In this document: piece after piece, positions 1 to 62,567 of the stretch
How positions within the stretch are numbered: the stretch's first letter is position 1
Layout of the letters: every line of letters begins with the position of its first letter
IMG/VR virus record: IMGVR_UViG_3300042924_005627
Span: 1-62,567 of that record
Direction: 5' to 3' (one strand)
DNA length: 62,567 nucleotides
DNA from: a virus
Taxonomy: Duplodnaviria > Caudoviricetes
The notes under the pieces: model-generated
Databases searched by the model: none
The model's input: only the letters and a program-made list of their open reading frames with translations
What the model was told of the DNA's origin: nothing
Translations under genes and position numbers: made by a program

Positions 1-4
1 TATT

Positions 5-127
5 ATGTCTCATAAACCCCAACACGAACCCATGGAAGACTGGGTTATCTGGGCAGGTGTAGCAATGATGGGATTCACAGTTATCGTATTTGTCGTATTT
101 ACTCTTAGTTTAATTTATTGGGGATGA
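5..127 (+). CDS. small membrane protein (40 aa)
   Basis: Hand-translated MSHKPQHEPMEDWVIWAGVAMMGFTVIVFVVFTLSLIYWG; one hydrophobic stretch; below the ORF-track cutoff. Confidence 0.55.
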   Translation: MSHKPQHEPMEDWVIWAGVAMMGFTVIVFVVFTLSLIYWG

Positions 128-378
128 TATCATCAGAAACACCTTACAAACTCGCGGAAATTATCCGAGACACTTGGCCACAACTTTACAGACCCATGAA
201 GAAGATGCAAGTAACTGAACATAATATTACTGATTGGAACCTCAACGAAGAGGAAATCAATGCACTCATATCTCTTTCTAAGGAGAAGATGAAGTCCTGT
301 GATGATGATAAGGTGTGTGAACTATTTTATGGACTTCTCACGGGTAAACTTATCATCATGAAAAATGACCGAACTTGA
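118..378 (+). CDS. hypothetical phage protein (likely start 124)
   Basis: ORF track; tiled with neighbours. Confidence 0.6.
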   Translation: MGMISSETPYKLAEIIRDTWPQLYRPMKKMQVTEHNITDWNLNEEEINALISLSKEKMKSCDDDKVCELFYGLLTGKLIIMKNDRT

Positions 379-571
379 AGTATTCAAACAAACATCTGAA
401 GAACCTTACATTCGTCATGACTATAAAGTAGTTTTTGCGAACGGAAGATCTGTTATCTTTGATAACTATGAGGATGTTCAAAAAACTTGGTGGCAAACAC
501 CAAATCAACTTCTAGGACATGTTGAAGTTCTAGATCACAAAGAACCAAAAACAAAAAGCAAAGGATTTTAA
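365..571 (+). CDS. hypothetical phage protein
   Basis: ORF track; overlapping tiling; ends KSKGF like many cyanophage small ORFs. Confidence 0.7.
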   Translation: MTELEVFKQTSEEPYIRHDYKVVFANGRSVIFDNYEDVQKTWWQTPNQLLGHVEVLDHKEPKTKSKGF

Positions 572-572
572 A

Positions 573-878
573 ATGAAAAAATACAATGAAGAATACTTTT
601 CAGTTTTGAATAAAAAGACTGGGAAAAAACTTTTAGATTGTGGAGAAGAATCTGATGCTCTTGCCATGGTTGCTCTGGATCCTCAGAACCGAACTTACAC
701 TCGCAATAAGTTTCTAATGGGTCCTGTTGTAGACATTGAGATTCCAAAGGCACTTCCCACTAATGCAATTGATGTTTCCTCTTATAAAGAACATCAAGAA
801 AATTGGATGGTCGAAAAACTCAATGAGTTACCACAAATCAAACTTCCAGAAGGTCAAGGTCAACCTGTGGTTGTATGA
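573..878 (+). CDS. hypothetical phage protein
   Basis: ORF track; tight tiling. Confidence 0.7.
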   Translation: MKKYNEEYFSVLNKKTGKKLLDCGEESDALAMVALDPQNRTYTRNKFLMGPVVDIEIPKALPTNAIDVSSYKEHQENWMVEKLNELPQIKLPEGQGQPVVV

Positions 879-1066
879 ACCATCGTAAATATAAACAATC
901 AGAGAATCAGAAAAAGAGAAGGATGTATACGCCTGAAGGATATCTAAAAGATCCCCCAGACGCAGAATGTCCTCACTGTGGGGAGAAACAGAAATCTTGT
1001 TCTTATGTAAATAGTCTTGCTCGTGCATGGGCAAGAAGTGCTTGTAAAAAGAAAAATCAAAATTAG
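875..1066 (+). CDS. small Cys-rich hypothetical protein
   Basis: CPHC...C...C; ATGA overlap with upstream ORF. Confidence 0.65.
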   Translation: MNHRKYKQSENQKKRRMYTPEGYLKDPPDAECPHCGEKQKSCSYVNSLARAWARSACKKKNQN

Positions 1067-1156
1067 CCTTTAGCTATATTTTGACAGCAAAAAATTTCCC
1101 GGTAAAAAATCACCCTATAAGATTTTTTCCTATATAATATCTGATGTTGTGTTTTT

Positions 1157-1312
1157 ATGCCAAAAAATCAGTTGACTAAGGATGAACTAAAAGTTAGAGT
1201 ATTAAAATTGAAACATCAAGTTCAATTTGAACATAGGTATCCTGGAGAAAAAGAACTTGCCAATAAGTACTTGAATGAAGTATTATTCATTATTGATCAG
1301 TATTCTAGATGA
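1157..1312 (+). CDS. hypothetical protein (51 aa)
   Basis: Hand-translated MPKNQLTKDELKVRVLKLKH...; fills the gap before 1316. Confidence 0.6.
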   Translation: MPKNQLTKDELKVRVLKLKHQVQFEHRYPGEKELANKYLNEVLFIIDQYSR

Positions 1313-1315
1313 CTT

Positions 1316-1639
1316 ATGACCTTGCCTCAACAAGAACATAACTCTCTTCTAGCCACCAGAGAGTTTTTAAAACTTCTTTTAGATAAAGTAAAGTATCCAG
1401 ATCTTCCTGAAAAAGTAAGGTTATCCGCAAAATCTCTCCTTGAACATTATCCAGAACGTTCAAAAATAGACCAACTATATTTTGGAAACACATTTTCCGA
1501 TGTTATTCCTTTCAATGAATCTGATATAACAGAAGAAGAGATGGAAAATAACAATAAAATTTTAAATGATAATCAAACTTGGGAAACTCCTGGACTTAAA
1601 TGGAAAACAGAAGTTGAGTTTGTTTCTGTAGAGTCGTAA
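1316..1639 (+). CDS. hypothetical protein
   Basis: ORF track. Confidence 0.65.
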   Translation: MTLPQQEHNSLLATREFLKLLLDKVKYPDLPEKVRLSAKSLLEHYPERSKIDQLYFGNTFSDVIPFNESDITEEEMENNNKILNDNQTWETPGLKWKTEVEFVSVES

Positions 1640-1649
1640 GACTCTTCTT

Positions 1650-1720
1650 GGGGAATTAGTTAAACGGTATAACGGGTGCTTTGCAAGCACTTATTAGGAG
1701 TTCGATTCTCCTATTCTCCA
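1650..1720 (+). tRNA. tRNA-Ala(UGC)
   Basis: Acceptor GGGGAAT/ATTCTCC with the G3:U70 Ala determinant; anticodon arm GGTGC-TTTGCAA-GCACT; T arm AGGAG-TTCGATT-CTCCT; discriminator A; CCA not encoded. Confidence 0.92.
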
Positions 1721-1723
1721 TTC

Positions 1724-1751
1724 TTGACAAATAGGCTAAATAACTTATAAT
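1724..1751 (+). promoter_or_regulatory. sigma70-type early promoter
   Basis: TTGACA-16-TATAAT. Confidence 0.6.
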
Positions 1752-1774
1752 TACTAAGTGTTTAGTGATTTAGT

Positions 1775-1948
1775 ATGAACGTTCCGAATACTTCCGAATT
1801 GATGCATATGCGTCTTCAGGCTTGGATGAGGGAATATAAATGTGAAGATATTGAATATCTCGGTGTACGAGAAGGTGAACATTACTATAGAATTGCAGAA
1901 CACGAAGTACCAGTGTCATCCATCGAGGATCTAGAGCAAGTATCATGA
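1775..1948 (+). CDS. hypothetical protein (57 aa)
   Basis: Hand-translated MNVPNTSELMHMRLQAWMRE...; follows promoter; ATGA overlap with 1945. Confidence 0.6.
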   Translation: MNVPNTSELMHMRLQAWMREYKCEDIEYLGVREGEHYYRIAEHEVPVSSIEDLEQVS

Positions 1949-2142
1949 CAAAACCTTATATAGTATATGACGCAGAATCAAAACAAGATAAATGGAATAG
2001 GGGATTGGATTTGTTTATTGAAAGTGTACATAAACCCGACCATGAATTAAGGCAAGCCGCACATGATCAAAGGTGCTTCCATGAACTTATGGACGTAAGA
2101 GAAACCGTCTTAGAATATCTAAAAACAATTCGTTGGCATTGA
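1945..2142 (+). CDS. hypothetical cyanophage protein
   Basis: ORF track; tiling. Confidence 0.7.
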   Translation: MTKPYIVYDAESKQDKWNRGLDLFIESVHKPDHELRQAAHDQRCFHELMDVRETVLEYLKTIRWH

Positions 2143-2143
2143 T

Positions 2144-2380
2144 ATGGAATACTACTACATTTGGTTTTTCTTATTTGCAATAGCTGCATATTTTATTGTC
2201 ACTGATAGTAGTGTAGCACAGGCATTTTATTATGTTAGTAAACTTTTAAAGTTTCAATATGGAAAAACCAAGTGGTGGTTATTGAATAACCCTCGTAACC
2301 CTATAGTAAAATATTTGATGTGGAGACGAGCGATGAAACTTGCAAAAGAATTAGAAAAAGAATTCAAAGAAAAACATTAG
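2144..2380 (+). CDS. membrane-anchored hypothetical protein
   Basis: N-terminal hydrophobic segment YYYIWFFLFAIAAYFIV. Confidence 0.7.
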   Translation: MEYYYIWFFLFAIAAYFIVTDSSVAQAFYYVSKLLKFQYGKTKWWLLNNPRNPIVKYLMWRRAMKLAKELEKEFKEKH

Positions 2381-2386
2381 AAATTA

Positions 2387-3556
2387 ATGTCAATTAAACT
2401 AATATGTTTTGAACCTTGGAGAGGAGTAGGTATATCTCAGTATGATAGTGGATTTGGCGATAGAATTAAATTTTGGGTAATAGCTTATCACCTTTCTTCT
2501 ATTATTCAAGACATTCAAATAATAGTGGAAGAAGAATATTGGCCAGAATTATTGTTAATTGATTTGCCAAATACCATACCACAAAATATGTCTTCATTAA
2601 TATTGTCTGAAAATCAATTACTTCCAATTAGTTGTGAAGAAGTTAGGGATATCATATTAACTGAAAATAATAGTTTGTTAAATTCTACCAATAATACATA
2701 TTATTATTTTAATTTTTCTGTACATCGTATTGGTGATATTTTTAATAATCAAAAAATCACATACAATTCGGTTATACACAATGCTGTATCTAAAATTAAA
2801 CTAAGACTACCAACTGTCTCCGACTTTATGGAGAAGGAATTTTCTGATTGTTGTTACATACATCTACGTAGAGGGAATGGTACATTCCCTCCTTTAAAAT
2901 TTTTAAATGAAATAAAACAATTTTTGTCGAAAGAAACTATAGATTCTTATTGGAAAACCTTTCACAGCAGTAGGTTTGGAAGTTCTATATGTTCAAAAAA
3001 ATATAAGTACTTTGATTCTTTAGTTGAAAAAGATACCGATACTGAAAAAAAATATTTACCTACAAAAAAAGTTTATGGAGATTATAACTGGGTAAATGAT
3101 TACAAAATTATACCGGATTCAGATTACTTTAATTTAATTCAGAATATTATTTTTAAACAAAATCCGCATAAAAAAATTTATATAAGTTCAGACATTCCTA
3201 AAAAATATTATTCATACTATTATGATAATTTTCCACATAATATAATAGACAAAGATTTTTATTATAAAAAATTTTTGAATTTATATAAAGACAAACTTCC
3301 TGCAAAAGAATTGAAAAAAAAGTATTCAATTCCAATTTCTAAAGTTTTTGAAAACGTATTTGATTTAATGGTAGGTTGTTACGCAGAAACTGTAGTTAAA
3401 TCAACTTCTAATTGGAGTAAGATTGCTGCACTGTATAAAAGAAAGAGAATTATACATGCGGATAGAACACTTTCAATGAATTGTTTAGGAAATTGGATTT
3501 TTATAGATCAAGAGATTGACTTTATAGATGAAACTCTCTATAATGAAAAGAATTGA
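2387..3556 (+). CDS. GT11/GT23 (fucosyltransferase/NodZ-like) glycosyltransferase
   Basis: GFGDRI (cf. GLGNQ), YIHLRRG (HxRRG), IYISSD and STSNWS (cf. STFS) motifs in the expected order. Confidence 0.6.
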   Translation: MSIKLICFEPWRGVGISQYDSGFGDRIKFWVIAYHLSSIIQDIQIIVEEEYWPELLLIDLPNTIPQNMSSLILSENQLLPISCEEVRDIILTENNSLLNSTNNTYYYFNFSVHRIGDIFNNQKITYNSVIHNAVSKIKLRLPTVSDFMEKEFSDCCYIHLRRGNGTFPPLKFLNEIKQFLSKETIDSYWKTFHSSRFGSSICSKKYKYFDSLVEKDTDTEKKYLPTKKVYGDYNWVNDYKIIPDSDYFNLIQNIIFKQNPHKKIYISSDIPKKYYSYYYDNFPHNIIDKDFYYKKFLNLYKDKLPAKELKKKYSIPISKVFENVFDLMVGCYAETVVKSTSNWSKIAALYKRKRIIHADRTLSMNCLGNWIFIDQEIDFIDETLYNEKN

Positions 3557-3806
3557 TAATAAAGAAATGAAAGACCTAAGAAAAATTAATTATTCATTTC
3601 GTGAAATCAGAGAAGGGGATTATGTAAAGTTTGTTGGATGTACTAAAGAACAAATTAACTGGGGAAATAATACAGATCCAAATGATCTCTTAGTTCATGG
3701 TGGAATTTATTTTGTTCAACAAATGATTATTAAATCTTCTCATACTAAATTAATTCTTCGTGGAGTTGAAGGTAAGTTCAATAGTGTTTGCTTTGAAAGA
3801 ATGTAA
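3528..3806 (+). CDS. hypothetical cyanophage protein
   Basis: ORF track; GDYVKFVGC..EQINWG..DP pattern. Confidence 0.7.
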   Translation: MKLSIMKRIDNKEMKDLRKINYSFREIREGDYVKFVGCTKEQINWGNNTDPNDLLVHGGIYFVQQMIIKSSHTKLILRGVEGKFNSVCFERM

Positions 3807-3982
3807 TGGCTCTTTCAGAAAAGGCAAAAATTTATTACAATGTCTGGTGTTGTGCTTATCGACGCAGATATAATGCAAAAATAAAAGGCGATTGGAATCT
3901 ATACAATCGAGAACACGAAACTATTCTAATGTGTCTTAAAATGAAAGGAGCTCGTTGGAATAAGTGGTCTGGTGAAAAATAA
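3806..3982 (+). CDS. hypothetical protein (58 aa)
   Basis: Hand-translated MALSEKAKIYYNVWCCAYRRR...; TAATG coupling at both ends. Confidence 0.6.
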   Translation: MALSEKAKIYYNVWCCAYRRRYNAKIKGDWNLYNREHETILMCLKMKGARWNKWSGEK

Positions 3983-4248
3983 TGGGACTTACATTTAGAC
4001 ACATGCACAAACCAACTTCTTGGCGAAACTGCCCTTCCTGCAAATGCAATCTCGTAGATGCAGAGATTTCTAATCCTATAAAGTTTAGTTGTGAACTTGG
4101 AGCTTTCCATTCTAAACTATTAGGTGGAAGAAACCCAGATACATGGGAAATGGAATACTGGAAATGTCCTGACTGCAAAACAGTTTTTCCTGCTGAGGAA
4201 CGTCCGATAATACATACAATGAGTGATGTATATTTGCCAAATAAATGA
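3982..4248 (+). CDS. zinc-ribbon protein
   Basis: CPSC ... WKCPDC. Confidence 0.7.
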   Translation: MGLTFRHMHKPTSWRNCPSCKCNLVDAEISNPIKFSCELGAFHSKLLGGRNPDTWEMEYWKCPDCKTVFPAEERPIIHTMSDVYLPNK

Positions 4249-4274
4249 ATAATAGTTACGATAGGGATATTATT

Positions 4275-4415
4275 ATGAGATGTAAAGTTCAACTCTATGT
4301 TGCTGGTAAAGTTTTCTACGAAGAAATGGAAGCCAGAGATTATAAAGAAGCAAGAGAAGTTGCTCTTGCACGAAATCCAAATGCAAAAGTGATAGGTGTT
4401 ACCGCCGTATTCTAA
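4275..4415 (+). CDS. small hypothetical cyanophage protein (46 aa)
   Basis: Hand-translated MRCKVQLYVAGKVFYEEMEARDYKEAREVALARNPNAKVIGVTAVF. Confidence 0.65.
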   Translation: MRCKVQLYVAGKVFYEEMEARDYKEAREVALARNPNAKVIGVTAVF

Positions 4416-4705
4416 TGAAAAATAAAAAACTCAAAGCATTGATTCAAAAACCCCTGAGGTTTCATCATCAAGATATTCATGAAGAACTTGATGAACTAAA
4501 AAAACAACATCAAGTTAAGTCTAAATGGTACTATATCTTTTGGGGTTCTATGGCAGTTGCTGTAGTTGGTGGTCAAATTTATGTTGGACTTGGGTATCGT
4601 GAGATGGCTGAAGCAACTAAGTCAACTGCAATCTCTGTGACTTGTGTTGATGGTGGACAACTTGGACCTTCAGACCGAATTAAAAAACCTAAAGAATTTG
4701 AATAA
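4415..4705 (+). CDS. membrane protein
   Basis: WYYIFWGSMAVAVVGGQIYVGLG hydrophobic segment. Confidence 0.7.
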   Translation: MKNKKLKALIQKPLRFHHQDIHEELDELKKQHQVKSKWYYIFWGSMAVAVVGGQIYVGLGYREMAEATKSTAISVTCVDGGQLGPSDRIKKPKEFE

Positions 4706-4899
4706 TGATGACTATCTTTGATTTGTTTCATGATGAACGCCGTTATGGTTGGGTTGTAGACAAACGATACGACTGGATTAATATGTTGAATAAAATGCAG
4801 AAAAATAATCCCAGACGATTTAAAGAGTTCCAATACTCACAAGAGACAATTTATCATTACATAGATAGATTAAATCAGGAACAAAATCTAAATGACTGA
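4705..4899 (+). CDS. hypothetical protein
   Basis: ORF track; tiling. Confidence 0.65.
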   Translation: MMTIFDLFHDERRYGWVVDKRYDWINMLNKMQKNNPRRFKEFQYSQETIYHYIDRLNQEQNLND

Positions 4900-5884
4900 A
4901 CTGAAAAATAAAAAAATTATCAGAGTAATCCAAAAAGATGATTCATTAATGAATATGACTTGGATGACTAATAATATATGTAATAATAGATGTTCATATT
5001 GTGTACCAACTTTAAATGCAGGCATAGGTCATCATTATGAATGGGAAAAGGCAAAGAAGTTCCTGGAAGCTTTATTTGAGAGATATCCAAAAATTCATTG
5101 TTCAGTAGCTGGTGGTGAACCAAGTCTTAGTGAATTTTTTCCAGAACTAGTAAAATTTTTTAATGATGCTGGTAATACTATAGGCGTAACTAGTAATGCA
5201 TATAAGTCTGTAGAGTATTGGTCTGACATTTCAAAATATTTAAACTATATTTGTTTCTCTTATCACGCAGAATTTCCTGCAAAAGATTTTAAAGAAAAAG
5301 TAATTGCTGCCAGTCTTAATACGTTTGTAACTGTAAGACTTATGATGCATTCTGTAAAATGGGATCATTGTATGGAAGTTTTTCACTCCTTAAAAGACAT
5401 TGATACTTTTCTCTTGGAACCTGTTAGAATTTTAGATTGGAGTAGTGAAAATAAAGAATCGTTCCAGTATACTCAAGAACAATTGGATTGGTTTCAAAGT
5501 GAAGAAGCTATGAAACCTCATAAAAAAGGATTAGAACATTTAATAGGTTTAGTCAACCCTGTGAATTTAAATTCTTCCTTTCAGTTTGAGGATCAATCTA
5601 TTGTATCTAATCCATATTACAATACTGTAGAATTTATAAATGCTGGTATGACTAATTTTGAAGGATATAGTTGTGAAATAGGATTAAAAAGTTTATTTGT
5701 AAATTCTGCTGGAGAAATTTACTTAGGTAATTGTTTTGTTGGAGGTTCTATAGGAAACATAGAAGATTTTGAAAATATTAAATGGCCAACTAAACCTGTT
5801 ACCTGTGATTTAAACATATGTCGTTGTGCGACGGATGTTAATGTTAGTAAATGGATAAAAAATTATAACGAATACATACAATGA
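4892..5884 (+). CDS. radical SAM enzyme with SPASM/twitch-like C-terminus
   Basis: CNNRCSYC (CxxxCxxC), GGEP, TSN motifs; C-terminal CEIG...GNC...CDLNICRC. Confidence 0.88.
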   Translation: MTELKNKKIIRVIQKDDSLMNMTWMTNNICNNRCSYCVPTLNAGIGHHYEWEKAKKFLEALFERYPKIHCSVAGGEPSLSEFFPELVKFFNDAGNTIGVTSNAYKSVEYWSDISKYLNYICFSYHAEFPAKDFKEKVIAASLNTFVTVRLMMHSVKWDHCMEVFHSLKDIDTFLLEPVRILDWSSENKESFQYTQEQLDWFQSEEAMKPHKKGLEHLIGLVNPVNLNSSFQFEDQSIVSNPYYNTVEFINAGMTNFEGYSCEIGLKSLFVNSAGEIYLGNCFVGGSIGNIEDFENIKWPTKPVTCDLNICRCATDVNVSKWIKNYNEYIQ

Positions 5885-7992
5885 ATTTCACTAGAGAACA
5901 CTATCAATTGATTTACACAGCAGTTAGAAGTCATCAAGACAAATATTATTACGATCGTCAAACCTGGACTCAGTGCAACGAGGTTATTGACGAACTCCAT
6001 AAATTGGTCTATACTCAAAGACAAGAACAACCCACTTGATCATGGTTATTTCCACAACTGAAAAGTTCCCTTATCCTTCTTTTCCCTTTCGTCTTGACTT
6101 GACTGAGGGAAAGGATAAACGAGTATGTTGGTTTGAATGTAAAGTCCATGTTGACAAATTCATCCAAAAACATAAACTAAAAAAGAAAGATTATACGTTA
6201 ACCATTAATAATGGCTGAACTAACACTCTTAACTCTTCTGAACTTTGTCGCTACAGATTTTTGTTCCACTCGTATGCGGGGTATGGATACACTCAAATCT
6301 GTTTTAATTGCTTATTCTAAAGCAAACGATAAGTTTGGTGGATCAAATGTACGACGAGTAATTACTAATTCCCCTGGACTTGAAGCTGCAGCAATTGCAA
6401 TTGCTGTAAGTAAATGTCCAGGTCAACTTTGAGGATAGACATGCAAGAATTTGAATGGATTGATGATTGTTTTCGAGTAGAAGAACAGAAGTGGGGAACT
6501 TGGAGGTCTTATGACAAAGAGGGAAATGGAATTATCACTTCTCTTCAAAAAGAACTCTGTATTTCTGCGACTCGTTGGTATCTAAAACACAAACAAGAAG
6601 GTTTTGTTGAAAGTGATGTTAAATATGAGGGGGTTGTAGGAGGAAAACTCTGATGTATGTTCCACAGGTTAACGATTATGTTATCTGGAATGATGGAAAG
6701 TGTGTAGAAGGTTGGGTCTATTTTAAAGACGATGAGTATATAACAATCGAAGTTTGCGTAAGACCTAAAGATTGTATAAATTATGAAGCCTGCAACTTAC
6801 ATCGTAATGAAAGACTTCTGGTATTGTGTTATAAAAACCGATGGAAAGAATTAGTGTATGTCAGATCAAGAGAATCCGTATATGAAGAAACAGAAAACAG
6901 TATGGAGATGGTGGGCTAAAGCACTTGGAGAAAAAGCATCTAAGTGCGACCGAGAATCTGATACTGTTGCTCGCATACGCACCTTTATTTTTATTACTTA
7001 CTTGGTCACTAACTGTTTTATTGTGGCTGGAGTAATCAGACACTGGAATGATTCTCCTCCAGTTATTTACATTGAAATTAAACAGGAAGATGGATCACAA
7101 CTCCCAGAAGCCTAGTCTCGTTTTACCACTGGTCATTGTATTGAGTATTTTATTTATACTTGACATGGCCATCATAGGTGGTATACTTATACATGGAAAG
7201 GCGAACTTTACAGAATTATTTAAACATTTACACCATGGCTAAAAGAACTTACACAATTGAAAAAAAAGATCCAACACACAATCAAGTATGGGAATGGAAT
7301 GAAACTCCAGAATTGGCTAAACTCCTTAAAGAACTACACACAAACAAGTCCACATCCAGCACTGGATCCAACAACCCCGTGGTATGATTGGTTATGTTAT
7401 TGCGAAATCTGCGAAAGTTTAGGCCCTATTCCAGGACAACCTTCACTTCGCAGATTTATGGCATATAGGAGATATCTTAAAGAAGTAGGTGTATTATGAT
7501 CGCAACAAATTGGTTTCAAAGAAAATGGGGTCTTGAAGATCCTGTTTTGATTGATGAACTTTATTCCAGAATAGTTGATTTAGAACAAAGGGTTAGAGTT
7601 CTTGAAGAAGAAAATGTAGAAACAACTAACGAATTATATCGTCTTGAAAACTCTTTGGATGCTCGTATAGATATAATTGCAGAACGTTGTAGGATTGATT
7701 ACGATGTATGAACTTGATGATTTTGAAAAAGCCCTCGCACATTTTGGTACAAGGGTCGATATTATTTGCGCTCTTGAAATGGGTGGAAAAATTGATTCCA
7801 TTTCCGCATATAAGGAAATCAAAGCAGAACTTAAAGAACTTAAGCGAGCTAAAAAACAATACGCTAAGGATATGTGATAATTGCGGCGAGGAAAAATCAC
7901 TAACTTCTGGGCATTTTCAAATTGTCAAACAGTTTAAAAGTGGTTTTTCTTATTGGTGTAATGACTGCAATAAACCAAAACCTAAAGAATAA
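5881..7992 (+). other. array of about 12 tightly tiled small hypothetical ORFs (5881-6039, 6036-6218, 6211-6432, 6414-6653, 6653-6919, 6858-7115, 7048-7242, 7178-7387, 7257-7499, 7496-7711, 7704-7877, zinc-finger ORF ending 7992)
   Basis: ORF track plus hand translation; overlapping stop/start tiling typical of myovirus early regions; true starts often lie downstream of the track starts. Confidence 0.6.
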
Positions 7993-8021
7993 TATTTTCA
8001 AAGAGACGTAACATATCGACT

Positions 8022-8029
8022 TATAAATA
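8022..8029 (+). promoter_or_regulatory. T4-type late promoter (gp55)
   Basis: TATAAATA about 30 nt upstream of structural-type gene 8061. Confidence 0.7.
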
Positions 8030-8060
8030 TTCTAAACGCAGGTAATAATTTGGTATACTT

Positions 8061-8639
8061 ATGGCTACATTGACATCCAGTGGAATAAGATTTGCAACTA
8101 CTCCAGTAGTAGATGAATTAAATTCAAAGAGAGGAATTTTTCCTACTGGAACTGCTTGGGTTTTTTATCAAGCTTCTGCCCCTACTGGGTGGACTAAAGA
8201 TACAAGTTTAACTCTTAATGATAAAGCACTTAGAGTTGTAAGTGGAACTGGTGGTGTTTATGGAGGCACTAATGGTTTCTCGGTAATTATGAATGGATTT
8301 AATGTTGGTGGCGGATCATTAACAAGTTCAGATGCTACAGGAGGAACTCAATTATCAGTTCCACAAATTGCTTCTCACGATCATCCTAGTAGTGGTACTG
8401 GGTTGGATGCAGTTCCAGCAATATTTAATCCTGATGGAGCTTTCACTGGATGGAATGGTGGTGATGTAGCTAGAAGTTCTGGTTGGACTCGAACTTTTCC
8501 TGGGTTTGGAGATGCTGGAACTGCTCCAGTCGGAGACTCTCACTCTCACCCTTTTAGTGCAACTGCACCAGTTCCTATTCAAAACGTGTCTATGCAACCT
8601 ACTTACATGGATGTTATCGTCTGTACTTTTGATGGATAA
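8061..8639 (+). CDS. tail-collar-like short fibre protein
   Basis: FPTGT.WVFYQASAPTGWTK...ALRVVSG..G, HxH motifs (SHDH, HSH), Gly/Ser/Thr rich. Confidence 0.7.
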   Translation: MATLTSSGIRFATTPVVDELNSKRGIFPTGTAWVFYQASAPTGWTKDTSLTLNDKALRVVSGTGGVYGGTNGFSVIMNGFNVGGGSLTSSDATGGTQLSVPQIASHDHPSSGTGLDAVPAIFNPDGAFTGWNGGDVARSSGWTRTFPGFGDAGTAPVGDSHSHPFSATAPVPIQNVSMQPTYMDVIVCTFDG

Positions 8640-8676
8640 ATACTTTAAATAACATCTGTAGTTTACATCATATAAA

Positions 8677-9198
8677 ATGGCTAAATTAACAGCGTCGGGA
8701 ATAGTTTTCAGTGATTCTACAATTTTAAATTCAAAATACGGAATTGTTCCACAAAACTCAGTATCAATATTTTATCAAGCCTCTGCCCCTACTGGGTGGA
8801 CTAAAAATATAACTCATAATGACAAAACACTTAGAGTAGTTAATGGAACTGGAGGAGTTTCTGGAGGAACTCAACCATTTACTACTGTGTTTCCCAACTC
8901 TGTTAGAACATTTTCATCTCCGAATATTCCTGTGACGGGAACTGTTGGTAACACTACATTAACAACTGCTCAGTTGCCAAGTCACACACACCCTAACGGT
9001 GGTTCTATTGGATTAAGTCCAGGTGGTGGTGATGTTGCTTTTGGATCTGGATGGACTAGAACTACACCAGCTACAGGTGGTGGTCCAACCTCTGGAGGTG
9101 GATCTCATAGTCACCCTTGGTCTGGTACAGCCCAATGGTCTCTAAATGTAGACCTCAGAATTCAATACATAGATGTTATTCTTTGTAGTTTTGCTTAA
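8677..9198 (+). CDS. tail-collar-like short fibre protein (paralogue of 8061)
   Basis: FYQASAPTGWTK, TLTTAQLPSHTH, HSHPW; aligns with 8061. Confidence 0.7.
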   Translation: MAKLTASGIVFSDSTILNSKYGIVPQNSVSIFYQASAPTGWTKNITHNDKTLRVVNGTGGVSGGTQPFTTVFPNSVRTFSSPNIPVTGTVGNTTLTTAQLPSHTHPNGGSIGLSPGGGDVAFGSGWTRTTPATGGGPTSGGGSHSHPWSGTAQWSLNVDLRIQYIDVILCSFA

Positions 9199-9233
9199 TT
9201 TGTGATAGAATAGATAAAAATATTTTTGATTAT

Positions 9234-9578
9234 ATGAAAAAAAACGAGTCTGGTAATTTTTGCCCACTTATTAAAAAAGATTGTGTAGAACATAAATGTT
9301 CATGGTACACACATGTAAGAGGCATGAATCCAAATACAGGACAAGATGTAGATCATTGGTCATGTGCTGTAACTTGGATGCCCATGTTAACGATTGAAAA
9401 TTCTCAACAACAGAGACAAACTGGTTCTGCTGTAGAGTCATTTAGAAATGAAGTTGTTAAATCCAATGATGAAAATAGACAACTATATATTGATATGATT
9501 CAACAAAATGGTATATTGCCAGTAAATATAACTTCTTTGACAAGTACACACACCTTACCAGAAAATTCAGGAGAATAA
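9234..9578 (+). CDS. Cys-rich hypothetical protein associated with fibre genes
   Basis: CPLIKKDC..KCSW ... CA.W ... AVESFRNE. Confidence 0.65.
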   Translation: MKKNESGNFCPLIKKDCVEHKCSWYTHVRGMNPNTGQDVDHWSCAVTWMPMLTIENSQQQRQTGSAVESFRNEVVKSNDENRQLYIDMIQQNGILPVNITSLTSTHTLPENSGE

Positions 9579-9581
9579 ATC

Positions 9582-10091
9582 ATGAGATTAACGATCATTC
9601 CATCAGACGGTTCCGTTTATATGGATGGATCTGGTTACACTAACATAGATCTAACTTGGATTCCTGAAATTGATGGAAAAAAAGTTCATGCAGTTCAATG
9701 GTCAGGTGACGAAGGTGAAGTTGAGTTTGTTGGACCTGCACAAAATCTGAAGATCAATGATTTGGGTGTATTTGAACAAGCTATTAGTTTGTGGAATGAA
9801 AAGAAGGAAGAAGAAGATGCTTTCCTAAAACAACAATTAGAATTGGAAGAGAGACGTAAGAGAGAAGAAGAAGAACGTCTAAAATCTCAATTTCTTAGCT
9901 TTGATGATTACGATGAAGAATATGGATTGGGTATTGAGGAATTCAATGAACTCGATGAAAAACCATATATTCCACCAACCCCAACACATATTCCTCCTGT
10001 TGAACCACCTCTAGCATATGCAGACGCAAATGAAGAGGATGAGGACGAAGATTTATTCTACGATATTGAGGAACTTCTCAAAGAGATTTGA
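9582..10091 (+). CDS. putative tail fibre assembly protein with acidic/Pro-rich tail
   Basis: LTIIPSDG..HAVQW...GEVE N-terminus; position after fibre genes. Confidence 0.5.
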   Translation: MRLTIIPSDGSVYMDGSGYTNIDLTWIPEIDGKKVHAVQWSGDEGEVEFVGPAQNLKINDLGVFEQAISLWNEKKEEEDAFLKQQLELEERRKREEEERLKSQFLSFDDYDEEYGLGIEEFNELDEKPYIPPTPTHIPPVEPPLAYADANEEDEDEDLFYDIEELLKEI

Positions 10092-10115
10092 GTTTAAATT
10101 ATTAAACGTGAACTG

Positions 10116-11300
10116 ATGAATAGAAATTTAATTGAAAACAATTATATTGTTCTGCGAAATTTTATTTCAAGAGAAAGATCATTAGATCTTTCTACAGAAT
10201 TTTTAAATCATTGTGAAACAAACAATGTGGATGGAGATTCACAAGCTCCAAATTCATATTCTACTTATAATTATATCTCATTTTTAGAATTACTTTGTGA
10301 AAAAACTCCAGAAATATCTTCCGTAATTGAAGAGACTGTTTTACCTACTTATGTTTATTCAAGAGTATATAAAAATGGAAGTGAACTATCGCCTCATACT
10401 GATAGAGATGCTTGCGAAATATCAGTAACGTTACACTTGAATGGAGATTCTAGTTGGCCTATATGGATAGAAACGCCATCAGGAGAAAAACGTTACGTTG
10501 AATTGAATCCTGGCGATGCTATGATTTATCTCGGTAGAAATGCAACTCATTGGAGAGAACCCTATCAAGGAGATAATTATAGTCAAGTCTTTTTACATTA
10601 TGTAAGAAGTCGTGGAGATTGTTCTTACGCTTACTTTGATAAACTTAATGAGACTACCAAACCAGTAACTGAAAACACTGATATTGAACAATCTATTGTT
10701 GAGACTAAATCGGAAATAAAAACGACTCCTGCAAGAAGTAAAAAGTCTTTAGAAGATTATATCTTCACATTAGATAATGTTGTTCCAAATGAACTCTGCG
10801 ATAGAATCTTAAAAGAATATCGTGATTGTAGTTTTTGGACTCCAACTAGTGTGGGAAATGGAAATGTAAATGACCAAATTAGAAACTGCGATGTCATTAA
10901 TATTTCCGAAAATATAGTAGTTGAGAAAAATTTTGATATTAGAAAGAAAATAGATGAAGACTTTTATGTTTGTGCTTCAAGAGCAATAAATGAGTATAGG
11001 AAATTGTTTCCTGAAGTTGCATCAGATATTGATACTGGATATGGATTACTAAGATATAAGAAAGGTCAGTTTTATATTCAACATACGGACTCATTCCAAC
11101 AACAACAGAGATCTGTAAGTTGTTCTTTTCTATTGAATGATGATTATGAAGGTGGTGAGTTTGCGTTTTTTGATAGAGAAATTATTATAAGTGGTTCAAA
11201 AGGATCTATTGTAATGTTTCCCTCTAATTTTATGTTCCCGCATGAAATTATGCCTGTAACTTCTGGAACTAGATATTCAATTATCACCTGGTATGTCTAA
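10116..11300 (+). CDS. tandem two-domain 2OG-Fe(II) oxygenase (prolyl-4-hydroxylase-like)
   Basis: Domain 1 RVY...HTDRDACEIS...HWR; domain 2 LLRY...HTD...LNDDYEGGE...FPSN..PHE..PV.SGTRYSI. Confidence 0.88.
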   Translation: MNRNLIENNYIVLRNFISRERSLDLSTEFLNHCETNNVDGDSQAPNSYSTYNYISFLELLCEKTPEISSVIEETVLPTYVYSRVYKNGSELSPHTDRDACEISVTLHLNGDSSWPIWIETPSGEKRYVELNPGDAMIYLGRNATHWREPYQGDNYSQVFLHYVRSRGDCSYAYFDKLNETTKPVTENTDIEQSIVETKSEIKTTPARSKKSLEDYIFTLDNVVPNELCDRILKEYRDCSFWTPTSVGNGNVNDQIRNCDVINISENIVVEKNFDIRKKIDEDFYVCASRAINEYRKLFPEVASDIDTGYGLLRYKKGQFYIQHTDSFQQQQRSVSCSFLLNDDYEGGEFAFFDREIIISGSKGSIVMFPSNFMFPHEIMPVTSGTRYSIITWYV

Positions 11301-12090
11301 TAAACTTGAAGGGATTCCGAGTATTTACTATCTAAATTTGGACTCCGAATTGGATAGAAGAAAGTACATGGAAAAACAATTTGAGAAATGGAATCTGAGT
11401 AATGTAACAAGATTTTCTGGATCACAATACCTAGCAGAAAATTATGAGGATTGGAAAAGTATTTTACATTTTCCTCACAAAATTACAGAAAAAAAACATC
11501 AATTAGCTGCTTCCATTACTCTTTCTACTCTCGAAATGATTCGACATTGGTTAGAAACTACCAATGAAAAACATTTGATTTTATTTGAAGATGATTATGA
11601 TCTAGACTTAATTGAATACTGGCACTTTGATTGGAAGTATTTGATGAATCATATTCCATATGATTGGGATTGCATTCAGTTAGGATATGAGTCATCTCGT
11701 TTTATTAAATTTTTCCTTCACCCTAAAGATGAAACAAGTGCATATGGACCAATTCTGATTAACAGACATTTTGCTCAAAAGTTAATTAATTTGCATTATG
11801 TCAAAAATAGGTACATGTTAATTCGAAAATACGGAAGCCATCCATATAACACTGGTCACCGAGTTGTTTCACTGGATAGTTTCATTTGTTTTTTGGGGAA
11901 GACATATCAACTTCCTTTAATAACTCAAAATCCACATCTAGATAAAATAGCAAAGAAACATCACTTTCTTTGTAGAGACATGTACTATGAGTGGTGGCAG
12001 AACGAAAGAGATAATTTTTCTTTGGAAGATTTTTTTTCTTATGGGAAAGAAAATGATTATCAAATGACAATAAAAGTAAATTATCAATGA
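11293..12090 (+). CDS. GT25-like glycosyltransferase #1
   Basis: YYLNLD...RR.YM, ILFEDD, WDCIQL, INR.FA. Confidence 0.75.
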   Translation: MSNKLEGIPSIYYLNLDSELDRRKYMEKQFEKWNLSNVTRFSGSQYLAENYEDWKSILHFPHKITEKKHQLAASITLSTLEMIRHWLETTNEKHLILFEDDYDLDLIEYWHFDWKYLMNHIPYDWDCIQLGYESSRFIKFFLHPKDETSAYGPILINRHFAQKLINLHYVKNRYMLIRKYGSHPYNTGHRVVSLDSFICFLGKTYQLPLITQNPHLDKIAKKHHFLCRDMYYEWWQNERDNFSLEDFFSYGKENDYQMTIKVNYQ

Positions 12091-12911
12091 CAATTAATTC
12101 TAAGTTGGAAGGTCTGCCTCCAATATATTATTTTAACCTAGAACACAGAGTAGATCGTAGAGAATACTTAGAAAATCAATTTTTGGAATATGGAATAACA
12201 AACTATCAAAGAGTTAATTCTTCCAGATATTCAGTTGATAATTATAAAGATTGGAAGTCTAAAGTTTTAACCGATAAACTTAGAACACAAGTATGGTTTC
12301 TTGCTACTCTAATTGATAGAATTCATGGTATAATTGATTGGTACAATTCTAATATTTCCGAAACTTGTTTAATGGTTGAGGATGATATTTGTATGGACCC
12401 TGTAAATTATTGGGGATTTGATTGGGAGACTTTTGTTAATAATTTGCCTTGTAATTGGGAATGTATCCAACTTCATATTATTGGAGAAAAATTTCTCAGG
12501 ATGAATCTATCTAAGTGGAATAGAAATAATCACTCCACAGGTTGTATACTTATTAATAGATCATATGCACAAAAATTAATTAAACTTCATTACGTAAATA
12601 ATAAGTTTAAATTATATTCTAATTATGGATATAATAAAAATTGGCCAGAATATCATTATCAATCGGTAGATTTTGTTTTATATCAAATAGGAATAACATA
12701 TTCAATTCCTATTTTCACCACTAATTATAATTTTGTGAGTGATGGATACAGAAACGGAAAAATAAATCAAATGTCTAAAAATAGTGATATTTTGGTTTTA
12801 GATTGGTGGAAGAATAAGTCTCGGAATTATACTTTGGATGACATTTTTTACTTGGATTCGTTAAGAAAAAAAGAATTAATCATAGATATAAGTCATGAAT
12901 TTGAAGGATAA
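12087..12911 (+). CDS. GT25-like glycosyltransferase #2
   Basis: YYFNLEHRVDRR, MVEDD, WECIQL, INRSYA. Confidence 0.75.
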   Translation: MTINSKLEGLPPIYYFNLEHRVDRREYLENQFLEYGITNYQRVNSSRYSVDNYKDWKSKVLTDKLRTQVWFLATLIDRIHGIIDWYNSNISETCLMVEDDICMDPVNYWGFDWETFVNNLPCNWECIQLHIIGEKFLRMNLSKWNRNNHSTGCILINRSYAQKLIKLHYVNNKFKLYSNYGYNKNWPEYHYQSVDFVLYQIGITYSIPIFTTNYNFVSDGYRNGKINQMSKNSDILVLDWWKNKSRNYTLDDIFYLDSLRKKELIIDISHEFEG

Positions 12912-13764
12912 GTTACGGGGACTTCCTCCCATTATTTTGGCTACAATTGACGAACGAAAAGATAGACAGGAATATACTGAAACTCAATATGATTATTGGG
13001 GTATAAAAAATTATACAAAAGTGTCCGGATCCAAGTATCAACTTTCAACATATGAAGATTACTGGAAAGATCTTGTTATTTTAAATCCATTTCCTGAAGA
13101 TTATATAAGAAAAAATCACCACATTGCAGAAATTTCTATAACTCTTGCTCATTTAATAAACATTAAAAATTGGTTAGAGACTAGTAACGATCCATACGTT
13201 ATCATTATGGAAGATGACTACGATCTAAGTTTTATTGAGTACTGGCATTTTGATTGGGAATATCTGATGAATAGTCTCCCATATGATTGGGATTGTATTC
13301 AGATGAGTTTTGAGAATGAGGAAGAAATTCCCTGTTTTTTACATCCAATTCTACCTAAACATGATAGTGGTGGTTCTTTGATTAATAGAAGATATGCAGA
13401 GAAAATTATAAGTCTTCACTATAAAGACGGTAAATTCGATCTCTCTCAAAAAATTTCTAACTATAAATGGTCAAGTAAAGGCATAACCTTTTATGAAGGA
13501 TTGGGGATGCCAAATTTTACTACAGATTATTTTCTTGGCCATAATGGAAAAACATATTGTATACCCTTGTTTTCAGTAAACCAAAATCTGGGTAGTTGGG
13601 CTCAAAATATTTCTAGAAAAGAAGAAAGGACAGATCTATCATTTTCTTATAAAGCGTATAAGAAATGGTGGACTAAACTTAGAGATGAGTATACCCTGAA
13701 AGAGTTCTTTACTTATGGCAAACCGAATGATAGAATAATTGTATCGGGAGAAATAGATATATGA
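12895..13764 (+). CDS. GT25-like glycosyltransferase #3
   Basis: DERKDR, IMEDD, WDCIQM, INRRYA. Confidence 0.75.
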   Translation: MNLKDKLRGLPPIILATIDERKDRQEYTETQYDYWGIKNYTKVSGSKYQLSTYEDYWKDLVILNPFPEDYIRKNHHIAEISITLAHLINIKNWLETSNDPYVIIMEDDYDLSFIEYWHFDWEYLMNSLPYDWDCIQMSFENEEEIPCFLHPILPKHDSGGSLINRRYAEKIISLHYKDGKFDLSQKISNYKWSSKGITFYEGLGMPNFTTDYFLGHNGKTYCIPLFSVNQNLGSWAQNISRKEERTDLSFSYKAYKKWWTKLRDEYTLKEFFTYGKPNDRIIVSGEIDI

Positions 13765-14612
13765 ATTTGGGCAATAAGTTAAAGGATCTTCCTCATATTA
13801 TGATGTTAACTCTCGATGAAAGAGAGGATAGACAACAGTACGCAGAAATACAGTATGATTATTGGGGTATAAAAAATTATACAAAAGTTTCTGGATCAAA
13901 ATACCAATTTTCTACTTATGAAGATTGGAAACATATGGTTAAGTTAAATCCATTTTCAGGAGCCCTCGAAAAAAAGAAGAGACATATTACTGATACTAGT
14001 ATCGCTCTGTCATATCTACTAATAATAAAAAATTGGTTAGAAACGACAAATGAGAAATACTTGATTTTAATGGAGGATGACTATGATTTATTCTTCATTG
14101 AATACTGGCATTTTGATTGGAACTACTTGATGAATAATATCCCATACGATTGGGATTGCATTCAAATGAGTTTCGAAAATCCCAATCTAATTCCTTGTTT
14201 CTTACATCCAATTTTACCTGCTCATGGTGTAGGTGGTTGTATGATTAATAGAAGATATGCAGAGAAAATAATATCCTTACACTATAAGGATGATAAGTTT
14301 GATTTGTCACAAAAGATTTGTAATTATAATTGGTCTGAAATAGAAAGTACAAACCCCAATTTTACTGTGGATTATTTTTTGTGTCATAATGGAAAAACTT
14401 ATTCAATTCCTTTATTTTCTATAAATCAACGTTTTGGTAGTTATGCTGAAAATATTTGTAGAAAAGAGGAAAGATCTGATTTAGAATTTTCGTATAAAGC
14501 TTGTAAAAAGTGGTGGACTGAACTTAGAGATCAATATACTTTAGATGATTTCTTTACCTATGGTAAACCAAATGATAGAATAATTACACCCGAGGAATTT
14601 CAAAATGTTTGA
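13761..14612 (+). CDS. GT25-like glycosyltransferase #4 (close duplicate of #3)
   Basis: Long identical stretches with #3 (QYDYWGIKNYTKVSGSKYQ, PCFLHPILP, FFTYGKPNDRII). Confidence 0.75.
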   Translation: MNLGNKLKDLPHIMMLTLDEREDRQQYAEIQYDYWGIKNYTKVSGSKYQFSTYEDWKHMVKLNPFSGALEKKKRHITDTSIALSYLLIIKNWLETTNEKYLILMEDDYDLFFIEYWHFDWNYLMNNIPYDWDCIQMSFENPNLIPCFLHPILPAHGVGGCMINRRYAEKIISLHYKDDKFDLSQKICNYNWSEIESTNPNFTVDYFLCHNGKTYSIPLFSINQRFGSYAENICRKEERSDLEFSYKACKKWWTELRDQYTLDDFFTYGKPNDRIITPEEFQNV

Positions 14613-15192
14613 GCATGTTAGTCAATTTGAATCTGAAATTGCAGAGTTTTTTGGAGCTCCTTATGCAGTAGCTACAGATTCGTGTACTCATGCATTAGAA
14701 CTTTGTTTGAGGCATACTCACGAAGATTACCTTACAATTCCTACAAGGACTTACATTTCAGTTCCAATGACTTGTATGAAACTTGGTCTAACTTGGGGTT
14801 GGAGAGAAGAAGAGTGGTCCGATTATTACTACCTAGGATTTACAAATATTATTGATGCTGCCGTTCTTTGGGGTGAAAACACATATATTCCAGGAACATA
14901 TATGTGTTTAAGTTTTCAATATAAGAAACACCTAAACCTTGGACGAGGTGGTGCAATCTTGTTGCAAAACAAAGAAGATTATGATACACTTAAAAAAATG
15001 TCTTATGATGGTCGTGATCCTAGTCGTCCATGGGCTGAACAGGACATAGATACTATTGGGTATCATTATTACATGACTCCAGAGATGGCGAAAACGGGAA
15101 TTGAATTACTAAATGAGCGGAAAAAAATTCCCGGTAAAAAATGGAGCCATAGGAATTACCCAGACTTGAGAGAGATGTCTGTATTCAAATGA
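14605..15192 (+). CDS. short DegT/DnrJ/EryC1/StrS-family PLP aminotransferase
   Basis: FE..IAEFFGA.YAVA.DSCT.AL, IIDAA, SFQYKKHL..G.GG, GYHYYMT. Confidence 0.8.
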   Translation: MFEHVSQFESEIAEFFGAPYAVATDSCTHALELCLRHTHEDYLTIPTRTYISVPMTCMKLGLTWGWREEEWSDYYYLGFTNIIDAAVLWGENTYIPGTYMCLSFQYKKHLNLGRGGAILLQNKEDYDTLKKMSYDGRDPSRPWAEQDIDTIGYHYYMTPEMAKTGIELLNERKKIPGKKWSHRNYPDLREMSVFK

Positions 15193-15689
15193 TTAATCAC
15201 ATAAAACCTAATTGGAACGTTGAAGATTTTTATAATCTTGATTATGTTTTATCGACTCATAAAGATACTGATTTGGTAAATCAATATCTGAGTTCTGGTC
15301 ATAGTAAAGATAAATTGTCTATGTACAAGTATCATTTACCAAATCCTATGCCAAAATGTGTGGACGAGTATATTATTCCTAAGTTTTGTTTTTTGGATAA
15401 AGTAGCTGCTGCAGTTAATTACTTTAAACCTGGACAATATTTACCTCTTCATACAGATCTTTTTGGTAAGTATATAGAGTTAAATGATATTGGGTCTGAA
15501 AATGTAATAAGATGTATGGTAATGTTGGAAGATAGTTCTCCAGGACAAATTTTGCAAGTTAAAGATACCGCATATTGTAAGTGGAAAGCCGGACATTGTT
15601 TTTACTGGGATTATGATGAAATACATGCGTTTTATAATTTTAGTATGAAAGATAGGTATGCAATTCAAATCACTGGGGTTAAGAAATGA
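15189..15689 (+). CDS. 2OG-Fe(II)/cupin-type oxygenase
   Basis: PGQYLPLHTD ... H.FYN....RY.IQITG. Confidence 0.7.
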   Translation: MINHIKPNWNVEDFYNLDYVLSTHKDTDLVNQYLSSGHSKDKLSMYKYHLPNPMPKCVDEYIIPKFCFLDKVAAAVNYFKPGQYLPLHTDLFGKYIELNDIGSENVIRCMVMLEDSSPGQILQVKDTAYCKWKAGHCFYWDYDEIHAFYNFSMKDRYAIQITGVKK

Positions 15690-16648
15690 AAAGTCAGAAT
15701 GAATGGGATAGACTCAAAAAAGTAATCGTAGGTGTTGCAGACTATGCAAGAGTCCCTGAAGTAGATTTGAGTGTTCGCACTATTAATTATGCGGACAGAA
15801 AAGATGTTTCTGATGTTCCAGTTGGGCCATATCCCCAACAAGTTATTGATGAATCAAATGAAGACTTGGAGACTTTTGTTAAGTTTCTGTTGGAAGAAGG
15901 TGTAGAAGTTGTAAGGTCAGAAAGGAGTCCAACAGAGTATTACAATTTTTGTCCAAGAGATGTAATCTTTACTCATAAAGACCTGACTGTTGCAACTCCA
16001 ATGCCATTGGAGTGTAGAAAAGATGCATGGAAACCTTTGCTTGATCCTTTGGGTACTACTATCATTGTTCCATGCAAACACAAAGAAGAACTTTATAACG
16101 AAAATTGTGTAGGAGACAAGGATACTCTTGCACTTACAGAGGTTACTCCCGCATTTGATGCAGCAAATATCATTCGTGCAAATGATGATGTTTTGTACCT
16201 TGTGTCTAACAGTGGAAATGTTGCAGGGGCTAACATACTTCAAGAAATGCTTCGGGGTCGTGCAAAAGTTCATCTGCTTCAAGGCGTTTATAGTTATATG
16301 CACATTGATACCACGATTGCATTTCTTCGTGAAGGTTTGATGTTATTGAATCCCGAAAGAATTAAGTCTGTAGATGTTCTTCCAGAACCCTTTAGAAACT
16401 GGGATGTAATTTGGTGTCCAGAACCTGTAGATATTGGTTATTTTCCAGGTTATAATCATTCATCTGAATGGATTAATATGAATCTTTTCAGTGTAAGTCC
16501 GAATCTAGTTGCTTTGGAACAACATCAAGATCCAACTAGAAAAGAGTTAGAAAAGTATGGAATAGAATGTGCCATGCTTCCTATGAGACACGCAAGAACA
16601 TTGAGTGGTTGTTTTCATTGTGTTACATTAGATCTTGAAAGAGAATAG
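15686..16648 (+). CDS. amidinotransferase (StrB1/glycine amidinotransferase family)
   Basis: NEWD.LKKVIVG, CPRD, FDAAN, MHIDTT, GCFHCVTLD (Asp-His-Cys triad). Confidence 0.92.
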   Translation: MKSQNEWDRLKKVIVGVADYARVPEVDLSVRTINYADRKDVSDVPVGPYPQQVIDESNEDLETFVKFLLEEGVEVVRSERSPTEYYNFCPRDVIFTHKDLTVATPMPLECRKDAWKPLLDPLGTTIIVPCKHKEELYNENCVGDKDTLALTEVTPAFDAANIIRANDDVLYLVSNSGNVAGANILQEMLRGRAKVHLLQGVYSYMHIDTTIAFLREGLMLLNPERIKSVDVLPEPFRNWDVIWCPEPVDIGYFPGYNHSSEWINMNLFSVSPNLVALEQHQDPTRKELEKYGIECAMLPMRHARTLSGCFHCVTLDLERE

Positions 16649-17505
16649 TGGACTTAGAGAATAAACTCAAAGGTTTTCCTCCCATTTACTACATCAATCT
16701 CCTTCATAGGACTGATAGAAAAAACTGGATGGAATCCCAATTTAATAATTGGGGAATAACGGATCATCATAGGATTAATGCTTCAAAGTATGACATTTCC
16801 AAATATGATGAATGGAAAGATATAATTGTAGAAAATCAAATTCTCGAATGTTTGTCTGCAATGTCAACAGCATTAAATCATATAGAAACAATTATTAATT
16901 GGTATGATAGTAATCTATCCGAAACTTGCATTATAATGGAGGATGATTTATCAATACAGAATATAAAATATTGGAATTTTGATTGGACATACTTTGAGAA
17001 TAATCTACCAGAAAACTGGGAGTGTATTCAACTCTATTTTTGTAGTACATATCACTCAAATGGTCTATTTGTACCAATGTTTTTACACAGGAGATCTGAT
17101 GCTGGATCTGCAGCTGCGTATTTGATAAATCGCACATATGCCAAAAAAGTTAAAAACTTGATGTATCGTGATGGTAAATATAGATTAACATTTGCAGATA
17201 ATTCCTTTCATAAGAGACATAGTAAAACACATATAACAGGAGACTCTAATTTATTTGATATTGGAATTACATATTCAATTCCTCTTTTCAATCTTAATGT
17301 CAATATGAATGGGGATAGTGAGCAGAATAATAATAAAATGTTTCCCATAGATATAATTTGCAGTCGATTAATAGAAGATTGGTGGAAAAATCATCATCAT
17401 AAATTTCCATTGGAAGATTTTTTTACTTATGGTAAACCAAATGATCTAAAAATGACCATGAAGGTAAAAATGGAAGACATAACAAAATTTCTAGAAAAAT
17501 GTTAA
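16648..17505 (+). CDS. GT25-like glycosyltransferase #5 (GTG start)
   Basis: YYINL.HRTDR, IMEDD, WECIQL, YLINRTYA, FFTYGKPND. Confidence 0.75.
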   Translation: MDLENKLKGFPPIYYINLLHRTDRKNWMESQFNNWGITDHHRINASKYDISKYDEWKDIIVENQILECLSAMSTALNHIETIINWYDSNLSETCIIMEDDLSIQNIKYWNFDWTYFENNLPENWECIQLYFCSTYHSNGLFVPMFLHRRSDAGSAAAYLINRTYAKKVKNLMYRDGKYRLTFADNSFHKRHSKTHITGDSNLFDIGITYSIPLFNLNVNMNGDSEQNNNKMFPIDIICSRLIEDWWKNHHHKFPLEDFFTYGKPNDLKMTMKVKMEDITKFLEKC

Positions 17506-19079
17506 TACTTAGTGTTCATTTAGGACATGACTCTTCAATATGTGTCCTAAACAATGGAAATTTAGAACAATATTTCTTAGTAGAAAGATATACAAGAAAA
17601 AAACATGATGACAACCAATCAACAATATTGGTGTTATTAAATGATATTTGTAGTAAACTAACTGAACCGTTAGATGTCATTAGTATATCTAATTTTAATA
17701 CTAAAGATGCGATAATATTAGAAATTTTTGAAGAATGCAGAAAATATAATTCAAATGTAAAACTAATATTGCAACAGGAACATCATTTAAATCATGCTTC
17801 TCTCGCTTTTTATAATAGTGGGTTCGATAAGAGTCTTGTTGTTGTCGTTGACGGAGCTGGATCAACAATTAACGATAATTTGGTAGAAGTGGAAAGTGTT
17901 TTTCTTTTTGATCAGGAAAAAAACACCTTAATTTATAAGAATATCATAGAAGATTCAAATCCATTTGATCTTTTCTGGGAAGATTCTACTTTTGGGGTCG
18001 GTAAATTATATGATATTGCTGCAATTTTAATTGGAAATACCCCTGATGATTGTGGAAAGGTAATGGGACTTTCATCATATGGATCTCCAAATCAATTATT
18101 TAAAAATTTATTCTTAGAAAAGAATATCTTTAATACTCATTTTTTTAAAAACTCTTCTCAAGAGATTAAACAATTTTTGAAAACTCCGATTAGAAAAATA
18201 GATAGTGAAAACTATAAATTACATGCAGATTTTTGTTATGAAGTTCAACATCAAACGCAAAAAGTAGTTGGAGATATAATAGAAGATTCAATAATAAAAA
18301 CAGGGATTAAGAAAGTCTGTATCTCTGGTGGATATGGTATGAACATCGTTGCGAACTATTATTATTTGCAACGATTTCCTGATGTAGAATTTTATTTTGA
18401 ACCATTGTGTAATGATAATGGAATAAGTATAGGTGCTGCGATGAATTCATATTTTCAATTAACCAATAAAATTCCCAATCCTCTCCAAACAACCTCCTTT
18501 CATGGATCTACTCATGAAATTTCTTTGTATAAAGGTAAAACAACATCAATAGAAACCATTGTTAATCTACTAAATCAAAATAAATCTATTGCTGTGTATA
18601 GTGGTCTCGCAGAAGCTGGTCAAAGAGCACTTGGGAATCGTTCTATATTTTTTAATCCATTAAATTTAAATGCAAAAGATATTGTAAATAAAATCAAAAA
18701 AAGAGAGTGGTATCGTCCTTTTGCTTGTGTGGTATTGGAAGAGGATGTTAATGTTTATTTTGATATGGGGAATGTAAAATCAAGTCGGTTTATGACTACA
18801 TGTTTCCCAGTAAGACGAGAGTGTGTTAAAATAATGCCAGGAATAACCCATGTAGATAATACATGTAGAGTTCAAACTGTTTCCAAAACGGATGGTTACT
18901 TGTATAAACTTTTACAAGAATTTAAAAAATTGTCTGGACATGGTATTCTTTTGAATACTAGTTTTAATTTAGCTGGAGAACCTTTAGTAGAGACTCCAAC
19001 GGATGCATTGAATACTCTAAATAATTCGTCTTTAGATTATCTTTGGTTTGAAGAAACACAACAATTACTTAGTAGATAA
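17499..19079 (+). CDS. NodU/CmcH/TobZ-family O-carbamoyltransferase
   Basis: HDSS, HHLNHA, VDGAG, GKVMGLSSYG, RALGNRS, KKREWYRPFA, HVDNTCRVQTV, LLNTSFN. Confidence 0.93.
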   Translation: MLILSVHLGHDSSICVLNNGNLEQYFLVERYTRKKHDDNQSTILVLLNDICSKLTEPLDVISISNFNTKDAIILEIFEECRKYNSNVKLILQQEHHLNHASLAFYNSGFDKSLVVVVDGAGSTINDNLVEVESVFLFDQEKNTLIYKNIIEDSNPFDLFWEDSTFGVGKLYDIAAILIGNTPDDCGKVMGLSSYGSPNQLFKNLFLEKNIFNTHFFKNSSQEIKQFLKTPIRKIDSENYKLHADFCYEVQHQTQKVVGDIIEDSIIKTGIKKVCISGGYGMNIVANYYYLQRFPDVEFYFEPLCNDNGISIGAAMNSYFQLTNKIPNPLQTTSFHGSTHEISLYKGKTTSIETIVNLLNQNKSIAVYSGLAEAGQRALGNRSIFFNPLNLNAKDIVNKIKKREWYRPFACVVLEEDVNVYFDMGNVKSSRFMTTCFPVRRECVKIMPGITHVDNTCRVQTVSKTDGYLYKLLQEFKKLSGHGILLNTSFNLAGEPLVETPTDALNTLNNSSLDYLWFEETQQLLSR

Positions 19080-19241
19080 ATGGATAACAAACAATTACAT
19101 GAATCTGGTTTAAACATTATACAAAACTCCGATGGATCTTATGCATTTGAGTGGGATCCAAAGGACGAACGTTGGTCTTGGATGAATGACTTGACAGATC
19201 TGCAAATTAAGTCTATAGTGGAAGACATAATTGCAAAATAA
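19080..19241 (+). CDS. hypothetical protein (53 aa)
   Basis: Hand-translated MDNKQLHESGLNIIQNSDGSYAFEWDP... Confidence 0.6.
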   Translation: MDNKQLHESGLNIIQNSDGSYAFEWDPKDERWSWMNDLTDLQIKSIVEDIIAK

Positions 19242-20058
19242 CCAGAGTTTGATGCAAATGACAAGTAAAGTATGGGAAGTGATGAATGATCTTGATATGA
19301 TTGTATCCAAGGTCTGTTCTGCTCGTGAAATTATTAATTCTGTTGCAGAGTCAATTGAAAGGAATGATTACGATAAAGCAGAAACTCTTGCAATGGCCGC
19401 ATATGAATTTCTTGGATATTATCTGGAGGAGTTTGATGTTAAGTTCAAACTTGCTTGGCAGGAAACTGTAGTCAAACAAAAAGAAGAAGATCCTTGTATG
19501 CCACCCTGGGGTCATAGTGATATGGAATGTCTTTCAAAACAAAACAAGGACACTGATAAAAAATACTGGGATATTCATACCCAAAGTGTAAAAACCATTA
19601 CGAGTTGTGATCGTGATGATCCTTCTCCAGAATGTAAAGGTGCATGGGATAGTTTTTGGGAAGATACTCCATCTACAAAAGTTGCTACAAAAGCTGATGG
19701 TTATTCTGTAGATTCAATGTCCCATTCGGAGTATTATTACGACTACTCTCGCAATGATCCAAATCGTTTGAATCCATTTGGAGGTAAAATTTACGAATCT
19801 CCTGATGGCGGAAAAACTGTTTATTCTCGTAACATTGGAGAAACTGAAAGGACTATTGTGAAAGAAGATAAAGTTATTAAGTGGCAACTTCCTGTAGAAA
19901 TGGATGGTCCAAGTGGAGAATATTTTGTTTCTTTCCCAGATGATCTATTAGAAGCAGCAGATTTTAAAGAAGGTGATCAAGTTGAATGGGTGGATAAAGG
20001 TGATGGTTCTTACTTGTTGCGTAAGGTAACACAACCACTTCGAATGGATGAGTGTTGA
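19231..20058 (+). CDS. composite hypothetical protein with C-terminal AbrB/MazE-like domain
   Basis: C-terminal EYFVSFPDDLLEAADFKEGDQVEW fits the swapped-hairpin pattern; true start probably 19252 or 19258. Confidence 0.55.
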   Translation: MQNNQSLMQMTSKVWEVMNDLDMIVSKVCSAREIINSVAESIERNDYDKAETLAMAAYEFLGYYLEEFDVKFKLAWQETVVKQKEEDPCMPPWGHSDMECLSKQNKDTDKKYWDIHTQSVKTITSCDRDDPSPECKGAWDSFWEDTPSTKVATKADGYSVDSMSHSEYYYDYSRNDPNRLNPFGGKIYESPDGGKTVYSRNIGETERTIVKEDKVIKWQLPVEMDGPSGEYFVSFPDDLLEAADFKEGDQVEWVDKGDGSYLLRKVTQPLRMDEC

Positions 20059-20312
20059 TGTATACTTTATATGTGTTGCAAGGTCTTGCTCCATTTATTG
20101 GGGCAATGTGTGTAGATAATTTTATTCGCAGACAAGGAGAACTTTGTAACGCAAGAGAACATCCTAGTCATGTGTTAAAATATGATCCTCAGGATCCTGA
20201 AAACGCTTGTTATCGAGATGGTATTTTTTACCCAAGATGTAAAGACCTGGAAAATCCTGAAGTCTTAAAATATCACAATTTACTTAAAGCTGAAAATGAC
20301 AAACTACGATAA
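20052..20312 (+). CDS. hypothetical protein
   Basis: ORF track. Confidence 0.6.
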   Translation: MLMYTLYVLQGLAPFIGAMCVDNFIRRQGELCNAREHPSHVLKYDPQDPENACYRDGIFYPRCKDLENPEVLKYHNLLKAENDKLR

Positions 20313-20457
20313 ACTTGTTGATTCCATTTCAAATGAAATTTATCTTTTGAATGTCTCTCAAGAAAGTTGGAATGAAGAGGCTGCAAAGAAGACATCTAAA
20401 AAAATTCTAGAAATTGTTGAAGAATTCCAACAAAAACGATCAAATATTGATTTTTAA
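20296..20457 (+). CDS. hypothetical protein (53 aa)
   Basis: Hand-translated MTNYDKLVDSISNEIYLL...; fills gap. Confidence 0.55.
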   Translation: MTNYDKLVDSISNEIYLLNVSQESWNEEAAKKTSKKILEIVEEFQQKRSNIDF

Positions 20458-20459
20458 TT

Positions 20460-20693
20460 ATGGCACTATCCGAATCAGTAGAAACCAGTCTTAGAGAAGC
20501 AGAAGCTGCATTGCGTAATGCATTAGCTTATGCAGCACGTCAAGAGAAACCATTTGTGGGCAAACATATTGCAGAATTGATCATGGAGATTGATAATCTT
20601 ATTTCTGCTGATAAGTTGATTGATAAACTAGAAGAAAGGATGAATGGTGATGAAGACAACAAAAGAGGTCGTTGGGGCCCTTTTGGATCTTGA
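20460..20693 (+). CDS. hypothetical cyanophage protein
   Basis: MALSESVETSLREAE..LRNALAYAAR. Confidence 0.7.
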   Translation: MALSESVETSLREAEAALRNALAYAARQEKPFVGKHIAELIMEIDNLISADKLIDKLEERMNGDEDNKRGRWGPFGS

Positions 20694-20721
20694 CTAGATA
20701 CTGATAGCTCATAAAAAAGTT

Positions 20722-21198
20722 ATGCATGAGTTGCCAATAGAACCATATAAAACAATATTGGTTTTAAATTCTAGTTATGAACCAATCAATTTTACAAACT
20801 GGAAAAGAGCAATTGTTCTTCTCCTAAAAGAAAAAGCCCAAGTTCTCTCAAGTAGAGTCATTCGACTTTTAGATTATGTAAAATTACCTTTGTCGAAAAT
20901 TATGAATATTTCTCCATCTCGTTCTATGATTTATCGGAGAGATAATCACACTTGTCAATATTGTGGTGCTAAATCTAAACTTACAATAGATCATGTTATC
21001 CCCCGTTCTAAGGGTGGTGAAGATTCATGGGAAAATCTAGTGGTAGCTTGTTCTTCCTGCAATACCAAAAAAGGTAGTATGTTTCTAGAACATACTGGTA
21101 TGAAGTTAATTCGTAAACCCAGAGCACCTGTTAATAAAATGATTTTTGATTTGGAAAGAACTAATGTAGAAGAATGGAGACAGTATCATTATGAGTGA
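20722..21198 (+). CDS. HNH endonuclease
   Basis: RDNHTCQYCG...TIDHVIPRSKGG...WENLV.AC..CN..K. Confidence 0.92.
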   Translation: MHELPIEPYKTILVLNSSYEPINFTNWKRAIVLLLKEKAQVLSSRVIRLLDYVKLPLSKIMNISPSRSMIYRRDNHTCQYCGAKSKLTIDHVIPRSKGGEDSWENLVVACSSCNTKKGSMFLEHTGMKLIRKPRAPVNKMIFDLERTNVEEWRQYHYE

Positions 21199-21556
21199 AA
21201 AACAACCTAACGAATTTGGTAAAGCACTACAAGAGTGGTGGGATTCTGATGCTTGCAAAGAACTTCAGAAGAAAAATGAAGAAGCAAAACAACGTGCAGT
21301 AGGAAAGTATTTTATGCTTTCTGAAGAAGACAAACTTGATATGGTTGAGGCAATCTGTACTATTATGTGTAATGCCGAAAAGGAAGGAACCAGTCATCGT
21401 GGTCTGATGGATAAACTAGGCATTTATCCTACTGGTTTCTGGATTGATAATCTGATGGACGTTCATAATGCTCTGTGGTCTTATTATCACGATGAAAAGA
21501 GAGAAAAAGAACTCCAAGATGATCTTGATGCATTTGAAAATTTCATTAAAGAATAA
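21191..21556 (+). CDS. hypothetical protein
   Basis: ORF track. Confidence 0.7.
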   Translation: MSEKQPNEFGKALQEWWDSDACKELQKKNEEAKQRAVGKYFMLSEEDKLDMVEAICTIMCNAEKEGTSHRGLMDKLGIYPTGFWIDNLMDVHNALWSYYHDEKREKELQDDLDAFENFIKE

Positions 21557-21643
21557 TTGTTACAGGCATGTAACGCAATCCCGAAGAAATTATTAAGTAC
21601 CCTAGATAGTAGTAGATGATGTGTTAGAATTTGAACACAATCA

Positions 21644-21865
21644 ATGGGAGAACTAATGACCTATTCGCAATCCAGTGTTAAACCTCTTACAGATGAAGAA
21701 TGGAAAGAACTTGTTGCTTTAAAAGAAGCTATCAACGAAAATCCTGCTTCCGTTCATCCAGAAAAAATGGAGTTATTCACTGAGTTGCTTGTTCGTTCTT
21801 GGGATGCAAAATGTGATCCCCCTGACACAAGTGCATGGCGAAATGGTCATCCAATGAGTGAGTAG
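21644..21865 (+). CDS. hypothetical protein (likely start 21656)
   Basis: ORF track; GGAGA RBS before second ATG. Confidence 0.65.
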   Translation: MGELMTYSQSSVKPLTDEEWKELVALKEAINENPASVHPEKMELFTELLVRSWDAKCDPPDTSAWRNGHPMSE

Positions 21866-21871
21866 TATAAA

Positions 21872-21900
21872 TTGACATACTACAATTTTTGGTGTATTAT
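21872..21900 (+). promoter_or_regulatory. sigma70-type promoter
   Basis: TTGACA-17-TATTAT upstream of glutaredoxin. Confidence 0.6.
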
Positions 21901-21946
21901 TTACTATAAATCACAACTCTAAATATTACAAAATATCACAAATGAA

Positions 21947-22183
21947 ATGAAGTTCACTGTTTATTCAAAACAAGATTGTCCGTATTGTTATAAAGTAAAA
22001 AAAGTCCTTGAACTTTGTGGAAAGGACTATGTTGTTTATACTCTTGATGAACATTTTAATAAAAAAGAATTTTATTCTGAATTTGGCGAAGGGTCTACAT
22101 TTCCACAAGTTGTGATGGATGATAAACATATTGGTGGATGTACTGATACTATTGATTATCTAAAAGCTCTTTCATTGATTTAA
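21947..22183 (+). CDS. nrdC: glutaredoxin
   Basis: CPYC active site, TFPQV, HIGGC. Confidence 0.93.
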   Translation: MKFTVYSKQDCPYCYKVKKVLELCGKDYVVYTLDEHFNKKEFYSEFGEGSTFPQVVMDDKHIGGCTDTIDYLKALSLI

Positions 22184-22185
22184 TT

Positions 22186-22362
22186 ATGAGTGAGCCTAAA
22201 GAGCTTCACATAAATAGAGGTGTGGAATTATTGTTAAGAAAAAGGAGGAGAGAACCTGAAGCACCAAAAACGTTCCAATTTAGTTTTGGTAAAATGGTCT
22301 CTCTCTTCAAAAGAGAGATTCACCTTTATCTAAACTTTTCATTAGATATCAGAAAAAAGTAA
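22186..22362 (+). CDS. hypothetical protein (58 aa)
   Basis: Hand-translated MSEPKELHINRGVELLLR... Confidence 0.6.
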   Translation: MSEPKELHINRGVELLLRKRRREPEAPKTFQFSFGKMVSLFKREIHLYLNFSLDIRKK

Positions 22363-22380
22363 TCTCTCGGAGGTAGGGCC

Positions 22381-22608
22381 ATGACAGCACCTTTAATTAC
22401 CATCTTTTGTTTAATATCATTCATGTTCTTGATAGTTGGTGGTGTAGTTGGTTGGTTATGGAAAGAACATGTAGTTTTCTCCACTCCTCAACAAGTATTC
22501 GCTCATCCAGAAATGTTTGACACTAATGGGAATATTATTCCTGACGAAATAATTGCAGTACGATTTGAAAATAGCTATGACGACTACGAAGAAGACGACG
22601 ACCAGTAG
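22381..22608 (+). CDS. membrane protein
   Basis: TM helix then HPEMFD.NG...DE..AVRFEN. Confidence 0.75.
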   Translation: MTAPLITIFCLISFMFLIVGGVVGWLWKEHVVFSTPQQVFAHPEMFDTNGNIIPDEIIAVRFENSYDDYEEDDDQ

Positions 22609-23143
22609 TAGAAAACCCACATCAACAACTACTACTAAAAAACCAGTAGCAAAAAAGACAACAACCCCTAAGGTTGAAAAAGCCGTAGAGAAGATTGAAC
22701 TGACTCCAACTTCTTATGTTCATGAAATCTTTGCGGCTATTGTTGCAGAAAGAACTAAGGATAAGAAGATTAATATTCTTCAACAATATAATGAGAATTT
22801 TCTTAAGTCCCTGTTGATTTGGAACTTTGATTCAAGTATTCAATCAGTTCTTCCCGAAGGTGATGTTCCAATTCAACCTAAGGAAGATGCAGATCGAGTT
22901 GCTCCATCTTCCAGTATTCGTAAAGAATGGAGTAAGTTCTATAATTTCGTGAAGGGTGGTAATGATGCAATGAACAGGCTTCGAAAAGAAACGATGTTCA
23001 TTAACTTATTGGAATCTTTCCATCCTGGAGAAGCGGAAGTATTATGTCTTGTAAAGGACAAAAAATTGCAAACTAAATATAATATCACCAAAGAACTTGT
23101 TTCTGAGGCGTATCCTGACATCCAATGGGGGAATCGTTCTTGA
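22553..23143 (+). CDS. conserved T4-like phage hypothetical protein (likely start 22577)
   Basis: LIWNFD...LPEGDVP...RKETMFI.LLE..HP.EAE. Confidence 0.75.
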   Translation: MQYDLKIAMTTTKKTTTSSRKPTSTTTTKKPVAKKTTTPKVEKAVEKIELTPTSYVHEIFAAIVAERTKDKKINILQQYNENFLKSLLIWNFDSSIQSVLPEGDVPIQPKEDADRVAPSSSIRKEWSKFYNFVKGGNDAMNRLRKETMFINLLESFHPGEAEVLCLVKDKKLQTKYNITKELVSEAYPDIQWGNRS

Positions 23144-23408
23144 TATGTCTGTGAACATTATTCATGCAGATTGTGATCCATCTGCTGCCAAAAATCGTGA
23201 TCTACCACGAAATTCTTATTTGGTATCATATGGAATAGATGATGAAACACAATATGATGTGGTCCAAGCCGGATCACAATATGATATTTTTAATTATTAT
23301 TGGGACAAATACAGAGATGTGAGAGGTATTAAATGGACAGAGGGAACAGTGAATCCGAAAACTTGGGGATATCAAGCATCGGATGTGAAGAAAAAGAGGC
23401 CAAAGTAA
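23097..23408 (+). CDS. hypothetical protein (likely start 23145)
   Basis: ORF track. Confidence 0.7.
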   Translation: MFLRRILTSNGGIVLDMSVNIIHADCDPSAAKNRDLPRNSYLVSYGIDDETQYDVVQAGSQYDIFNYYWDKYRDVRGIKWTEGTVNPKTWGYQASDVKKKRPK

Positions 23409-23581
23409 TTTCTGGTGATATGAACGTTGAGATGAATCTTGACGCAATCAAAGAAGTGAGAAAACAATATAAAAAAATTAAAAGATACATGAGATCTTCT
23501 ATTTACACAGTAGCCATGATGGACGGAAGAGAACAAATCGTTAGTCGTTTACTTAAGGATCAGGAGGACAATCCTGGATAA
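23333..23581 (+). CDS. hypothetical protein
   Basis: ORF track; start uncertain. Confidence 0.55.
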   Translation: MDRGNSESENLGISSIGCEEKEAKVISGDMNVEMNLDAIKEVRKQYKKIKRYMRSSIYTVAMMDGREQIVSRLLKDQEDNPG

Positions 23582-23908
23582 ATGGGAAAACATTATCTCC
23601 TAAATCTCTTTGGATGCTCATTCGTTTTACTAAACGATGAGCATTATCTTATGGGACTCTTAGAACAAGCCGCAGCTGCAAGTGGTGCAACTGTATGTCA
23701 AACTATCTTTAAAAAGTTTGATCCACAAGGAGTTACCGTCTTGTGTTTGTTATCTGAAAGTCACATAAGTATTCACACATGGCCAGAAGATGGTAAAGCT
23801 GCTTGTGATGTTTATACTTGTGGGGATTGCGATCCAAAAATTGGTTGTGATATGATTATAGAACAACTATATGCAACAAATCATACTCTAAGTTATATTG
23901 AGAGATGA
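23582..23908 (+). CDS. speD: S-adenosylmethionine decarboxylase proenzyme
   Basis: F.PQGVT...LLSESHISIHTWPE...AACDVYTCG (E-S autocleavage motif). Confidence 0.95.
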   Translation: MGKHYLLNLFGCSFVLLNDEHYLMGLLEQAAAASGATVCQTIFKKFDPQGVTVLCLLSESHISIHTWPEDGKAACDVYTCGDCDPKIGCDMIIEQLYATNHTLSYIER

Positions 23909-23947
23909 TATAATTGCACTCTAAATAATCTTATATGGAGAATAATC

Positions 23948-24268
23948 ATGCTCTCTACACAATATCGTCTTCGTCTTCAAGCAATTTGTGAAAAAATTGC
24001 CTTGCACGAAGAGGTAAGTTTGGAAGATATGATCTGGGCAGAGAAACTTGCAAATGCAAATAGAACTGCAGGAACAATGCTCAGACAAGCAAGAAGGACT
24101 GCAGAGAATCCTAATATGCAAGAAGGTGATATGGATGATTTTCTAAACCAACTTGATATTGGTGGAACTGGATTTGATCGTTTTGGTAAACGTGGATTTG
24201 ATAGTATTGATGATATGGTTGACTGGTGGACTGAAGATAAACCAGATGATTGGAGACAACGAGACTGA
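23948..24268 (+). CDS. hypothetical cyanophage protein
   Basis: MLSTQYRLRL..IC..I...V.L.DMIWA.KL; GGAGA RBS. Confidence 0.75.
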   Translation: MLSTQYRLRLQAICEKIALHEEVSLEDMIWAEKLANANRTAGTMLRQARRTAENPNMQEGDMDDFLNQLDIGGTGFDRFGKRGFDSIDDMVDWWTEDKPDDWRQRD

Positions 24269-24287
24269 TTACTTATTTCGTGCATAA

Positions 24288-24884
24288 ATGATACACAAAT
24301 TATTTCCAACAATCGTAACACAAGACTCTTTAAAAGATCAAATAACCGAAAAAGAAATTGAGTATTTAAAATCATTCAATGATATGATTAAATCTCATGG
24401 AAATTTTATTTCTTTAGAAAAGAGGATATTAGACGATCAGAATCTTTTAAGTTTAAAAAAGAAATTTGAACACAAACTAAAAAATTATTTGGACACGGTT
24501 TATGAACCTTCAGATGAAGTAGAGATATACATTACTCAGTCTTGGACAAATGTGACTATTCCCCAAGGATGGCATCATCAACACAATCACCCAAATAGTT
24601 TTTTAAGTGCTGTGTTTTATATTCAGGTTGATGAAGGGGATGAAATTACATTTTATAATGACATTTATAAACAAATATCGTTCAATAGTAAAAATTATCA
24701 CGAGTATAATTCCACAGAATGGACACTTAAGGTTAATAATTTTGACTTGTTAATATTTCCTTCATCCCTGTCTCATGGAGTTAGAAAAACTTCAGAAAAT
24801 TCTGTCAGAATTAGTTTAGCTTTTAATAGTTTTATACGAGGTAAAATAGGGAATGAATATGCCTCTTATGGGTTGAGTCTATAA
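24288..24884 (+). CDS. putative 2OG-Fe(II) oxygenase (HxH type)
   Basis: SW.N...HNHPNS.LSAVFY...IFPS.L.HGV...RISLAFN. Confidence 0.85.
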   Translation: MIHKLFPTIVTQDSLKDQITEKEIEYLKSFNDMIKSHGNFISLEKRILDDQNLLSLKKKFEHKLKNYLDTVYEPSDEVEIYITQSWTNVTIPQGWHHQHNHPNSFLSAVFYIQVDEGDEITFYNDIYKQISFNSKNYHEYNSTEWTLKVNNFDLLIFPSSLSHGVRKTSENSVRISLAFNSFIRGKIGNEYASYGLSL

Positions 24885-24889
24885 AGAAC

Positions 24890-24918
24890 TTGACATTGAA
24901 CAATAGATACCTTATAAT
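24890..24918 (+). promoter_or_regulatory. consensus sigma70 promoter
   Basis: TTGACA-17-TATAAT. Confidence 0.8.
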
Positions 24919-24941
24919 TGTCAACATATTATACTCTTATC

Positions 24942-25139
24942 ATGGAATATAAACCCTATTCTCCAGAATGGAATCGTAAAAGATACCTTAGAGAAGCACT
25001 TGAAACTTACTTCAATGATTATGTTGATATTGGTGTAATTTATGATGATCTCATGACCATTCTTCATGAGAGATCTGAACAGGCTTATAGTGAATTTTCT
25101 AGAATTAATGAGTTGGAATCAAAACTTAATCAATCTTAA
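24942..25139 (+). CDS. hypothetical protein
   Basis: MEYKPYSPEWNRKRYL...; ATG downstream of promoter. Confidence 0.7.
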   Translation: MEYKPYSPEWNRKRYLREALETYFNDYVDIGVIYDDLMTILHERSEQAYSEFSRINELESKLNQS

Positions 25140-25142
25140 TTT

Positions 25143-25158
25143 TGTATCTGATGTTACA
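25143..25158. promoter_or_regulatory. NtcA-binding site
   Basis: TGTA-TCTGATGT-TACA is a perfect TGTA-N8-TACA; intergenic; just upstream of a -35 box. Confidence 0.7.
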
Positions 25159-25165
25159 AAATTGT

Positions 25166-25195
25166 TTGACTATATAGGATGAATAGGGGTATAAT
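25166..25195 (+). promoter_or_regulatory. sigma70-type promoter of the glutamine-aptamer cassette
   Basis: TTGACT-18-TATAAT; predicted start about 25202, just before the aptamer P1 strand. Confidence 0.6.
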
Positions 25196-25205
25196 AATCC
25201 CCTAA

Positions 25206-25459
25206 CGTTCATCCTATGACTAAAGCACTTTTGCTTTTAGCATGGGTTCCACTTCTTTCTATTTCTACGCCACAACTTGCACAAACTAATAAAGTTACAA
25301 TAAGTTGCGACGCAGCGTGGGAACTTATGGACATCGTTAAAAACGACGATGTAGTAGACCAAAGAAAAGAAGACCGATTGCTATTAGAACTCCGAAAGGA
25401 TGTTTTGAAACTTAAGTGCTAAACAATTCAATAGGACGGAAGTAAGCCGACTCGGAACG
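25206..25459 (+). ncRNA. glutamine riboswitch-like aptamer 1 (glnA-like) with a CDS in the P2 loop
   Basis: P1 CGTTC(25206)/GAACG(25455); P2 TCCTAT(25212)/ATAGGA(25431); then CGGAAGTAAG-CCGA-CT. Confidence 0.6.
25216..25422 (+). CDS. small two-Cys protein with signal peptide, nested in aptamer 1
   Basis: MTKALLLLAWVPLLSIS.. then ISCDAA...LKC. Confidence 0.65.
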   Translation: MTKALLLLAWVPLLSISTPQLAQTNKVTISCDAAWELMDIVKNDDVVDQRKEDRLLLELRKDVLKLKC

Positions 25460-25462
25460 GAT

Positions 25463-25631
25463 CGTTCATCTATGGAAACACTCATTCTAACGTGCTTACA
25501 AGCACAGTTAATTTCTGGAAGAGTTCATCAACAAGAACTCCCTAGACAAGCAAAGAATGATTTAATTTGGGAGATTAAACAAATCTCACCAAAAGAGTGT
25601 AAGATAGACGCAAAAGCCGACTGAAGGAACG
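25463..25631 (+). ncRNA. glutamine riboswitch-like aptamer 2 (Downstream-peptide/glutamine-II-like) with a CDS in the P2 loop
   Basis: P1 CGTTC(25463)/GAACG(25627); P2 TCTAT(25469)/ATAGA(25604); CGCAAAAGCCGACTGAAGGAACG; directly upstream of a YRG peptide. Confidence 0.7.
25472..25624 (+). CDS. small two-Cys protein (50 aa) nested in aptamer 2
   Basis: Hand-translated METLILTCLQAQLISGRVHQQELPRQAKNDLIWEIKQISPKECKIDAKAD. Confidence 0.6.
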   Translation: METLILTCLQAQLISGRVHQQELPRQAKNDLIWEIKQISPKECKIDAKAD

Positions 25632-25663
25632 CTCTTTAACCTAAACAACTAAGGAGAACCCTA

Positions 25664-25828
25664 ATGTCTAAAGTCGTATACCGTGGTGTTGAATATGACA
25701 CCAACGACCGCCCAAATCAAACTTTGAAAAGAGAACCTCATGTAGAAATCTATCGTGGAACAATGTTCTGGGTAGATGAAAATGGAAACAAATTCTCTAT
25801 GGAAAAGTCGGGAGGTAAAGTAAAATGA
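25664..25828 (+). CDS. DUF4278-like YRG peptide (54 aa)
   Basis: MSKVVYRGVEYDT...IYRGT (two YRG motifs); AAGGAG RBS. Confidence 0.8.
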   Translation: MSKVVYRGVEYDTNDRPNQTLKREPHVEIYRGTMFWVDENGNKFSMEKSGGKVK

Positions 25829-25926
25829 ATACTTACTTCGTTCGTTATCTCAAGAAAAAAGCAAAGAAAGAAAAACTTCTTAAAGCTGCACAACTTAATA
25901 TGGCAAAGCAACCACAAATTGCTTGA
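25825..25926 (+). CDS. small basic peptide (33 aa)
   Basis: MNTYFVRYLKKKAKKEKLLKAAQLNMAKQPQIA; GGAGGT RBS; ATGA overlap. Confidence 0.6.
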   Translation: MNTYFVRYLKKKAKKEKLLKAAQLNMAKQPQIA

Positions 25927-25932
25927 AGTAAA

Positions 25933-25957
25933 GGAGGGTTTACACCCTCTTTTTTTT
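25933..25957 (+). terminator. rho-independent terminator
   Basis: GGAGGGT-TTAC-ACCCTCT followed by a T run. Confidence 0.8.
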
Positions 25958-25988
25958 GTAGTAAAATAGTAAGAGACTATGAATAATC

Positions 25989-26159
25989 ATGGACAAAGAA
26001 AGACTTAAATTGATTGTAAGAAATCTGGAGTCACTTGTAGGTGCATTAAAATCGGAGATTTATTCTGATCTAGATTCTTATAGACAAGTAAAAAAAGATG
26101 AAGGTCACATTTCAGATTATGATGAGATCTTTGAAGACGATGATGGTTACCCTGATTGA
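25989..26159 (+). CDS. hypothetical protein upstream of thyX (56 aa)
   Basis: Hand-translated MDKERLKLIVRNLESLV..LKSEIYSD...DDDGYPD. Confidence 0.7.
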   Translation: MDKERLKLIVRNLESLVGALKSEIYSDLDSYRQVKKDEGHISDYDEIFEDDDGYPD

Positions 26160-26167
26160 GGAATTAA

Positions 26168-26800
26168 ATGACTGTACGACTTATTTCGATTACTCCCGAT
26201 GCAGAACAAACAATGGCGTATATTGCGCGAGTTTCTAATCCTGCGAATCAAGACAACGAAAACTATGCCAAGTTGCTTGCTTATTGTATTAAGCATAATC
26301 ATTGGTCTGTTTTTGAACAGTCTTCTATGACCCTTGAGATTGAAACGAATCGTGGTATCGCGGCTCAAATTTTGCGCCACCGCTCGTTTACATTCCAGGA
26401 ATTTTCTCAACGGTATGCAGACACCAATCTACTGAGTACTGATATCCCGTTGCCGGAACTGCGTAGGCAGGACACTAAGAACCGCCAGAACTCGATTGAT
26501 GACTTGGATGAGGAAAGGGTCTTTGTGATGAATAAGATGATTCAAGACCTCTTCAAGGACTCTCAGGATGTCTATAACTATCTTCTGGAACAAGGTGTTG
26601 CTAAGGAATGTGCTCGTTTTGTGCTTCCCCTGGCTACGCCTACACGAATCTATATGACAGGCTCTTGTCGTTCTTGGATTCATTATATCAATCTTCGTTC
26701 TGCACACGGAACTCAAAAAGAACATATGGATATTGCACTTGCTTGCAAAGAAGTATTCAAACAACAATTCCCTTCAGTTGCAGAAGCTCTGGAGTGGTGA
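26168..26800 (+). CDS. thyX: flavin-dependent thymidylate synthase
   Basis: HWSVFE, QILRHRSFTFQEFSQRY (RHRX7S motif), AR.VLP, TQKEH. Confidence 0.97.
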   Translation: MTVRLISITPDAEQTMAYIARVSNPANQDNENYAKLLAYCIKHNHWSVFEQSSMTLEIETNRGIAAQILRHRSFTFQEFSQRYADTNLLSTDIPLPELRRQDTKNRQNSIDDLDEERVFVMNKMIQDLFKDSQDVYNYLLEQGVAKECARFVLPLATPTRIYMTGSCRSWIHYINLRSAHGTQKEHMDIALACKEVFKQQFPSVAEALEW

Positions 26801-26831
26801 TATATACCAATGCCGCCTAAGGAGGTAAAAC

Positions 26832-27011
26832 ATGTACTACCAAACCAAAGCAGTATCAAAAGACGAAGCTTGGACTACATGCAGAATTGTAGATACAACT
26901 AAGGATAATTATATTGTAGAATATAATGAAGATGGAAAATTCTTGACAAAAGAAATTAAACCAGAAGAACTGCAAAAACTCGATTACTCTGATCTTGAAA
27001 TAAGTCAATAA
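26832..27011 (+). CDS. hypothetical protein (59 aa)
   Basis: Hand-translated MYYQTKAVSKDEAW...; perfect TAAGGAGGT RBS. Confidence 0.7.
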   Translation: MYYQTKAVSKDEAWTTCRIVDTTKDNYIVEYNEDGKFLTKEIKPEELQKLDYSDLEISQ

Positions 27012-27012
27012 G

Positions 27013-27864
27013 ATGTCCGTTTCAATAATAACTGCATGTAAAAACAGATCTAAAGCTTTGGCTGTATCTATGGCTTCATGGATGCAGTTTGATGAGGTTG
27101 ATGAAATACTAGTAACTAATTGGAATTCGGATGAATCTATAGATCATCTGACAGTTTTAAGTGAAAAGGTAAAAATAATTAATGTGAAAAATGAATCACA
27201 TTTTAATCAACCTCAACCATTAAATTTAGCATCGTCTTTAGTTAAGAGTGAATATCTATTAAAGTTGGATTGTGATCATATATTAAATCCATATTTCAAC
27301 TTTTTTCATTTTCATAAAATTGATGAAAATTCTTTTATATCCGGATCCAACAAATTACTGACTGGAATGGATTTTGATTTTTTACATCCACTCTGGGGTT
27401 TGTTGTATGTAAAAACCGAGATCTTTAAAAAACTTGGTGGATATAATGAAAATATGGGCAAGTATTATGCAGTAGAGGACGATGAGTTGGCGGTAAGGTT
27501 AATATCATATGGACTTAATCCAATATTGATAGACGCCCAGAAATTATCAGCCTTACATATTCCACATTCAGATAAAGATAGAGTTAAAAATTTTCAATCG
27601 TTTGACAGTATTAGTCAAATTTTGAGTGAATTTGGAAAAGATTTTGTAGGAGATGATCTTTACACTTATATGGCAAAATTGTGTAAAGAAAAAAATCATA
27701 ATGTATATCCTATATCCGCAAGAATGATGGAAATACTTGATTTGGAAGAGAAAAATGAGTACAGTGAAATAATCGACGTAAACGTTGAGTGGTATTCAGA
27801 ACCAATCTACAAATGGAAAGTTACCCAAGTAAATGATCAAATATATGAAGCTGTTAAAATATGA
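27013..27864 (+). CDS. GT2 / GT7-C-type glycosyltransferase
   Basis: VSIITACKNR, KLDCD (DxD), GGYNENM..Y..EDDEL. Confidence 0.85.
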   Translation: MSVSIITACKNRSKALAVSMASWMQFDEVDEILVTNWNSDESIDHLTVLSEKVKIINVKNESHFNQPQPLNLASSLVKSEYLLKLDCDHILNPYFNFFHFHKIDENSFISGSNKLLTGMDFDFLHPLWGLLYVKTEIFKKLGGYNENMGKYYAVEDDELAVRLISYGLNPILIDAQKLSALHIPHSDKDRVKNFQSFDSISQILSEFGKDFVGDDLYTYMAKLCKEKNHNVYPISARMMEILDLEEKNEYSEIIDVNVEWYSEPIYKWKVTQVNDQIYEAVKI

Positions 27865-28715
27865 GTATTTCAATAATATCCGCATGTAAAAACAGAGGTG
27901 AAGCTTTAACTGTATCCATAAGTTCATGGATACAGTTTGATGAAGTTGAAGAAGTTATAGTAACAGATTGGAATTCTGACATTCCTGTTGACCATTTAAC
28001 TCGACTAGACAGTAGAATTAAAATTATTACTGTCCCCGGAGAACCATATTTTAATCAACCTCAACCACTAAATTTAGCAGCATCTTTAGTTAAAAGTAAG
28101 TCTATTTTAAAGTTGGATTCTGACACTGTTATGAATCCATATTTTAATTTTTTCGATCACCATACTATTGATGACAATTCATTCTTAACTGGTACTGACG
28201 AATCCTGGCATTTTACTAATTCTAAATTAGATCCAAAACATGTCTATCAAAACTACAAATACCTTAAACCCTTGTGGGGTACTTTGTACATAACAAAAGA
28301 AAATTACTTCAAGATTGGTGGATATAATGAAAATATGAACAAATATGCTGCTTGGGAGGATACTGAAATTTATGAAAGACTTTTACTGTTGGGTCTAAAA
28401 CACGTAAACATCAAATTCGATAAGAAAACACTCTTTTCATTACCACATTTAACGAAAAAAAGGGTAGAAGAGTTCCAGGCTTATAAAGAAAACAAATACC
28501 TAGAATTAACAATTAGAGAACATCTTAAAAAATATAATAATGTTGATGATGATAATGTAGTACACAAGTTAATTCTAGAAAAACACAATAGAAAAAACTA
28601 CAAAAAGTACAAATTAAAAGAGAATACTGGTTACTATGTAAAACCTGTGGTAAAATGGTCTATAGAGCAAACTTCCCCTCAACATTACATTGCTCAAAAA
28701 ATACACAATAAATAA
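27861..28715 (+). CDS. GT2 / GT7-C-type glycosyltransferase (paralogue)
   Basis: ISIISACKNR, KLDSD, GGYNENM..YAAWEDTE. Confidence 0.85.
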   Translation: MSISIISACKNRGEALTVSISSWIQFDEVEEVIVTDWNSDIPVDHLTRLDSRIKIITVPGEPYFNQPQPLNLAASLVKSKSILKLDSDTVMNPYFNFFDHHTIDDNSFLTGTDESWHFTNSKLDPKHVYQNYKYLKPLWGTLYITKENYFKIGGYNENMNKYAAWEDTEIYERLLLLGLKHVNIKFDKKTLFSLPHLTKKRVEEFQAYKENKYLELTIREHLKKYNNVDDDNVVHKLILEKHNRKNYKKYKLKENTGYYVKPVVKWSIEQTSPQHYIAQKIHNK

Positions 28716-28739
28716 ATTATATTGAAATTCGTAAACTAA

Positions 28740-28988
28740 ATGGCGACTTATCCTGTTATTAATAAATCCACTGGTGAACAGAAAGAAGTGATCATGAGTG
28801 TTCACGACTGGACTCAGTGGAAGAACGATAATCCAGATTGGGAGAGAGATTGGAGTGATCCAGCAACTTGCCCCAATTCTGGTGAAGTAGGCGAGTGGAA
28901 AGATAAACTGATTTCCAGAAATCCAGGCTGGAATGATGTTCTTACCAAAGCCGGAAAAGCACCTGGTTCTCGTGTGAAGAAAATCTAA
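28740..28988 (+). CDS. conserved cyanophage protein upstream of phoH
   Basis: MATYPVIN..TGEQKEV.MS...W..W...NPDW. Confidence 0.8.
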   Translation: MATYPVINKSTGEQKEVIMSVHDWTQWKNDNPDWERDWSDPATCPNSGEVGEWKDKLISRNPGWNDVLTKAGKAPGSRVKKI

Positions 28989-29747
28989 ATGGCAAGACAA
29001 AGAAAAACATCCAACGGCAACATTGGGATTGGTATGAGCGCAAAACAATTGCGTCGTAAAAAACCAATCAACTCTGAATTGATGGTGGATATTTCTCCAC
29101 TTACAGACAATCAAAAAAGATTTTTTGATGAATATAAAAAAGGTAAGAATATTTTTGCCTATGGTGCTGCAGGTACAGGTAAAACTTTTGTAGGACTATA
29201 CTTAGCACTTAAGGATGTTTTGGACGAGAGAACTCCTTATGATAAAGTTTATATTGTAAGATCTTTGGTTTCTACTCGTGAGATTGGTTTCCTTCCTGGA
29301 GATCATGAAGATAAGTCTTCATTGTATCAGATTCCTTATAAGAACATGTGTAAGTACATGTTTGAGTTGCCTTCTGACGCAGACTTTGAGATGCTCTACG
29401 GTAATCTCAAAGCTCAAGAAACAATCTCATTCTGGTCTACAAGTTTTATTCGTGGTACTACTCTAGACAATGCAATTGTTCTTGTTGATGAAATGCAAAA
29501 CTTGAACTTTCACGAATTAGATAGTATAATTACTCGTATTGGTGAGAATAGTAAAATCTTATTTTGTGGTGACGCTACTCAATCAGATCTTGTTAAAACT
29601 CACGAAAAGAATGGTATTCTAGATTTTATGAAAATCATTCGTGCAATGGAATATGATTTTTCCAGTGTAGAATTTGGAGTTGATGATATTGTTCGTTCTG
29701 GACTTGTCAAAAACTACATTGTTACAAAGTTGGCTTTAGGTATGTAA
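28989..29747 (+). CDS. phoH: PhoH-family ATPase
   Basis: GAAGTGKT, IGFLPG, SFIRGTT, DEMQN, GDATQSD, DIVRSGLV. Confidence 0.96.
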   Translation: MARQRKTSNGNIGIGMSAKQLRRKKPINSELMVDISPLTDNQKRFFDEYKKGKNIFAYGAAGTGKTFVGLYLALKDVLDERTPYDKVYIVRSLVSTREIGFLPGDHEDKSSLYQIPYKNMCKYMFELPSDADFEMLYGNLKAQETISFWSTSFIRGTTLDNAIVLVDEMQNLNFHELDSIITRIGENSKILFCGDATQSDLVKTHEKNGILDFMKIIRAMEYDFSSVEFGVDDIVRSGLVKNYIVTKLALGM

Positions 29748-30433
29748 TGTTTGTTCATCTAGATTATTTAAAAGAAGAGCTTGATCTACAATCTGAAAAT
29801 ATTGAGGGTACGAGATTTTATCGTACCCCTTCTGGTAAGTTGTATCCTTCTATTACTTCTATTACCAGTTTTTATGGTAGACAAAAGTTTATTGACTGGC
29901 GTAAAAAAGTTGGTGAGGAAGAAGCCAATAAGATCACTAAGGTTGCAACAGATCGCGGAACTAAATTCCATGATATTGTTGAAAAGTATTTGTTAAATGA
30001 AGATATTGACAAATATAACCCACTTCCTGTAACGAAGTTTCTCTTTCTTGCTGCTAAACCCTATCTGGATCGTATAAATAATATACATGCTTTAGAAAAG
30101 TCACTATACAGTGACTACTTGGGACTTGCGGGCAGAGTAGATTGCATCGCTGAGTACGAAGGAGAGCTCGCAGTTATTGACTTTAAGACTTCAAAGAAAA
30201 TAAAACCTGAAGAATGGATTGAAAATTACTTTGTCCAGGAAACAGCATATGCTTGCATGTATTATGAAATGACTGGTATTCCAGTCCAAAAACTGATTAC
30301 TATTATGGTTGCTGACAACGGAGAATGTTTTGTCTATGAAAAAAGAAACAAAGGTCACTATATTAAACTTCTTACCAAATACATCAGAGAGTTCGTCGCT
30401 CATCATACCGAAACCCATGCAGAACAACACTGA
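29747..30433 (+). CDS. PD-(D/E)xK exonuclease
   Basis: YPSIT, RGTKFH, LAGRVDC, IDFKTS, YFVQ..AY. Confidence 0.9.
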   Translation: MFVHLDYLKEELDLQSENIEGTRFYRTPSGKLYPSITSITSFYGRQKFIDWRKKVGEEEANKITKVATDRGTKFHDIVEKYLLNEDIDKYNPLPVTKFLFLAAKPYLDRINNIHALEKSLYSDYLGLAGRVDCIAEYEGELAVIDFKTSKKIKPEEWIENYFVQETAYACMYYEMTGIPVQKLITIMVADNGECFVYEKRNKGHYIKLLTKYIREFVAHHTETHAEQH

Positions 30434-30680
30434 AGATGTAAATTCACTCATTAAAGAAAAATTTCTCTGTCAGTCTAAGTTCGCACAAGACATTGAACAT
30501 CTTGTGATGAGTTCAAAAATTAATTATATTGAAGCCATTGTCACTTATTGTGAAGAGAATGGTATTGAATTTGAATCTGTTTCAAAACTCATTTCAAAAC
30601 CATTGAAAGAGAAATTAAAACACGAGGCAACTCAACTTAACTTCCTAAAGAAAACAAGTCGTGCTAAACTAGTATTCTGA
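30417..30680 (+). CDS. gp33: late transcription coactivator gp33
   Basis: NYIEAIV.YCE.N.IE.ESV.KLISKPLKEKL..EA..LNF; synteny with gp59 and gp32. Confidence 0.88.
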   Translation: MQNNTEDVNSLIKEKFLCQSKFAQDIEHLVMSSKINYIEAIVTYCEENGIEFESVSKLISKPLKEKLKHEATQLNFLKKTSRAKLVF

Positions 30681-31270
30681 TGACGCCAATAGAGGTATAC
30701 AAAACATACCTGGCATTCAAGAATCATTTCACTAAACCAAACTACGATTACTTTCAATATTGCGGAAAGTCCAGAGCTTCAAAAGAGTCCTTTAACAAAA
30801 GGAAAGATCGATATTTCTTTGAACGTATGTCTCGTCAGAAATCTGATGACGAGATCCGTCAATATTTCTTGGCTAATTTTGTAGAATGTGATGATCCTGC
30901 TAAACTTTGGATCGGTGAAATCATTGAGTCAGGTGAAAAAAATTATTCAAACTGGGTGAAAAGATCTCAAAGCCTCTACTATCTCTTCAAGACAGAGGCT
31001 GAAGTCTTTATCCATAAAGACAACTTCAATGAGTTATTTGAAGTTCGTGGATCATCTCACCCAGAAATCCTTAAAAAGTATTTGCAAAACGCTATATCCA
31101 TAGAAACTTTTGTGATCATAGATATGATCCTCAATTTTTCTAAGAAATTTGATAAAAAACTCCTAGATCCTGTGTGGGAATCCGTCAGTTTACGCATCAA
31201 AAAATACAAATCGTTCCTAAATATTGATAAGGAAAAGTACACACAGACACTAAAGGAGATCGTATTGTGA
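30680..31270 (+). CDS. gp59: helicase loader gp59
   Basis: YK.YLA.K.HF...YDY..Y.GK...F.KRKDRYFF. Confidence 0.9.
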   Translation: MTPIEVYKTYLAFKNHFTKPNYDYFQYCGKSRASKESFNKRKDRYFFERMSRQKSDDEIRQYFLANFVECDDPAKLWIGEIIESGEKNYSNWVKRSQSLYYLFKTEAEVFIHKDNFNELFEVRGSSHPEILKKYLQNAISIETFVIIDMILNFSKKFDKKLLDPVWESVSLRIKKYKSFLNIDKEKYTQTLKEIVL

Positions 31271-31596
31271 GTGGATTTTTTCAATCCGAAATCGTAAGAG
31301 AAGCCATCAAAGAGATGGAAGAACTCCAACAACGAATTATTAAAGATACCTTCAAAGCTCCTCTCATGAATAGAGAAGAAAAGAAGGAACATGTAGAACT
31401 CATGAGAACTTTTCTAGAGAAACAGAAGAATCTTTACTTCCGTCTTTCGTTATCTGATGACCCAGAAGCACTTGAAATGAAAGAAAGAATTCAGGATGCT
31501 GCAGAGTTTCTTGGTTTTAAAGGTAATAATGTTAATGAGTTATTCTCAGAAATGGAAACAACTCTAGAAAGACTAGATAAAATCGCAGATATGTAA
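31267..31596 (+). CDS. DUF1825-like hypothetical protein
   Basis: FF.SEIV.....L.ELQ...LEKQ...Y.RLSLSDDPEA..MK. Confidence 0.7.
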   Translation: MSGFFQSEIVREAIKEMEELQQRIIKDTFKAPLMNREEKKEHVELMRTFLEKQKNLYFRLSLSDDPEALEMKERIQDAAEFLGFKGNNVNELFSEMETTLERLDKIADM

Positions 31597-31597
31597 T

Positions 31598-31867
31598 ATG
31601 TCCTACCACTACAAGATCACCTCCACATATTGTTACCACAACGGTGAGATTGTAGACATGTATTTCATTAACGGAATTCCTTTTACATTTGATGATATTC
31701 CGTTAATTATGCAGGAAGATCCATACATACAGATAGAAGCAGAAAGTAATGAATATTATACTTCTGAAGACATGTATCGTTGGTCAAATTATTTGATTGA
31801 CGAAGAATGTCATCCTCTTTTGTTTGAAATGCAACTGGAAAATCCAGAGGAAATGCCTAAAGACTAG
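31598..31867 (+). CDS. hypothetical protein
   Basis: ORF track. Confidence 0.7.
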   Translation: MSYHYKITSTYCYHNGEIVDMYFINGIPFTFDDIPLIMQEDPYIQIEAESNEYYTSEDMYRWSNYLIDEECHPLLFEMQLENPEEMPKD

Positions 31868-31870
31868 GGC

Positions 31871-31899
31871 TTGACAACCCTTCTACCCTGCGGTAAGAT
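31871..31899 (+). promoter_or_regulatory. sigma70-type promoter of gp32
   Basis: TTGACA-17-TAAGAT. Confidence 0.7.
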
Positions 31900-31943
31900 A
31901 AAGTCGTCCCAAAGGCCAAATACACTCAATACGGAGAATACAA

Positions 31944-32867
31944 ATGTCTTTTGCTGATCTCAAGAAACAGTCCCGTGCTGGTTCACTGACTGAAAAACTG
32001 ATCAAACAAGTCGAAAAACTGAATAGTGGAGAAAGTGGTTCTGATGATCGTTTCTGGAAACCTGAAGTAGACAAAGCCGGAAATGGTTACGCAGTCATCC
32101 GATTCCTCCCTGCACCCGAAGGATGTGAACTTCCTTGGGCTCAAGTCTGGAGTCATGCATTCCAAGGCCCTGGTGGTTGGTACATCGAAAACTCTCTGAC
32201 GACTCTGGGACAGAAAGATCCTGTGTCCGAACACAACCGTGTTCTGTGGAACTCTGGATCCGATCGTGATAAGGAGATTGCTCGGAAACAGAAACGCAAA
32301 CTCTCCTACTACGCCAACATCTATGTGGTGAGTGATCCTGCACACCCCGAGAATGAGGGTCGTGTGTTCCTCTACAAGTTCGGTAAGAAGATCTATGATA
32401 AGATTACCGAAGCGATGCAACCGCAGTTTGCCGATGAAGAAGCTGTCAATCCTTTTGACTTCTGGACTGGTGCTAACTTCAAACTGAAGATTCGTAAGGT
32501 TGAAGGTTACTGGAACTACGATAAGTCCGAGTTTGAGAAGCCTTCTACTCTTCTGGATGATGATGACAAACTGGAACGCATCTATAAGAACCTGAACGAT
32601 CTCAATGAGTTCGCTGCTACATCAAACTTCAAGTCCTACGAGGAACTGAAGAAGCGTCTGGATTATGTCCTGGGTGCAAAAGCCCCCGCACGACAGGATC
32701 CTGAGACCGTTGAAGAGGATGAACAGTGGGAAGCAGAACGTCGTGGTGAGTCTGCTCCGAAGCGTTCCACTCCTTCCTTTGAGATTGCTCGTCCTGCAGT
32801 ACAGGAAGAAGATGATGAAGATGCAGATGATGCTCTGAGTTACTTCCAAAAACTCGCCGAGTCCTGA
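31944..32867 (+). CDS. gp32: single-stranded DNA-binding protein
   Basis: DDRFWK..DKAGNGYAVIRFLP, GGWYIENS.TT, KFGKKI, GANFKLK, NYDKS, acidic tail. Confidence 0.97.
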   Translation: MSFADLKKQSRAGSLTEKLIKQVEKLNSGESGSDDRFWKPEVDKAGNGYAVIRFLPAPEGCELPWAQVWSHAFQGPGGWYIENSLTTLGQKDPVSEHNRVLWNSGSDRDKEIARKQKRKLSYYANIYVVSDPAHPENEGRVFLYKFGKKIYDKITEAMQPQFADEEAVNPFDFWTGANFKLKIRKVEGYWNYDKSEFEKPSTLLDDDDKLERIYKNLNDLNEFAATSNFKSYEELKKRLDYVLGAKAPARQDPETVEEDEQWEAERRGESAPKRSTPSFEIARPAVQEEDDEDADDALSYFQKLAES

Positions 32868-32873
32868 TAAACT

Positions 32874-32902
32874 AAAAGGAGGGATAAAACCCTCCTTTTT
32901 TT
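32874..32902. terminator. bidirectional terminator between convergent gp32 and gp53
   Basis: AAAAGGAGGG-ATAAAA-CCCTCCTTTT(TTT). Confidence 0.88.
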
Positions 32903-35231
32903 ATATTCTCATGACTTTTTCGTTATAAGTCCTCTTAAGTTTATCATCAATATAATTTGGATCATCTTGATTATACGTCATAATATTTCTAAGATCATTA
33001 ATAACTGCAGATAAGTATTCTGGTTTTAGAATTATTATTTTTCTTTTTTCGTCGTTTAACCTGGATTCATATTCATAATGTGATATTGGTCTGCAAAGTG
33101 AAGATCCTGGTATTCTAATTATAGAGTTTGTAGTTGGATCAAAGTATTGAAACTCCTCTGTAATTTTTTCTTGCCATTCTGTTCCAGTCCATCTCCAAGT
33201 AGTTTGATTTTGATTATATAAACCACCAACTTCAACGTTTAAAATTTCTTCTGGTGAACTTACGGTAATGGTTGGCGTTGTAACGTAGTTTGTTCCCCCA
33301 TCAATAATTTGAATGTTTCCTATACCAGTGTTTACTAATTGGAATGTTATTGTTGCTTTTCTAGATATCGGAGCATTTTCAATAGACACGGTTGGAGCTA
33401 CAGTATATCCAAATCCAGTATTTGTTATAGTGATACTGGTAACAATTCCACTTGTTAAATTTGCTGTTCCTGTGGCGGTTACAGCAGGATATGGGTTTCC
33501 AATAGTTATTGTTGGAGGTACTGTATAACCAACTCCTGAATTTGTAATATTAATATTACTGACAGACCCTCCAGTAACTTCTGCAACTCCTTTTGCCGTA
33601 GAAATTAAATTATATTCAAATAATTTGTTACTTGGATCACCGCCTACTATAAATTTTTCACTATTAGGTTGTATAAAAATGTCACATGGTTCTCCGATTC
33701 TATCTCCAACATAAAAATCATACGCATAAGTTGCGGTGTTTAATTGCCACGATTGTAAATTAAATTCGTAAATACTGGAACTACCTTGACTTGTTGCAAA
33801 CAATTTAGTTCCATTAGAATTAAAAGTAAATCCTAGAATAGAATCATCTCCAGTAGTGGTTGTGATATTTAAACTACTTACTGATGATCCACTTCTTGTC
33901 GTGATATTCCAAGGAGTTGCAACAGAATATTCTCTAATTACATCGGGATTAGAAAAGTCTAGAATAAAAACCACAGTTCCATCTGGTTTAAATCTTATTC
34001 CACCTGGAGAAGCTATGGTAATTTCATTCCATTTTGTTGCAGATGAAAGATTCCATGCAGTAGACAAATTATAAGCTATTATTTTATAAGAAGACCCGAC
34101 TCCACCAGTTACATACATTATAGTTCCATCTGGTTTAAATTCAACACCAGTAGTATAACTAAAATCTGCACTTACATCTAATTGATAAGTCAATGAGATT
34201 GAATCAATATTCCAAGCACTACTCAAAGTATACTGTTTAATTTGATTTGCACCAGTAAAACTGGCTGTGTATAAGTAATTTCCAGCAGCATTTAAATAGA
34301 AACCTTCTATATTATTACCTACTGAAATTGGTGACTCTTTATCATATGATCCAACTACAACTCTTGGAGATGGTGAAAATGTTACTGTTGGTGCTGTAAA
34401 CCCATAACCAATTCCGCCAACTAAATTTTTAATTGTTGTAACTCTATCAATATTAATTCCATCACCCAATTCACATTCAGCAGTTGCTTGGACTGATTGA
34501 ATTGGACTTGAGAATGTTACTTGGGGAACATTGTTATAACCTTGACCTCCCACTATACTTACAATCGAAGATACTCTGAAATTACTAATTAAACTACTTG
34601 CTGAAGCATTAACAGTAACTGGAGGGTTGGAAATTGTGATTGTTGGAATTTGCGTATATCCCAGTCCAGGATTTGTAATTTGTATGGATTGTATAGTGTT
34701 GCCAAAACCTACCACGGGAGTTAATACAGCCTGAGTTCCTGGAACATAAATTGGTGGAAATGATATTCCAGGAGGTTCTTCGTCTAAACTTACATATTCT
34801 GGACTTTTATAAAAAGCCTCATCAAGAATTACTCCACCAGGAAAAACTTCTCTACCGAAAGAATCTTTTGTGGAAATAGATTCATAATGACGAATTTGAG
34901 TAAAACCATCTTCAGAACCATATTTTTCCAACATGTAGGTATTAAAATTGTCAAGAGATAAGGGCCATTCGTCTTGAACATTAATAATATTATTGGTAGT
35001 CAATATAACCCAATCTAATTCTGGATCTCCATAAATTTTTTCTGCAACCTCATCCGGTCTTTCATTTTCAGTAATTATGTAATATTCAAAAGCTGCAGTT
35101 ATTGAACTTAGGTCTTCTCTAAGTTTCGCTCTCTTAAAAATATTTTTGACAATAAGTGTTTCATCATTAGATACTTGATTTTTTGTTCTATTCAGAACTT
35201 GAATATTTGGTAATTCTTTAAAGTATGACAT
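32901..35231 (-). CDS. gp53: baseplate wedge gp53 with a large internal insertion
   Basis: N-terminal YF..LP...NIF.R...ERPD.VA..IYGD..LDWVIL..NNI; C-terminal YEYE..LN..KR.I.ILKPEY. Confidence 0.85.
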   Translation of the reverse strand: MSYFKELPNIQVLNRTKNQVSNDETLIVKNIFKRAKLREDLSSITAAFEYYIITENERPDEVAEKIYGDPELDWVILTTNNIINVQDEWPLSLDNFNTYMLEKYGSEDGFTQIRHYESISTKDSFGREVFPGGVILDEAFYKSPEYVSLDEEPPGISFPPIYVPGTQAVLTPVVGFGNTIQSIQITNPGLGYTQIPTITISNPPVTVNASASSLISNFRVSSIVSIVGGQGYNNVPQVTFSSPIQSVQATAECELGDGINIDRVTTIKNLVGGIGYGFTAPTVTFSPSPRVVVGSYDKESPISVGNNIEGFYLNAAGNYLYTASFTGANQIKQYTLSSAWNIDSISLTYQLDVSADFSYTTGVEFKPDGTIMYVTGGVGSSYKIIAYNLSTAWNLSSATKWNEITIASPGGIRFKPDGTVVFILDFSNPDVIREYSVATPWNITTRSGSSVSSLNITTTTGDDSILGFTFNSNGTKLFATSQGSSSIYEFNLQSWQLNTATYAYDFYVGDRIGEPCDIFIQPNSEKFIVGGDPSNKLFEYNLISTAKGVAEVTGGSVSNINITNSGVGYTVPPTITIGNPYPAVTATGTANLTSGIVTSITITNTGFGYTVAPTVSIENAPISRKATITFQLVNTGIGNIQIIDGGTNYVTTPTITVSSPEEILNVEVGGLYNQNQTTWRWTGTEWQEKITEEFQYFDPTTNSIIRIPGSSLCRPISHYEYESRLNDEKRKIIILKPEYLSAVINDLRNIMTYNQDDPNYIDDKLKRTYNEKVMRI

Positions 35232-35232
35232 T

Positions 35233-36864
35233 TTAGTATCCTACTGAGTTCGAACTTACTGAAGATAAATCACCTCTATTCATAATATCTACTTTACCAG
35301 TCTTACTATCAACGCCAAAGATGTTTCCTTCTTGATAATCTGTGTCGTAAATTGGTTCAAGTTCATCAAACATCATTTGCATAGTAGTTGAAACTGGTTG
35401 ACCTTTTTCATATGCTGCCCATAAACCATCAGGGGTATAATTACAACTAAAACTTTTTAATGCACAAGTTTTAAATTTATTTACACCTGCAATTTCATTG
35501 GTTTTCCCATTTCTGAACTCTAATTTAAAAACATTTGGACTTCCCAAGAAAAAGGATGATTGTCCAGATTTACCTGACATTTTTTTAACTGCCATTCCTT
35601 GTTTAAAGAATCTTATGATTCTTCTAACCATTGCAGCTTCTTCTGGACTTCTTGGAGACAATCTATAACTAAATGTAAAACTTCTAAGTGTTGGTGCATT
35701 AAATAATAATTCTAGATTCGAATTTGGAACAATTCCTGCTCCTCTTGCGAGAATTGATTCGGCTTCAACACCCATGCCTTGCATTTTTAATAATCTCGAA
35801 ACTCCCTCACCTCCTATTAACATCGCTAGTTCTTCACTTACGGCTCCATCCTTAATTAATTGAAATAGATTTTTTCCCAACATAGCGGCTCCAGCACCTT
35901 TCTCCATTCCGGCACCAAGGAGGCCCCCAATCGCCGCACCACCTGCAGCAGTCAAAGCGGAAGCCTTAGCGTTCCCCATTGTTTGTGCAGCAACTGCAGC
36001 CGCGATATTTCCCATCGAATCTTCACCCCAACTAACATTATTGCTATCCGCAACACTATTAGGCATGGGAAGAAATACTGTTCCAATAATTTCAGATAAA
36101 TTTGATACTGTTTGGATTCCTTTTGATAAAGTTTGAACGGCCTCAGCAGTACCTCCAAAAATAGAACTAGCTTTAGATGGTCGATATCTGTATTGAGAAA
36201 TTGCAAAATGATCTTGAAGACTAGTCATTAAATCTTCAGGATATTTCATTTCTCCACTAAACAGTTCTTTTTCGTTTTTTACTCCAAAGTTAGCACCATT
36301 AACCGCAAAGTTTTTATAACTTTCAGCGGGATTCTGTAAGAACCCATACAAGGAACCTACTCCCCCGCCACCACCTACTCCTCCATCAGCTGAAGAACTT
36401 GTTGATCCTGATCCACCGCTACCAGGAATTGACCCAGAACCAGCAGCACTAGCTGCATTAGTTATTCTTGTTCCACTATTATTTCTTGTGCTTGAACCAC
36501 CCAATCCACCTACAGTTCCAGAAACAGCATTTTGTGGTGTAACAGATGATTGTCCAGGAGACCCAGTTGTAAAATTTTCAGATGCCCATTGTGGTAATTT
36601 TGACCCCGATGTAACTCCACCAACTTTTCTATATGCTGCTTGAACTGATATAATTGTTTGTGTATGTAATTGACTTTTTTCGTTATTAGTGAATCCTAAT
36701 GAAGTAGATGATACATTCCATTGACCATCTTGATAGATAGGTTTTGTTCCTGAAGGAGCGTTTTGTTGAATAATTTGGACATACCCAGTGATTGGATCAT
36801 ATTGCAGATTATATGAAACACCGTTTTTAGTAACTAATGGGGATTTAACGTTTGTATACGCCAC
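35233..36864 (-). CDS. gp48: baseplate tail-tube cap gp48 with Gly/Ser-rich N-terminal extension
   Basis: LPMP...D.N.V.W, N.NLELLF..PTLRSF.F.Y...PRS..EA, CAL....NYTP, F.ELEPIY. Confidence 0.88.
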   Translation of the reverse strand: MAYTNVKSPLVTKNGVSYNLQYDPITGYVQIIQQNAPSGTKPIYQDGQWNVSSTSLGFTNNEKSQLHTQTIISVQAAYRKVGGVTSGSKLPQWASENFTTGSPGQSSVTPQNAVSGTVGGLGGSSTRNNSGTRITNAASAAGSGSIPGSGGSGSTSSSADGGVGGGGGVGSLYGFLQNPAESYKNFAVNGANFGVKNEKELFSGEMKYPEDLMTSLQDHFAISQYRYRPSKASSIFGGTAEAVQTLSKGIQTVSNLSEIIGTVFLPMPNSVADSNNVSWGEDSMGNIAAAVAAQTMGNAKASALTAAGGAAIGGLLGAGMEKGAGAAMLGKNLFQLIKDGAVSEELAMLIGGEGVSRLLKMQGMGVEAESILARGAGIVPNSNLELLFNAPTLRSFTFSYRLSPRSPEEAAMVRRIIRFFKQGMAVKKMSGKSGQSSFFLGSPNVFKLEFRNGKTNEIAGVNKFKTCALKSFSCNYTPDGLWAAYEKGQPVSTTMQMMFDELEPIYDTDYQEGNIFGVDSKTGKVDIMNRGDLSSVSSNSVGY

Positions 36865-37389
36865 TTAAGATTTGCTCCAGGCTTTGTGATTAGGGAAAGA
36901 TTGACCTCTCATATCAACAAATTTTTCAGTGGGTAATAGTGCAACGGAGGGCCAATCTTTTTCTGGAATTCTTAAAAATCCTCCAGCGACTCCAGAAAAA
37001 AAGTAACGATGAATAGTATTACGAGGTATACCTACGGTATCTGACTTATTTATTAGGCTTTTTGCAAGGCCCTCCCTATATTGCCTTCCAACATAATGTA
37101 AATTTATTCCAATAAAGTAGTTTTGACTATAATTAACCTCTGTAATATACACGAGTGGTTGTCTATCAAAGAAGGTAAGTTCTCTAGTACTTGCTCCATA
37201 AATGAAGAAATACATTCTTCCAACTTCAATTCCACCAGTATCCTGTAAGTTTATATCTATTTCTTGAAGTTCACCCAATACTTGTCTAAGTCTACCAGAA
37301 TACCAATCTCCACTACGATTTTTCTTTCCGGCTTCTTTTATGATTTGATCGCCAATACCTTTTCCCTTTTCATATGGAATGTCTTTCAT
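36865..37389 (-). CDS. gp2: DNA end protector gp2-like protein
   Basis: G.MYFF.Y.A.....FD..PLV...F.GINLHY; position next to gp4. Confidence 0.7.
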   Translation of the reverse strand: MKDIPYEKGKGIGDQIIKEAGKKNRSGDWYSGRLRQVLGELQEIDINLQDTGGIEVGRMYFFIYGASTRELTFFDRQPLVYITEVNYSQNYFIGINLHYVGRQYREGLAKSLINKSDTVGIPRNTIHRYFFSGVAGGFLRIPEKDWPSVALLPTEKFVDMRGQSFPNHKAWSKS

Positions 37390-37829
37390 ATTCCTAGATC
37401 CTCTTCGGTCATGATTCGGAACTCATAATTGCGATCTGCACAGAATTCTTTCGCTGCTTTCCATTTTGCTTGATTTTTAACCCAAGTTTGGACCTTGTAT
37501 GCCCATGCTTTTGTTCTTCTCTTAGGGTTTTGTTCTGGCATTTGTAATTCTTTCTTGGGTTTTATTTCAATCACCACTGTTCGGGTATTTCCGTTTTTAT
37601 CTTTATACTTTACAAAGAAATCTGGAAAGTAACGATGAACTTTGTTATCCAAAGGAGAAAGATAAGGAATCCAAAATTCCTCAGATTGCCATTGATTCAC
37701 ATTTTCATTTAAGTCACAATATCTCATGAACTTTCTTTCCCACAAAGAACGATAGACAATATTTGTGGGATCACCTTTATATTTTCTGGGGTTTTCTGGT
37801 CGGTATTTTCCCTTATAACTCATATACAT
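37386..37829 (-). CDS. gp4: head completion nuclease gp4
   Basis: YKGKY.P.NP.KYKGD...YRSLWERKFM, RYFPDF, EIKP, NQAKW.AA. Confidence 0.93.
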   Translation of the reverse strand: MYMSYKGKYRPENPRKYKGDPTNIVYRSLWERKFMRYCDLNENVNQWQSEEFWIPYLSPLDNKVHRYFPDFFVKYKDKNGNTRTVVIEIKPKKELQMPEQNPKRRTKAWAYKVQTWVKNQAKWKAAKEFCADRNYEFRIMTEEDLGI

Positions 37830-37848
37830 ACTATAGATCCTTAAGTAA

Positions 37849-37856
37849 TATTTATA
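37849..37856 (-). promoter_or_regulatory. late promoter for gp4-gp2-gp48-gp53
   Basis: TATTTATA on + strand = TATAAATA on - strand. Confidence 0.7.
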
Positions 37857-37857
37857 G

Positions 37858-38826
37858 ATGGCTGAACCATTTAGGCCAGATTTTCCTTCAAACGAGTATA
37901 GAATAGATCCAATCTATACAAGGATGACTCTGCCTAGAAATACTAATGATGGTCGTGCGGCTTTACCTGGAGTTAGTGAATTATTTGGTGAACTATCTGT
38001 TACAAGCCAATTTAAAGTTACTTTATTTCTTGGCGATACATATCCAATTACAAACTCAGATTCCGATATTAATGCTTGGTTAGTTACTTGTGGAGTTTTG
38101 GGATCAAACCTATTCAATGGCAATACTTCGTATTTAAATTCTCTTCGTTATGAATTTATGTGCAATGAAACTGCTCTTCCAGGAGCATCATTTAGTATGT
38201 TCGAAGAGACTGGAAGTAGACAAGGAGTTGTGGAAAGATTTCCAAATCGGAGAGATTTTCCAGAAGTCACAATGACATTCTATGTTGATGCAGAATATGG
38301 TATTATTCGTCTATTTGAAGAATGGATGAATTTTATAAATCCACTCTACAATACAAAAGGTAAACTAGCATCAGGTAATCCTAGAGGTGGAGTTGGGCAA
38401 TTTGATTCAGAACAATTCTTTAGATTTAGATATCCAAAAACATATAAGAGAGATTTAGCGATAACTAAATTTGAAAGAGACATTTATGTAGATCCAAATA
38501 CTGCAAATGTCACAAGAACTCCTTCAATGATGACTTATAAATTTATCAATTCATTCCCAACAAATTTAACTGCATTACCAGTCACTTATGAAGGTAGTAC
38601 AATTACAAAAACGACAGTAAGTTTCAATTATGATCGTTATGTAATTTTAAATCACTTCGGAACTGGACAGAATAATTATGAAAATCCATTCATAACTGAT
38701 GGTGGAGAAAATATAAGCCTTACAACTCCATCTATTTCTTGGGGTAATGCTCCAGAATACTTTACAAATCCAACATATGGAGTTAACTCTGGGATTGATC
38801 TTTCTCCGTCTTTTAAACCACTCTAA
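37858..38826 (+). CDS. tail tube initiator (gp19/gp54-like)
   Basis: C.E..LPG, TFYVD...FE.WM..I, Y.F...FP, V.F.YDRY. Confidence 0.75.
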   Translation: MAEPFRPDFPSNEYRIDPIYTRMTLPRNTNDGRAALPGVSELFGELSVTSQFKVTLFLGDTYPITNSDSDINAWLVTCGVLGSNLFNGNTSYLNSLRYEFMCNETALPGASFSMFEETGSRQGVVERFPNRRDFPEVTMTFYVDAEYGIIRLFEEWMNFINPLYNTKGKLASGNPRGGVGQFDSEQFFRFRYPKTYKRDLAITKFERDIYVDPNTANVTRTPSMMTYKFINSFPTNLTALPVTYEGSTITKTTVSFNYDRYVILNHFGTGQNNYENPFITDGGENISLTTPSISWGNAPEYFTNPTYGVNSGIDLSPSFKPL

Positions 38827-38852
38827 ATAAATTTAATTGATTATATAATTAT

Positions 38853-39581
38853 ATGCCATTACCTAAGATTGCCACACCAACTTATGAGCTCAAATTGCCT
38901 TCTACTGGAAAACCTGTAAAATATAGACCATTTCTAGTAAAAGAAGAAAAAGTTCTAATTTTAGCTTTAGAAAGTCAAGACATTAAACAAATTACTTTAG
39001 CGATTAAATCAGTTCTAAAAGATTGTATTTTAACAAAAGGAATCAAAGTAGAAGAGTTGCCATCTTTCGACATTGAATATATTTTCTTAAACGTTAGAGG
39101 AAAATCGGTAGGAGAATCTGTAGATTTAATTGTAACTTGTTCTGATGATGGAACCACCGAGGTTCCCGTTAAAATTTTTGTAGATGAAATCCAAGTCCAA
39201 AAAGATGAAGAACACTCTACAGAAATAAAAATTGATGATCAAATCATGATTAAAATGAAATATCCTTCATTGGATCAATTCATTAAAAATAATTTTGATT
39301 TTACAACTCAAGAGTCTGTATCAACGATTGAAAAGTCCTTTGATATTATCTCTTCTTGTATTGAATCTATTTTTACTGCAGAAGAAGCTTGGGCAGCTGC
39401 AGATGTAACTAAAAAGGAATTGATTGAGTTTATTGAAAGTATGAACGCAGATCAATTTAAAAAGATTGAAAAGTTTTTTGAGACAATGCCCAAATTGTCT
39501 CACACTTTTACAGTAGTAAATCCAAATACTAAAGTAGAAAATACGGTAACTCTGGAGGGACTAACCAGTTTTTTCGGCTAA
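38853..39581 (+). CDS. gp26: baseplate hub subunit gp26
   Basis: MPLPKI.TPTYEL.LPS.GK..KYRPFLVKEEK.L, FDIEYIFL..RGKSVGE; CTAAATA late motif at 38823. Confidence 0.93.
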   Translation: MPLPKIATPTYELKLPSTGKPVKYRPFLVKEEKVLILALESQDIKQITLAIKSVLKDCILTKGIKVEELPSFDIEYIFLNVRGKSVGESVDLIVTCSDDGTTEVPVKIFVDEIQVQKDEEHSTEIKIDDQIMIKMKYPSLDQFIKNNFDFTTQESVSTIEKSFDIISSCIESIFTAEEAWAAADVTKKELIEFIESMNADQFKKIEKFFETMPKLSHTFTVVNPNTKVENTVTLEGLTSFFG

Positions 39582-39583
39582 TC

Positions 39584-39769
39584 ATGGCTCATATTGATCT
39601 TGAGTCATATTTCCGTATTAACTTCGCTCTCATGCAGTTCCATAAATACTCTTTGACAGAGATTGAAAATATGATGCCTTGGGAAAGAGATATCTATCTC
39701 ACCCTGTTGAAAATGCACATTGAAGAAGAAAACTTAAAGGCACAACAGGCAGCAAACCGTGGCAGTTAG
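39584..39769 (+). CDS. gp51: baseplate hub assembly catalyst gp51
   Basis: NFALMQ.HKYSLTEIENMMPWERDIY. Confidence 0.9.
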   Translation: MAHIDLESYFRINFALMQFHKYSLTEIENMMPWERDIYLTLLKMHIEEENLKAQQAANRGS

Positions 39770-41537
39770 TTCACTACTCAATCCATCTAGTATTGTTAGA
39801 GAAAGACCAACGACGGCTGCAGCTGTTCAGAATTTTATTACTGGTGGATCTCCTCTTGGTGAGGGAGTTGTTGCTAGTGCTGCTAATAAAATTGTTGGAT
39901 TTCAAAGAGGTGCTGCTGGAGTTGCGGCAAGACCACCAGATTTAAACTCTATTATTCAAACATTATCATCAAACATTTTAACTAATGTTGAAAATAGAGT
40001 ACAATCAATAAATCAAAATGTAACTCAAGTAGTTAATCAAAAAATTGCTGGATTAGAAGAAAAGTATAATAATAGATTAGATAAAGTTGATTCGGCAAAA
40101 CCAAATTCAATTTTACAAAATTTCTTAAATTTATACAAAGAAGCTTTAGGTTATATCCAATTTCTTGGAAATAGAAAAAATGTAAGGACCCTTGGAGAAA
40201 ATCTTAAAGCACTTCAAAGTGTATTCACAGAAACTTTTAATGTTGCTAAGATTATTCGTCAAACAATTGTAAGGATAGTAAAACAACTTTCAAATTTACC
40301 TACTGCAACTGCTGGTGGCGGTGGATTAAATTTAGACATTGATATTCCTGGAGGGGGACTCAGAAGAGGACCAATGGGAATGCTCTCCAAAGCATTGAGA
40401 GGTGGGGGTAAAGCAGGTTTGATGTTGGGTGGTGCTGCATTAGCTGGTGGACTTGGATCTAAAGTAGTAAGTGGAATGTTGGATGTCGGTGGAGATGTTC
40501 AAGCCGCACCAATGACTGAAGGAGCTATACCTGGAATCCTATTAGATAGGTTTAATTCCATTTTAGATAGATTTTCTTCAGCTATTAGTTCATTATCAAA
40601 TGTTAAAAAATCTCAACCAACTTCTGGTGGTGGAGTATCTACTATTGGATCAAAACCTAAAACAAAAGAAGGTAAAACTGGTGGAGCTCCTGCAGCTGCG
40701 GCAACATCTGCAATAAGCTCTGCACCAGGAGATGAAAAACTAGCAGCATTTGTTGCAAGTATGGAGGCAGCATCTCCAGAAAATGCTGCTGATGCGATGC
40801 AAGTGATGTTAAATCGTTCAGCTTCGGGTAAATATGGAAAAGGATTAGCTGGTGTTTTATCTGGATATGATCAGTTTTCTCCAATATCTGCAGCAATTTT
40901 TGGAAAAAGTGCAGATCCAGCCGCTGCAGCAAAATATGGACCAATTGCTGCAAAATTACCTGGGAATACTCCTCAAGAAAAATTTCAATATCTACAAAAA
41001 GTTTCTGCTGAACCCGATGGTTTAAATAAACTTCAACAAATTTTTGGTGGTGGGTCCGCTGGTGTTGCTGCAACAATATTAAATGATCCAAAATACTTGG
41101 AGGCTTCAAGGCAAAATGTCAAAGGTGCTTTAAATTTTTATGGTGGGCGTCAAGCACAATCAGGAGATATTCAATTTAGATCTGGTGGAAATTGGTTCTA
41201 TAATTTTGGCGGAAAAATAGGAACATTAGGAACACAACCAAAACCTGTAGCTACAACAGCACCATCACAAGTCTCTCCAGCGCCAGTTCAACAACAGACA
41301 CAACAACAAATTGCACAAACAGTATCACAACCACCAGTTCAACAGACACCCCAAGTAAATATTGCTCCCCTGAATGTCGCTGCACCACAAGCACAATCTA
41401 CAAAAGTAGGGGAAACAATGGCTCCTCCACCTGTAATGAGTAAAGGTGGAGTTACTGTCCCATTTTTATCATCATCAAATCATGATAATTTCCTCACACT
41501 ATATTCTAAAATGGTGTACAACATTGTAGACGGATAA
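39759..41537 (+). CDS. tail structural protein with SleB-like cell-wall hydrolase domain
   Basis: Helical Gly/Ala-rich N-terminus; ASMEA...QVMLNR...V....QFSP. Confidence 0.6.
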   Translation: MAVSSLLNPSSIVRERPTTAAAVQNFITGGSPLGEGVVASAANKIVGFQRGAAGVAARPPDLNSIIQTLSSNILTNVENRVQSINQNVTQVVNQKIAGLEEKYNNRLDKVDSAKPNSILQNFLNLYKEALGYIQFLGNRKNVRTLGENLKALQSVFTETFNVAKIIRQTIVRIVKQLSNLPTATAGGGGLNLDIDIPGGGLRRGPMGMLSKALRGGGKAGLMLGGAALAGGLGSKVVSGMLDVGGDVQAAPMTEGAIPGILLDRFNSILDRFSSAISSLSNVKKSQPTSGGGVSTIGSKPKTKEGKTGGAPAAAATSAISSAPGDEKLAAFVASMEAASPENAADAMQVMLNRSASGKYGKGLAGVLSGYDQFSPISAAIFGKSADPAAAAKYGPIAAKLPGNTPQEKFQYLQKVSAEPDGLNKLQQIFGGGSAGVAATILNDPKYLEASRQNVKGALNFYGGRQAQSGDIQFRSGGNWFYNFGGKIGTLGTQPKPVATTAPSQVSPAPVQQQTQQQIAQTVSQPPVQQTPQVNIAPLNVAAPQAQSTKVGETMAPPPVMSKGGVTVPFLSSSNHDNFLTLYSKMVYNIVDG

Positions 41538-41540
41538 TAT

Positions 41541-43499
41541 ATGGCAACTCCAAAAAAAGATACTCCATTAAAGTCACCTTTAGTATCTGCTTTCAATAAC
41601 ATTGTTAATATTAATCGTTCAAAATCTCAGATGAGGTCAACTCAGACTTCATATAATGAATTTTTAAAATTCATGACAACTGAGGTAAAAAATATTGAAG
41701 CGATTAAACTTCCTGATGAAAAAAAGATAAAAAAACTGGCTAATATCAACGTATCTTCAACTTTTGGATCCGCAGGAAGTTTACTATCTGGTTTAGCTAG
41801 TGGTGCATTAGACGCTGCAGGATTGGTTGGAGATTTATTTGGAGGAAAACGAGGTGGAGGAGGCGGCCGAGGAGGTAAAGGAGGAAAACCAAAGGTAAAT
41901 CCAAAAGCCGGAAAACCAATTCCAAAAGGAAGAAGAATTAGACTTCCTGGAGTTAGAGGATTACCAATTTTATCTGCAGCTTTAGCTGGGTTAGATTTCG
42001 CAGAGGGAATCTCTCAAGGAGAATCTACAGGTAAAGCAGCTGCAGGTGCAGGAGGAGCAGCAGTTGGTGCAGCCGCTGGAGGACTTGCTGGGGTAGCATT
42101 GGCTGGAGCAATTGGTCAAACTTTAGTTCCTATACCTGGACTTGGCTTTGTATTGGGAGCCGCGGTTGGTAGTTTAGGAGCATTTGGTGGAGGTTATTTA
42201 GCTGATAGAGCATACGAAAAAGCAACTAGTGAAGGAAGTGTAAAGGAAAAACAAAAAATAAAGTTAAAACAACAGGAACAAAAACAAAAAGCTACAGCCG
42301 CAGCTAAAACATCAGCTACATTACCACAAGTATTAGATAAGTTTGACAACGTAGTTACTAAATTTGAAAAATCAATTTCACTTGGAACTTTTGGATCTTC
42401 ATCTGACACCCAATATGAAGAAGTATCCATGGAAGTTATGGAAAATGACAACTATGGTGAAAGAGATTTAAGTCCAAGTGGTCTCCAAGGCACTATGCAA
42501 GATCTTGAAGCTTCTGGTGGATCTTTACCTAGTTCAAAATTAGGTTCTAAGTATGGAATGAGATTTCACCCAATTTATAAAGTGAATAGAATGCACAATG
42601 GTAACGATTATCCGATGTCAGAAGGAACTGCCATTAGTGTAATTCAACCTGGAAAAGTTGCAAATGCTGGATTTGTTAATAATGGATATGGCAATCAAGT
42701 AAAAGTTGACCACCCTGGAGGAGTTAGTAGTTTTTATGCACATTTGAGTTCTGTGAATGTTTCAGCTGGACAAGACATCACTCCAGGTACGGTTATAGGA
42801 AAAGTAGGAACCACAGGTTCTTCAACAGGACCACACCTACACTTCGAAGTAGATGTTAATGGAAAAACAACTGATCCAACTCCATATCAAGATAAAATCT
42901 TTAGATTTGGTGGGAATGTAAAAGTTAAACCATCAACTAAACCTCAACAAAACATGGCAGGTCAACCTGTCTCAACAGAACAACCAAGTCAACCAGATAA
43001 ACCACAAACTCCTACTGCAACTGCTCGTCCAAGTGCGGACATGATGAAAAAATTCCAAATGGCATGGGACAATAGAAACAATCCTCTTGCAAGAGGTAGA
43101 ATCGAATCTGCTTGGAGTGAAATGACATCAGAACAACAACAACAAGCAAAAACATGGGCACAGTCAAAAGGTTATGATTGGAATGAAATGAAATTGAAAG
43201 AAAAACCTTCATCTCTTCAAGCTGCTGCAAATGCGTCAATGATTGTTCCAGTTCCATCGATGCAACAAAACATACCTGAACAAATTCAACAGTATCCAGA
43301 TTATAATTTACCACAATCAAGTGTAACTTTAATGCCAATTCTTATAGGTGGTGGAGGTGGTGGATCTCAACAAAGACCTATGGTTATTGCTGGAACTGGT
43401 GGTGGAGGAGGGACAACAATTATGCCGCCAATTCCTGAAGGTCAGGTGTTAAATAGTTTATTTAAGACCATCTTGTTAACAAACTTGTCGGGAACGTAA
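41541..43499 (+). CDS. tail structural protein with M23 peptidase domain
   Basis: HNGND (HxxxD), GYGN, YAHL, TG.STGPHLHFE. Confidence 0.85.
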   Translation: MATPKKDTPLKSPLVSAFNNIVNINRSKSQMRSTQTSYNEFLKFMTTEVKNIEAIKLPDEKKIKKLANINVSSTFGSAGSLLSGLASGALDAAGLVGDLFGGKRGGGGGRGGKGGKPKVNPKAGKPIPKGRRIRLPGVRGLPILSAALAGLDFAEGISQGESTGKAAAGAGGAAVGAAAGGLAGVALAGAIGQTLVPIPGLGFVLGAAVGSLGAFGGGYLADRAYEKATSEGSVKEKQKIKLKQQEQKQKATAAAKTSATLPQVLDKFDNVVTKFEKSISLGTFGSSSDTQYEEVSMEVMENDNYGERDLSPSGLQGTMQDLEASGGSLPSSKLGSKYGMRFHPIYKVNRMHNGNDYPMSEGTAISVIQPGKVANAGFVNNGYGNQVKVDHPGGVSSFYAHLSSVNVSAGQDITPGTVIGKVGTTGSSTGPHLHFEVDVNGKTTDPTPYQDKIFRFGGNVKVKPSTKPQQNMAGQPVSTEQPSQPDKPQTPTATARPSADMMKKFQMAWDNRNNPLARGRIESAWSEMTSEQQQQAKTWAQSKGYDWNEMKLKEKPSSLQAAANASMIVPVPSMQQNIPEQIQQYPDYNLPQSSVTLMPILIGGGGGGSQQRPMVIAGTGGGGGTTIMPPIPEGQVLNSLFKTILLTNLSGT

Positions 43500-43500
43500 T

Positions 43501-44799
43501 ATGTCTAATGCATTAACTACATTAAAATACAATGCAGTAATAATTGAATCTTTAGAGACAAAGAATAAGATTGATTTGACTAATTCTATTGCATTCATTG
43601 ATTACTTTGAAGATATATTGTCTCCATGTGTCACAATGACGATTCAAGTTGCGGCTACTTATACGATATTCAATAGTCTCCCAATTAGAGGGGGAGAAAA
43701 AGTCGCTGTTGACGTTGAAACTTTAAGTGGAAATTTTTTATTAGATGGTGATTATGCAATGTATGTTTATAAAGTAAGTGGAATCGTTTCTGATGGGACT
43801 AAAGAATATTTCACTCTTCATTTATGTTCTCGTGAAGCACTTACAAATGAAACTGCTAGGGTACAGAAAAAGTATGATAAAAAACCAATTAATGATCATG
43901 TAACTGCAATACTTAAAGATGTATTGAAAACAAAAAAATTTAAGAGTAGTAACATTGAAAAAACATCAAACTCTTACAGTTTCATTGGTACACTCAAAAA
44001 ACCTTTTCATATTTTAACTTGGTTGGGCCCTAAGGGAGTGCCTGCAACAGCATCATCTGGAAATAATGGAACAACTGCAAAAGGAGTTGCTGGTTTTTTG
44101 TTCTATGAAAACAAGGATGGGTTTCACTTTAGAAGTATTGATACTTTAGTTTCAGCAACAAAATCTCAAAGTGGAAGTACATCAAAAGAATCTATACCAA
44201 AATATAATTACAATCCTGGAATAATAGAGTCTGGAAATTTAAATAATAATTTTCAGATTTTGAATTATAATTTTGAGAAAAATATTGATTTAATGAAGTC
44301 TCTTAGAGTAGGTATGTATGCAAATATTACATATTTTTATGACTTATATCAAAATAAAATCAGCGGAATTACTTATAGTTTAAACTCAGAACTTAAATCT
44401 AAACTTGGTGGTTCTAAACCACCATACCCTAAAGATTTTGGTAATAGACCTTCTAGAATTCTCTTTAGATCTGCAGATGTTGGAATTTTAGATAAAACTG
44501 GCAAAATAGAAGATTCGGGTAGAGATAACACAGATATGGCTAAATCTTTTTCTCGTTATAATTTGTTGTTCACTCAGTCACTAAATATGGCAGTACCAAT
44601 GAACATCAATTTGAAAGCCGGAAACATAATTTATGCACAATTTCAAAAAATTGATGCATCTCAATCTGCCGAAGTAGATTCTGAACAAAGTGGAAATTAT
44701 TTAATCAAAGAAGTCCGACATCACTTTGAGGGTGGTCAGATGGTATCGTCACTAAAACTCGTTAGAGACTCCTACGGATTATACGGAGCAAAACAATGA
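43501..44799 (+). CDS. baseplate hub-like tail protein
   Basis: YFEDILSP, F.FYEN.DGF.F.SID, SG.YLI....H.F...L.RDS.G; precedes gp5. Confidence 0.7.
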   Translation: MSNALTTLKYNAVIIESLETKNKIDLTNSIAFIDYFEDILSPCVTMTIQVAATYTIFNSLPIRGGEKVAVDVETLSGNFLLDGDYAMYVYKVSGIVSDGTKEYFTLHLCSREALTNETARVQKKYDKKPINDHVTAILKDVLKTKKFKSSNIEKTSNSYSFIGTLKKPFHILTWLGPKGVPATASSGNNGTTAKGVAGFLFYENKDGFHFRSIDTLVSATKSQSGSTSKESIPKYNYNPGIIESGNLNNNFQILNYNFEKNIDLMKSLRVGMYANITYFYDLYQNKISGITYSLNSELKSKLGGSKPPYPKDFGNRPSRILFRSADVGILDKTGKIEDSGRDNTDMAKSFSRYNLLFTQSLNMAVPMNINLKAGNIIYAQFQKIDASQSAEVDSEQSGNYLIKEVRHHFEGGQMVSSLKLVRDSYGLYGAKQ

Positions 44800-45008
44800 A
44801 CAACATAGACGCGCATATCGCAAAAGATAAAGAAATTCTTGACAATCCTGTTACTTCCCCACAAGCGAGAAGACATACTCAAGAAGAACTAGAAGCCCTA
44901 GAGACATATAAAGCAAATCATCCAAATGATGATCATGATCCAACTCCACTAGAGTTGTATTGTGATAGTAATCCGGGTGCTGCAGAATGTAAAATTTACG
45001 AAGACTGA
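44796..45008 (+). CDS. cp12: Calvin cycle inhibitor CP12 (C-terminal Cys pair only)
   Basis: DPTPLELYCDSNPGAAECKIYED. Confidence 0.92.
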   Translation: MNNIDAHIAKDKEILDNPVTSPQARRHTQEELEALETYKANHPNDDHDPTPLELYCDSNPGAAECKIYED

Positions 45009-47293
45009 TGATAGACGAAGCTTTTATAAAATCTAATTTTTTAGGTAGAGACGGATTCGTTTGGTGGATTGGTCAAATTGCTGATCCAAAAGTTTGGCGT
45101 AATGAAAAAACTCGTATTGATAACGGAACATCGGCCTGGGGATATAGATGCAAAGTAAGAATCATCGGATATCATAGTTTTGATAGAAATGAATTAAAGG
45201 ATGATGATTTGCCTTGGGCTCATGTCTTAACTAGTGCATCAGATGGAGCTCCAGCTCAAGGTGGTTTTGGTAAGTTACCATTGCTTGTTGGTGGAGAATC
45301 TGTATTTGGATTCTTTTTGGATGGAGAAGAAGCTCAACAACCAGTTGTAATGTCATGCTTCCATAGAAGCCCAGTGGTTGAAAATGTCCCCAATCCTAAC
45401 CCATTTGATCCATTTCCAGGAAGTTCTGGAAATTTGGCAAAAGGACCACAAGCAACAAGAAATAAAGGTCAAGATGATGGAACTGCGAAAAGAGTTGATG
45501 AAAAACTTGGGGCTGGATCCCAATTTGAAATGTTTGCAAATCCACAATTTGGTGCAGCAACAACAAAAAGTTTAGATCTAAGTCCTGGATTTGCTCCACT
45601 CACATCAGATACTACTGCTAAAGCAGGTGCAACATTTGGAAATCCAAAGATTCCAAGAGATCAATTATTTTATGACGAAAAAGCAGAAGTTGCATTTTTA
45701 TCAGAATTTGATAAATTAGGAAATGTTGAAACTGAAAATGGATGCGGAAATAATATTTTAAGTCAGATTACAAACTCTCTACAAAGTTTTATTAAAACTG
45801 TTAATGGACTTGAAAAAACTGCTTTAGGATTTATAGATCCAATTAGAAATGTTGTAGTAGATGTTCAACAAACTGTTAGATCTGTCGCTAGACTTGTTGC
45901 ATCTGTTATGAAATTTGTAATTAATGGGATGCGTGATAGTATTTTTTGTTTGGTTGGAAAATTATTCAAACTCCTCTCAATAACACTACCATCTTCAATT
46001 AAGTTACCTATTTCTGAAGCTGCTAAAAATATTTTAAATTTGATTTTTTGTCTCTTTGAGAAATTATTTGGCCCTCTCATGGATTTTATTATGGGCCTTT
46101 TGAATGGACTTATTGGAAAAAGTCCCAACATACCGCTTTGTGCAATAGAAGAAATCACAGCTTCTTTAGTTAATAAGTTAGCAGATATGGCTGACAATGC
46201 ACTATCTGCTATTTTAAGTGGATTGGATTGGTTAGCTAGTGGAATTAGTTCAATTGCTGGTGCTTTGACTGATGGATTAAGTATGATTAGTAAAATCCTA
46301 AGTTTCCTAGATTGTGATTCTTTGGCTTGCAGAAGCACTACATCTTGGAATCCTTTCAGTGGATTATCTTTCCCCAAATTAGATAGTTGGAATAATGTTT
46401 TGGGTAATATGGATATCCTAAGTGGACTTGGTGGAGCTAATCAAGCTTTGGGATATCTGTCAATGTTTGGATCTTCAGATACTCCATTTAGTAACTGTAG
46501 AAAGAAAATCACAAATCCACAAACACAAGATGATCTTGCTCCTATGCCAATCGGAGTTAAATTTTATGATTGCATTCCACCGGAAGTTAGAATTTATGGT
46601 GATGGAGTTGGAGCAAGGGCAAAAGCTGTAGTATCTGAAAAAGATGGATCAATTTTAACTTTCTTGTTATGTGATCCGGGTAAAGGATATACATATCCAC
46701 CAGAAATAAGAGTTGTAGATAACTCTAATTATGGAAAAGGAGCTCAGGCAAAGACTACCATTTCTAATGGTGGAGTAGAATCAATTTATATTTTGAATCC
46801 AGGAAGTGGATACTGTCAGACTAATTTAGGTGAAGAAACTACTGGCGGCGGTGCAGGTGATCCGAGTTTACCGCCATGTTTAGATATAGGTCAGGGACAA
46901 TTATCTCCAGTTGTTGTTGGAATTAACACTAACATAATAATAGAATCTCCAGGAATAGGATATACTTTTGGAGATACTATTCAAGTTGGAGACAATACTG
47001 TTTATAAACCAATTCTTACTGATAATGGTTCCATTATTGGAATAGAATTGCCAACTGGTCTTGTTCCAGGCGTTGGAATAGGACTAACTCCACCAACAGG
47101 AGCAGTTGACGGAGGTGGAGGTACACAATTTGGAGAAACCTTTGCAAACACTCCTACAGTCACCATAAATACTACAACAGGAGAAGGTGCTGTTCTTTAT
47201 CCAGTTATTCAGTTTGTACCGCAATTTATTGTTGACAACCCTGATCTGAATGTTGGTATTACTTCCATTGTAAACGTAGTAGATTGTGTGTAA
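45008..47293 (+). CDS. gp5: baseplate hub/needle protein gp5 (OB fold; no lysozyme domain seen)
   Basis: F.WWIGQ, R.KVRI.GYH...DLPWA, V.GFFLDG..AQQPV. Confidence 0.88.
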   Translation: MIDEAFIKSNFLGRDGFVWWIGQIADPKVWRNEKTRIDNGTSAWGYRCKVRIIGYHSFDRNELKDDDLPWAHVLTSASDGAPAQGGFGKLPLLVGGESVFGFFLDGEEAQQPVVMSCFHRSPVVENVPNPNPFDPFPGSSGNLAKGPQATRNKGQDDGTAKRVDEKLGAGSQFEMFANPQFGAATTKSLDLSPGFAPLTSDTTAKAGATFGNPKIPRDQLFYDEKAEVAFLSEFDKLGNVETENGCGNNILSQITNSLQSFIKTVNGLEKTALGFIDPIRNVVVDVQQTVRSVARLVASVMKFVINGMRDSIFCLVGKLFKLLSITLPSSIKLPISEAAKNILNLIFCLFEKLFGPLMDFIMGLLNGLIGKSPNIPLCAIEEITASLVNKLADMADNALSAILSGLDWLASGISSIAGALTDGLSMISKILSFLDCDSLACRSTTSWNPFSGLSFPKLDSWNNVLGNMDILSGLGGANQALGYLSMFGSSDTPFSNCRKKITNPQTQDDLAPMPIGVKFYDCIPPEVRIYGDGVGARAKAVVSEKDGSILTFLLCDPGKGYTYPPEIRVVDNSNYGKGAQAKTTISNGGVESIYILNPGSGYCQTNLGEETTGGGAGDPSLPPCLDIGQGQLSPVVVGINTNIIIESPGIGYTFGDTIQVGDNTVYKPILTDNGSIIGIELPTGLVPGVGIGLTPPTGAVDGGGGTQFGETFANTPTVTINTTTGEGAVLYPVIQFVPQFIVDNPDLNVGITSIVNVVDCV

Positions 47294-47296
47294 ATC

Positions 47297-47848
47297 ATGG
47301 CAGAACAACCAAAAGAATATTATGAAAAAAAACCAGGTTTTATAGTTAAATCTGGAACCCCAGACTTATCGGGAAAAGTAATAGACTATGCGGTATTCAC
47401 CGATTATGGTCAGGGATTTGAATATACACAAGATGGTCAACATAAACAACAATGTAGAAAAACTTCATATGAAGCCTGTGGACTAGATAATAAAGATGGT
47501 GAACCTGCTAAAATTATAAGAGCCAAAAAGGGTGATATTATTATTGAAGCCATGGACGGTGACATCATATTAAGAGGAAAAAATATTAGAGTTGTTGCTT
47601 TAGATGGAACTGGAGAAGTAACAGTAGTTTCAGGAAAACATTTTGCTGTAAATGCTCCTGTACAATCATTCAAAGGAAGCAATTCAAATACAGTAATGTC
47701 AAATAGTGCATCCACTGGAGCTCAAGCAACAGATACTACTGGAAATATCCAAAACAGTCAGACTTCTGGTGCAGAGGACAGTGAAGGATCGGTTTTAACT
47801 CGACTTTTAAATATTGCTAAAAAGTTCCAAAAATGGTTAGAATGTTAA
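47297..47848 (+). CDS. gp5 C-terminal beta-helix-like protein
   Basis: AKKGDIIIEAMDGDIILRGKNI beta-repeat; follows gp5. Confidence 0.55.
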   Translation: MAEQPKEYYEKKPGFIVKSGTPDLSGKVIDYAVFTDYGQGFEYTQDGQHKQQCRKTSYEACGLDNKDGEPAKIIRAKKGDIIIEAMDGDIILRGKNIRVVALDGTGEVTVVSGKHFAVNAPVQSFKGSNSNTVMSNSASTGAQATDTTGNIQNSQTSGAEDSEGSVLTRLLNIAKKFQKWLEC

Positions 47849-47858
47849 GAGGTGAAAT

Positions 47859-48728
47859 ATGCCTGCAGAACCCGTAAAGTATATTGGTGATAAACTCTGT
47901 GTAGGTCCATTAGATTACTCATTTCTACCCGCTGTTCCAGCAATACCAGGAACATCTGTTTTAAATGGACCTGTTTGGATTGGTGCTGGTGGACCTCAGA
48001 TCCCCACAGCCAATTGTATGATTGGCCCTGGATTGAATCCAATCTCTCTACAAGTTATTGGAATTGCCAATTTTTATTCAATCACCAATCAAATTGGAAT
48101 TAATAATAGAACTGGTCTAGCAAATATAACTGGGTATACACAAAAACTCGGAGCAAGTACAAAAGCCGCATTTTCGGGAACAACTGGATATAGTGCAAAG
48201 TCGGCTGTACAAACTACTGCTGGACCAAATTACGCTCAAGCATTTGCACAAACTCCTTTAGCAAAAGCTGCAGTAATTCTTGGGAACGTTTCAACAACTA
48301 CTGGAATTAATCCAACTCAAGCAGCAGCATTAGCAACAAAAAAACCCTTTGATATTAAACATCCCACAAAAGAAGGTTGGAGACTCAGACACGTTTGTGT
48401 GGAAGGACCAACCGCAGATGTTTATGTTAGGGGTATAATAGAAGACTCTGATATTATTGAACTACCAGATTATTGGACTGGTTTGGTTGATTCTGAAACA
48501 ATTACTATAAGTTTAACTCCTATCGGAGAATATCAAGAACTCTCTGCAAAATTATTAGAGTGTAATACGAAAATAAAAGTTTCTAATAATATGGGAGAGG
48601 TTGGAAAATATAGTTATCTTGTTTTTGGAGAAAGAAAGGACGTTGATCGAAATATTGCAGAGTATGAGGGATCATCTGTGGAAGATTATCCTGGCGACAA
48701 CACACAATATGGATTATTTACTTTATAA
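47859..48728 (+). CDS. tail fibre/spike-like protein with chaperone-like C-terminal domain
   Basis: K.FDIKHP...LRH.C.EGP..DVY.RG...LPDYW..LV...TP.G...ERKD. Confidence 0.6.
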   Translation: MPAEPVKYIGDKLCVGPLDYSFLPAVPAIPGTSVLNGPVWIGAGGPQIPTANCMIGPGLNPISLQVIGIANFYSITNQIGINNRTGLANITGYTQKLGASTKAAFSGTTGYSAKSAVQTTAGPNYAQAFAQTPLAKAAVILGNVSTTTGINPTQAAALATKKPFDIKHPTKEGWRLRHVCVEGPTADVYVRGIIEDSDIIELPDYWTGLVDSETITISLTPIGEYQELSAKLLECNTKIKVSNNMGEVGKYSYLVFGERKDVDRNIAEYEGSSVEDYPGDNTQYGLFTL

Positions 48729-48733
48729 TTATT

Positions 48734-49633
48734 ATGCCTGCAGAACCCGTAAAATATATTGGCGATAAACTAACAGTAGGTCCATTAGATTATTCATTCT
48801 TACCTGCTGTTCCAGCAATACCAGGAACAACTGTTCTGAACGGACCTGCATGGATTGGTGCTGGCGGTCCACCATTTCCTACAGCTAATTGTATGATTGG
48901 TCCTGGATTAAATCCCATTTCTTTACAGGTTATTGGTATATCTAATATTCCTGCAATTAATAATCAAATCGGTATATTCAATAGATCTGGTTTTGCCAAT
49001 ATTTTTGGGTACACCAATAAGACTGGTGCCGATATCAAAATGGCATTTTCCGCAACAACGGGATTCAGTGCAAAGGCAGCTGCACAAAGTACTGCTGGTC
49101 CATATTACGCTCAAGCATTCAAAGAAACTCCACTATTTAATGCAGCAGTATGGCAAGGAAATATGGCAACAACAAAAGCCATGAACGCCATGTTTCAAGC
49201 TGCTGTCCAATCAAAAAAACCTCTTGGATCTAAAAACTTTGATATTGAAAATCCCATAAAAAAGGGATGGAGGGTTCGTTATGTTTGTACAGAAGGTGCA
49301 ACAGCAGATGTTGTTGTTAAAGGTATTCTTAAAGATAATAACATCATAGAATTACCAGATTATTGGACTGGTTTAGTTCATACAGAAACAATTCACGCAA
49401 TACTAACTCCAATAGAACATCATCAAAAGTTGTTTTATAATCTTTCCGAGTGTGGAACTAAAATTATAGTTTCAAATGATTCAAATAATGAAATTCATTG
49501 TTATTATAAAGTATTTGCGGAAAGAAAAGATACTCCCAAAAATATTGTAGAATATAAAGGTTTGTCATATAACGATTATCCAGGAGATAATAAAGAATAT
49601 AGATTCTGGTTCAGCCCTGGAATATTCCCATAA
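48734..49633 (+). CDS. paralogue of 47859
   Basis: Near-identical first 68 aa; same C-terminal domain. Confidence 0.6.
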   Translation: MPAEPVKYIGDKLTVGPLDYSFLPAVPAIPGTTVLNGPAWIGAGGPPFPTANCMIGPGLNPISLQVIGISNIPAINNQIGIFNRSGFANIFGYTNKTGADIKMAFSATTGFSAKAAAQSTAGPYYAQAFKETPLFNAAVWQGNMATTKAMNAMFQAAVQSKKPLGSKNFDIENPIKKGWRVRYVCTEGATADVVVKGILKDNNIIELPDYWTGLVHTETIHAILTPIEHHQKLFYNLSECGTKIIVSNDSNNEIHCYYKVFAERKDTPKNIVEYKGLSYNDYPGDNKEYRFWFSPGIFP

Positions 49634-49673
49634 ATAAAATTACCATTACTTTTGATCGTAGTATTAACTAATT

Positions 49674-51341
49674 ATGGCTGGTATATCTACTGTTTTTATT
49701 GCAGAATTAAAAGAAGAACTTGAGTTCAAAAAGAAAGAAAGAGAACAATTGATGGATCAACTTGCATTATATGATGTAAGAATAGATCGTTATGATGCTG
49801 TTATTGAAAATATGGATAGATCCCTTTTTGGTATGTTATCCGAAATTAATACCGCGAATACTTCAGTTGCAACTGCTTATGAGGCCAGAGTTACCGCAGG
49901 ATGTAAAAGTGATTTAGCTTGGGTAGTAACTGGACAAACCAAAATCGGACTTCCGACAAAATATGGATTTGGTACGCAACAAATCAACACAACATATCAA
50001 GTTCAAAAAAATAAAGCAAATTATCAACAGTATGGTAAAACAGCAATAAAATATTATAGGAGACCAAAGAATCAGGACTATGGTTCTAATATTGTTTCTG
50101 AATTTTTTGGGACCATTAGTGTCGGAAGTACTGAAATAGCAATTGTCCAAACTGGTCTTGCTGGAACAGCAGGAATATTACTTGGAGATATTATTACAGA
50201 TGATCTAGAAAATCCAACAGCATTTGGTGTAGATGACCTTCCAACTATTGTTGGTTTTGGTCAGACTACGATAGTTATCGACACACAAATGTTTGGTGGA
50301 CAAACGACAATAGGATCTACTGTTATTGCTGCTACAGGAATTGGATCCACAGGAGGAATTTCTGAGGGTAATGGCATTATCGGTACTAGTGTTTTATCTC
50401 CAGGAACTACCGTAGTAGCTATTAGTACAACTCCATTTGAAATCGAATTATTTGATTTTGATTTTGGTGGTTTTATTACCACATCAGTTACAGTTCCGGC
50501 TTTAATTGTAAGTTCCCCAGCTTTAGCTGCAACAAGTATTAATTTTGCAGTGGGAGTTACGAGTTCATATTCCTCTTATTTCCTCAGTACAACTTGCGAT
50601 GTTGCTGTAGAAACCACTAATTTCACTGTCATTAGAACTACACAGTCAGTATTGGATGAATTTGATCCCTCAAATAATCCTATAGATCCAGTCACTGTAG
50701 GGATAATGAATGCCAGTACAGTTGGATATGGACATACCGTAGTTAGAGTTGCCAATCCCAATACTTCACCACCTGGACCATTTCAATGGAGAGAAGTTCT
50801 CGGTGATTATGATCCTGAACCTGCATGTGGAGGTGGATTTGAAGATTGGTATGAGGGTAATACTCAATGGCCTATAGTCATAACATATACATATGATACA
50901 GAGGGAGCATTACTTTCTCAAAGTAGTTCATATGCTCCAGAAGGAACTACTGTGGTAGTATCATCTGGATCTACAGTTCCGCCTAGGTATGGAATCGGAT
51001 ATACTGCAACTAGTTCCAATAATCCATCTTTCTCTGGTTGTGGTGCAAGGGACTCTACAATATCTAATGCAGAATCCACTAGAAATACACTTCTTTCAAG
51101 GTATCAAGTTAGTATAGATGAAACTCTCGCTGCATCCAATTCTTTAAGAAAACTTAGAGATAACTTAGAAGGTCAAGCATTTATTCTTTTACAGGGAAGA
51201 GCTGCTTGTGATGCAGAAATAGTCAGAATAACTAATCAAATTGCCAGTTTGGAATCAATAGATCTATCTGCATATGAACCAACAACAAATATAAACAAGA
51301 ATAAGTACACAAGTAGTACGGTAGGGGTTCCAACCAGTTGA
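49674..51341 (+). CDS. virion structural protein (coiled-coil ends, Thr/Gly-rich core)
   Basis: Composition; CATAAATA late motif at 49629. Confidence 0.6.
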   Translation: MAGISTVFIAELKEELEFKKKEREQLMDQLALYDVRIDRYDAVIENMDRSLFGMLSEINTANTSVATAYEARVTAGCKSDLAWVVTGQTKIGLPTKYGFGTQQINTTYQVQKNKANYQQYGKTAIKYYRRPKNQDYGSNIVSEFFGTISVGSTEIAIVQTGLAGTAGILLGDIITDDLENPTAFGVDDLPTIVGFGQTTIVIDTQMFGGQTTIGSTVIAATGIGSTGGISEGNGIIGTSVLSPGTTVVAISTTPFEIELFDFDFGGFITTSVTVPALIVSSPALAATSINFAVGVTSSYSSYFLSTTCDVAVETTNFTVIRTTQSVLDEFDPSNNPIDPVTVGIMNASTVGYGHTVVRVANPNTSPPGPFQWREVLGDYDPEPACGGGFEDWYEGNTQWPIVITYTYDTEGALLSQSSSYAPEGTTVVVSSGSTVPPRYGIGYTATSSNNPSFSGCGARDSTISNAESTRNTLLSRYQVSIDETLAASNSLRKLRDNLEGQAFILLQGRAACDAEIVRITNQIASLESIDLSAYEPTTNINKNKYTSSTVGVPTS

Positions 51342-51389
51342 AGAACTGTCACAGACCCCGTTGACACCCCCTTCACTTCTTGATATGAT
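51334..51389 (+). promoter_or_regulatory. early promoter with upstream CAGTT-N4-AACTGTCACA element
   Basis: CCAGTTGAAGAACTGTCACA then TTGACA-17-TATGAT with extended -10 TG. Confidence 0.75.
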
Positions 51390-51415
51390 GGCAGTGTTCT
51401 CTCAACCACCCTTAC

Positions 51416-51592
51416 ATGCAAGTTGATCGTGAAACACTGCAAGAACTTCGTGAATTTCAAGAAGATTGTGCATCCCACTTTGTTGATGAATATTTTCCGA
51501 TGAGTGGTGAACTCTATTGGACTATGGTAGAATGTCTTGCAACTGCAAAACTTGCAGAACTGCGTGGTGAGGTGGTTGCAGATGAAGTATAA
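51416..51592 (+). CDS. hypothetical protein (58 aa)
   Basis: Hand-translated MQVDRETLQELREFQED...SGELYWTMVECLATAKLAELRG. Confidence 0.7.
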   Translation: MQVDRETLQELREFQEDCASHFVDEYFPMSGELYWTMVECLATAKLAELRGEVVADEV

Positions 51593-51731
51593 GGTCCAAT
51601 ACCTTAAACCCAAGAAAAAGGGCCTTGCCAAACACGAAGCGGTATTCTACAATATAGAAGACGCAATGAGGTGGGAGTCTTACGTTAAGACCGAACTCAA
51701 TGTACAAAACCTGGAGATTGTACCAATCTAG
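51582..51731 (+). CDS. hypothetical protein
   Basis: MKYKVQYLKPKKKG...; internal ATG of track ORF 51537. Confidence 0.65.
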   Translation: MKYKVQYLKPKKKGLAKHEAVFYNIEDAMRWESYVKTELNVQNLEIVPI

Positions 51732-51732
51732 T

Positions 51733-51942
51733 ATGAATCCACTCAAAATCAGTTACAAAAATCTTTATGAATATCCAGTGAAAACCACTCCAGAAAATGT
51801 TCGTGAAGCTAATGAAGGATTATTTCATGCGAAGATGACTTTACCTGCTGCTGCAAAACACTGTGGAATGACTCAAAAAGAAATGAAGTTGACATTCTTT
51901 GAGTACTTGAAGTATAATCCTAAAACCTACAAAATCGAGTAG
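51733..51942 (+). CDS. hypothetical protein (possible HTH)
   Basis: MTLPAAAKHCGMTQKEMK. Confidence 0.65.
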   Translation: MNPLKISYKNLYEYPVKTTPENVREANEGLFHAKMTLPAAAKHCGMTQKEMKLTFFEYLKYNPKTYKIE

Positions 51943-51950
51943 GTTCTCAT

Positions 51951-52022
51951 GGGACTGTCGCCTATTGGTTAAGGCCCACTGCTTATAACGGTGTGAATGG
52001 AGTTCAATTCTCCACAGTCCTA
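51951..52022 (+). tRNA. tRNA-Ile(UAU)
   Basis: GGGACTG/CAGTCCT acceptor; CACTG-CTTATAA-CGGTG anticodon arm; TGGAG-TTCAATT-CTCCA T arm. Confidence 0.88.
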
Positions 52023-52027
52023 CCTAA

Positions 52028-52112
52028 GGGAGCGTGACGTAATTGGTAGCCGTATCGGACTTAAAATCCGCTGGATGTATAATCCGTGGGGGTTCGACTC
52101 CCCCCGCTCCTA
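52028..52112 (+). tRNA. tRNA-Leu(UAA)
   Basis: GGGAGCG/CGCTCCT acceptor; CGGA-CTTAAAA-TCCG; long variable arm; GGGGG-TTCGACT-CCCCC. Confidence 0.92.
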
Positions 52113-52135
52113 TCAGTATACATAGTATACTAGTT

Positions 52136-52207
52136 GCCCTTGTAGCTCAGTGGTAGAGCAACGGTTTTGTAAACCGTTGGTCGCTGGTTCAAATCCAGTC
52201 GGGGGCT
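52136..52207 (+). tRNA. tRNA-Thr(UGU)
   Basis: GCCCTTG/CGGGGGC acceptor; TAGCTCAGTGGTAGAGC D arm; ACGGT-TTTGTAA-ACCGT; GCTGG-TTCAAAT-CCAGT. Confidence 0.93.
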
Positions 52208-52225
52208 TGAGTAATTAAAATATCC

Positions 52226-52390
52226 ATGATCATAAATCTCTGGCACAATCAAGAAATGGATCAATGGAGATGGACTCTAACAGATCCACAAACAATGGAT
52301 CAACATGCTGGAGGCCAAAAAGATTTACGTGGTGCTATGCATGACGTTGCAAATACTGTAGAATATATTGTGAATTCAAAACAAAAGTAA
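52226..52390 (+). CDS. hypothetical protein (54 aa)
   Basis: Hand-translated MIINLWHNQEMDQWRWTL...AM.DVANTVEY. Confidence 0.65.
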   Translation: MIINLWHNQEMDQWRWTLTDPQTMDQHAGGQKDLRGAMHDVANTVEYIVNSKQK

Positions 52391-52403
52391 GTAATTATAC
52401 TCA

Positions 52404-53015
52404 GTGAAAAGTCAGTTTTACATAGATAGAGTTGGTAAGGATGACATTAAAGATCTTCTTTATACTCATCACTATCTAAAAGACGAATCAAAAGACTTTA
52501 AATCTGGATATAATTATGGGCTTTTCAGACATACTGAATGGGAATGTCCCCTTAGAATTGGCAGGTGTCTTGGCGCTTGCGTTTTTACTGGTCTCCCAGT
52601 ACCAGAAATAGCTGTAGGTGCATTTGGTCTCCAAAGAGATGAACAAGAAGGTTTATTTGAACTTTCTCGTTTATGTATAGACCCAGTGCTTCAGAAAGAA
52701 GAATATAATATTACTTCATGGTTCGTTAGTCGTTGCATTAAGAGGTTTAGGAAAGATGCCACAGTTTCTGCTATTCTTAGTTACGCTGACTCTGATCACC
52801 ACACTGGAACTATATACAGAGCTTGTAATTTTACTTACTACGGTCTAACTGATCCAAAAAAAGACTTTTATTATTCTGATGGAACCAAACATTCTAGAGG
52901 TAGTATTAGGAATGCTGATGGTGAGTGGAGGAATCGCTCTCGTAAACATCGGTATCTTATGGTTTTCGAAAAGGAATTAAAAGAAAGGCTTGCCTGGAAG
53001 GAAGTTCAGTGGTAA
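52404..53015 (+). CDS. Mom-like DNA modification protein (GNAT-like fold)
   Basis: HHYL, ELSRLC, SWFVSR, ILSYAD..H.GTIY.ACNF.Y.G, KHRY. Confidence 0.75.
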   Translation: MKSQFYIDRVGKDDIKDLLYTHHYLKDESKDFKSGYNYGLFRHTEWECPLRIGRCLGACVFTGLPVPEIAVGAFGLQRDEQEGLFELSRLCIDPVLQKEEYNITSWFVSRCIKRFRKDATVSAILSYADSDHHTGTIYRACNFTYYGLTDPKKDFYYSDGTKHSRGSIRNADGEWRNRSRKHRYLMVFEKELKERLAWKEVQW

Positions 53016-53023
53016 TATTATAA

Positions 53024-53100
53024 CTGGTGATACTAAGACACCAGCGACAAATCCCTTCCGTGTGAACTTTAAAACCTCCTCATTAAGAGGAGGTTTTTTA
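53024..53100 (+). ncRNA. candidate small RNA (about 75 nt)
   Basis: TTGCCT-17-TAATAT promoter (52990-53018); CTGGTG/CACCAG hairpin; CU-rich linker; terminator. Confidence 0.4.
53071..53100 (+). terminator. rho-independent terminator
   Basis: AAAACCTCCTC-ATTAA-GAGGAGGTTTTTT. Confidence 0.88.
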
Positions 53101-53146
53101 GTGTCTAAATATAAAAAGAATAAATTTGTCACTGTAGGAAACCAAG

Positions 53147-56100
53147 ATGCCGCTAAGTAGATTAGAGAATTTCCTAAAAAATGCTGAGGGTAATATCCTA
53201 TATGTTAACCCTTCTGATTTTGACGCTACTGACAGTATTGAAAATAGAGGTAACTCATTAACGAGACCATTTAGAACTATCCAAAGAGCTGTTTTAGAGG
53301 CAGCAAGATTTTCATATCTGGTAGGAAGAAATAACGATAAAATTGATACAACAACTATTCTAGTTTATCCAGGTGTTCACTATATTGATAATAGACCTGG
53401 ACATTCAATTACAAATCAGAGTGGCACTGCAGAATTTAAAAGATATTTAAACGGGTCTTGGACCACATCTGGCGCTACATTATCGGAATTTACCTTAAAC
53501 TCTAATTTCGATATCTTTGATGAAGATAACGATTTACACAAATACAACTCTACGGAAGGTGGTGTAGTTCTACCTAGAGGTACTTCTATTGTTGGTTTGG
53601 ATCTTAGGAAAACTAAACTAAGGCCAATGTATGTGCCTGATCCACTGAATGATAACGTAGATCCTACATCTATTTTCAGAGTTACAGGCACTTGTTACTT
53701 TACGGCATTCAGTATTTTTGATGCTGATCCACAAAGAGCTTGTTATAAAGATTCTACAGGAAGAAAGGTTGTCCCAAATTATTCACACCATAAACTAACT
53801 TGTTTTGAATACGCAGATGGCATCAATCAAGTTAAGTTAGGTTCGGAACATACAGGTCTCACCGACTTGGAAATGTATTACTATAAGGTTTCATACGCTT
53901 ATGGTGATACTTCTGGAAGAGGTATTCCAAATTATCCCGTAAATAATACTTCGGACTTTGAACCATCCATTGATGAATACAGAATCGTTGGAGATCTTCG
54001 TGCAGATCCTATTGGTATCACGAGTATCAAATCTGGTAATGGTATTGTACCATCCACAACTATTACAGTAACCACTTCTGCTCCACATAATTTATTTAAA
54101 GATACTCCAGTTCTAATTACTGGAATTACAACAAGTGTCGATGAATATAACGGTTCTTTCTTAGTCAGTGATGTAATAAGTGCAACTGAGTTTAAATACG
54201 TTGCTCCAGCAACTCCGGTAATTGCTCTACCAACTTCTGGACAAATTCTTAATGCCAGAACTATTGTAGAATCTGATAGTGTATCTTCTGCATCTCCATA
54301 TATTTTCTCATGTACATTAAGATCCGTTTATGGTATGAACGGACTTCATGCTGATGGTAGCAAAGCAACAGGATTTAAGTCCATGTTGACTGCCCAATTT
54401 ACTGGAATTTCCCTACAAAAGGATGATAATGCTTTCCTATTGTATGATTCGGAAACTGGAATATACAATGAAAATCTGACTGTTGACGACGCAGATAAAC
54501 CACTCCACACCAACTCCAGAGCAATTTATAGGCCTGGTTGGGAAAACTTCCACATGAAGTGTAGTAATAATTCTATTCTTCAGTGTGTTTCTATTTTCGC
54601 AATCGGATTCGCTAGACACTTCGTTGCAGAGTCTGGTGGTGACCAATCTATTACTAACTCAAACTCAAACTTTGGTGCAGTTTCTTTAGAGGCTGTTGGA
54701 TTTAGACCAGAGTCCTTTGATAGAGATGACGTTGGATATATTACCCATGTTATTCCTCCTAGAGAGTTAATCTTTAGAGAAACTAACGTAACTTGGCTTC
54801 CTCTTGATGTTAATAAAATAATTTCTGCAGGTAATACCGCAAGACTTTATATCTCTGGATATGACAGTGCGGACATTGCTCCTCCTTCCCAGATTGACTC
54901 CTACAGAATTGGTGCCAAAGAAAACGAAGAGTTGTATCTTTCTGTAATTATTGGATCTCAACAAAACAACTTTAAAGCTCCTATTTTGATGCAGGTTCCC
55001 AGTGGAATCGGAACTTCATCTAAAAAAGTATATACAGTTGGTAGAAATTCTGGAATTAATAGTATTACATCAAATATTTTAACTCTACAATCAAATCACC
55101 AATTTTTTAATGGAGAAAAAGTAAGAGTATTAAGTGATAATGGAGATCTTCCAGAAAACTTATCTCCAGATAAAATTTACTATGTTTCCACCAGTGGATT
55201 ATCCGCAAATCAAATCAGATTATCTTCCACTCTGAATGATGCCAACTCTGGAAATACTATTTCTGGAATTTCAAATGGTGGTGGAAGATTAGAGGTAATT
55301 AGTTACGTCTCCGACAAACGCCCAGGAGATGCTGGTCACCCAATACAATATGATAGTACGATAAGTAATTGGTATATTCAAAGTACCCCTGTTACAGTAT
55401 TCAACACTGTTTACACCGGTATCGTAGGAATTGGATCAACTACATTAGGAAATCAAACTGGATCGACTTTTATCACTAGAAGAATTGATAATAGAGGTTT
55501 AGACGATAGAATTTATAAGTTCCGTTATGTTATCCCAAAAGAATTTGTAGATGCTAGACCACCAACTGATGGATTTGTTCTTCAAGAATCAAAATCTGTA
55601 GGTATTTCTAGTGTATCTTACTTGACATCTGCTCTGACAGACGTAACTCAACTAAGAAATCCAAAAATTATTAAGACCATCACCTATTCTTCTGGAAGTG
55701 CATTTGTAAAGACAGAACTTCCACATAATTTAGTTATTGGTGATACTGTAAAAATTTCAAATGTAGTAAGTTCCGCTCAAACTGTAGCATCCTATAATGG
55801 ATCATTTGAAGTTATTTCAGTAACAAATTCCAAAGAATTTTCTGTAGGTGGATTTGATGCTAGCCCAGGAACATTTTTAAATCAAACCAATCAAAGATCC
55901 ACTCAACAACAAATTGAAGCTTTACCAACAATACAAAAAGAAAAGTCTAGAGAAAGTATATACATTTATAGAAGTCAAGAAGTTAAACCATTTATTCCTG
56001 GCGCTGGTGGACAAGACGGAATCTACAATATTATTGCACTATCTGGTAGTATTAGACCAAATTCTAATGTTGGATTTGGTTTAAGTAATACAAATTTCAA

Positions 56101-59100
56101 TCAGGATGTAAGAAATCTATACCCACAAATTGACAGAGATAACTATAACTCTGATCCACTTCCTACATTAAGTTACGCTGAATTATATCCCGCTGGAATT
56201 GTTAGAACTAGTGATAAAAAGAACTCTCTCACCAAAGAAGCTTTAAATTATTTCTTCGATAATAGTAGAGTTGGTTATGCAATTACTGGAGCGGTAATTA
56301 CTGGATCTGGAAACACAACCATAACTCTTTATACAGATATTGACCATAATTTAAATTCTATTAGATCTCTAACATTAACAAATCCAGGTTCAGGATATAA
56401 CAATAATGCTGGGGTTACAAGTACGATCTACTCAGCTGAGTTAATTAATAATTTCATAACTGGAAAAAATGCTACTGCAAAAGTAACAATTTCTGTTGGA
56501 AATACTATTTCATCTGTAGAAATTGTTGATCCTGGTTCCGTATATGGAATCGGAAATACTATGATTATTTCCGCAGATCCTGCAGGGGCTCCTTCAAGTT
56601 ATGCTGTTGTTCAAGTTGCATCTATCAATAATAACATTGGTGATTCTATAGAATTGAGTGGATTCATGGAACCACTCATGAATGGAACATTCAAAATCAT
56701 AGATGTTCCTTCAACTAAATCTATTGCTGTAATACGAGAAGGTGGCCTCCCTTCAGCAACTTACAGAACTAGAAATGATGAGAAAATCCCAATTGCATAT
56801 CTATCTGCAAAAGAGGTTGGAGTAAGTTCAATTAGGTTTAATGGAACAGTTGGAATTACAACAGTAATTTGTTCAGAGGGTCATGGACTTCTACCTGGTA
56901 ACACATTCACATTTGTCGGTGTAGGAAATACTTATTTCTCTAAAAAATTCGTTGTCAACGAATCTCTAGGTATTACTTCGTTCACTTTTAGTTCTGGAAT
57001 TACTACTATTCCTCAGACCTGGAATCAAACTGGAGTAACCGTACATAAATCCACCCTTTCAGCAAACGGAAGAGCTTTAGGATCTGGAGAAGAAAACCTT
57101 GGCGGTAGAGGTAACTTTTTATACGCTGGAATTACCACTACATTATCCACTCCAATCACTTCAACTGACACTTCTATAACATTAACAAGTTCAGATGGAT
57201 TTAGAAAGGGTGATTTTATTTCCATCAACTCGGAAATTATTAGACTTTCTAGTGACCCAGCTGGAAATACATTTAATGTACTAAGAGGTCAGTTCTCTAC
57301 AGTTGCATCTGTCAGTGGTTCTGGTTCAATAGTAAGAAAAATTCGTGTTCTTCCAGTAGAAATTCGTAGACCATCCATTCTTCGTGCTTCTGGTCATACA
57401 TTTGAATATCTTGGTTATGGTCCTGGTAACTACTCAACAGGTCTGCCAGTAAAACAAGATAGAATTTTAAGTACTGATGAGAGTTTAGTTTCTCAAGCAA
57501 GAGAACAAGATGGTGGTACAGTCGTTTACACTGGTATGAACGACAGAGGTGAATTCTATACTGGTGCTTCAAAGGTTAATGGTGCAACTGGTGAGGAAGA
57601 GACTGTTGATGCTCCAGTTGTTTCATTCTTTGGCGATGACTTATTAACTGGTTCAGAAAAGAGAAACAGTGGTGTTTTTGATGACTTGGTTGTTAAAGAA
57701 AGAATCACGGTTGAAGGTGGTGAAAATAGTAATCAAACATCACAATTCTATGGTCCAGTCAACTTCTCACAAAAAGTAACCAGTTCCGCTGATGATGGAC
57801 TTGAAACAAGAGATCTATACATTAAAGGTCTTGCATCTCAACCCAAACTTCTAACTGTTGGTATTTCGACTCCAACAGACGCTAAGAAAACTGGAGATAT
57901 CTCGTTCCTAGCTAACCCAGATCCAGCTGGTTACATTGGTCATGTATATGCAGATGGTGACTGGCGTCGTTGGGGTATGATTTCCCAAGATAAGAATAGA
58001 GATTATCTAAAACTAGATCAAATTGGTATAGGTCAGTCTGTTGGAGTTTATAACTTCTCTGATGCACTAGAAGTTAACGGAACAGTTAAAGTTAGAAACC
58101 TCTATGTAGGTGGTGCAGTTACATTTGCTGGTGCTCAGGCAATCGGTAATGCTTCGTTTGATACTGTTACAGTTAACAATACAACAATATTCTCTGGAGT
58201 TGGAACAAATTACACAATTAGAACAACGAATGCGAATACAATCGCACAATTCCAAAACATAGAAGTTATTGGAACTGCTGCAACATTCACAAACGCTACA
58301 GTAAGATTTGAAAATTCATTCAACTCCGTATTCAGTGGAGTATCTACTGTTGCTGGAACTTTAGTTGTTGGTAATTTAGTTTCAAATAGTGGTGTCATTT
58401 CAGCAACAAATATGGTCGTTGACAGTTTAAATGTCAACAGGTTGTCTGTATCAACTGAAGCTTCAATACAGTCTGGTATTATTACTGCAATCAGAACTCA
58501 ATATATTGGTGGTGGAGTTGGAGCTAATTTACCATCCCTAGCATGTTTTAATATTGGTATTGTAACTTCGATTACTGGTGTTGCATGTACGATCACAACA
58601 ATTAGTGGTACTAATGCTTTCATTAGTGGTATTAGAGCAAATACATCCTTTGCAACTCCACTTGCAACAATCAACACTGGTATTATTACAAACCTTGGAA
58701 GTAATGTTGCAGGAATTACAAGTGCCTATGTAGTCACTGGATTTACAACTACTGCTGTTGTTACTGGTTGGATGGGAGCTCCAACAGGTTATATTAACGT
58801 TGGTATTGTAACTACTGCACAAGTTAATACATTACATGGTCAAAATGGTCAGGATCTAACTGCTTTTGTTAATACTGGTATAATTACAAACCTAAGTGGT
58901 AACCCTAGTGGTGCAACTGGAGGAACACTTAGATATCTAAATGGACAATTTGGTGGAAGTTTACAGTTAAATGGCACAGGAAGTGGTCAGGGTATTTACG
59001 CAAATATCGGTATTGTTAGTGCATTTGGGCCTGGTGCTACGAATCCATCTGCTGGAAGTATGAACATCAATTGCGGTCCTTCTGGGGATATAACCGCAAG

Positions 59101-59689
59101 AGTAATTACTTCCACAGTTGCAACAGGAACTTCACCACTTGTAGTTACATCAACAACAGAAGTTGCTAACTTAAATGCTAGTCGAGTTGGTGGACGAACT
59201 CTCACAGGACTCCTAAGAGGTGCAGTTGATGTATGGCAGGTTAGTGATGATGGAAAAAATAGATTATATTTTGGAAACAACTCCACAACATACTTTGGAT
59301 CTCAAGGTGGATATCAATTTAGATCAAGCACTGATACTACTATTTTCTCAATTGATAATAGTGGAAATGTTTCTGCTACTGGAGAAATTACCGCAAGTTC
59401 TGATGAAAGAATCAAAACTAACATCAAAACTATTGAAAATGGTTTAGATAAAGTTACTCAACTTCGTGGTGTTGAATATGATCGTATTGATATTGAATCA
59501 CATCAAATTGGTGTAATTGCACAAGAAATTGAAAAAGTTCTACCAGATGTTGTTCATACTGATGAAAAAGGAATGAAGTCAGTTGCTTATGGTAACTTAA
59601 CTGCTGTTCTAATTGAAGCAATTAAAGAACTTAAAGGTGAGATTTCCGAACTTCGTGCAGAAGTGAATGAATTAAAGGGTACTAAATAA
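53147..59689 (+). CDS. long tail fibre (2180 aa) with C-terminal intramolecular chaperone (peptidase S74-like)
   Basis: MPLSRL.NFLKN..G.ILYVNP N-terminus; NxGIxT repeats; SDERIKTNI...GVIAQE...V.Y..L...LIEAIKEL; CTAAATA at 53105. Confidence 0.88.
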   Translation: MPLSRLENFLKNAEGNILYVNPSDFDATDSIENRGNSLTRPFRTIQRAVLEAARFSYLVGRNNDKIDTTTILVYPGVHYIDNRPGHSITNQSGTAEFKRYLNGSWTTSGATLSEFTLNSNFDIFDEDNDLHKYNSTEGGVVLPRGTSIVGLDLRKTKLRPMYVPDPLNDNVDPTSIFRVTGTCYFTAFSIFDADPQRACYKDSTGRKVVPNYSHHKLTCFEYADGINQVKLGSEHTGLTDLEMYYYKVSYAYGDTSGRGIPNYPVNNTSDFEPSIDEYRIVGDLRADPIGITSIKSGNGIVPSTTITVTTSAPHNLFKDTPVLITGITTSVDEYNGSFLVSDVISATEFKYVAPATPVIALPTSGQILNARTIVESDSVSSASPYIFSCTLRSVYGMNGLHADGSKATGFKSMLTAQFTGISLQKDDNAFLLYDSETGIYNENLTVDDADKPLHTNSRAIYRPGWENFHMKCSNNSILQCVSIFAIGFARHFVAESGGDQSITNSNSNFGAVSLEAVGFRPESFDRDDVGYITHVIPPRELIFRETNVTWLPLDVNKIISAGNTARLYISGYDSADIAPPSQIDSYRIGAKENEELYLSVIIGSQQNNFKAPILMQVPSGIGTSSKKVYTVGRNSGINSITSNILTLQSNHQFFNGEKVRVLSDNGDLPENLSPDKIYYVSTSGLSANQIRLSSTLNDANSGNTISGISNGGGRLEVISYVSDKRPGDAGHPIQYDSTISNWYIQSTPVTVFNTVYTGIVGIGSTTLGNQTGSTFITRRIDNRGLDDRIYKFRYVIPKEFVDARPPTDGFVLQESKSVGISSVSYLTSALTDVTQLRNPKIIKTITYSSGSAFVKTELPHNLVIGDTVKISNVVSSAQTVASYNGSFEVISVTNSKEFSVGGFDASPGTFLNQTNQRSTQQQIEALPTIQKEKSRESIYIYRSQEVKPFIPGAGGQDGIYNIIALSGSIRPNSNVGFGLSNTNFNQDVRNLYPQIDRDNYNSDPLPTLSYAELYPAGIVRTSDKKNSLTKEALNYFFDNSRVGYAITGAVITGSGNTTITLYTDIDHNLNSIRSLTLTNPGSGYNNNAGVTSTIYSAELINNFITGKNATAKVTISVGNTISSVEIVDPGSVYGIGNTMIISADPAGAPSSYAVVQVASINNNIGDSIELSGFMEPLMNGTFKIIDVPSTKSIAVIREGGLPSATYRTRNDEKIPIAYLSAKEVGVSSIRFNGTVGITTVICSEGHGLLPGNTFTFVGVGNTYFSKKFVVNESLGITSFTFSSGITTIPQTWNQTGVTVHKSTLSANGRALGSGEENLGGRGNFLYAGITTTLSTPITSTDTSITLTSSDGFRKGDFISINSEIIRLSSDPAGNTFNVLRGQFSTVASVSGSGSIVRKIRVLPVEIRRPSILRASGHTFEYLGYGPGNYSTGLPVKQDRILSTDESLVSQAREQDGGTVVYTGMNDRGEFYTGASKVNGATGEEETVDAPVVSFFGDDLLTGSEKRNSGVFDDLVVKERITVEGGENSNQTSQFYGPVNFSQKVTSSADDGLETRDLYIKGLASQPKLLTVGISTPTDAKKTGDISFLANPDPAGYIGHVYADGDWRRWGMISQDKNRDYLKLDQIGIGQSVGVYNFSDALEVNGTVKVRNLYVGGAVTFAGAQAIGNASFDTVTVNNTTIFSGVGTNYTIRTTNANTIAQFQNIEVIGTAATFTNATVRFENSFNSVFSGVSTVAGTLVVGNLVSNSGVISATNMVVDSLNVNRLSVSTEASIQSGIITAIRTQYIGGGVGANLPSLACFNIGIVTSITGVACTITTISGTNAFISGIRANTSFATPLATINTGIITNLGSNVAGITSAYVVTGFTTTAVVTGWMGAPTGYINVGIVTTAQVNTLHGQNGQDLTAFVNTGIITNLSGNPSGATGGTLRYLNGQFGGSLQLNGTGSGQGIYANIGIVSAFGPGATNPSAGSMNINCGPSGDITARVITSTVATGTSPLVVTSTTEVANLNASRVGGRTLTGLLRGAVDVWQVSDDGKNRLYFGNNSTTYFGSQGGYQFRSSTDTTIFSIDNSGNVSATGEITASSDERIKTNIKTIENGLDKVTQLRGVEYDRIDIESHQIGVIAQEIEKVLPDVVHTDEKGMKSVAYGNLTAVLIEAIKELKGEISELRAEVNELKGTK

Positions 59690-59719
59690 TTTTGTCAGAG
59701 TTATTTTGATTTGAAACAC

Positions 59720-59881
59720 ATGGATGATAAAGCGCAACAAATGGCAACTCAACTTACAGAAAGATCTGAAAAGTTGAGAGAAGAACTCGTTGAACTAGAA
59801 AGACAATTTAATATCAAAAAAGAAGAGTTCTTTAAAATTCAAGGAGCTCTAGAAGCAATTCAAGCTATGTCTCAGGATTGA
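59720..59881 (+). CDS. small coiled-coil protein (53 aa)
   Basis: Hand-translated MDDKAQQMATQL...KIQGALEAI. Confidence 0.65.
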   Translation: MDDKAQQMATQLTERSEKLREELVELERQFNIKKEEFFKIQGALEAIQAMSQD

Positions 59882-59912
59882 AACCCCACAGAGTTATTAT
59901 AAAAAGAATCCA

Positions 59913-59947
59913 GGGGCTTTGTCAATATTGACAATTGCCCCTTTTTT
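59913..59947 (+). terminator. terminator hairpin overlapping back-to-back -35 boxes
   Basis: GGGGC-T-TTGTCAATATTGACAA-TT-GCCCC-TTTTTT. Confidence 0.65.
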
Positions 59948-59975
59948 GTCTATATTTAAATCATTTCTTCTTACC

Positions 59976-60251
59976 ATGACTGATAAAACACCAGAATTTA
60001 TAGATCCCAATCAATATCCAGATTTTTGGGAACAGATGAAAAGTTTTAAAGAATTTGCAAAATCTGTTGGACAGAATGTTGTCGAAGGAGACGGTATTTT
60101 TGTCTCAGATCAAAAAATTGAGAATAGAGAAAAAATTTGCAATGATTGTTCTCAATTTAACAGAGAAAGTAAAAAATGTTATCTTTGCGGTTGTTACATG
60201 GTGGTTAAATGGAAATTCAAAGCCGCATCATGTCCTATGGAATTATGGTAA
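59976..60251 (+). CDS. Cys-rich metal-binding protein
   Basis: R..IC..C...C..CGC...K......CP...W. Confidence 0.7.
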   Translation: MTDKTPEFIDPNQYPDFWEQMKSFKEFAKSVGQNVVEGDGIFVSDQKIENREKICNDCSQFNRESKKCYLCGCYMVVKWKFKAASCPMELW

Positions 60252-60254
60252 GTC

Positions 60255-60283
60255 TTGACAAACTACTAAATATCTGATATTCT
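60255..60283 (+). promoter_or_regulatory. sigma70-type promoter
   Basis: TTGACA-17-TATTCT with extended TG. Confidence 0.6.
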
Positions 60284-60304
60284 GGAGTCAAACCCATAAA
60301 ACCA

Positions 60305-60694
60305 ATGAAAAAACTGTTCCTACTTCCACTGATCGCATCCTTGTTTTCAGTGCCAGTTCAGGCTCAACAGGTAAATGATTATCAAACCTGCACAAAGTAT
60401 CGTGAGGTTTACAATCCTGGTTACTATGATAGATACGGAAATTATGTTCAAGGAAACGTTGCAACGCAGTCTTACCAAGTCCCTTGTGGAGCTGGACCCA
60501 TCAATTATCAGCCACGCGGAAATGGCTACTATGGGAATAATTATTCTGGTCGCGGTTATTGTAATCCTACGCAGAGCGCACTAGGCGCACTTCTGGGAGG
60601 CGGTGTGGGTGCTGCACTATCAAGAGGTGATGGAAGGTGGTGGGCGGTGCCTGTGGGTGCGGCCGTGGGTGGTGCGATGTTCGGATGTAATTAA
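60305..60694 (+). CDS. exported glycine-zipper protein
   Basis: Signal peptide MKKLFLLPLIASLFSVPVQA; GALLGGGVGAALSRGDGRWWAVPVGAAVGG. Confidence 0.75.
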   Translation: MKKLFLLPLIASLFSVPVQAQQVNDYQTCTKYREVYNPGYYDRYGNYVQGNVATQSYQVPCGAGPINYQPRGNGYYGNNYSGRGYCNPTQSALGALLGGGVGAALSRGDGRWWAVPVGAAVGGAMFGCN

Positions 60695-60720
60695 AATAAA
60701 TAACTAAAAAGATAAGTGCA

Positions 60721-61576
60721 ATGAAAACATTTCAAGAATTTTTAGAACAGATTGAACTTGCACAACAACAAAAGGAACTTGCTGCCAAAAAAACTATTGC
60801 GAATACCAAGATGAGTGCAGTTGCAGGTATGAGACATCGCAGACATGTTCATGGAGAATTGTCTCACATGGCAGATTATGAACGTCATCACAGACAAGAA
60901 GTAGAAAAGAAATATACTCCCTTTAAATAATTTTCAATGAATTTGATTAAATTTAAATACCGTAAATTTTTGATTAAGTACAATCATCGTGAAGATTTTG
61001 GTCACGAATGGTATGTTCAGATTTTAAATATCAAACGTTGGAGTTTGCTTCAACTTTCTGTGAGTTGGAATGATTATCCATCTTGGCCTTATCTACAAAT
61101 CAAGTCTGGATCTGGTGATGTTTTGAGTATTCTATTTTGGGCATATAAGTTTGGATTTGATATTGATTTTATCTCTCGTACTTGGAACTGGGATCATTTG
61201 GAGGAACTAGATGAAGACGAAACTGAACTGGTTTGAATATTATTTTGGACACTGTTTCCAGACTGGTTGGAGAGAAATATGGAATAACTTCAAGATGTGG
61301 CGTGACCTCATCAGCGGAAACTATGCTGATTATGCTCTGTTGAAAACTGATGATCCGTATGAAGAATGTTATCAGTGGTTCTGGTGTAGCATCAATATGG
61401 ATGAAACTTATCCGAAAGAGTTTCTTGAATATCTGATGGAAATGTGTGATAGGATTGATCGTGGTGAAGAAAAGGTCTATCCACTTGATGAGGATTTCTT
61501 TGATAGAATAAAAGAACTTACTGATTATGAGGACACTTTGGAAACTGGCACAGCAGAAGAGACTGAAGAAACCTGA
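60721..61576 (+). other. three hypothetical ORFs (60721-60930, 60937-61236, 61211-61576)
   Basis: ORF track; tiling. Confidence 0.65.
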
Positions 61577-61587
61577 TGTGATATGAT
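61531..61587 (+). promoter_or_regulatory. second copy of the early-promoter element
   Basis: GGACACTTTGGAAACTGGCACA about 30 nt before TG-A-TATGAT; no canonical -35. Confidence 0.6.
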
Positions 61588-61610
61588 GGCCACATCAAAA
61601 CAGAAATCTC

Positions 61611-62567
61611 ATGAAACCCAAACTTTATCACATACTCGATATTGCAGTTGAGGATGGTGTCAAACAGGGATGGTATCGTGCTCATAAACATGTAGAGAAT
61701 CCTTCTGAAGAAAGTATCAAAGAAGCTATTGAGGATGCAGTGATGTCTGCAATTCATGAATACTTTACATTTGATGAGTCGGAGTATTATTCATGAGATT
61801 TCGTAAGATTGAATTTCGTTTCAGTAAATACAATAACAAGTATGAACTGGTTAGTTGGTATGAAAACACAGATGGTAGTGAAAACTGCTATGTGATTGCT
61901 TTCTTTGATAAACACAAAGAAGGTTATGATATGAGAACCATCGGTACTAGATTTTTTGAGGATAAAGATGCTTGGGTTGTTGGTAAGTATGGTTTGGAGT
62001 TTCTAAACGCTATCTCTGTTATTGAAAAAGAGGAAGAGGAATTGAAATGACATACCTCATCACTTTCTACTACAAAAACGATTTGGAACAACGATACCAA
62101 CGACACAAAACAATGCAGATGGCAATTGCGACTGCTAATCTTCTGATTGCTCACGGTGATTATGTGATTGATAGTATTACTACTGAATATGGTGAAGAAG
62201 AATGACTAAAATCCAACTCAAAGCAATCACAGTAACTTACACCCGAACTCTCACAGTTGCTCCCACAACTGAAATGTTTGAGGACTGGGAAGATTATCCA
62301 GACCAAGAAGGATTTGAGAGTTTAGTGCTTAATGAATTGTTTGATAAAATTCATTATGAGATGGGAGGACCCGCAAATCCTATGCCTTACACTAATGTAG
62401 AACAGTTTGAAACCGTTGAGATTGATTGGGATGGTGAAGAATGACTGACGCAGCATACAAAGTTTGGGAAGCATTCAAAGGTGAATTGATTGTTGAACCC
62501 ACAGATGATATGAAAGAAGCACTTGCTACTGCTATCCGTGAGATTGCTGACCAACTTTATTTTGACC
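61611..62567 (+). other. tiled small early-type ORFs (61611-61796, 61793-62050, 62047-62205, 62202-62444, 62441 to window end)
   Basis: ATGA overlaps throughout; last ORF truncated by the window. Confidence 0.65.

Follow-up and report, generated by a model that had tools for sequence, protein, structure and literature searches.

Tandem glutamine aptamers with nested micro-protein genes in a putative nitrogen-status operon of cyanomyoviruses

The closest described relatives of the locus analyzed here are the glutamine riboswitches of the RF01739 family, e.g. that in the leader of Synechocystis gifB/IF17 (Klahn 2018, PMC6212724), which has the same P1 strands and core, the tandem layout, a downstream DUF4278 gene and sequestration of the SD sequence behind the aptamer. 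There is precedent for glutamine ON switches (PMC6212724, PMC6698751), and host gifB combines such a switch with NtcA control (Klahn 2018, PMC6212724). The tandem 'pseudo-cooperative' glutamine riboswitches (Sherlock 2022, PMC9481103) likewise consist of two aptamers for one ligand, with one output gene. The survey that described them reported 157 doublets, with tandems that contain an intervening ORF excluded and gaps of more than 300 nt discarded (PMC9481103), so that the expanded forms described below would be split or missed. In general, riboswitch aptamers are usually taken to be compact and non-coding, and surveys drop candidates with ORFs between the parts.

The sequence under study spans positions 25143–25957 of a 62,567-nt cyanophage window (the whole stretch of DNA that was analyzed); all the elements discussed here lie on the + strand, except for the box, which is unstranded. 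The locus is reasonably likely to be a conserved cyanomyovirus nitrogen-status operon that consists of the box, a promoter, gene-bearing tandem glutamine aptamers, the genes for the YRG and basic peptides and a terminator, with a mechanism that we infer. The same order is found in phage S-CREM1 (OP535465; PMC9964418), namely, GTA-N8-TAC, promoter, aptamer 1, a 3-nt linker, aptamer 2, anti-SD, SD, YRG gene and terminator. Unlike the window, S-CREM1 lacks nested genes, has the box 25 nt before aptamer 1 (49 nt in the window) and encodes the YRG peptide and the basic helix fused in a single 48-aa protein, whereas these are separate in the window.

The first expanded glutamine aptamer (25206–25459, 254 nt) is closed by a P1 helix formed by CGUUC (25206–25210) and GAACG (25455–25459), with a 6-bp inner helix, UCCUAU (25212–25217) with AUAGGA (25431–25436), and the core ACGGAAGUAAGCCGACUC at 25436–25453. 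A 3-nt linker, GAU (25460–25462), read directly from the sequence, separates it from the second expanded aptamer (25463–25632, about 170 nt), in which CGUUC (25463–25467) pairs with GAACG (25627–25631) in P1, UCUAU (25469–25473) pairs with AUAGA (25604–25608) in a 5-bp inner helix, and the core ACGCAAAAGCCGACUGAAG starts at 25608. Thus, in both aptamers, CGUUC and GAACG enclose the structure as in RF01739, and the inner hairpin directly follows CGUUCA and closes on the A of the ACGGAA core. The RF01739 core pattern ACGGAAGUA...GAAGGAACG is represented by ACGGAAGUAAGCCGACUCGGAACG in aptamer 1 and by ACGCAAAAGCCGACUGAAGGAACG in aptamer 2, the same variants as in S-CREM1. We see no clear counterpart here of the third, small hairpin in the Rfam model; S-CREM1 aptamer 1 aligns in this region with gaps and non-standard pairs.

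When the window was searched with Rfam in three ways, no glutamine riboswitch was detected at the gathering score (35 bits) or at E ≤ 10, because both aptamers are split by inserts of 130–220 nt. The identity of the aptamers therefore rests on a half-by-half comparison with S-CREM1, in which the tandem aptamers are compact; each half pair matches its counterpart there, base for base in the cores. The S-CREM1 aptamers score 33.5 bits (aptamer 2) and 20.4 bits for RF01739 (Rfam), and the GenBank record of this phage (OP535465) annotates them as a glnA riboswitch. The comparison bears out the original prediction of two glutamine-I type aptamers, with the amendment that both are split by inserts. 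Compared with the RF01739 aptamers of about 40–55 nt, those in the window (254 and about 170 nt) hold complete genes in the inner hairpin, with start codons located in a helix and one gene partly dual-coded with the core, and the covariance model is blind to them.

Expanded aptamers are common in cyanophage contigs. The aptamer lengths are distributed bimodally (38–58 or 166–254 nt), and among the 82 loci in which both aptamers were measured, both are compact in 23, only aptamer 2 is expanded in 38, only aptamer 1 in 9 and both in 12, including the window. A second sample of 97 new loci (87 fully measured) is similarly partitioned, with both aptamers compact in 37, only aptamer 2 expanded in 26, only aptamer 1 in 10 and both in 14. 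Hence 59 of the 82 loci of the first sample, and 50 of the 87 with full measurements in the second one, have at least one expanded aptamer, which implies that viral glutamine riboswitches are under-counted by standard scans. Across 119 loci, the linker between the two aptamers is mostly 3 nt long (GAT, GAA, GGA). A search of genome contigs with the 14-base junction pattern returned at least 120 matches, with no true junctions among the 120 listed, and is uninformative with respect to host genomes.

The inner helix holds together across the inserts. It comprises at least 5 bp in 16 of the 23 expanded copies of aptamer 1, compared with 0–2 bp in shifted controls. For aptamer 2, pairs 2–4 of the inner helix are canonical in 34, 33 and 30 of 34 unique sequences, respectively, compared with maxima of 31, 26 and 25 after shuffling. 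At pair 3, for example, where 33 of the 34 are canonical, shuffling gives 18.6 on average and at most 26, i.e. the helix covaries across the insert. In contrast, the P1 strands barely vary among the 119 loci, so that the P1 partners are not assignable by covariation; in RNAalifold analysis of 17 close relatives of aptamer 2, the long-range P1 is formed in all 17 with invariant pairs, and covarying structure inside the insert is absent.

A different pairing scheme has a local, circularly permuted sensor at the junction, to which aptamer 1 contributes its 3′ half and aptamer 2 its 5′ half, and a second sensor that encloses everything and is made of the outermost halves (25206–25217 and 25604–25631). 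The minimum free energy fold of 25202–25670, in which the aptamers do not form, contains a hairpin at the junction (25455–25459 with 25463–25467); this fold also pairs the SD of the YRG gene with the aptamer 1 5′ strand and is favored by 3.9 kcal/mol over the side-by-side aptamer fold. Moreover, the junction is the best conserved stretch in BLAST comparisons, with 90–96% identity to P-SSM2, P-SSM4 and S-PM2, and the near-constant 3-nt linker is compatible with such a hairpin. The inner helices, however, speak for the side-by-side arrangement: pairing within one aptamer is longer than the swapped pairing in 74 of the 82 loci, equal in 7 and shorter in only 1, and the swapped outer pair in the window amounts to only 2 bp. 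The strand-swapped scheme thus appears unlikely as the sensing architecture, although it could represent the ligand-free conformer.

The inserts that separate the halves of the side-by-side aptamers are genes. Nested gene 1 (25216–25422, 68 aa), recognized by its ORF and codon pattern, lies within the inner hairpin of aptamer 1, with the first two bases (A and U) of the start codon taking part in the inner helix. The predicted product has a hydrophobic, signal-peptide-like N-terminus, judged from the amino acid sequence, followed by a Cys31-helix-turn-helix-Cys68 unit, and the AF2 model (mean pLDDT 68) contains helices at 31–42 and 49–63. Nested gene 2 (25472–25624, 50 aa) occupies the inner hairpin of aptamer 2 and encodes a Cys8-helix-turn-helix-Cys43 protein (AF2 model with pLDDT 83.8 and helices at 8–20 and 25–38), its last codons (IDAKAD) and UGA stop doubling as bases of the aptamer 3′ core. 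Each nested start codon sits in the 5′ strand of an inner helix. This arrangement is highly regular among the relatives: all 74 expanded aptamers contain an ORF of at least 40 aa, the ATG is located 9–11 nt into the aptamer in 73 of the 74, 45 of the 52 ORFs of aptamer 2 terminate within the 3′ half of the aptamer, and the other frames are stop-free over the same span in only 0, 0, 1, 9 and 0 of the 74. In all four families of nested genes, codon position 3 is the most variable and position 2 the least, with 157/107/203 differences at positions 1/2/3 in the family of nested gene 1 and 2111/1163/3049 in that of nested gene 2, and all 74 peptides contain exactly two cysteines. The nested ORFs are real genes for two-cysteine helical-hairpin micro-proteins.

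The micro-proteins themselves belong to families without names. Nested peptides of the relatives match the PHROG families 504, 6471 and 13397; for the two peptides of the window itself, a PHROG match is absent at E ≤ 0.01, and a profile comparison relates nested gene 2 to phrog_504-like peptides (hhalign probability 97.6, E 2.9e-12). The family of the first ORF shows similarity too weak for homology both to phrog_6471-like peptides (hhalign E 0.0025, probability 11.8) and to the family of the second ORF (E 0.037), the Cys-to-Cys architecture being all that they have in common. A profile search with the nested peptides yields 338 cluster representatives at E ≤ 0.001. Foldseek comparison of the ORF2 model with the PDB gives no matches at E ≤ 0.001 and, with BFVD, only uncharacterized cyanophage proteins among the matches listed; NCBIfam, PDB sequence and profile, and ESM Atlas searches with the small proteins give no usable match. 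NblA was considered as a candidate identity for the nested helical hairpins and rejected, the family being absent at E ≤ 1 for 14 peptides in Pfam as well as among 13 PDB and the first 50 BFVD Foldseek matches.

Among the article texts searched, none describes ORFs that lie within a riboswitch aptamer. A gene in the peripheral loop of a functional RNA fold, with translation competing with folding, is otherwise familiar from group I introns that carry homing-endonuclease genes and from leader-peptide attenuators. The RNA in the window differs from these in that it is a metabolite-sensing aptamer, and in that the nested products are conserved micro-proteins rather than mobility enzymes or mere sensor peptides.

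The aptamer halves might be relics, such that the insertions destroyed sensing and the halves are retained only for their coding role, for translation or for RNA processing, within an ordinary four-gene early/middle transcript. The lack of a covariance-model match, the loops of 130–220 nt that make long-range folding kinetically hard, and the competing local hairpins that are predicted all agree with such decay. It is nevertheless hard to reconcile with the covariation of the inner helix across the insert (33 of 34 canonical at pair 3), with the conservation of the non-coding 5′ strand CGUUCA and of the aptamer 1 core, which lies outside ORF1, and with the single register of the nested ATG, 9–11 nt into the aptamer in 73 of the 74 cases. 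Furthermore, the same peptide family resides in aptamer 1 or in aptamer 2 depending on the phage, with the register constant. We accordingly regard decay of the aptamers as very improbable and consider the halves to be parts of two sensors that keep their closing helices around real genes.

Behind aptamer 2 lies a putative expression platform (25632–25656), in which the anti-SD CUCUUUA (25632–25638) pairs with UAAGGAG (25650–25656) in a 7-bp hairpin of –7.3 kcal/mol, an energy that is unexceptional (z –0.25). In 14 of 65 loci, GGAACG is likewise followed by a CTCTT-type stretch, and an SD is present as well; in other loci, as judged by eye, CCUAAA pairs with UUUAGG. The platform is followed by the gene for the YRG peptide (25664–25828, 54 aa), a DUF4278-like protein with two YRG motifs. 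The peptide of this kind that had been predicted downstream of the aptamers is indeed encoded there, though its similarity to Pfam DUF4278 (PF14105, the N-terminal domain of IF17) is below the cut-off (E 7.3e-4, 20.3 bits compared with 25.3, profile positions 2–32 of 57). The ORF matches phrog_5049 with an E-value of 1.3e-9, and a DUF4278 match at E ≤ 0.01 is obtained for 37 of 39 homologous YRG peptides of phages, with the best at 1.8e-13, so on sequence similarity the window peptide is best called a divergent DUF4278 relative. A YRG ORF is present at all 65 loci with a readable downstream ORF.

The ATG of the gene for the Lys-rich basic helix peptide (25825–25926, 33 aa) overlaps the TGA of the YRG gene (ATGA), an arrangement of translational coupling. 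Profile comparisons relate this peptide both to the module at the N-terminus of fused YRG proteins (hhalign probability 95, E 4e-8) and to the C-terminal half of the S-CREM1 YRG protein (probability 96.7, E 3.6e-10), which identifies it, as far as profile similarity goes, as the detached form of a module that is joined to the YRG peptide in other phages; NCBIfam, the PDB sequence search and the Atlas give no match for it. A profile of the fused YRG proteins retrieves 1700 proteins at E ≤ 0.01, and the 120 matches listed are all unnamed or 'hypothetical', which gives no lead to IF7 or IF17. The earlier suggestions that the 33-aa peptide is an IF7-like factor, made on size and charge, and that the peptides act on glutamine synthetase are speculative. 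In a complex prediction, the pair of YRG and 33-aa peptides scores 0.02, compared with a mark of 0.32, a result that counts neither way as regards binding.

Upstream of the aptamers, the NtcA-type palindrome TGTA-N8-TACA (TGTATCTGATGTTACA, 25143–25158, unstranded, with GTA at 25144–25146 and TAC at 25155–25157) is read directly from the sequence. It is perfect and lies 7 nt ahead of TTGACT-18-TATAAT, as originally described. A single box of this kind is not above chance, given that the window contains 3 such sites with 1.45 expected and that 20 of 100 shuffled sequences reach 3 (the other two, at 18901 and 36335, lack a promoter-like context, as judged by eye), so that its weight comes from conservation in relatives. 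In related phages, 59 of the 77 true loci have the exact GTA-N8-TAC in the 120 nt that precede aptamer 1, with about 3.5% expected, and 42 of the 77 have the full TGTA-N8-TACA; in 49 of the 59 box-bearing loci, the TAC lies 40–49 nt before CGTTCA. In a second sample, 79 of 81 additional loci have the box ahead of aptamer 1. Conservation in related phages had been set beforehand as one of the points on which the prediction could fail, and both samples support it. The GTA and TAC with the flanking T and A are retained, and the inner N8 is variable.

The published NtcA consensus is GTA-N8-TAC (PMC6212724; PMC3037559), and the conserved T-GTA-(T/A)C...TAC-A with a variable center fits it. In the hosts, NtcA sites accompany IF17-like genes that have glutamine riboswitches (PMC6212724), and such sites have been proposed earlier in cyanomyoviruses (Sullivan 2010, PMC3037559); NtcA control of a riboswitch gene is thus reported for the host, and the phage locus has the corresponding type of box. 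The locus shares GTA-N8-TAC next to the promoter of a DUF4278 gene, and the idea of phage use of host NtcA/2-oxoglutarate, with the NtcA-regulated promoters described for gifA, gifB and IF17-like genes of Prochlorococcus (PMC6212724) and with the predicted cyanomyovirus sites (PMC3037559). The window differs in that the box lies upstream of an intact –35, and the available text of these two papers does not make the link to a riboswitch operon. According to PMC6212724, activator sites overlap the –35, and repressor sites are found on or close to the –10 or the start. In the window, by contrast, 7 nt separate the box from the intact TTGACT downstream of it, and the center of the box is about 51.5 nt upstream of the presumed start (about 25202), ahead of an intact –35/–10 pair.

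This atypical position raises the question of whether the box is bound by another dimeric factor, of the phage or of the CRP family, or is part of an upstream element of the promoter. A second, sequence-variable palindrome that sits over the –10 adds to the case for a different factor; in some phages, this palindrome is itself GTA-N8-TAC, 6 nt before aptamer 1 in 7 loci and also in P-SSM4. Against this stand the fit to the published consensus and the NtcA sites on host riboswitch genes and in cyanomyoviruses noted above. A factor other than NtcA is therefore considered improbable, and NtcA is retained as the candidate regulator. In a minority class of loci (7 of the 77 and 18 of the 81), the box lies 25–31 nt before the aptamer, over the promoter core.

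The promoter (25166–25195) is of the sigma-70 type, with TTGACT at 25166–25171 and TATAAT at 25190–25195, and scores 11/12 in the promoter scan; promoter-like sites are not enriched across the region (8 compared with a shuffle mean of 10.4). Its first 11 nt, TTGACTATATA, include a conserved TAWATA and are late-promoter-like; TTGAC and TAWATA are both conserved in a position matrix built from 48 unique contexts, and TTGACTAWATA occurs exactly once in the window. In cyanomyoviruses, NATAAATA is described as a late promoter, and early promoters are known to overlap with late ones (PMC2984593). The inverted repeat around the –10 hexamer (GGATGAATAGGGG / CCCCTAACGTTCATCC, 25177–25214) has the 5′ strand of aptamer 1 as its outer arm. 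A perfect stem of at least 5 bp ending no more than 6 nt from CGTTCA is found in 64 of 79 loci, compared with 205 of 1580 shuffled sequences, and is built from 39 distinct arms.

By analogy with host gifB, glutamine binding would lock the aptamers and free the SD of the YRG gene, i.e. the riboswitch would act as an ON switch. Glutamine-bound folding would also bury the nested start codons, and conversely, ribosomes on the nested genes would have to unfold the aptamers; from these two premises, it follows that the nested proteins and the YRG and basic peptides should depend on glutamine in opposite ways, the former being made at low glutamine and the latter at high glutamine. Because the sensors fold around genes, a single mRNA should be the site of competition between translation and the sensing of nitrogen. 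NtcA with 2-oxoglutarate would set the level of transcription, up or down. The reciprocal control, with glutamine turning the YRG gene on and the nested genes off, is what this analogy suggests. We tentatively propose, as a possibility that falls somewhat short of even, that the operon is a one-RNA toggle in which glutamine selects between the nested two-cysteine micro-proteins (low) and the YRG/IF17-like and basic peptides (high), with NtcA/2-oxoglutarate gating the transcript.

If the toggle is real, it would be a new mode of riboswitch action, a virus-built reciprocal translational switch with coding sequence in the sensor that reads both host nitrogen signals. The layout is a natural test case for ribosomes versus ligand-dependent RNA folding and, beside a conserved NtcA-type box, connects host nitrogen status with three families of cyanophage micro-proteins that are abundant yet unnamed. 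The long-standing proposal that cyanomyoviruses read host 2-oxoglutarate through NtcA becomes testable here, with glutamine added as a second input.

The transcription unit from promoter to terminator stands as predicted. The mRNA probably starts near 25202, 4 nt ahead of aptamer 1, and a single contig end with a sequencing adapter abuts this position. At the other end, the intrinsic terminator (25930–25960) consists of a stem at 25930–25953 (10 pairs, of which 4 are G-C, with a loop of 4) followed by a T run. All four small proteins attributed to this transcript have their ORFs, although two of them are encoded inside the aptamers and not simply downstream. Metatranscriptome contigs from four runs in four studies span 25172–25953, with a summed depth of tens to thousands compared with 0–12 in the flanks; the contigs pool relatives and carry neither transcript ends nor strand. 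In all four runs, the contig cover drops to 0 past 25953. As a separate observation, the word shares between the stretch and 23 public runs are small.

The window derives from a T4-like cyanophage, of which it is a fragment; its nearest records are Kyanoviridae, and it carries four tRNA genes (1650–1720 and 51951–52207), of which three form a cluster. The operon, flanked by a 2OG-Fe(II) oxygenase gene (24288–24884) and thyX (26168–26800), starts with an NtcA-type box (TGTATCTGATGTTACA, 25143–25158), which is followed after 7 bases by a promoter (TTGACT-18 nt-TATAAT, 25166–25195; 11/12 in the promoter scan), two aptamers, four ORFs of 68, 50, 54 and 33 aa, and a strong terminator (25930–25953). 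All these parts, as listed in the original prediction, are found in the window sequence, and both aptamers are indeed present, but the halves of each are separated by a gene. A perfect promoter (TTGACA-17-TATAAT, 12/12, 24890–24918) precedes a 65-aa ORF (24942–25139) that matches phrog_1461 (1.1e-30); no terminator was found between this ORF and the box, so that read-through into the operon is possible.

No glutamine riboswitch is detected in the window by Rfam, whether the gathering score or E≤10 is applied. In the estuarine phage S-CREM1, a glnA riboswitch is annotated at the homologous position, where two compact aptamers are scored by Rfam (RF01739, 33.5 and 20.4 bits), and the alignment of the window to this phage yields the identical order of aptamer halves, but with the halves separated in the window. 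In aptamer 1, CGUUCA-UCCUAU (25206–25217) and AUAGGA-CGGAAGUAAGCCGACUCGGAACG (25431–25459) lie 213 nt apart; after a GAU linker, the aptamer 2 halves, CGUUCA-UCUAU (25463–25473) and AUAGA-CGCAAAAGCCGACUGAAGGAACG (25604–25631), are separated by 130 nt. The first gap is occupied by the 68-aa ORF1 (25216–25422) and the second by the 50-aa ORF2 (25472–25624). The inner helix of each aptamer, the next one in from the outer P1 helix, takes in the A and U of the nested AUG, and the core bases of aptamer 2 double as the last codons of ORF2 (IDAKAD) and its UGA stop.

This organization is widespread among related phages. Searching viral contigs for the aptamer junction yielded at least 119 loci which, together with four GenBank phages and the window, make 124; among these listed loci, 87 have the riboswitch core, the remainder being chance matches or cut loci. 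The aptamer lengths in the listed loci are bimodal, 38–58 or 166–254 nt, the longer ones being expanded by a gene-sized insert. Among the 82 listed loci with both aptamers measured, 23 have both compact, 38 have an expanded aptamer 2 beside a compact aptamer 1, 9 the reverse, and 12, like the window, both expanded; in a replicate sample of 97 loci absent from the first, collected with the aptamer 1 core as the anchor, the corresponding numbers are 37, 26, 10 and 14. Both aptamers are also expanded in the isolate P-SSM4, whose annotation lists the two nested ORFs as hypothetical proteins (PSSM4_169.2 and PSSM4_169.3).

The nested ORFs are genes. Among the listed true loci, an ORF of at least 40 aa is present in all 74 expanded aptamers (25/25 and 42/43 in the second sample). 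In 73 of the 74, the ATG begins 9–11 nt downstream from the first C of CGTTCA. The other five frames across the same span are stop-free in 0, 0, 1, 9 and 0 of the 74. In all four families of nested peptides, codon position 3 accumulates the most differences and position 2 the fewest. Indels comprise whole codons, and each of the 74 peptides contains exactly two cysteines. Relatives of the nested peptides belong to phrog_504, phrog_6471 and phrog_13397, none of which has a known function; the window's own two peptides have no PHROG match at E≤0.01. A search with the ORF2-type profile retrieves 338 cluster representatives (E≤0.001). By hhalign, the ORF2 family and the phrog_504-like set are homologous (probability 97.6, E 2.9e-12), and all that ORF1 and the phrog_6471-like set have in common is the Cys-x36-Cys layout (E 0.0025, probability 11.8). 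AlphaFold models the nested peptides as helical hairpins with cysteines at the beginning and end (pLDDT 83.8 for ORF2 and 68 for ORF1, with a poorly modelled hydrophobic N-terminus); judged by its sequence, the ORF1 N-terminus looks like a signal peptide. Family and structure searches returned no named fold or family. NblA, considered as a possible identity, was rejected: 14 nested peptides gave no NblA family match at E≤1, and the 13 PDB and first 50 BFVD Foldseek matches included no NblA.

The aptamers still close around the inserts, and the long-range helices are conserved. When the bases 3′ of CGUUCA are compared with those 5′ of the ACG core, the inner helix reaches at least 5 bp in 16 of the 23 expanded aptamer 1 copies and at least 4 bp in 50 of the 55 aptamer 2 copies that are expanded and have a recognizable core, against mostly 0–2 bp in shifted controls. 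This helix covaries: among the 34 unique aptamer 2 sequences, canonical pairing is seen in 34 at pair 2, in 33 at pair 3 and in 30 at pair 4, compared with means of 27.7, 18.6 and 16.5 (maxima 31, 26 and 25) in partner-shuffled controls, a test that is inflated by relatedness, yet one to which several distinct helix versions contribute. Strand-swapped or interlocked sensors, in which halves of different aptamers pair, perhaps in the ligand-free state, remain a live rival because the plain minimum free energy (MFE) fold contains the junction hairpin and no aptamers, and the P1 strands (CGUUC/GAACG) are nearly invariant among the loci, so that P1 partners are not assignable from sequence. In 74 of 82 loci, however, the inner helix pairs better inside a single aptamer, with the swapped form better in 1 and equal in 7. 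The forced side-by-side fold costs only 3.9 kcal/mol over the MFE. In the MFE fold, the aptamer 1 5′ strand (GUUC.UCCU, 25207–25215) also pairs with the YRG Shine–Dalgarno (SD) region (AGGAGAAC, 25652–25659), some 440 nt away, a predicted pairing that could be due to chance or could be a second anti-SD.

In the proposed mechanism, glutamine would stabilize the aptamers, opening the YRG SD and burying the nested start codons, and ribosomes translating the nested genes would unfold the sensors. Immediately 3′ of aptamer 2, CUCUUUA (25632–25638) can pair with UAAGGAG (25650–25656), and different sequences pair at the equivalent place in other loci, which fits a translational ON switch by analogy with the one demonstrated for gifB (PMC6212724) and proposed for glutamine-II (PMC6698751).

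A YRG peptide, in the window one of 54 aa (25664–25828), is encoded in all 65 listed loci with a readable downstream ORF. DUF4278 matches 37 of 39 relatives at E≤0.01, but the window peptide itself (20.3 bits, E 7.3e-4) falls under the Pfam cut-off of 25.3 bits. The start of the 33-aa basic peptide (25825–25926) overlaps the YRG stop (ATGA). The homologue of this peptide is a basic helix, which many phages carry fused to the N-terminus of their YRG peptides (probability 95, E 4e-8) and S-CREM1 to the C-terminus (probability 96.7, E 3.6e-10); because its homologues are fused to YRG peptides, the 33-aa peptide probably belongs functionally with the YRG peptide. In many phages (for example, loci L005, L023, L026 and L042), the ORF after YRG encodes a hydrophobic, membrane-like peptide of about 28–34 aa, not the basic helix.

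Cyanophage glutamine riboswitches, tandem aptamers, DUF4278 outputs and phage NtcA sites are already in print. Literature searches found no paper on genes within riboswitch aptamers; the tandem-aptamer survey left out intervening ORFs by design (PMC9481103). The window adds two aptamers with nested genes, a conserved NtcA-type box, the reading of the 33-aa peptide as a detached module, and RNA cover over the operon.

By itself, the single box is not beyond chance: the window contains 3 TGTA-N8-TACA sites where 1.45 are expected, and at least 3 turn up in 20 of 100 shuffles. The two other full sites, at 18901 and 36335, look intragenic; the shorter GTA-N8-TAC occurs 19 times against 10.5 expected, a number reached by 2 of 100 shuffles. 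The original prediction called for conservation of the box in related phages, and an exact GTA-N8-TAC within 120 nt upstream of aptamer 1 is present in 66 of the 90 listed loci first examined, in 59 of the 77 listed true loci and in 79 of 81 loci of the second sample, compared with about 3.5% expected from the background rate of those loci. The full TGTA-N8-TACA is present in 42 of the 77 listed true loci; conservation covers GTA, TAC and the T and A next to them, with a variable centre, in agreement with the published NtcA consensus (PMC6212724; PMC3037559). In the main class (49/77 and 51/81), TAC lies 40–49 nt before CGTTCA and 6–8 nt upstream of TTGAC; in a minority class (7/77 and 18/81), the box is 25–31 nt before the aptamer. 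In P-SSM4 (L366, about 373–388), a perfect TGTA-N8-TACA directly precedes aptamer 1, with CATAAATA before it and TTGACT absent.

The proposal of NtcA sites in cyanomyoviruses dates from 2010 (PMC3037559), and a glutamine riboswitch together with NtcA control is reported for gifB of the host and for an IF17-like gene of Prochlorococcus (PMC6212724). The window box, centred at about −51.5 ahead of an intact −35, matches neither of the two positions described for host NtcA sites in PMC6212724. NtcA with 2-oxoglutarate would set transcription, and the operon peptides may act on nitrogen assimilation.

Directly after TTGAC, TAWATA is conserved as strongly as the −35, and the 11-mer made up of the two (25166–25176, TTGACTATATA) occurs exactly once in the window. 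Because TAWATA resembles the cyanomyovirus late promoter, given as NATAAATA (PMC2984593), overlapping early and late promoters are suggested. An inverted repeat surrounds the −10 hexamer (25177–25214), its outer arm being the aptamer 1 5′ strand; among the loci listed, a sequence-variable palindrome, with 39 distinct arms, covers the −10 in 64 of 79, compared with 13% of shuffles. This palindrome could be an RNA 5′ hairpin, only if there is a second start upstream of it.

Metatranscriptome contigs from four runs of four studies span 25172–25953, with summed depths from tens to thousands, compared with 0–12 in the 300 nt on each side. Contigs connect ORF2 with the YRG gene and the latter with the terminator; adapter sequence marks one contig end, which abuts 25202, 7 nt past the −10. 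Since these contigs add up relatives and are no proof of transcript ends, the coverage hints weakly, though consistently, at an abundant and discrete RNA. Some contigs appear to skip the nested genes (25470–25607 and 25217–25428) but have other short letters there; the replaced letters at the joints mark these contigs as coming from relatives with compact aptamers that co-occur in the same samples, rather than from spliced RNAs.

Follow-up and report, generated by a model that had tools for sequence, protein, structure and literature searches.

Riboswitches are usually viewed as compact non-coding leaders that are rare in phages, and the region at 25206–25631 of the window (the whole 62,567-base stretch of lake cyanophage DNA that was analysed) raises the question of whether a metabolite-sensing aptamer can be split by a protein gene and still fold. 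The original prediction for this region was of two tandem glutamine-riboswitch-like aptamers, each enclosing a small gene in its P2 loop. We confirm that the region consists of two tandem aptamers of the glutamine-I (glnA, RF01739) type and, as judged from sequence, it presents a natural aptamer that is split by a protein gene, yet keeps the marks of a working fold.

Layout and identity of the tandem aptamers

On the plus strand, unit 1 opens with the P1 5′ strand CGTTC (25206–25210), followed by A and the P2 5′ strand TCCTAT (25212–25217), and closes, after a P2 loop read from the sequence as 213 nt, with the P2 3′ strand ATAGGA (25431–25436), the core CGGAAGTAAGCCGACTCG and the P1 3′ strand GAACG (25455–25459). 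A GAT linker leads into unit 2, also on the plus strand: CGTTC (25463–25467) followed by A, TCTAT (25469–25473), a P2 loop of 130 nt by the same reading, ATAGA (25604–25608), the core CGCAAAAGCCGACTGAAG between the P2 and P1 3′ strands, and GAACG (25627–25631). Aptamer 1 is thereby divided into a 5′ half (25206–25217) and a 3′ half (25431–25459) that matches the Rfam consensus GaCGGAAGUA...GGAACG; the halves of aptamer 2 lie at 25463–25473 and 25604–25631, the latter with columns 80–100% conserved among 80 loci found through the ORF2 protein. P2, with 6 bp in unit 1 and 5 bp in unit 2, sits directly after the junction A and before ACG, and the P1 strands are 254 nt (unit 1) and 169 nt (unit 2) apart, end to end. 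The sequence is as originally described, with P1 and P2 perfectly paired in both units: in a base-by-base check, 21 of the 21 proposed P1/P2 pairs were standard pairs. The 3′-half pattern ACGSAA-N12-GGAACG occurs twice in the window, against 0.00 occurrences expected, and none of 100 shuffles contained any match.

The residues that contact the ligand in the glutamine-I riboswitch, given in the excerpted text of PMC6698751 as C1:G59, G2:C58 and G22, are present in both units, where the P1 helix CGUUC/GAACG supplies the C1:G59 and G2:C58 pairs. Relatives with the same flanks and a short P2 hairpin score 35.6, 33.5, 28.9 and 20.4 bits on RF01739 (cut-off 35), and a second set of short-loop relatives, from marine phages, scores 35.1, 33.3, 25.4 and 24.4 bits, which places window-type cores in short-loop relatives at 20–36 bits. 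The value of 35.6 bits belongs to unit 1 of DSL-LC02, whose 5′ half is identical to that of aptamer 1 in the window, and that of 33.5 bits to unit 2 of S-CREM1, a short-hairpin aptamer with the same core as unit 2 of the window. The range of 20.4–35.6 bits bears out the claim that the window halves are halves of glutamine riboswitches. Set against the Rfam consensus ACGGAAGUA ... GAAGGAACG(C), the core of unit 1 contains ACGGAAGTA exactly and lacks both GAAG and the C after GAACG. Unit 2 contains GAAGGAACGC, but ACGCAAAAG replaces the consensus ACGGAAGUA, and its ligand and affinity are therefore uncertain. The same ACGCA variant appears in the glutamine-II (Downstream-peptide) sequence printed in PMC6698751, as excerpted, in agreement with the suggested resemblance of the halves to that motif.

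The window aptamers themselves pass unnoticed by the curated models. Rfam returned no glutamine family for the window at gathering score, none for the whole record, and none for 25100–25750 at E ≤ 10, RF01704 included. The window aptamers do not reach the RF01739 gathering cut-off of 35 bits and lie outside curated-score membership of that family. Likewise, 0 of 6 long-loop aptamers from four marine phages were detected at E ≤ 1. We attribute the missing Rfam match of the window aptamers to the length of their inserts. These searches agree with the expectation that covariance models would overlook the structure, and they expose a blind spot of covariance-model annotation, by which helices closed over long inserts are missed.

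The nested genes and the helix that encloses them

ORF1 (68 aa, 25216–25422, plus strand) lies wholly inside the P2 loop of aptamer 1, with its stop 8 nt before the P2 3′ strand. ORF2 (50 aa, 25472–25624, plus strand) occupies the P2 loop of aptamer 2, continues across the 3′ half of that aptamer and stops at the TGA of CTGAAGG, its last residues, IDAKAD, being encoded by aptamer bases; both extents are as first reported. In ORF1 (25216) and ORF2 (25472) alike, the final two bases of the P2 5′ strand are the A and T of the ATG. This placement, proposed for the window together with the lack of a Shine-Dalgarno sequence, recurs in all 168 of the 168 ORF-bearing aptamers that we collected, where the ATG lies within the P2 5′ strand or at its top, 9–13 nt after the first base of CGTTCA; the search pattern behind this and the other RNA-defined sets (tandem, census, covariation and start-codon counts) required the P1 sequence. 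The nested start codon comes so directly after the P1 strand that a Shine-Dalgarno sequence would not fit.

ORF1 has 245 relatives in IMG/VR and occurs as 49 distinct DNA versions, of which 43 measure 207 nt; ORF2 has 243 relatives and 62 distinct versions, of which 59 measure 153 nt. Variability is highest at the third codon position in both, and dN/dS is 0.43 for ORF1 and 0.22 for ORF2, the latter at a dS of about 1.0. The frame is kept in 166 of the 168 aptamers despite subfamilies at 35% identity and changes in length, and the other two frames of the inserts contain 3.7–7.5 stops on average. By these comparisons of coding sequence, the nested ORFs are protein-coding genes under purifying selection, as their original reading as genes implied.

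The ORF1 protein has a hydrophobic N-terminus and two invariant cysteines (C31 and C68), and its structural model is of low confidence (pLDDT 64.9). The ORF2 protein shows homology to the ORF1 family (hhalign 96.9%, E = 2e-10). Its AlphaFold2 model (pLDDT 85.9) has helices at 8–20 and 25–37, and the protein is predicted to be a two-Cys helical hairpin. As to function, neither protein has a match in Pfam or PHROGs, Foldseek against the PDB gave none at E ≤ 0.001, and the ESM Atlas provided no usable lead. In 401 cyanobacterial genomes the family produced 8 weak matches, 6 of them inside long frames, and none was counted as a member. A pattern scan of cellular sequences was discarded as too loose, most of its 120 stretches being chance matches in unrelated phyla.

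The association of gene and aptamer also emerges when loci are collected by protein instead of RNA (80 loci each for ORF1 and ORF2): 80 of 80 ORF1-found loci begin with the 5′ half CGTTCATCCTATG and 80 of 80 ORF2-found loci with the 5′ half CGTTCATCTATG. The 3′ half lies within a few bases of the ORF1 stop in 77 of 80 loci; two of the others are cut by contig ends and one has a premature stop.

The pairing of P2 across the genes was evaluated in distinct long-loop aptamers, 76 of unit 1 and 96 of unit 2, with pairs counted from the aptamer ends; in a MAFFT alignment of the 96 unit-2 sequences, the P2 5′ strands did not share columns between subfamilies. Positions 1–5 are paired in 92–100% of these aptamers, with compensatory changes. 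In unit 2 (n = 96), position 3 is T-A in 82, C-G in 12 and T-G in 2, position 4 is A-T in 81, C-G in 9, T-A in 5 and unpaired in 1, and position 5 is paired in 91. In neither unit did any of 1000 partner shuffles attain the observed pairing, although related sequences inflate such tests. P2 therefore covaries over the 76 + 96 aptamers, and the long-range pairing proposed for the window is kept in its homologues. This covariation comes from subfamilies other than the window's own, within which P2 is invariant (63 of the 76 unit-1 aptamers have TCCTAT/ATAGGA), and the strands are under coding constraints as well, the 5′ strand through the ATG and the 3′ strand through the codons of read-through ORFs. 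P1 never varies, and so provides no covariation evidence.

In the unconstrained leader of the window, P2 has a predicted pair probability of about 0.54 in unit 1 and 0.76–0.90 in unit 2. Over 70 aptamers, predicted P2 closure averages 0.64 with the native insert vs 0.21 with a shuffled insert, the native value being the higher in 57 of 70 (p = 8e-10); according to the folding model, the sequence of the inserts is such as to let P2 close. The predicted pair probability of P1 is about 0.001 without ligand, because a hairpin formed by the unit 1 P1 3′ strand, the linker and the unit 2 P1 5′ strand (GAACG-GAT-CGTTC, 25455–25467, plus strand) competes with it. This hairpin forms in the minimum-energy fold of 25203–25680, and a fold with both aptamers forced is predicted to lie 9.0 kcal/mol above it. 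Applied to 68 unit-2 sequences of equal length, RNAalifold recovered P1, placed P2 out of register and detected no inner helix that is conserved. The folding energy of the leader is far lower than that of shuffled controls (z = −5.2). Two further pairings were considered and dropped: an ACACTC/GAGTGT extension of the window fold is not conserved and leaves no inner helix in the RNAalifold result, and a pairing of the ORF2 codons AAAGAG with CTCTTT is at odds with variants that have AAAAAT and keep CTCTTT.

Among 81 distinct tandems, 1 is short/short, 29 are short/ORF2, 14 are ORF1/short and 37 are ORF/ORF, and at least one ORF is present in 55 of 83 resolved tandems of an IMG/VR sample. Both aptamers hold ORFs in P-SSM4 (PSSM4_169.2 and 169.3) and P-HM1 (PHM1_179 and 180), and one does in P-SSM2 and S-SSM7. 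On this census the gene-in-aptamer layout, originally reported from a single case, is common in lake and marine T4-like cyanophages. Our literature search did not find the layout described, in agreement with the original remark that no description of it was known, and the supplements of Weinberg 2010 and Klahn 2018 may show P2 stems of variable length or a proposed pairing of the ribosome-binding site. Only two glutamine aptamers were found in cyanophage genomes by McCown et al. 2017, according to the excerpted text (PMC5473149).

The leader RNA and a possible two-way switch

A sigma-70-type promoter (25166–25195, plus strand) precedes the aptamers, with a −35 element TTGACT (25166–25171), an 18-nt spacer and a −10 element TATAAT (25190–25195), and the RNA is predicted to start at about 25202–25203, 3–4 nt before P1. 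Metatranscriptome depth is 0 at 25100–25130 in all four runs; at 25131–25161 it is 0 in three runs and 0.63 in X21, and it rises from 25162–25223. Contigs from X20 and X24, runs of two separate studies, stop at 25202 next to adapter-like letters, which gives no more than a hint of an RNA end. X24 record 25 spans 25202–25491, and metatranscriptome contigs cover this interval and beyond. Depth at 25937–25967 is 0 or 1.35; stretches with little or no RNA-contig cover were not taken as absence of RNA.

Directly after the last P1 strand, CTCTTT (25632–25637) can pair with the Shine-Dalgarno sequence AAGGAG (25651–25656), and their hairpin forms in both free and constrained folds. Over 80 distinct tails the Shine-Dalgarno sequence is predicted to be paired at 0.77 vs 0.65 with a shuffled linker, a modest signal in which the native value is the higher in 50 of 80 (p = 2e-4). 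An RBS-blocking strand directly after P1 is also described in the excerpted text of Klähn et al. (PMC6212724), and the folding predictions make 25632–25656 (plus strand) the likely expression platform of the downstream gene. This gene (25664–25828, plus strand) encodes a DUF4278/IF17-like protein of 54 aa with a repeated YRG motif, which matches Pfam DUF4278 at E = 7e-4 (20.3 bits, below the cut-off of 25.3) and phrog_5049 at E = 1.3e-9. Of the nine proteins made up of this one and its counterparts from eight named phages, eight match DUF4278 at E ≤ 7e-4 and three exceed the cut-off. The aptamers thus sit in the 5′ leader of a DUF4278/IF17-type gene, as the glutamine-I riboswitch does; the excerpts of Klähn et al. 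(PMC6212724) associate the glutamine switch with such a gene and report that IF17 synthesis is switched on by glutamine.

Based on these observations, we consider it somewhat likelier than an even chance that the locus comprises two glutamine-I-type aptamers with P2 loops expanded to hold translated two-Cys genes, placed upstream of an IF17-like gene, with aptamer folding and nested translation mutually exclusive. A leader RNA from its own promoter would carry both aptamers ahead of the DUF4278 (IF17-like) gene, each P2 apical loop having grown to take in a small gene from a single phage-specific two-Cys family. A ribosome starting on a nested ORF would have to cover the 5′ half of the aptamer, one finishing ORF1 would have to cover the P2 3′ strand of aptamer 1, and one finishing ORF2 would have to unwind the 3′ half of aptamer 2, so that translation and aptamer folding would exclude each other. 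From this geometry we infer a two-way switch, in which folding would hide the AUGs and translation would break the aptamers. At high glutamine the ligand would lock P1 and P2, with the result that: (i) the nested AUGs would be hidden and the nested proteins off, and (ii) the Shine-Dalgarno sequence of the downstream IF17-like gene would be freed and that gene on, as in the cyanobacterial gifB switch. At low glutamine the nested ORFs would be translated and the aptamers would stay open.

Other readings of the same data have to be weighed. The nested genes may be passengers in a permissive P2 loop, transcribed from a strong promoter and not meaningfully regulated by glutamine, while the aptamers sense glutamine for the DUF4278 gene. 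We regard this as unlikely, but take it seriously: the P2-equivalent stem-loop of glutamine-II could be shortened for crystallisation (PMC6698751, as excerpted), cellular glnA matches range from 56 to 102 nt, and all four short/ORF combinations exist, so that the ORFs are dispensable for the switch. A neutral passenger, however, would have no need of an ATG in or atop the P2 5′ strand, lacking both spacer and Shine-Dalgarno sequence, in 168 of 168 aptamers; moreover, the family was found only in this position, in 160 of 160 protein-found loci, and has no convincing match among the 401 cyanobacterial genomes, the 8 weak ones lying mostly (6) inside long frames. It is improbable that the insertions broke sensing and that the halves survive as a translation start region, as a glutamine-independent stem that hides the AUG, or for RNA stability. 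Disabled aptamers would be compatible with the missing Rfam match, with the predicted energetic cost of aptamer formation and with the lack of covariation in P1, but the whole 3′ core is kept, the ligand-contacting bases and the non-coding stretch beyond the ORF1 stop included, in sequences whose synonymous sites are close to saturated. Short-loop alleles scoring at the Rfam cut-off have this same core, and short and long alleles interchange freely in one lineage.

Very improbable, in our view, is a hybrid or permuted aptamer in which the 3′ half of unit 1 joins the 5′ half of unit 2, the 3-nt linker closes P1, and the outer halves serve as trans partners or persist as leftovers. TCTAT and ATAGGA in register pair at only 3 positions (U-A, C-G and U-G) and the cognate P2 strands covary with each other. 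Such a hybrid would accord with the GAACG-GAT-CGTTC hairpin of the minimum-energy fold and with the centre of the tandem (25431–25482), which is the most widely conserved stretch, 90–96% identical in marine phages; the same centre, however, is found in ordinary short-loop tandems in which each aptamer is complete alone. The least credible reading, with next to no weight, is that the inserts are structured non-coding RNA domains and not genes. The low folding energy of the leader against shuffled controls would suit it, whereas the dN/dS values, the variable third codon position, the frame kept across divergent subfamilies, the stops in the other two frames and the want of a conserved inner helix all speak for coding.

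If the proposed coupling of aptamer folding to nested translation is real, it would represent a new wiring of a metabolite sensor to translation, and would link host nitrogen status to a phage IF17-like protein, which may inhibit glutamine synthetase, and to an uncharacterised phage protein family. We hold more tentatively, as a possibility short of even, that the locus exemplifies a cyanophage riboswitch class assembled around a translated gene. One glutamine sensor would then act in opposite directions, turning the nested two-Cys proteins off and the IF17-like protein on; ribosomes moving along the nested gene would feed back on the sensing of the ligand; a two-state toggle would couple host nitrogen status to translation during infection; and current counts of phage riboswitches would be far too low, since such split aptamers escape covariance models.

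Relation to known systems

Group I introns carry homing-endonuclease ORFs in peripheral loops, and translation and RNA folding compete in them. They share with the window an RNA fold that tolerates a protein gene in a peripheral loop, and differ in that their ORFs encode mobile endonucleases within a ribozyme that is spliced out, whereas the window has a metabolite sensor in an mRNA leader with the start codon in a helix. Eukaryotic TPP riboswitches likewise have pairings that span a long intervening sequence, but their output, in the excerpted text of PMC3597705, is splicing control, with no translated gene described inside the aptamer.

Glutamine-II (Downstream-peptide, RF01704) has in common with the window the ACGCA variant of unit 2 and the association with DUF4278, and the excerpts of PMC6698751 report that its P2-equivalent stem-loop is dispensable and that a two-piece form binds glutamine. 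Unlike glutamine-II, in which a pseudoknot stands for P1 and a 3′ tail forms P2, the window has P1 as an ordinary helix and no pseudoknot was seen in it; matches to RF01704 were sub-threshold only, at 26.4, 24.6 and 22.7 bits (cut-off 33), in short-loop unit-1 aptamers of three marine phages. The annotated short-loop tandem glnA riboswitch of S-CREM1 (PMC9964418) is a homologous locus with the same promoter position, linker and downstream gene, and differs from the window in having no nested genes, one of its P2 loops being GAAA and the other a 21-nt hairpin. S-PM2 provides a further natural short-loop allele. With glutamine-I (glnA, RF01739), as presented in excerpts of PMC6212724, PMC2864571 and PMC6698751, the window shares the P1 helix CGUUC/GAACG and the ligand contacts that it supplies, the junction A, U-A and C-G as the first pairs of P2, the core ACGGAAGUA...GGAACG (in unit 1, with the departures given above), the tandem arrangement and the position upstream of a DUF4278 gene. 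It departs from glutamine-I in that the curated model is blind to it, in that P2 closes over 213 or 130 protein-coding nucleotides, and in that a start codon lies within the helix itself.

Architecture and identity of the tandem aptamers

The window carries two glutamine-I-type (glnA, RF01739) units in tandem on the + strand at 25206–25631, exactly as the original prediction had described them. Unit 1 (25206–25459) reads CGTTC-A-TCCTAT, a 213-nt loop and ATAGGA-CGGAAGTAAGCCGACTCG-GAACG, and is joined by a GAT linker to unit 2 (25463–25631), which reads CGTTC-A-TCTAT, a 130-nt loop and ATAGA-CGCAAAAGCCGACTGAAG-GAACG. The claim that P1 and P2 pair perfectly over these long loops also holds, with standard pairing at 21 of 21 proposed positions across both units, and the window contains two matches to the 3'-half pattern vs 0.00 expected (100 shuffles). 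Within the P2 loops lie two small ORFs on the same strand: ORF1 (25216–25422, 68 aa) stops 8 nt 5' of the P2 3' strand, and ORF2 (25472–25624, 50 aa) runs through the 3' half and ends at the TGA of CTGAAGG. In both, the P2 5' strand ends in the A and T of the ATG. A promoter (25166–25195, + strand; TTGACT-18 nt-TATAAT) is located immediately 5' of the tandem; AAGGAG and a 54-aa ORF (25664–25828, + strand) follow immediately 3'. The segment 25604–25624 has a double role: it supplies aptamer 2 with its core and P2 3' strand, and ORF2 with its final seven codons (K/P-IDAKAD-stop). Some relatives have CCC (Pro) where the Lys codon AAA stands, which adds two G-C pairs to P2 (TCTATGG/CCATAGA).

At the gathering score, Rfam reports four tRNAs alone in the window (at 1650–1720 and 51951–52207; three of the four are clustered), and no glutamine family; none was matched anywhere in the 62,567-base virus record, nor at E<=10 within 25100–25750. 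The identity of the halves as glutamine-riboswitch halves is settled by the homologous locus in three Synechococcus phage isolates of freshwater or estuarine origin, S-CREM1, S-SRM01 and DSL-LC02. In S-CREM1 the equivalent tandem has a conventional hairpin in each unit (TCC-GAAA-GGA and one of 21 nt) and was annotated as a glnA riboswitch by the phage's authors (PMC9964418); in S-SRM01 and DSL-LC02 unit 1 has a short hairpin and unit 2 carries a homologue of ORF2. The short-loop aptamers of these phages score 35.6, 33.5, 28.9 and 20.4 bits on RF01739 (cut-off 35), and the DSL-LC02 aptamer above the cut-off equals window unit 1 at every base except the top of P2, which bears out the proposed match to glutamine riboswitches. 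In marine phage loci at E<=1, Rfam matched 4/4 short-loop aptamers (35.1, 33.3, 25.4 and 24.4 bits) and 0/6 long-loop ones, so that covariance-model scans do miss the architecture, as anticipated.

Sub-threshold RF01704 (glutamine-II) matches cover the short-loop unit 1 of S-PM2, P-SSM2 and S-SSM7 (loci L420, L421 and L423; 26.4, 24.6 and 22.7 bits), and some tails 3' of unit 2 (GGAACGGGA..CATTCTCAT) resemble the glutamine-II 3' tail printed in PMC6698751. The aptamers of these phages may thus occupy a position between glutamine-I and glutamine-II.

As for the surroundings, a 33-aa ORF (25825–25926) overlaps the stop of the downstream gene (ATGA) and has a conserved counterpart in S-SRM01 (L002 1364–1465); in S-CREM1 one 48-aa ORF seems to merge an N-terminal YRG motif with a C-terminus like that of the 33-aa ORF. 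By synteny alone, the flanking ORFs 23582–23908 and 26168–26800 look like speD and thymidylate synthase: S-PM2 has SpeD upstream of its tandem and, like P-SSM2 and S-SRM01, a thymidylate synthase downstream.

Long-range helices closing over nested genes

We analyzed covariation in pooled loci, comprising 76 distinct long-loop unit-1 and 96 distinct long-loop unit-2 sequences, with pairs counted from the invariant ends. P2 positions 1–5 are paired in 92–100% of long-loop sequences. Among the unit 2 sequences, the pair at position 3 is T-A in 82, C-G in 12 and T-G in 2; position 4 is A-T in 81, C-G in 9, T-A in 5 and unpaired in 1; position 5 is T-A in 79, A-T in 9, T-G in 3 and unpaired in 5. 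The unit 1 strands are TCCTAT/ATAGGA (63), TCCAAT/ATTGGA (3), TCTTAT/ATAAGA (1) and TCCGAT/ATTGGA (1), plus seven imperfect combinations. Random re-dealing of the 3' strands matched the observed pairing in 0/1000 trials for each unit, a kind of test that related sequences inflate. Conserved, compensated P2 pairing in homologues is thus found as predicted; P2 is without variation within the window's own subfamilies, its 5' strand is also constrained by the ATG, and P1, whose sequence the RNA search patterns require, does not vary at all.

Thermodynamic modelling provides independent support for P2. When the window leader (25203–25680) is folded without constraint, the pair probability in the ensemble is ~0.54 for unit 1 and 0.76–0.90 for unit 2; across 70 long-loop aptamers picked at random the mean is 0.64 for native vs 0.21 for shuffled inserts, native being higher in 57/70 (Wilcoxon p 8e-10). 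P1 is predicted at ~0.001 in the full leader because a GAACG-GAT-CGTTC hairpin forms between the units. This hairpin, made of the unit 1 P1 3' strand and the unit 2 P1 5' strand (25455–25467), is present in the minimum-energy fold, and almost every relative has a 3-nt linker here, with one of 4 nt in P-HM1; as modelled, it may be a ligand-free alternative that couples both aptamers. Imposing both aptamer folds carries a penalty of +9.0 kcal/mol, of a sort that the ligand and tertiary contacts would have to offset.

The enclosed ORFs evolve as genes. Among 59 distinct 153-nt versions of ORF2, dN/dS is 0.22 (dS ~1.0), and among 43 distinct 207-nt versions of ORF1 it is 0.43; both are most variable, by column entropy, at third codon positions, alternative frames contain 3.7–7.5 stops on average, and the frame and two invariant cysteines are kept in subfamilies down to ~30% identity. 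By hhalign, the two families are homologous to each other (96.9%, E 2e-10). The predicted location of the start codons in the 5' strand of P2 is general: the ATG falls 9–13 nt past the first base of CGTTCA in 168/168 distinct long-loop aptamers, with 2 of the 168 ORFs truncated. RNAalifold found no conserved helix inside the ORF. ORF2 is predicted to form a helical hairpin (pLDDT 85.9) and the ORF1 model is weak (pLDDT 64.9); searches by family, fold and Atlas gave no functional lead. The nested-protein family comprises 531 clusters in a large protein collection, and the 120 listed contain no Pfam domain and are named "hypothetical protein" or carry stray labels, e.g. indole-3-glycerol phosphate synthase.

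Distribution, modularity and RNA evidence

Searched with the two proteins, IMG/VR returned 243 ORF2 relatives and 245 ORF1 relatives, and 80 loci were retained for each. Since the queries were proteins and not RNA, the flanks of these loci are sampled without bias: CGTTCATCTATG opens 80/80 ORF2 loci and CGTTCATCCTATG 80/80 ORF1 loci, and the 3' half lies directly past the stop in 77/80 ORF1 loci; of the other three, two run into a contig end and one has a premature stop. Together with the window and three named phages, they yielded 155 aptamer-junction matches and 152 complete tandems, 81 of them distinct. All four combinations occur (unit 1/unit 2: short/short 1, short/ORF2 29, ORF1/short 14, ORF/ORF 37 of 81), so the ORFs are modules inserted into a switch that is otherwise constant. 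An independent sample drawn through the 16-nt inter-unit junction gave at least 120 stretches; among the matches listed, 83 were resolvable on both sides, with 28 short/short, 25 short/long, 18 long/short and 12 long/long, i.e. at least one long loop in 55/83, and further nested-protein subfamilies.

The layout extends to marine model phages: both units carry ORFs in P-SSM4 (PSSM4_169.2, PSSM4_169.3) and P-HM1 (PHM1_179, PHM1_180), unit 2 alone in P-SSM2 (unit 1 short) and S-SSM7 (37-nt hairpin in unit 1; SSSM7_289), and neither in S-PM2, where both are short. In P-SSM4 a manA RNA (RF01745, 184 bits; L422 219–404) lies just 5' of the tandem, so that two riboswitch-like elements are neighbours. 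By tblastn against isolated phages, ORF2 was found in DSL-LC02, S-SRM01 and DSL-LC03 only and ORF1 in none; 401 sampled cyanobacterial genomes gave only 8 weak matches, 6 of them within long open frames.

The stretch was found in lake-water metagenomes, and four metatranscriptome runs were mapped on 25100–26000. Depth is 0 at 25100–25130 in all four and at 25131–25161 in three (0.63 in the fourth, X21), climbs from 25162–25223 and drops past ~25720; a single contig covers 25202–25491. In two runs from two studies a contig ends at 25202 against adapter-like letters, which fits an RNA start 7 nt past the -10 box, a hint only, since neither the ends nor the levels of RNAs can be proven from contigs. 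"Joints" skipping 210 or 136 nt have short hairpins between their two sides and match short-loop alleles in DNA contigs, so we read these joints as variants and not as splicing. Metatranscriptome contigs from the same lakes have short-hairpin alleles where the window has ORF1 or ORF2 (25217–25428, 25470–25607), so long-loop and short-loop forms co-occur in one community.

Proposed mechanism and relation to known glutamine switches

The downstream gene is IF17-like. DUF4278, which marks the glutamine synthetase-inactivating factor IF17 (Klahn et al., PMC6212724), is matched by 8 of 9 proteins (the 54-aa window protein and its counterparts), 3 above the cut-off. In 25/28 genomes glnA aptamers lie upstream of DUF4278/IF17-type genes, and glutamine turns on translation of the IF17 gene, probably by melting a helix of post-P1 bases and the ribosome-binding site (same source). 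In the window, CTCTTT 3' of the unit 2 P1 is able to pair with AAGGAG; over 80 distinct tails the Shine-Dalgarno is predicted paired at 0.77 with native vs 0.65 with shuffled linkers, a modest signal.

Glutamine is contacted through C1:G59, G2:C58 and G22 (PMC6698751), and binding therefore requires that each unit bring its two ends together, first bases against last. Ribosomes initiating or terminating on the nested ORFs would exclude the aptamer fold, and a glutamine-locked fold would hide the nested AUGs and turn on the downstream gene. We lean, with somewhat better than even confidence, towards this full reading, in which working aptamers and nested translation are mutually exclusive. Its structural elements are observed: the halves of both aptamers are intact, and a covarying P2, with the start codon inside it, closes over a gene predicted to be translated. 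That the aptamers function and the ORFs are mere passengers would accord with their modular insertion, and we consider it rather unlikely. Disabled aptamers, to which the predicted energy cost of forming the aptamers might point, appear quite improbable.

In the literature covered, we found no account of an ORF inside a riboswitch aptamer, and McCown et al. (PMC5473149) report just two glutamine aptamers from cyanophages. The sensor, a glutamine riboswitch, is already known; new are the gene-in-aptamer layout and the coupling that we infer from it.
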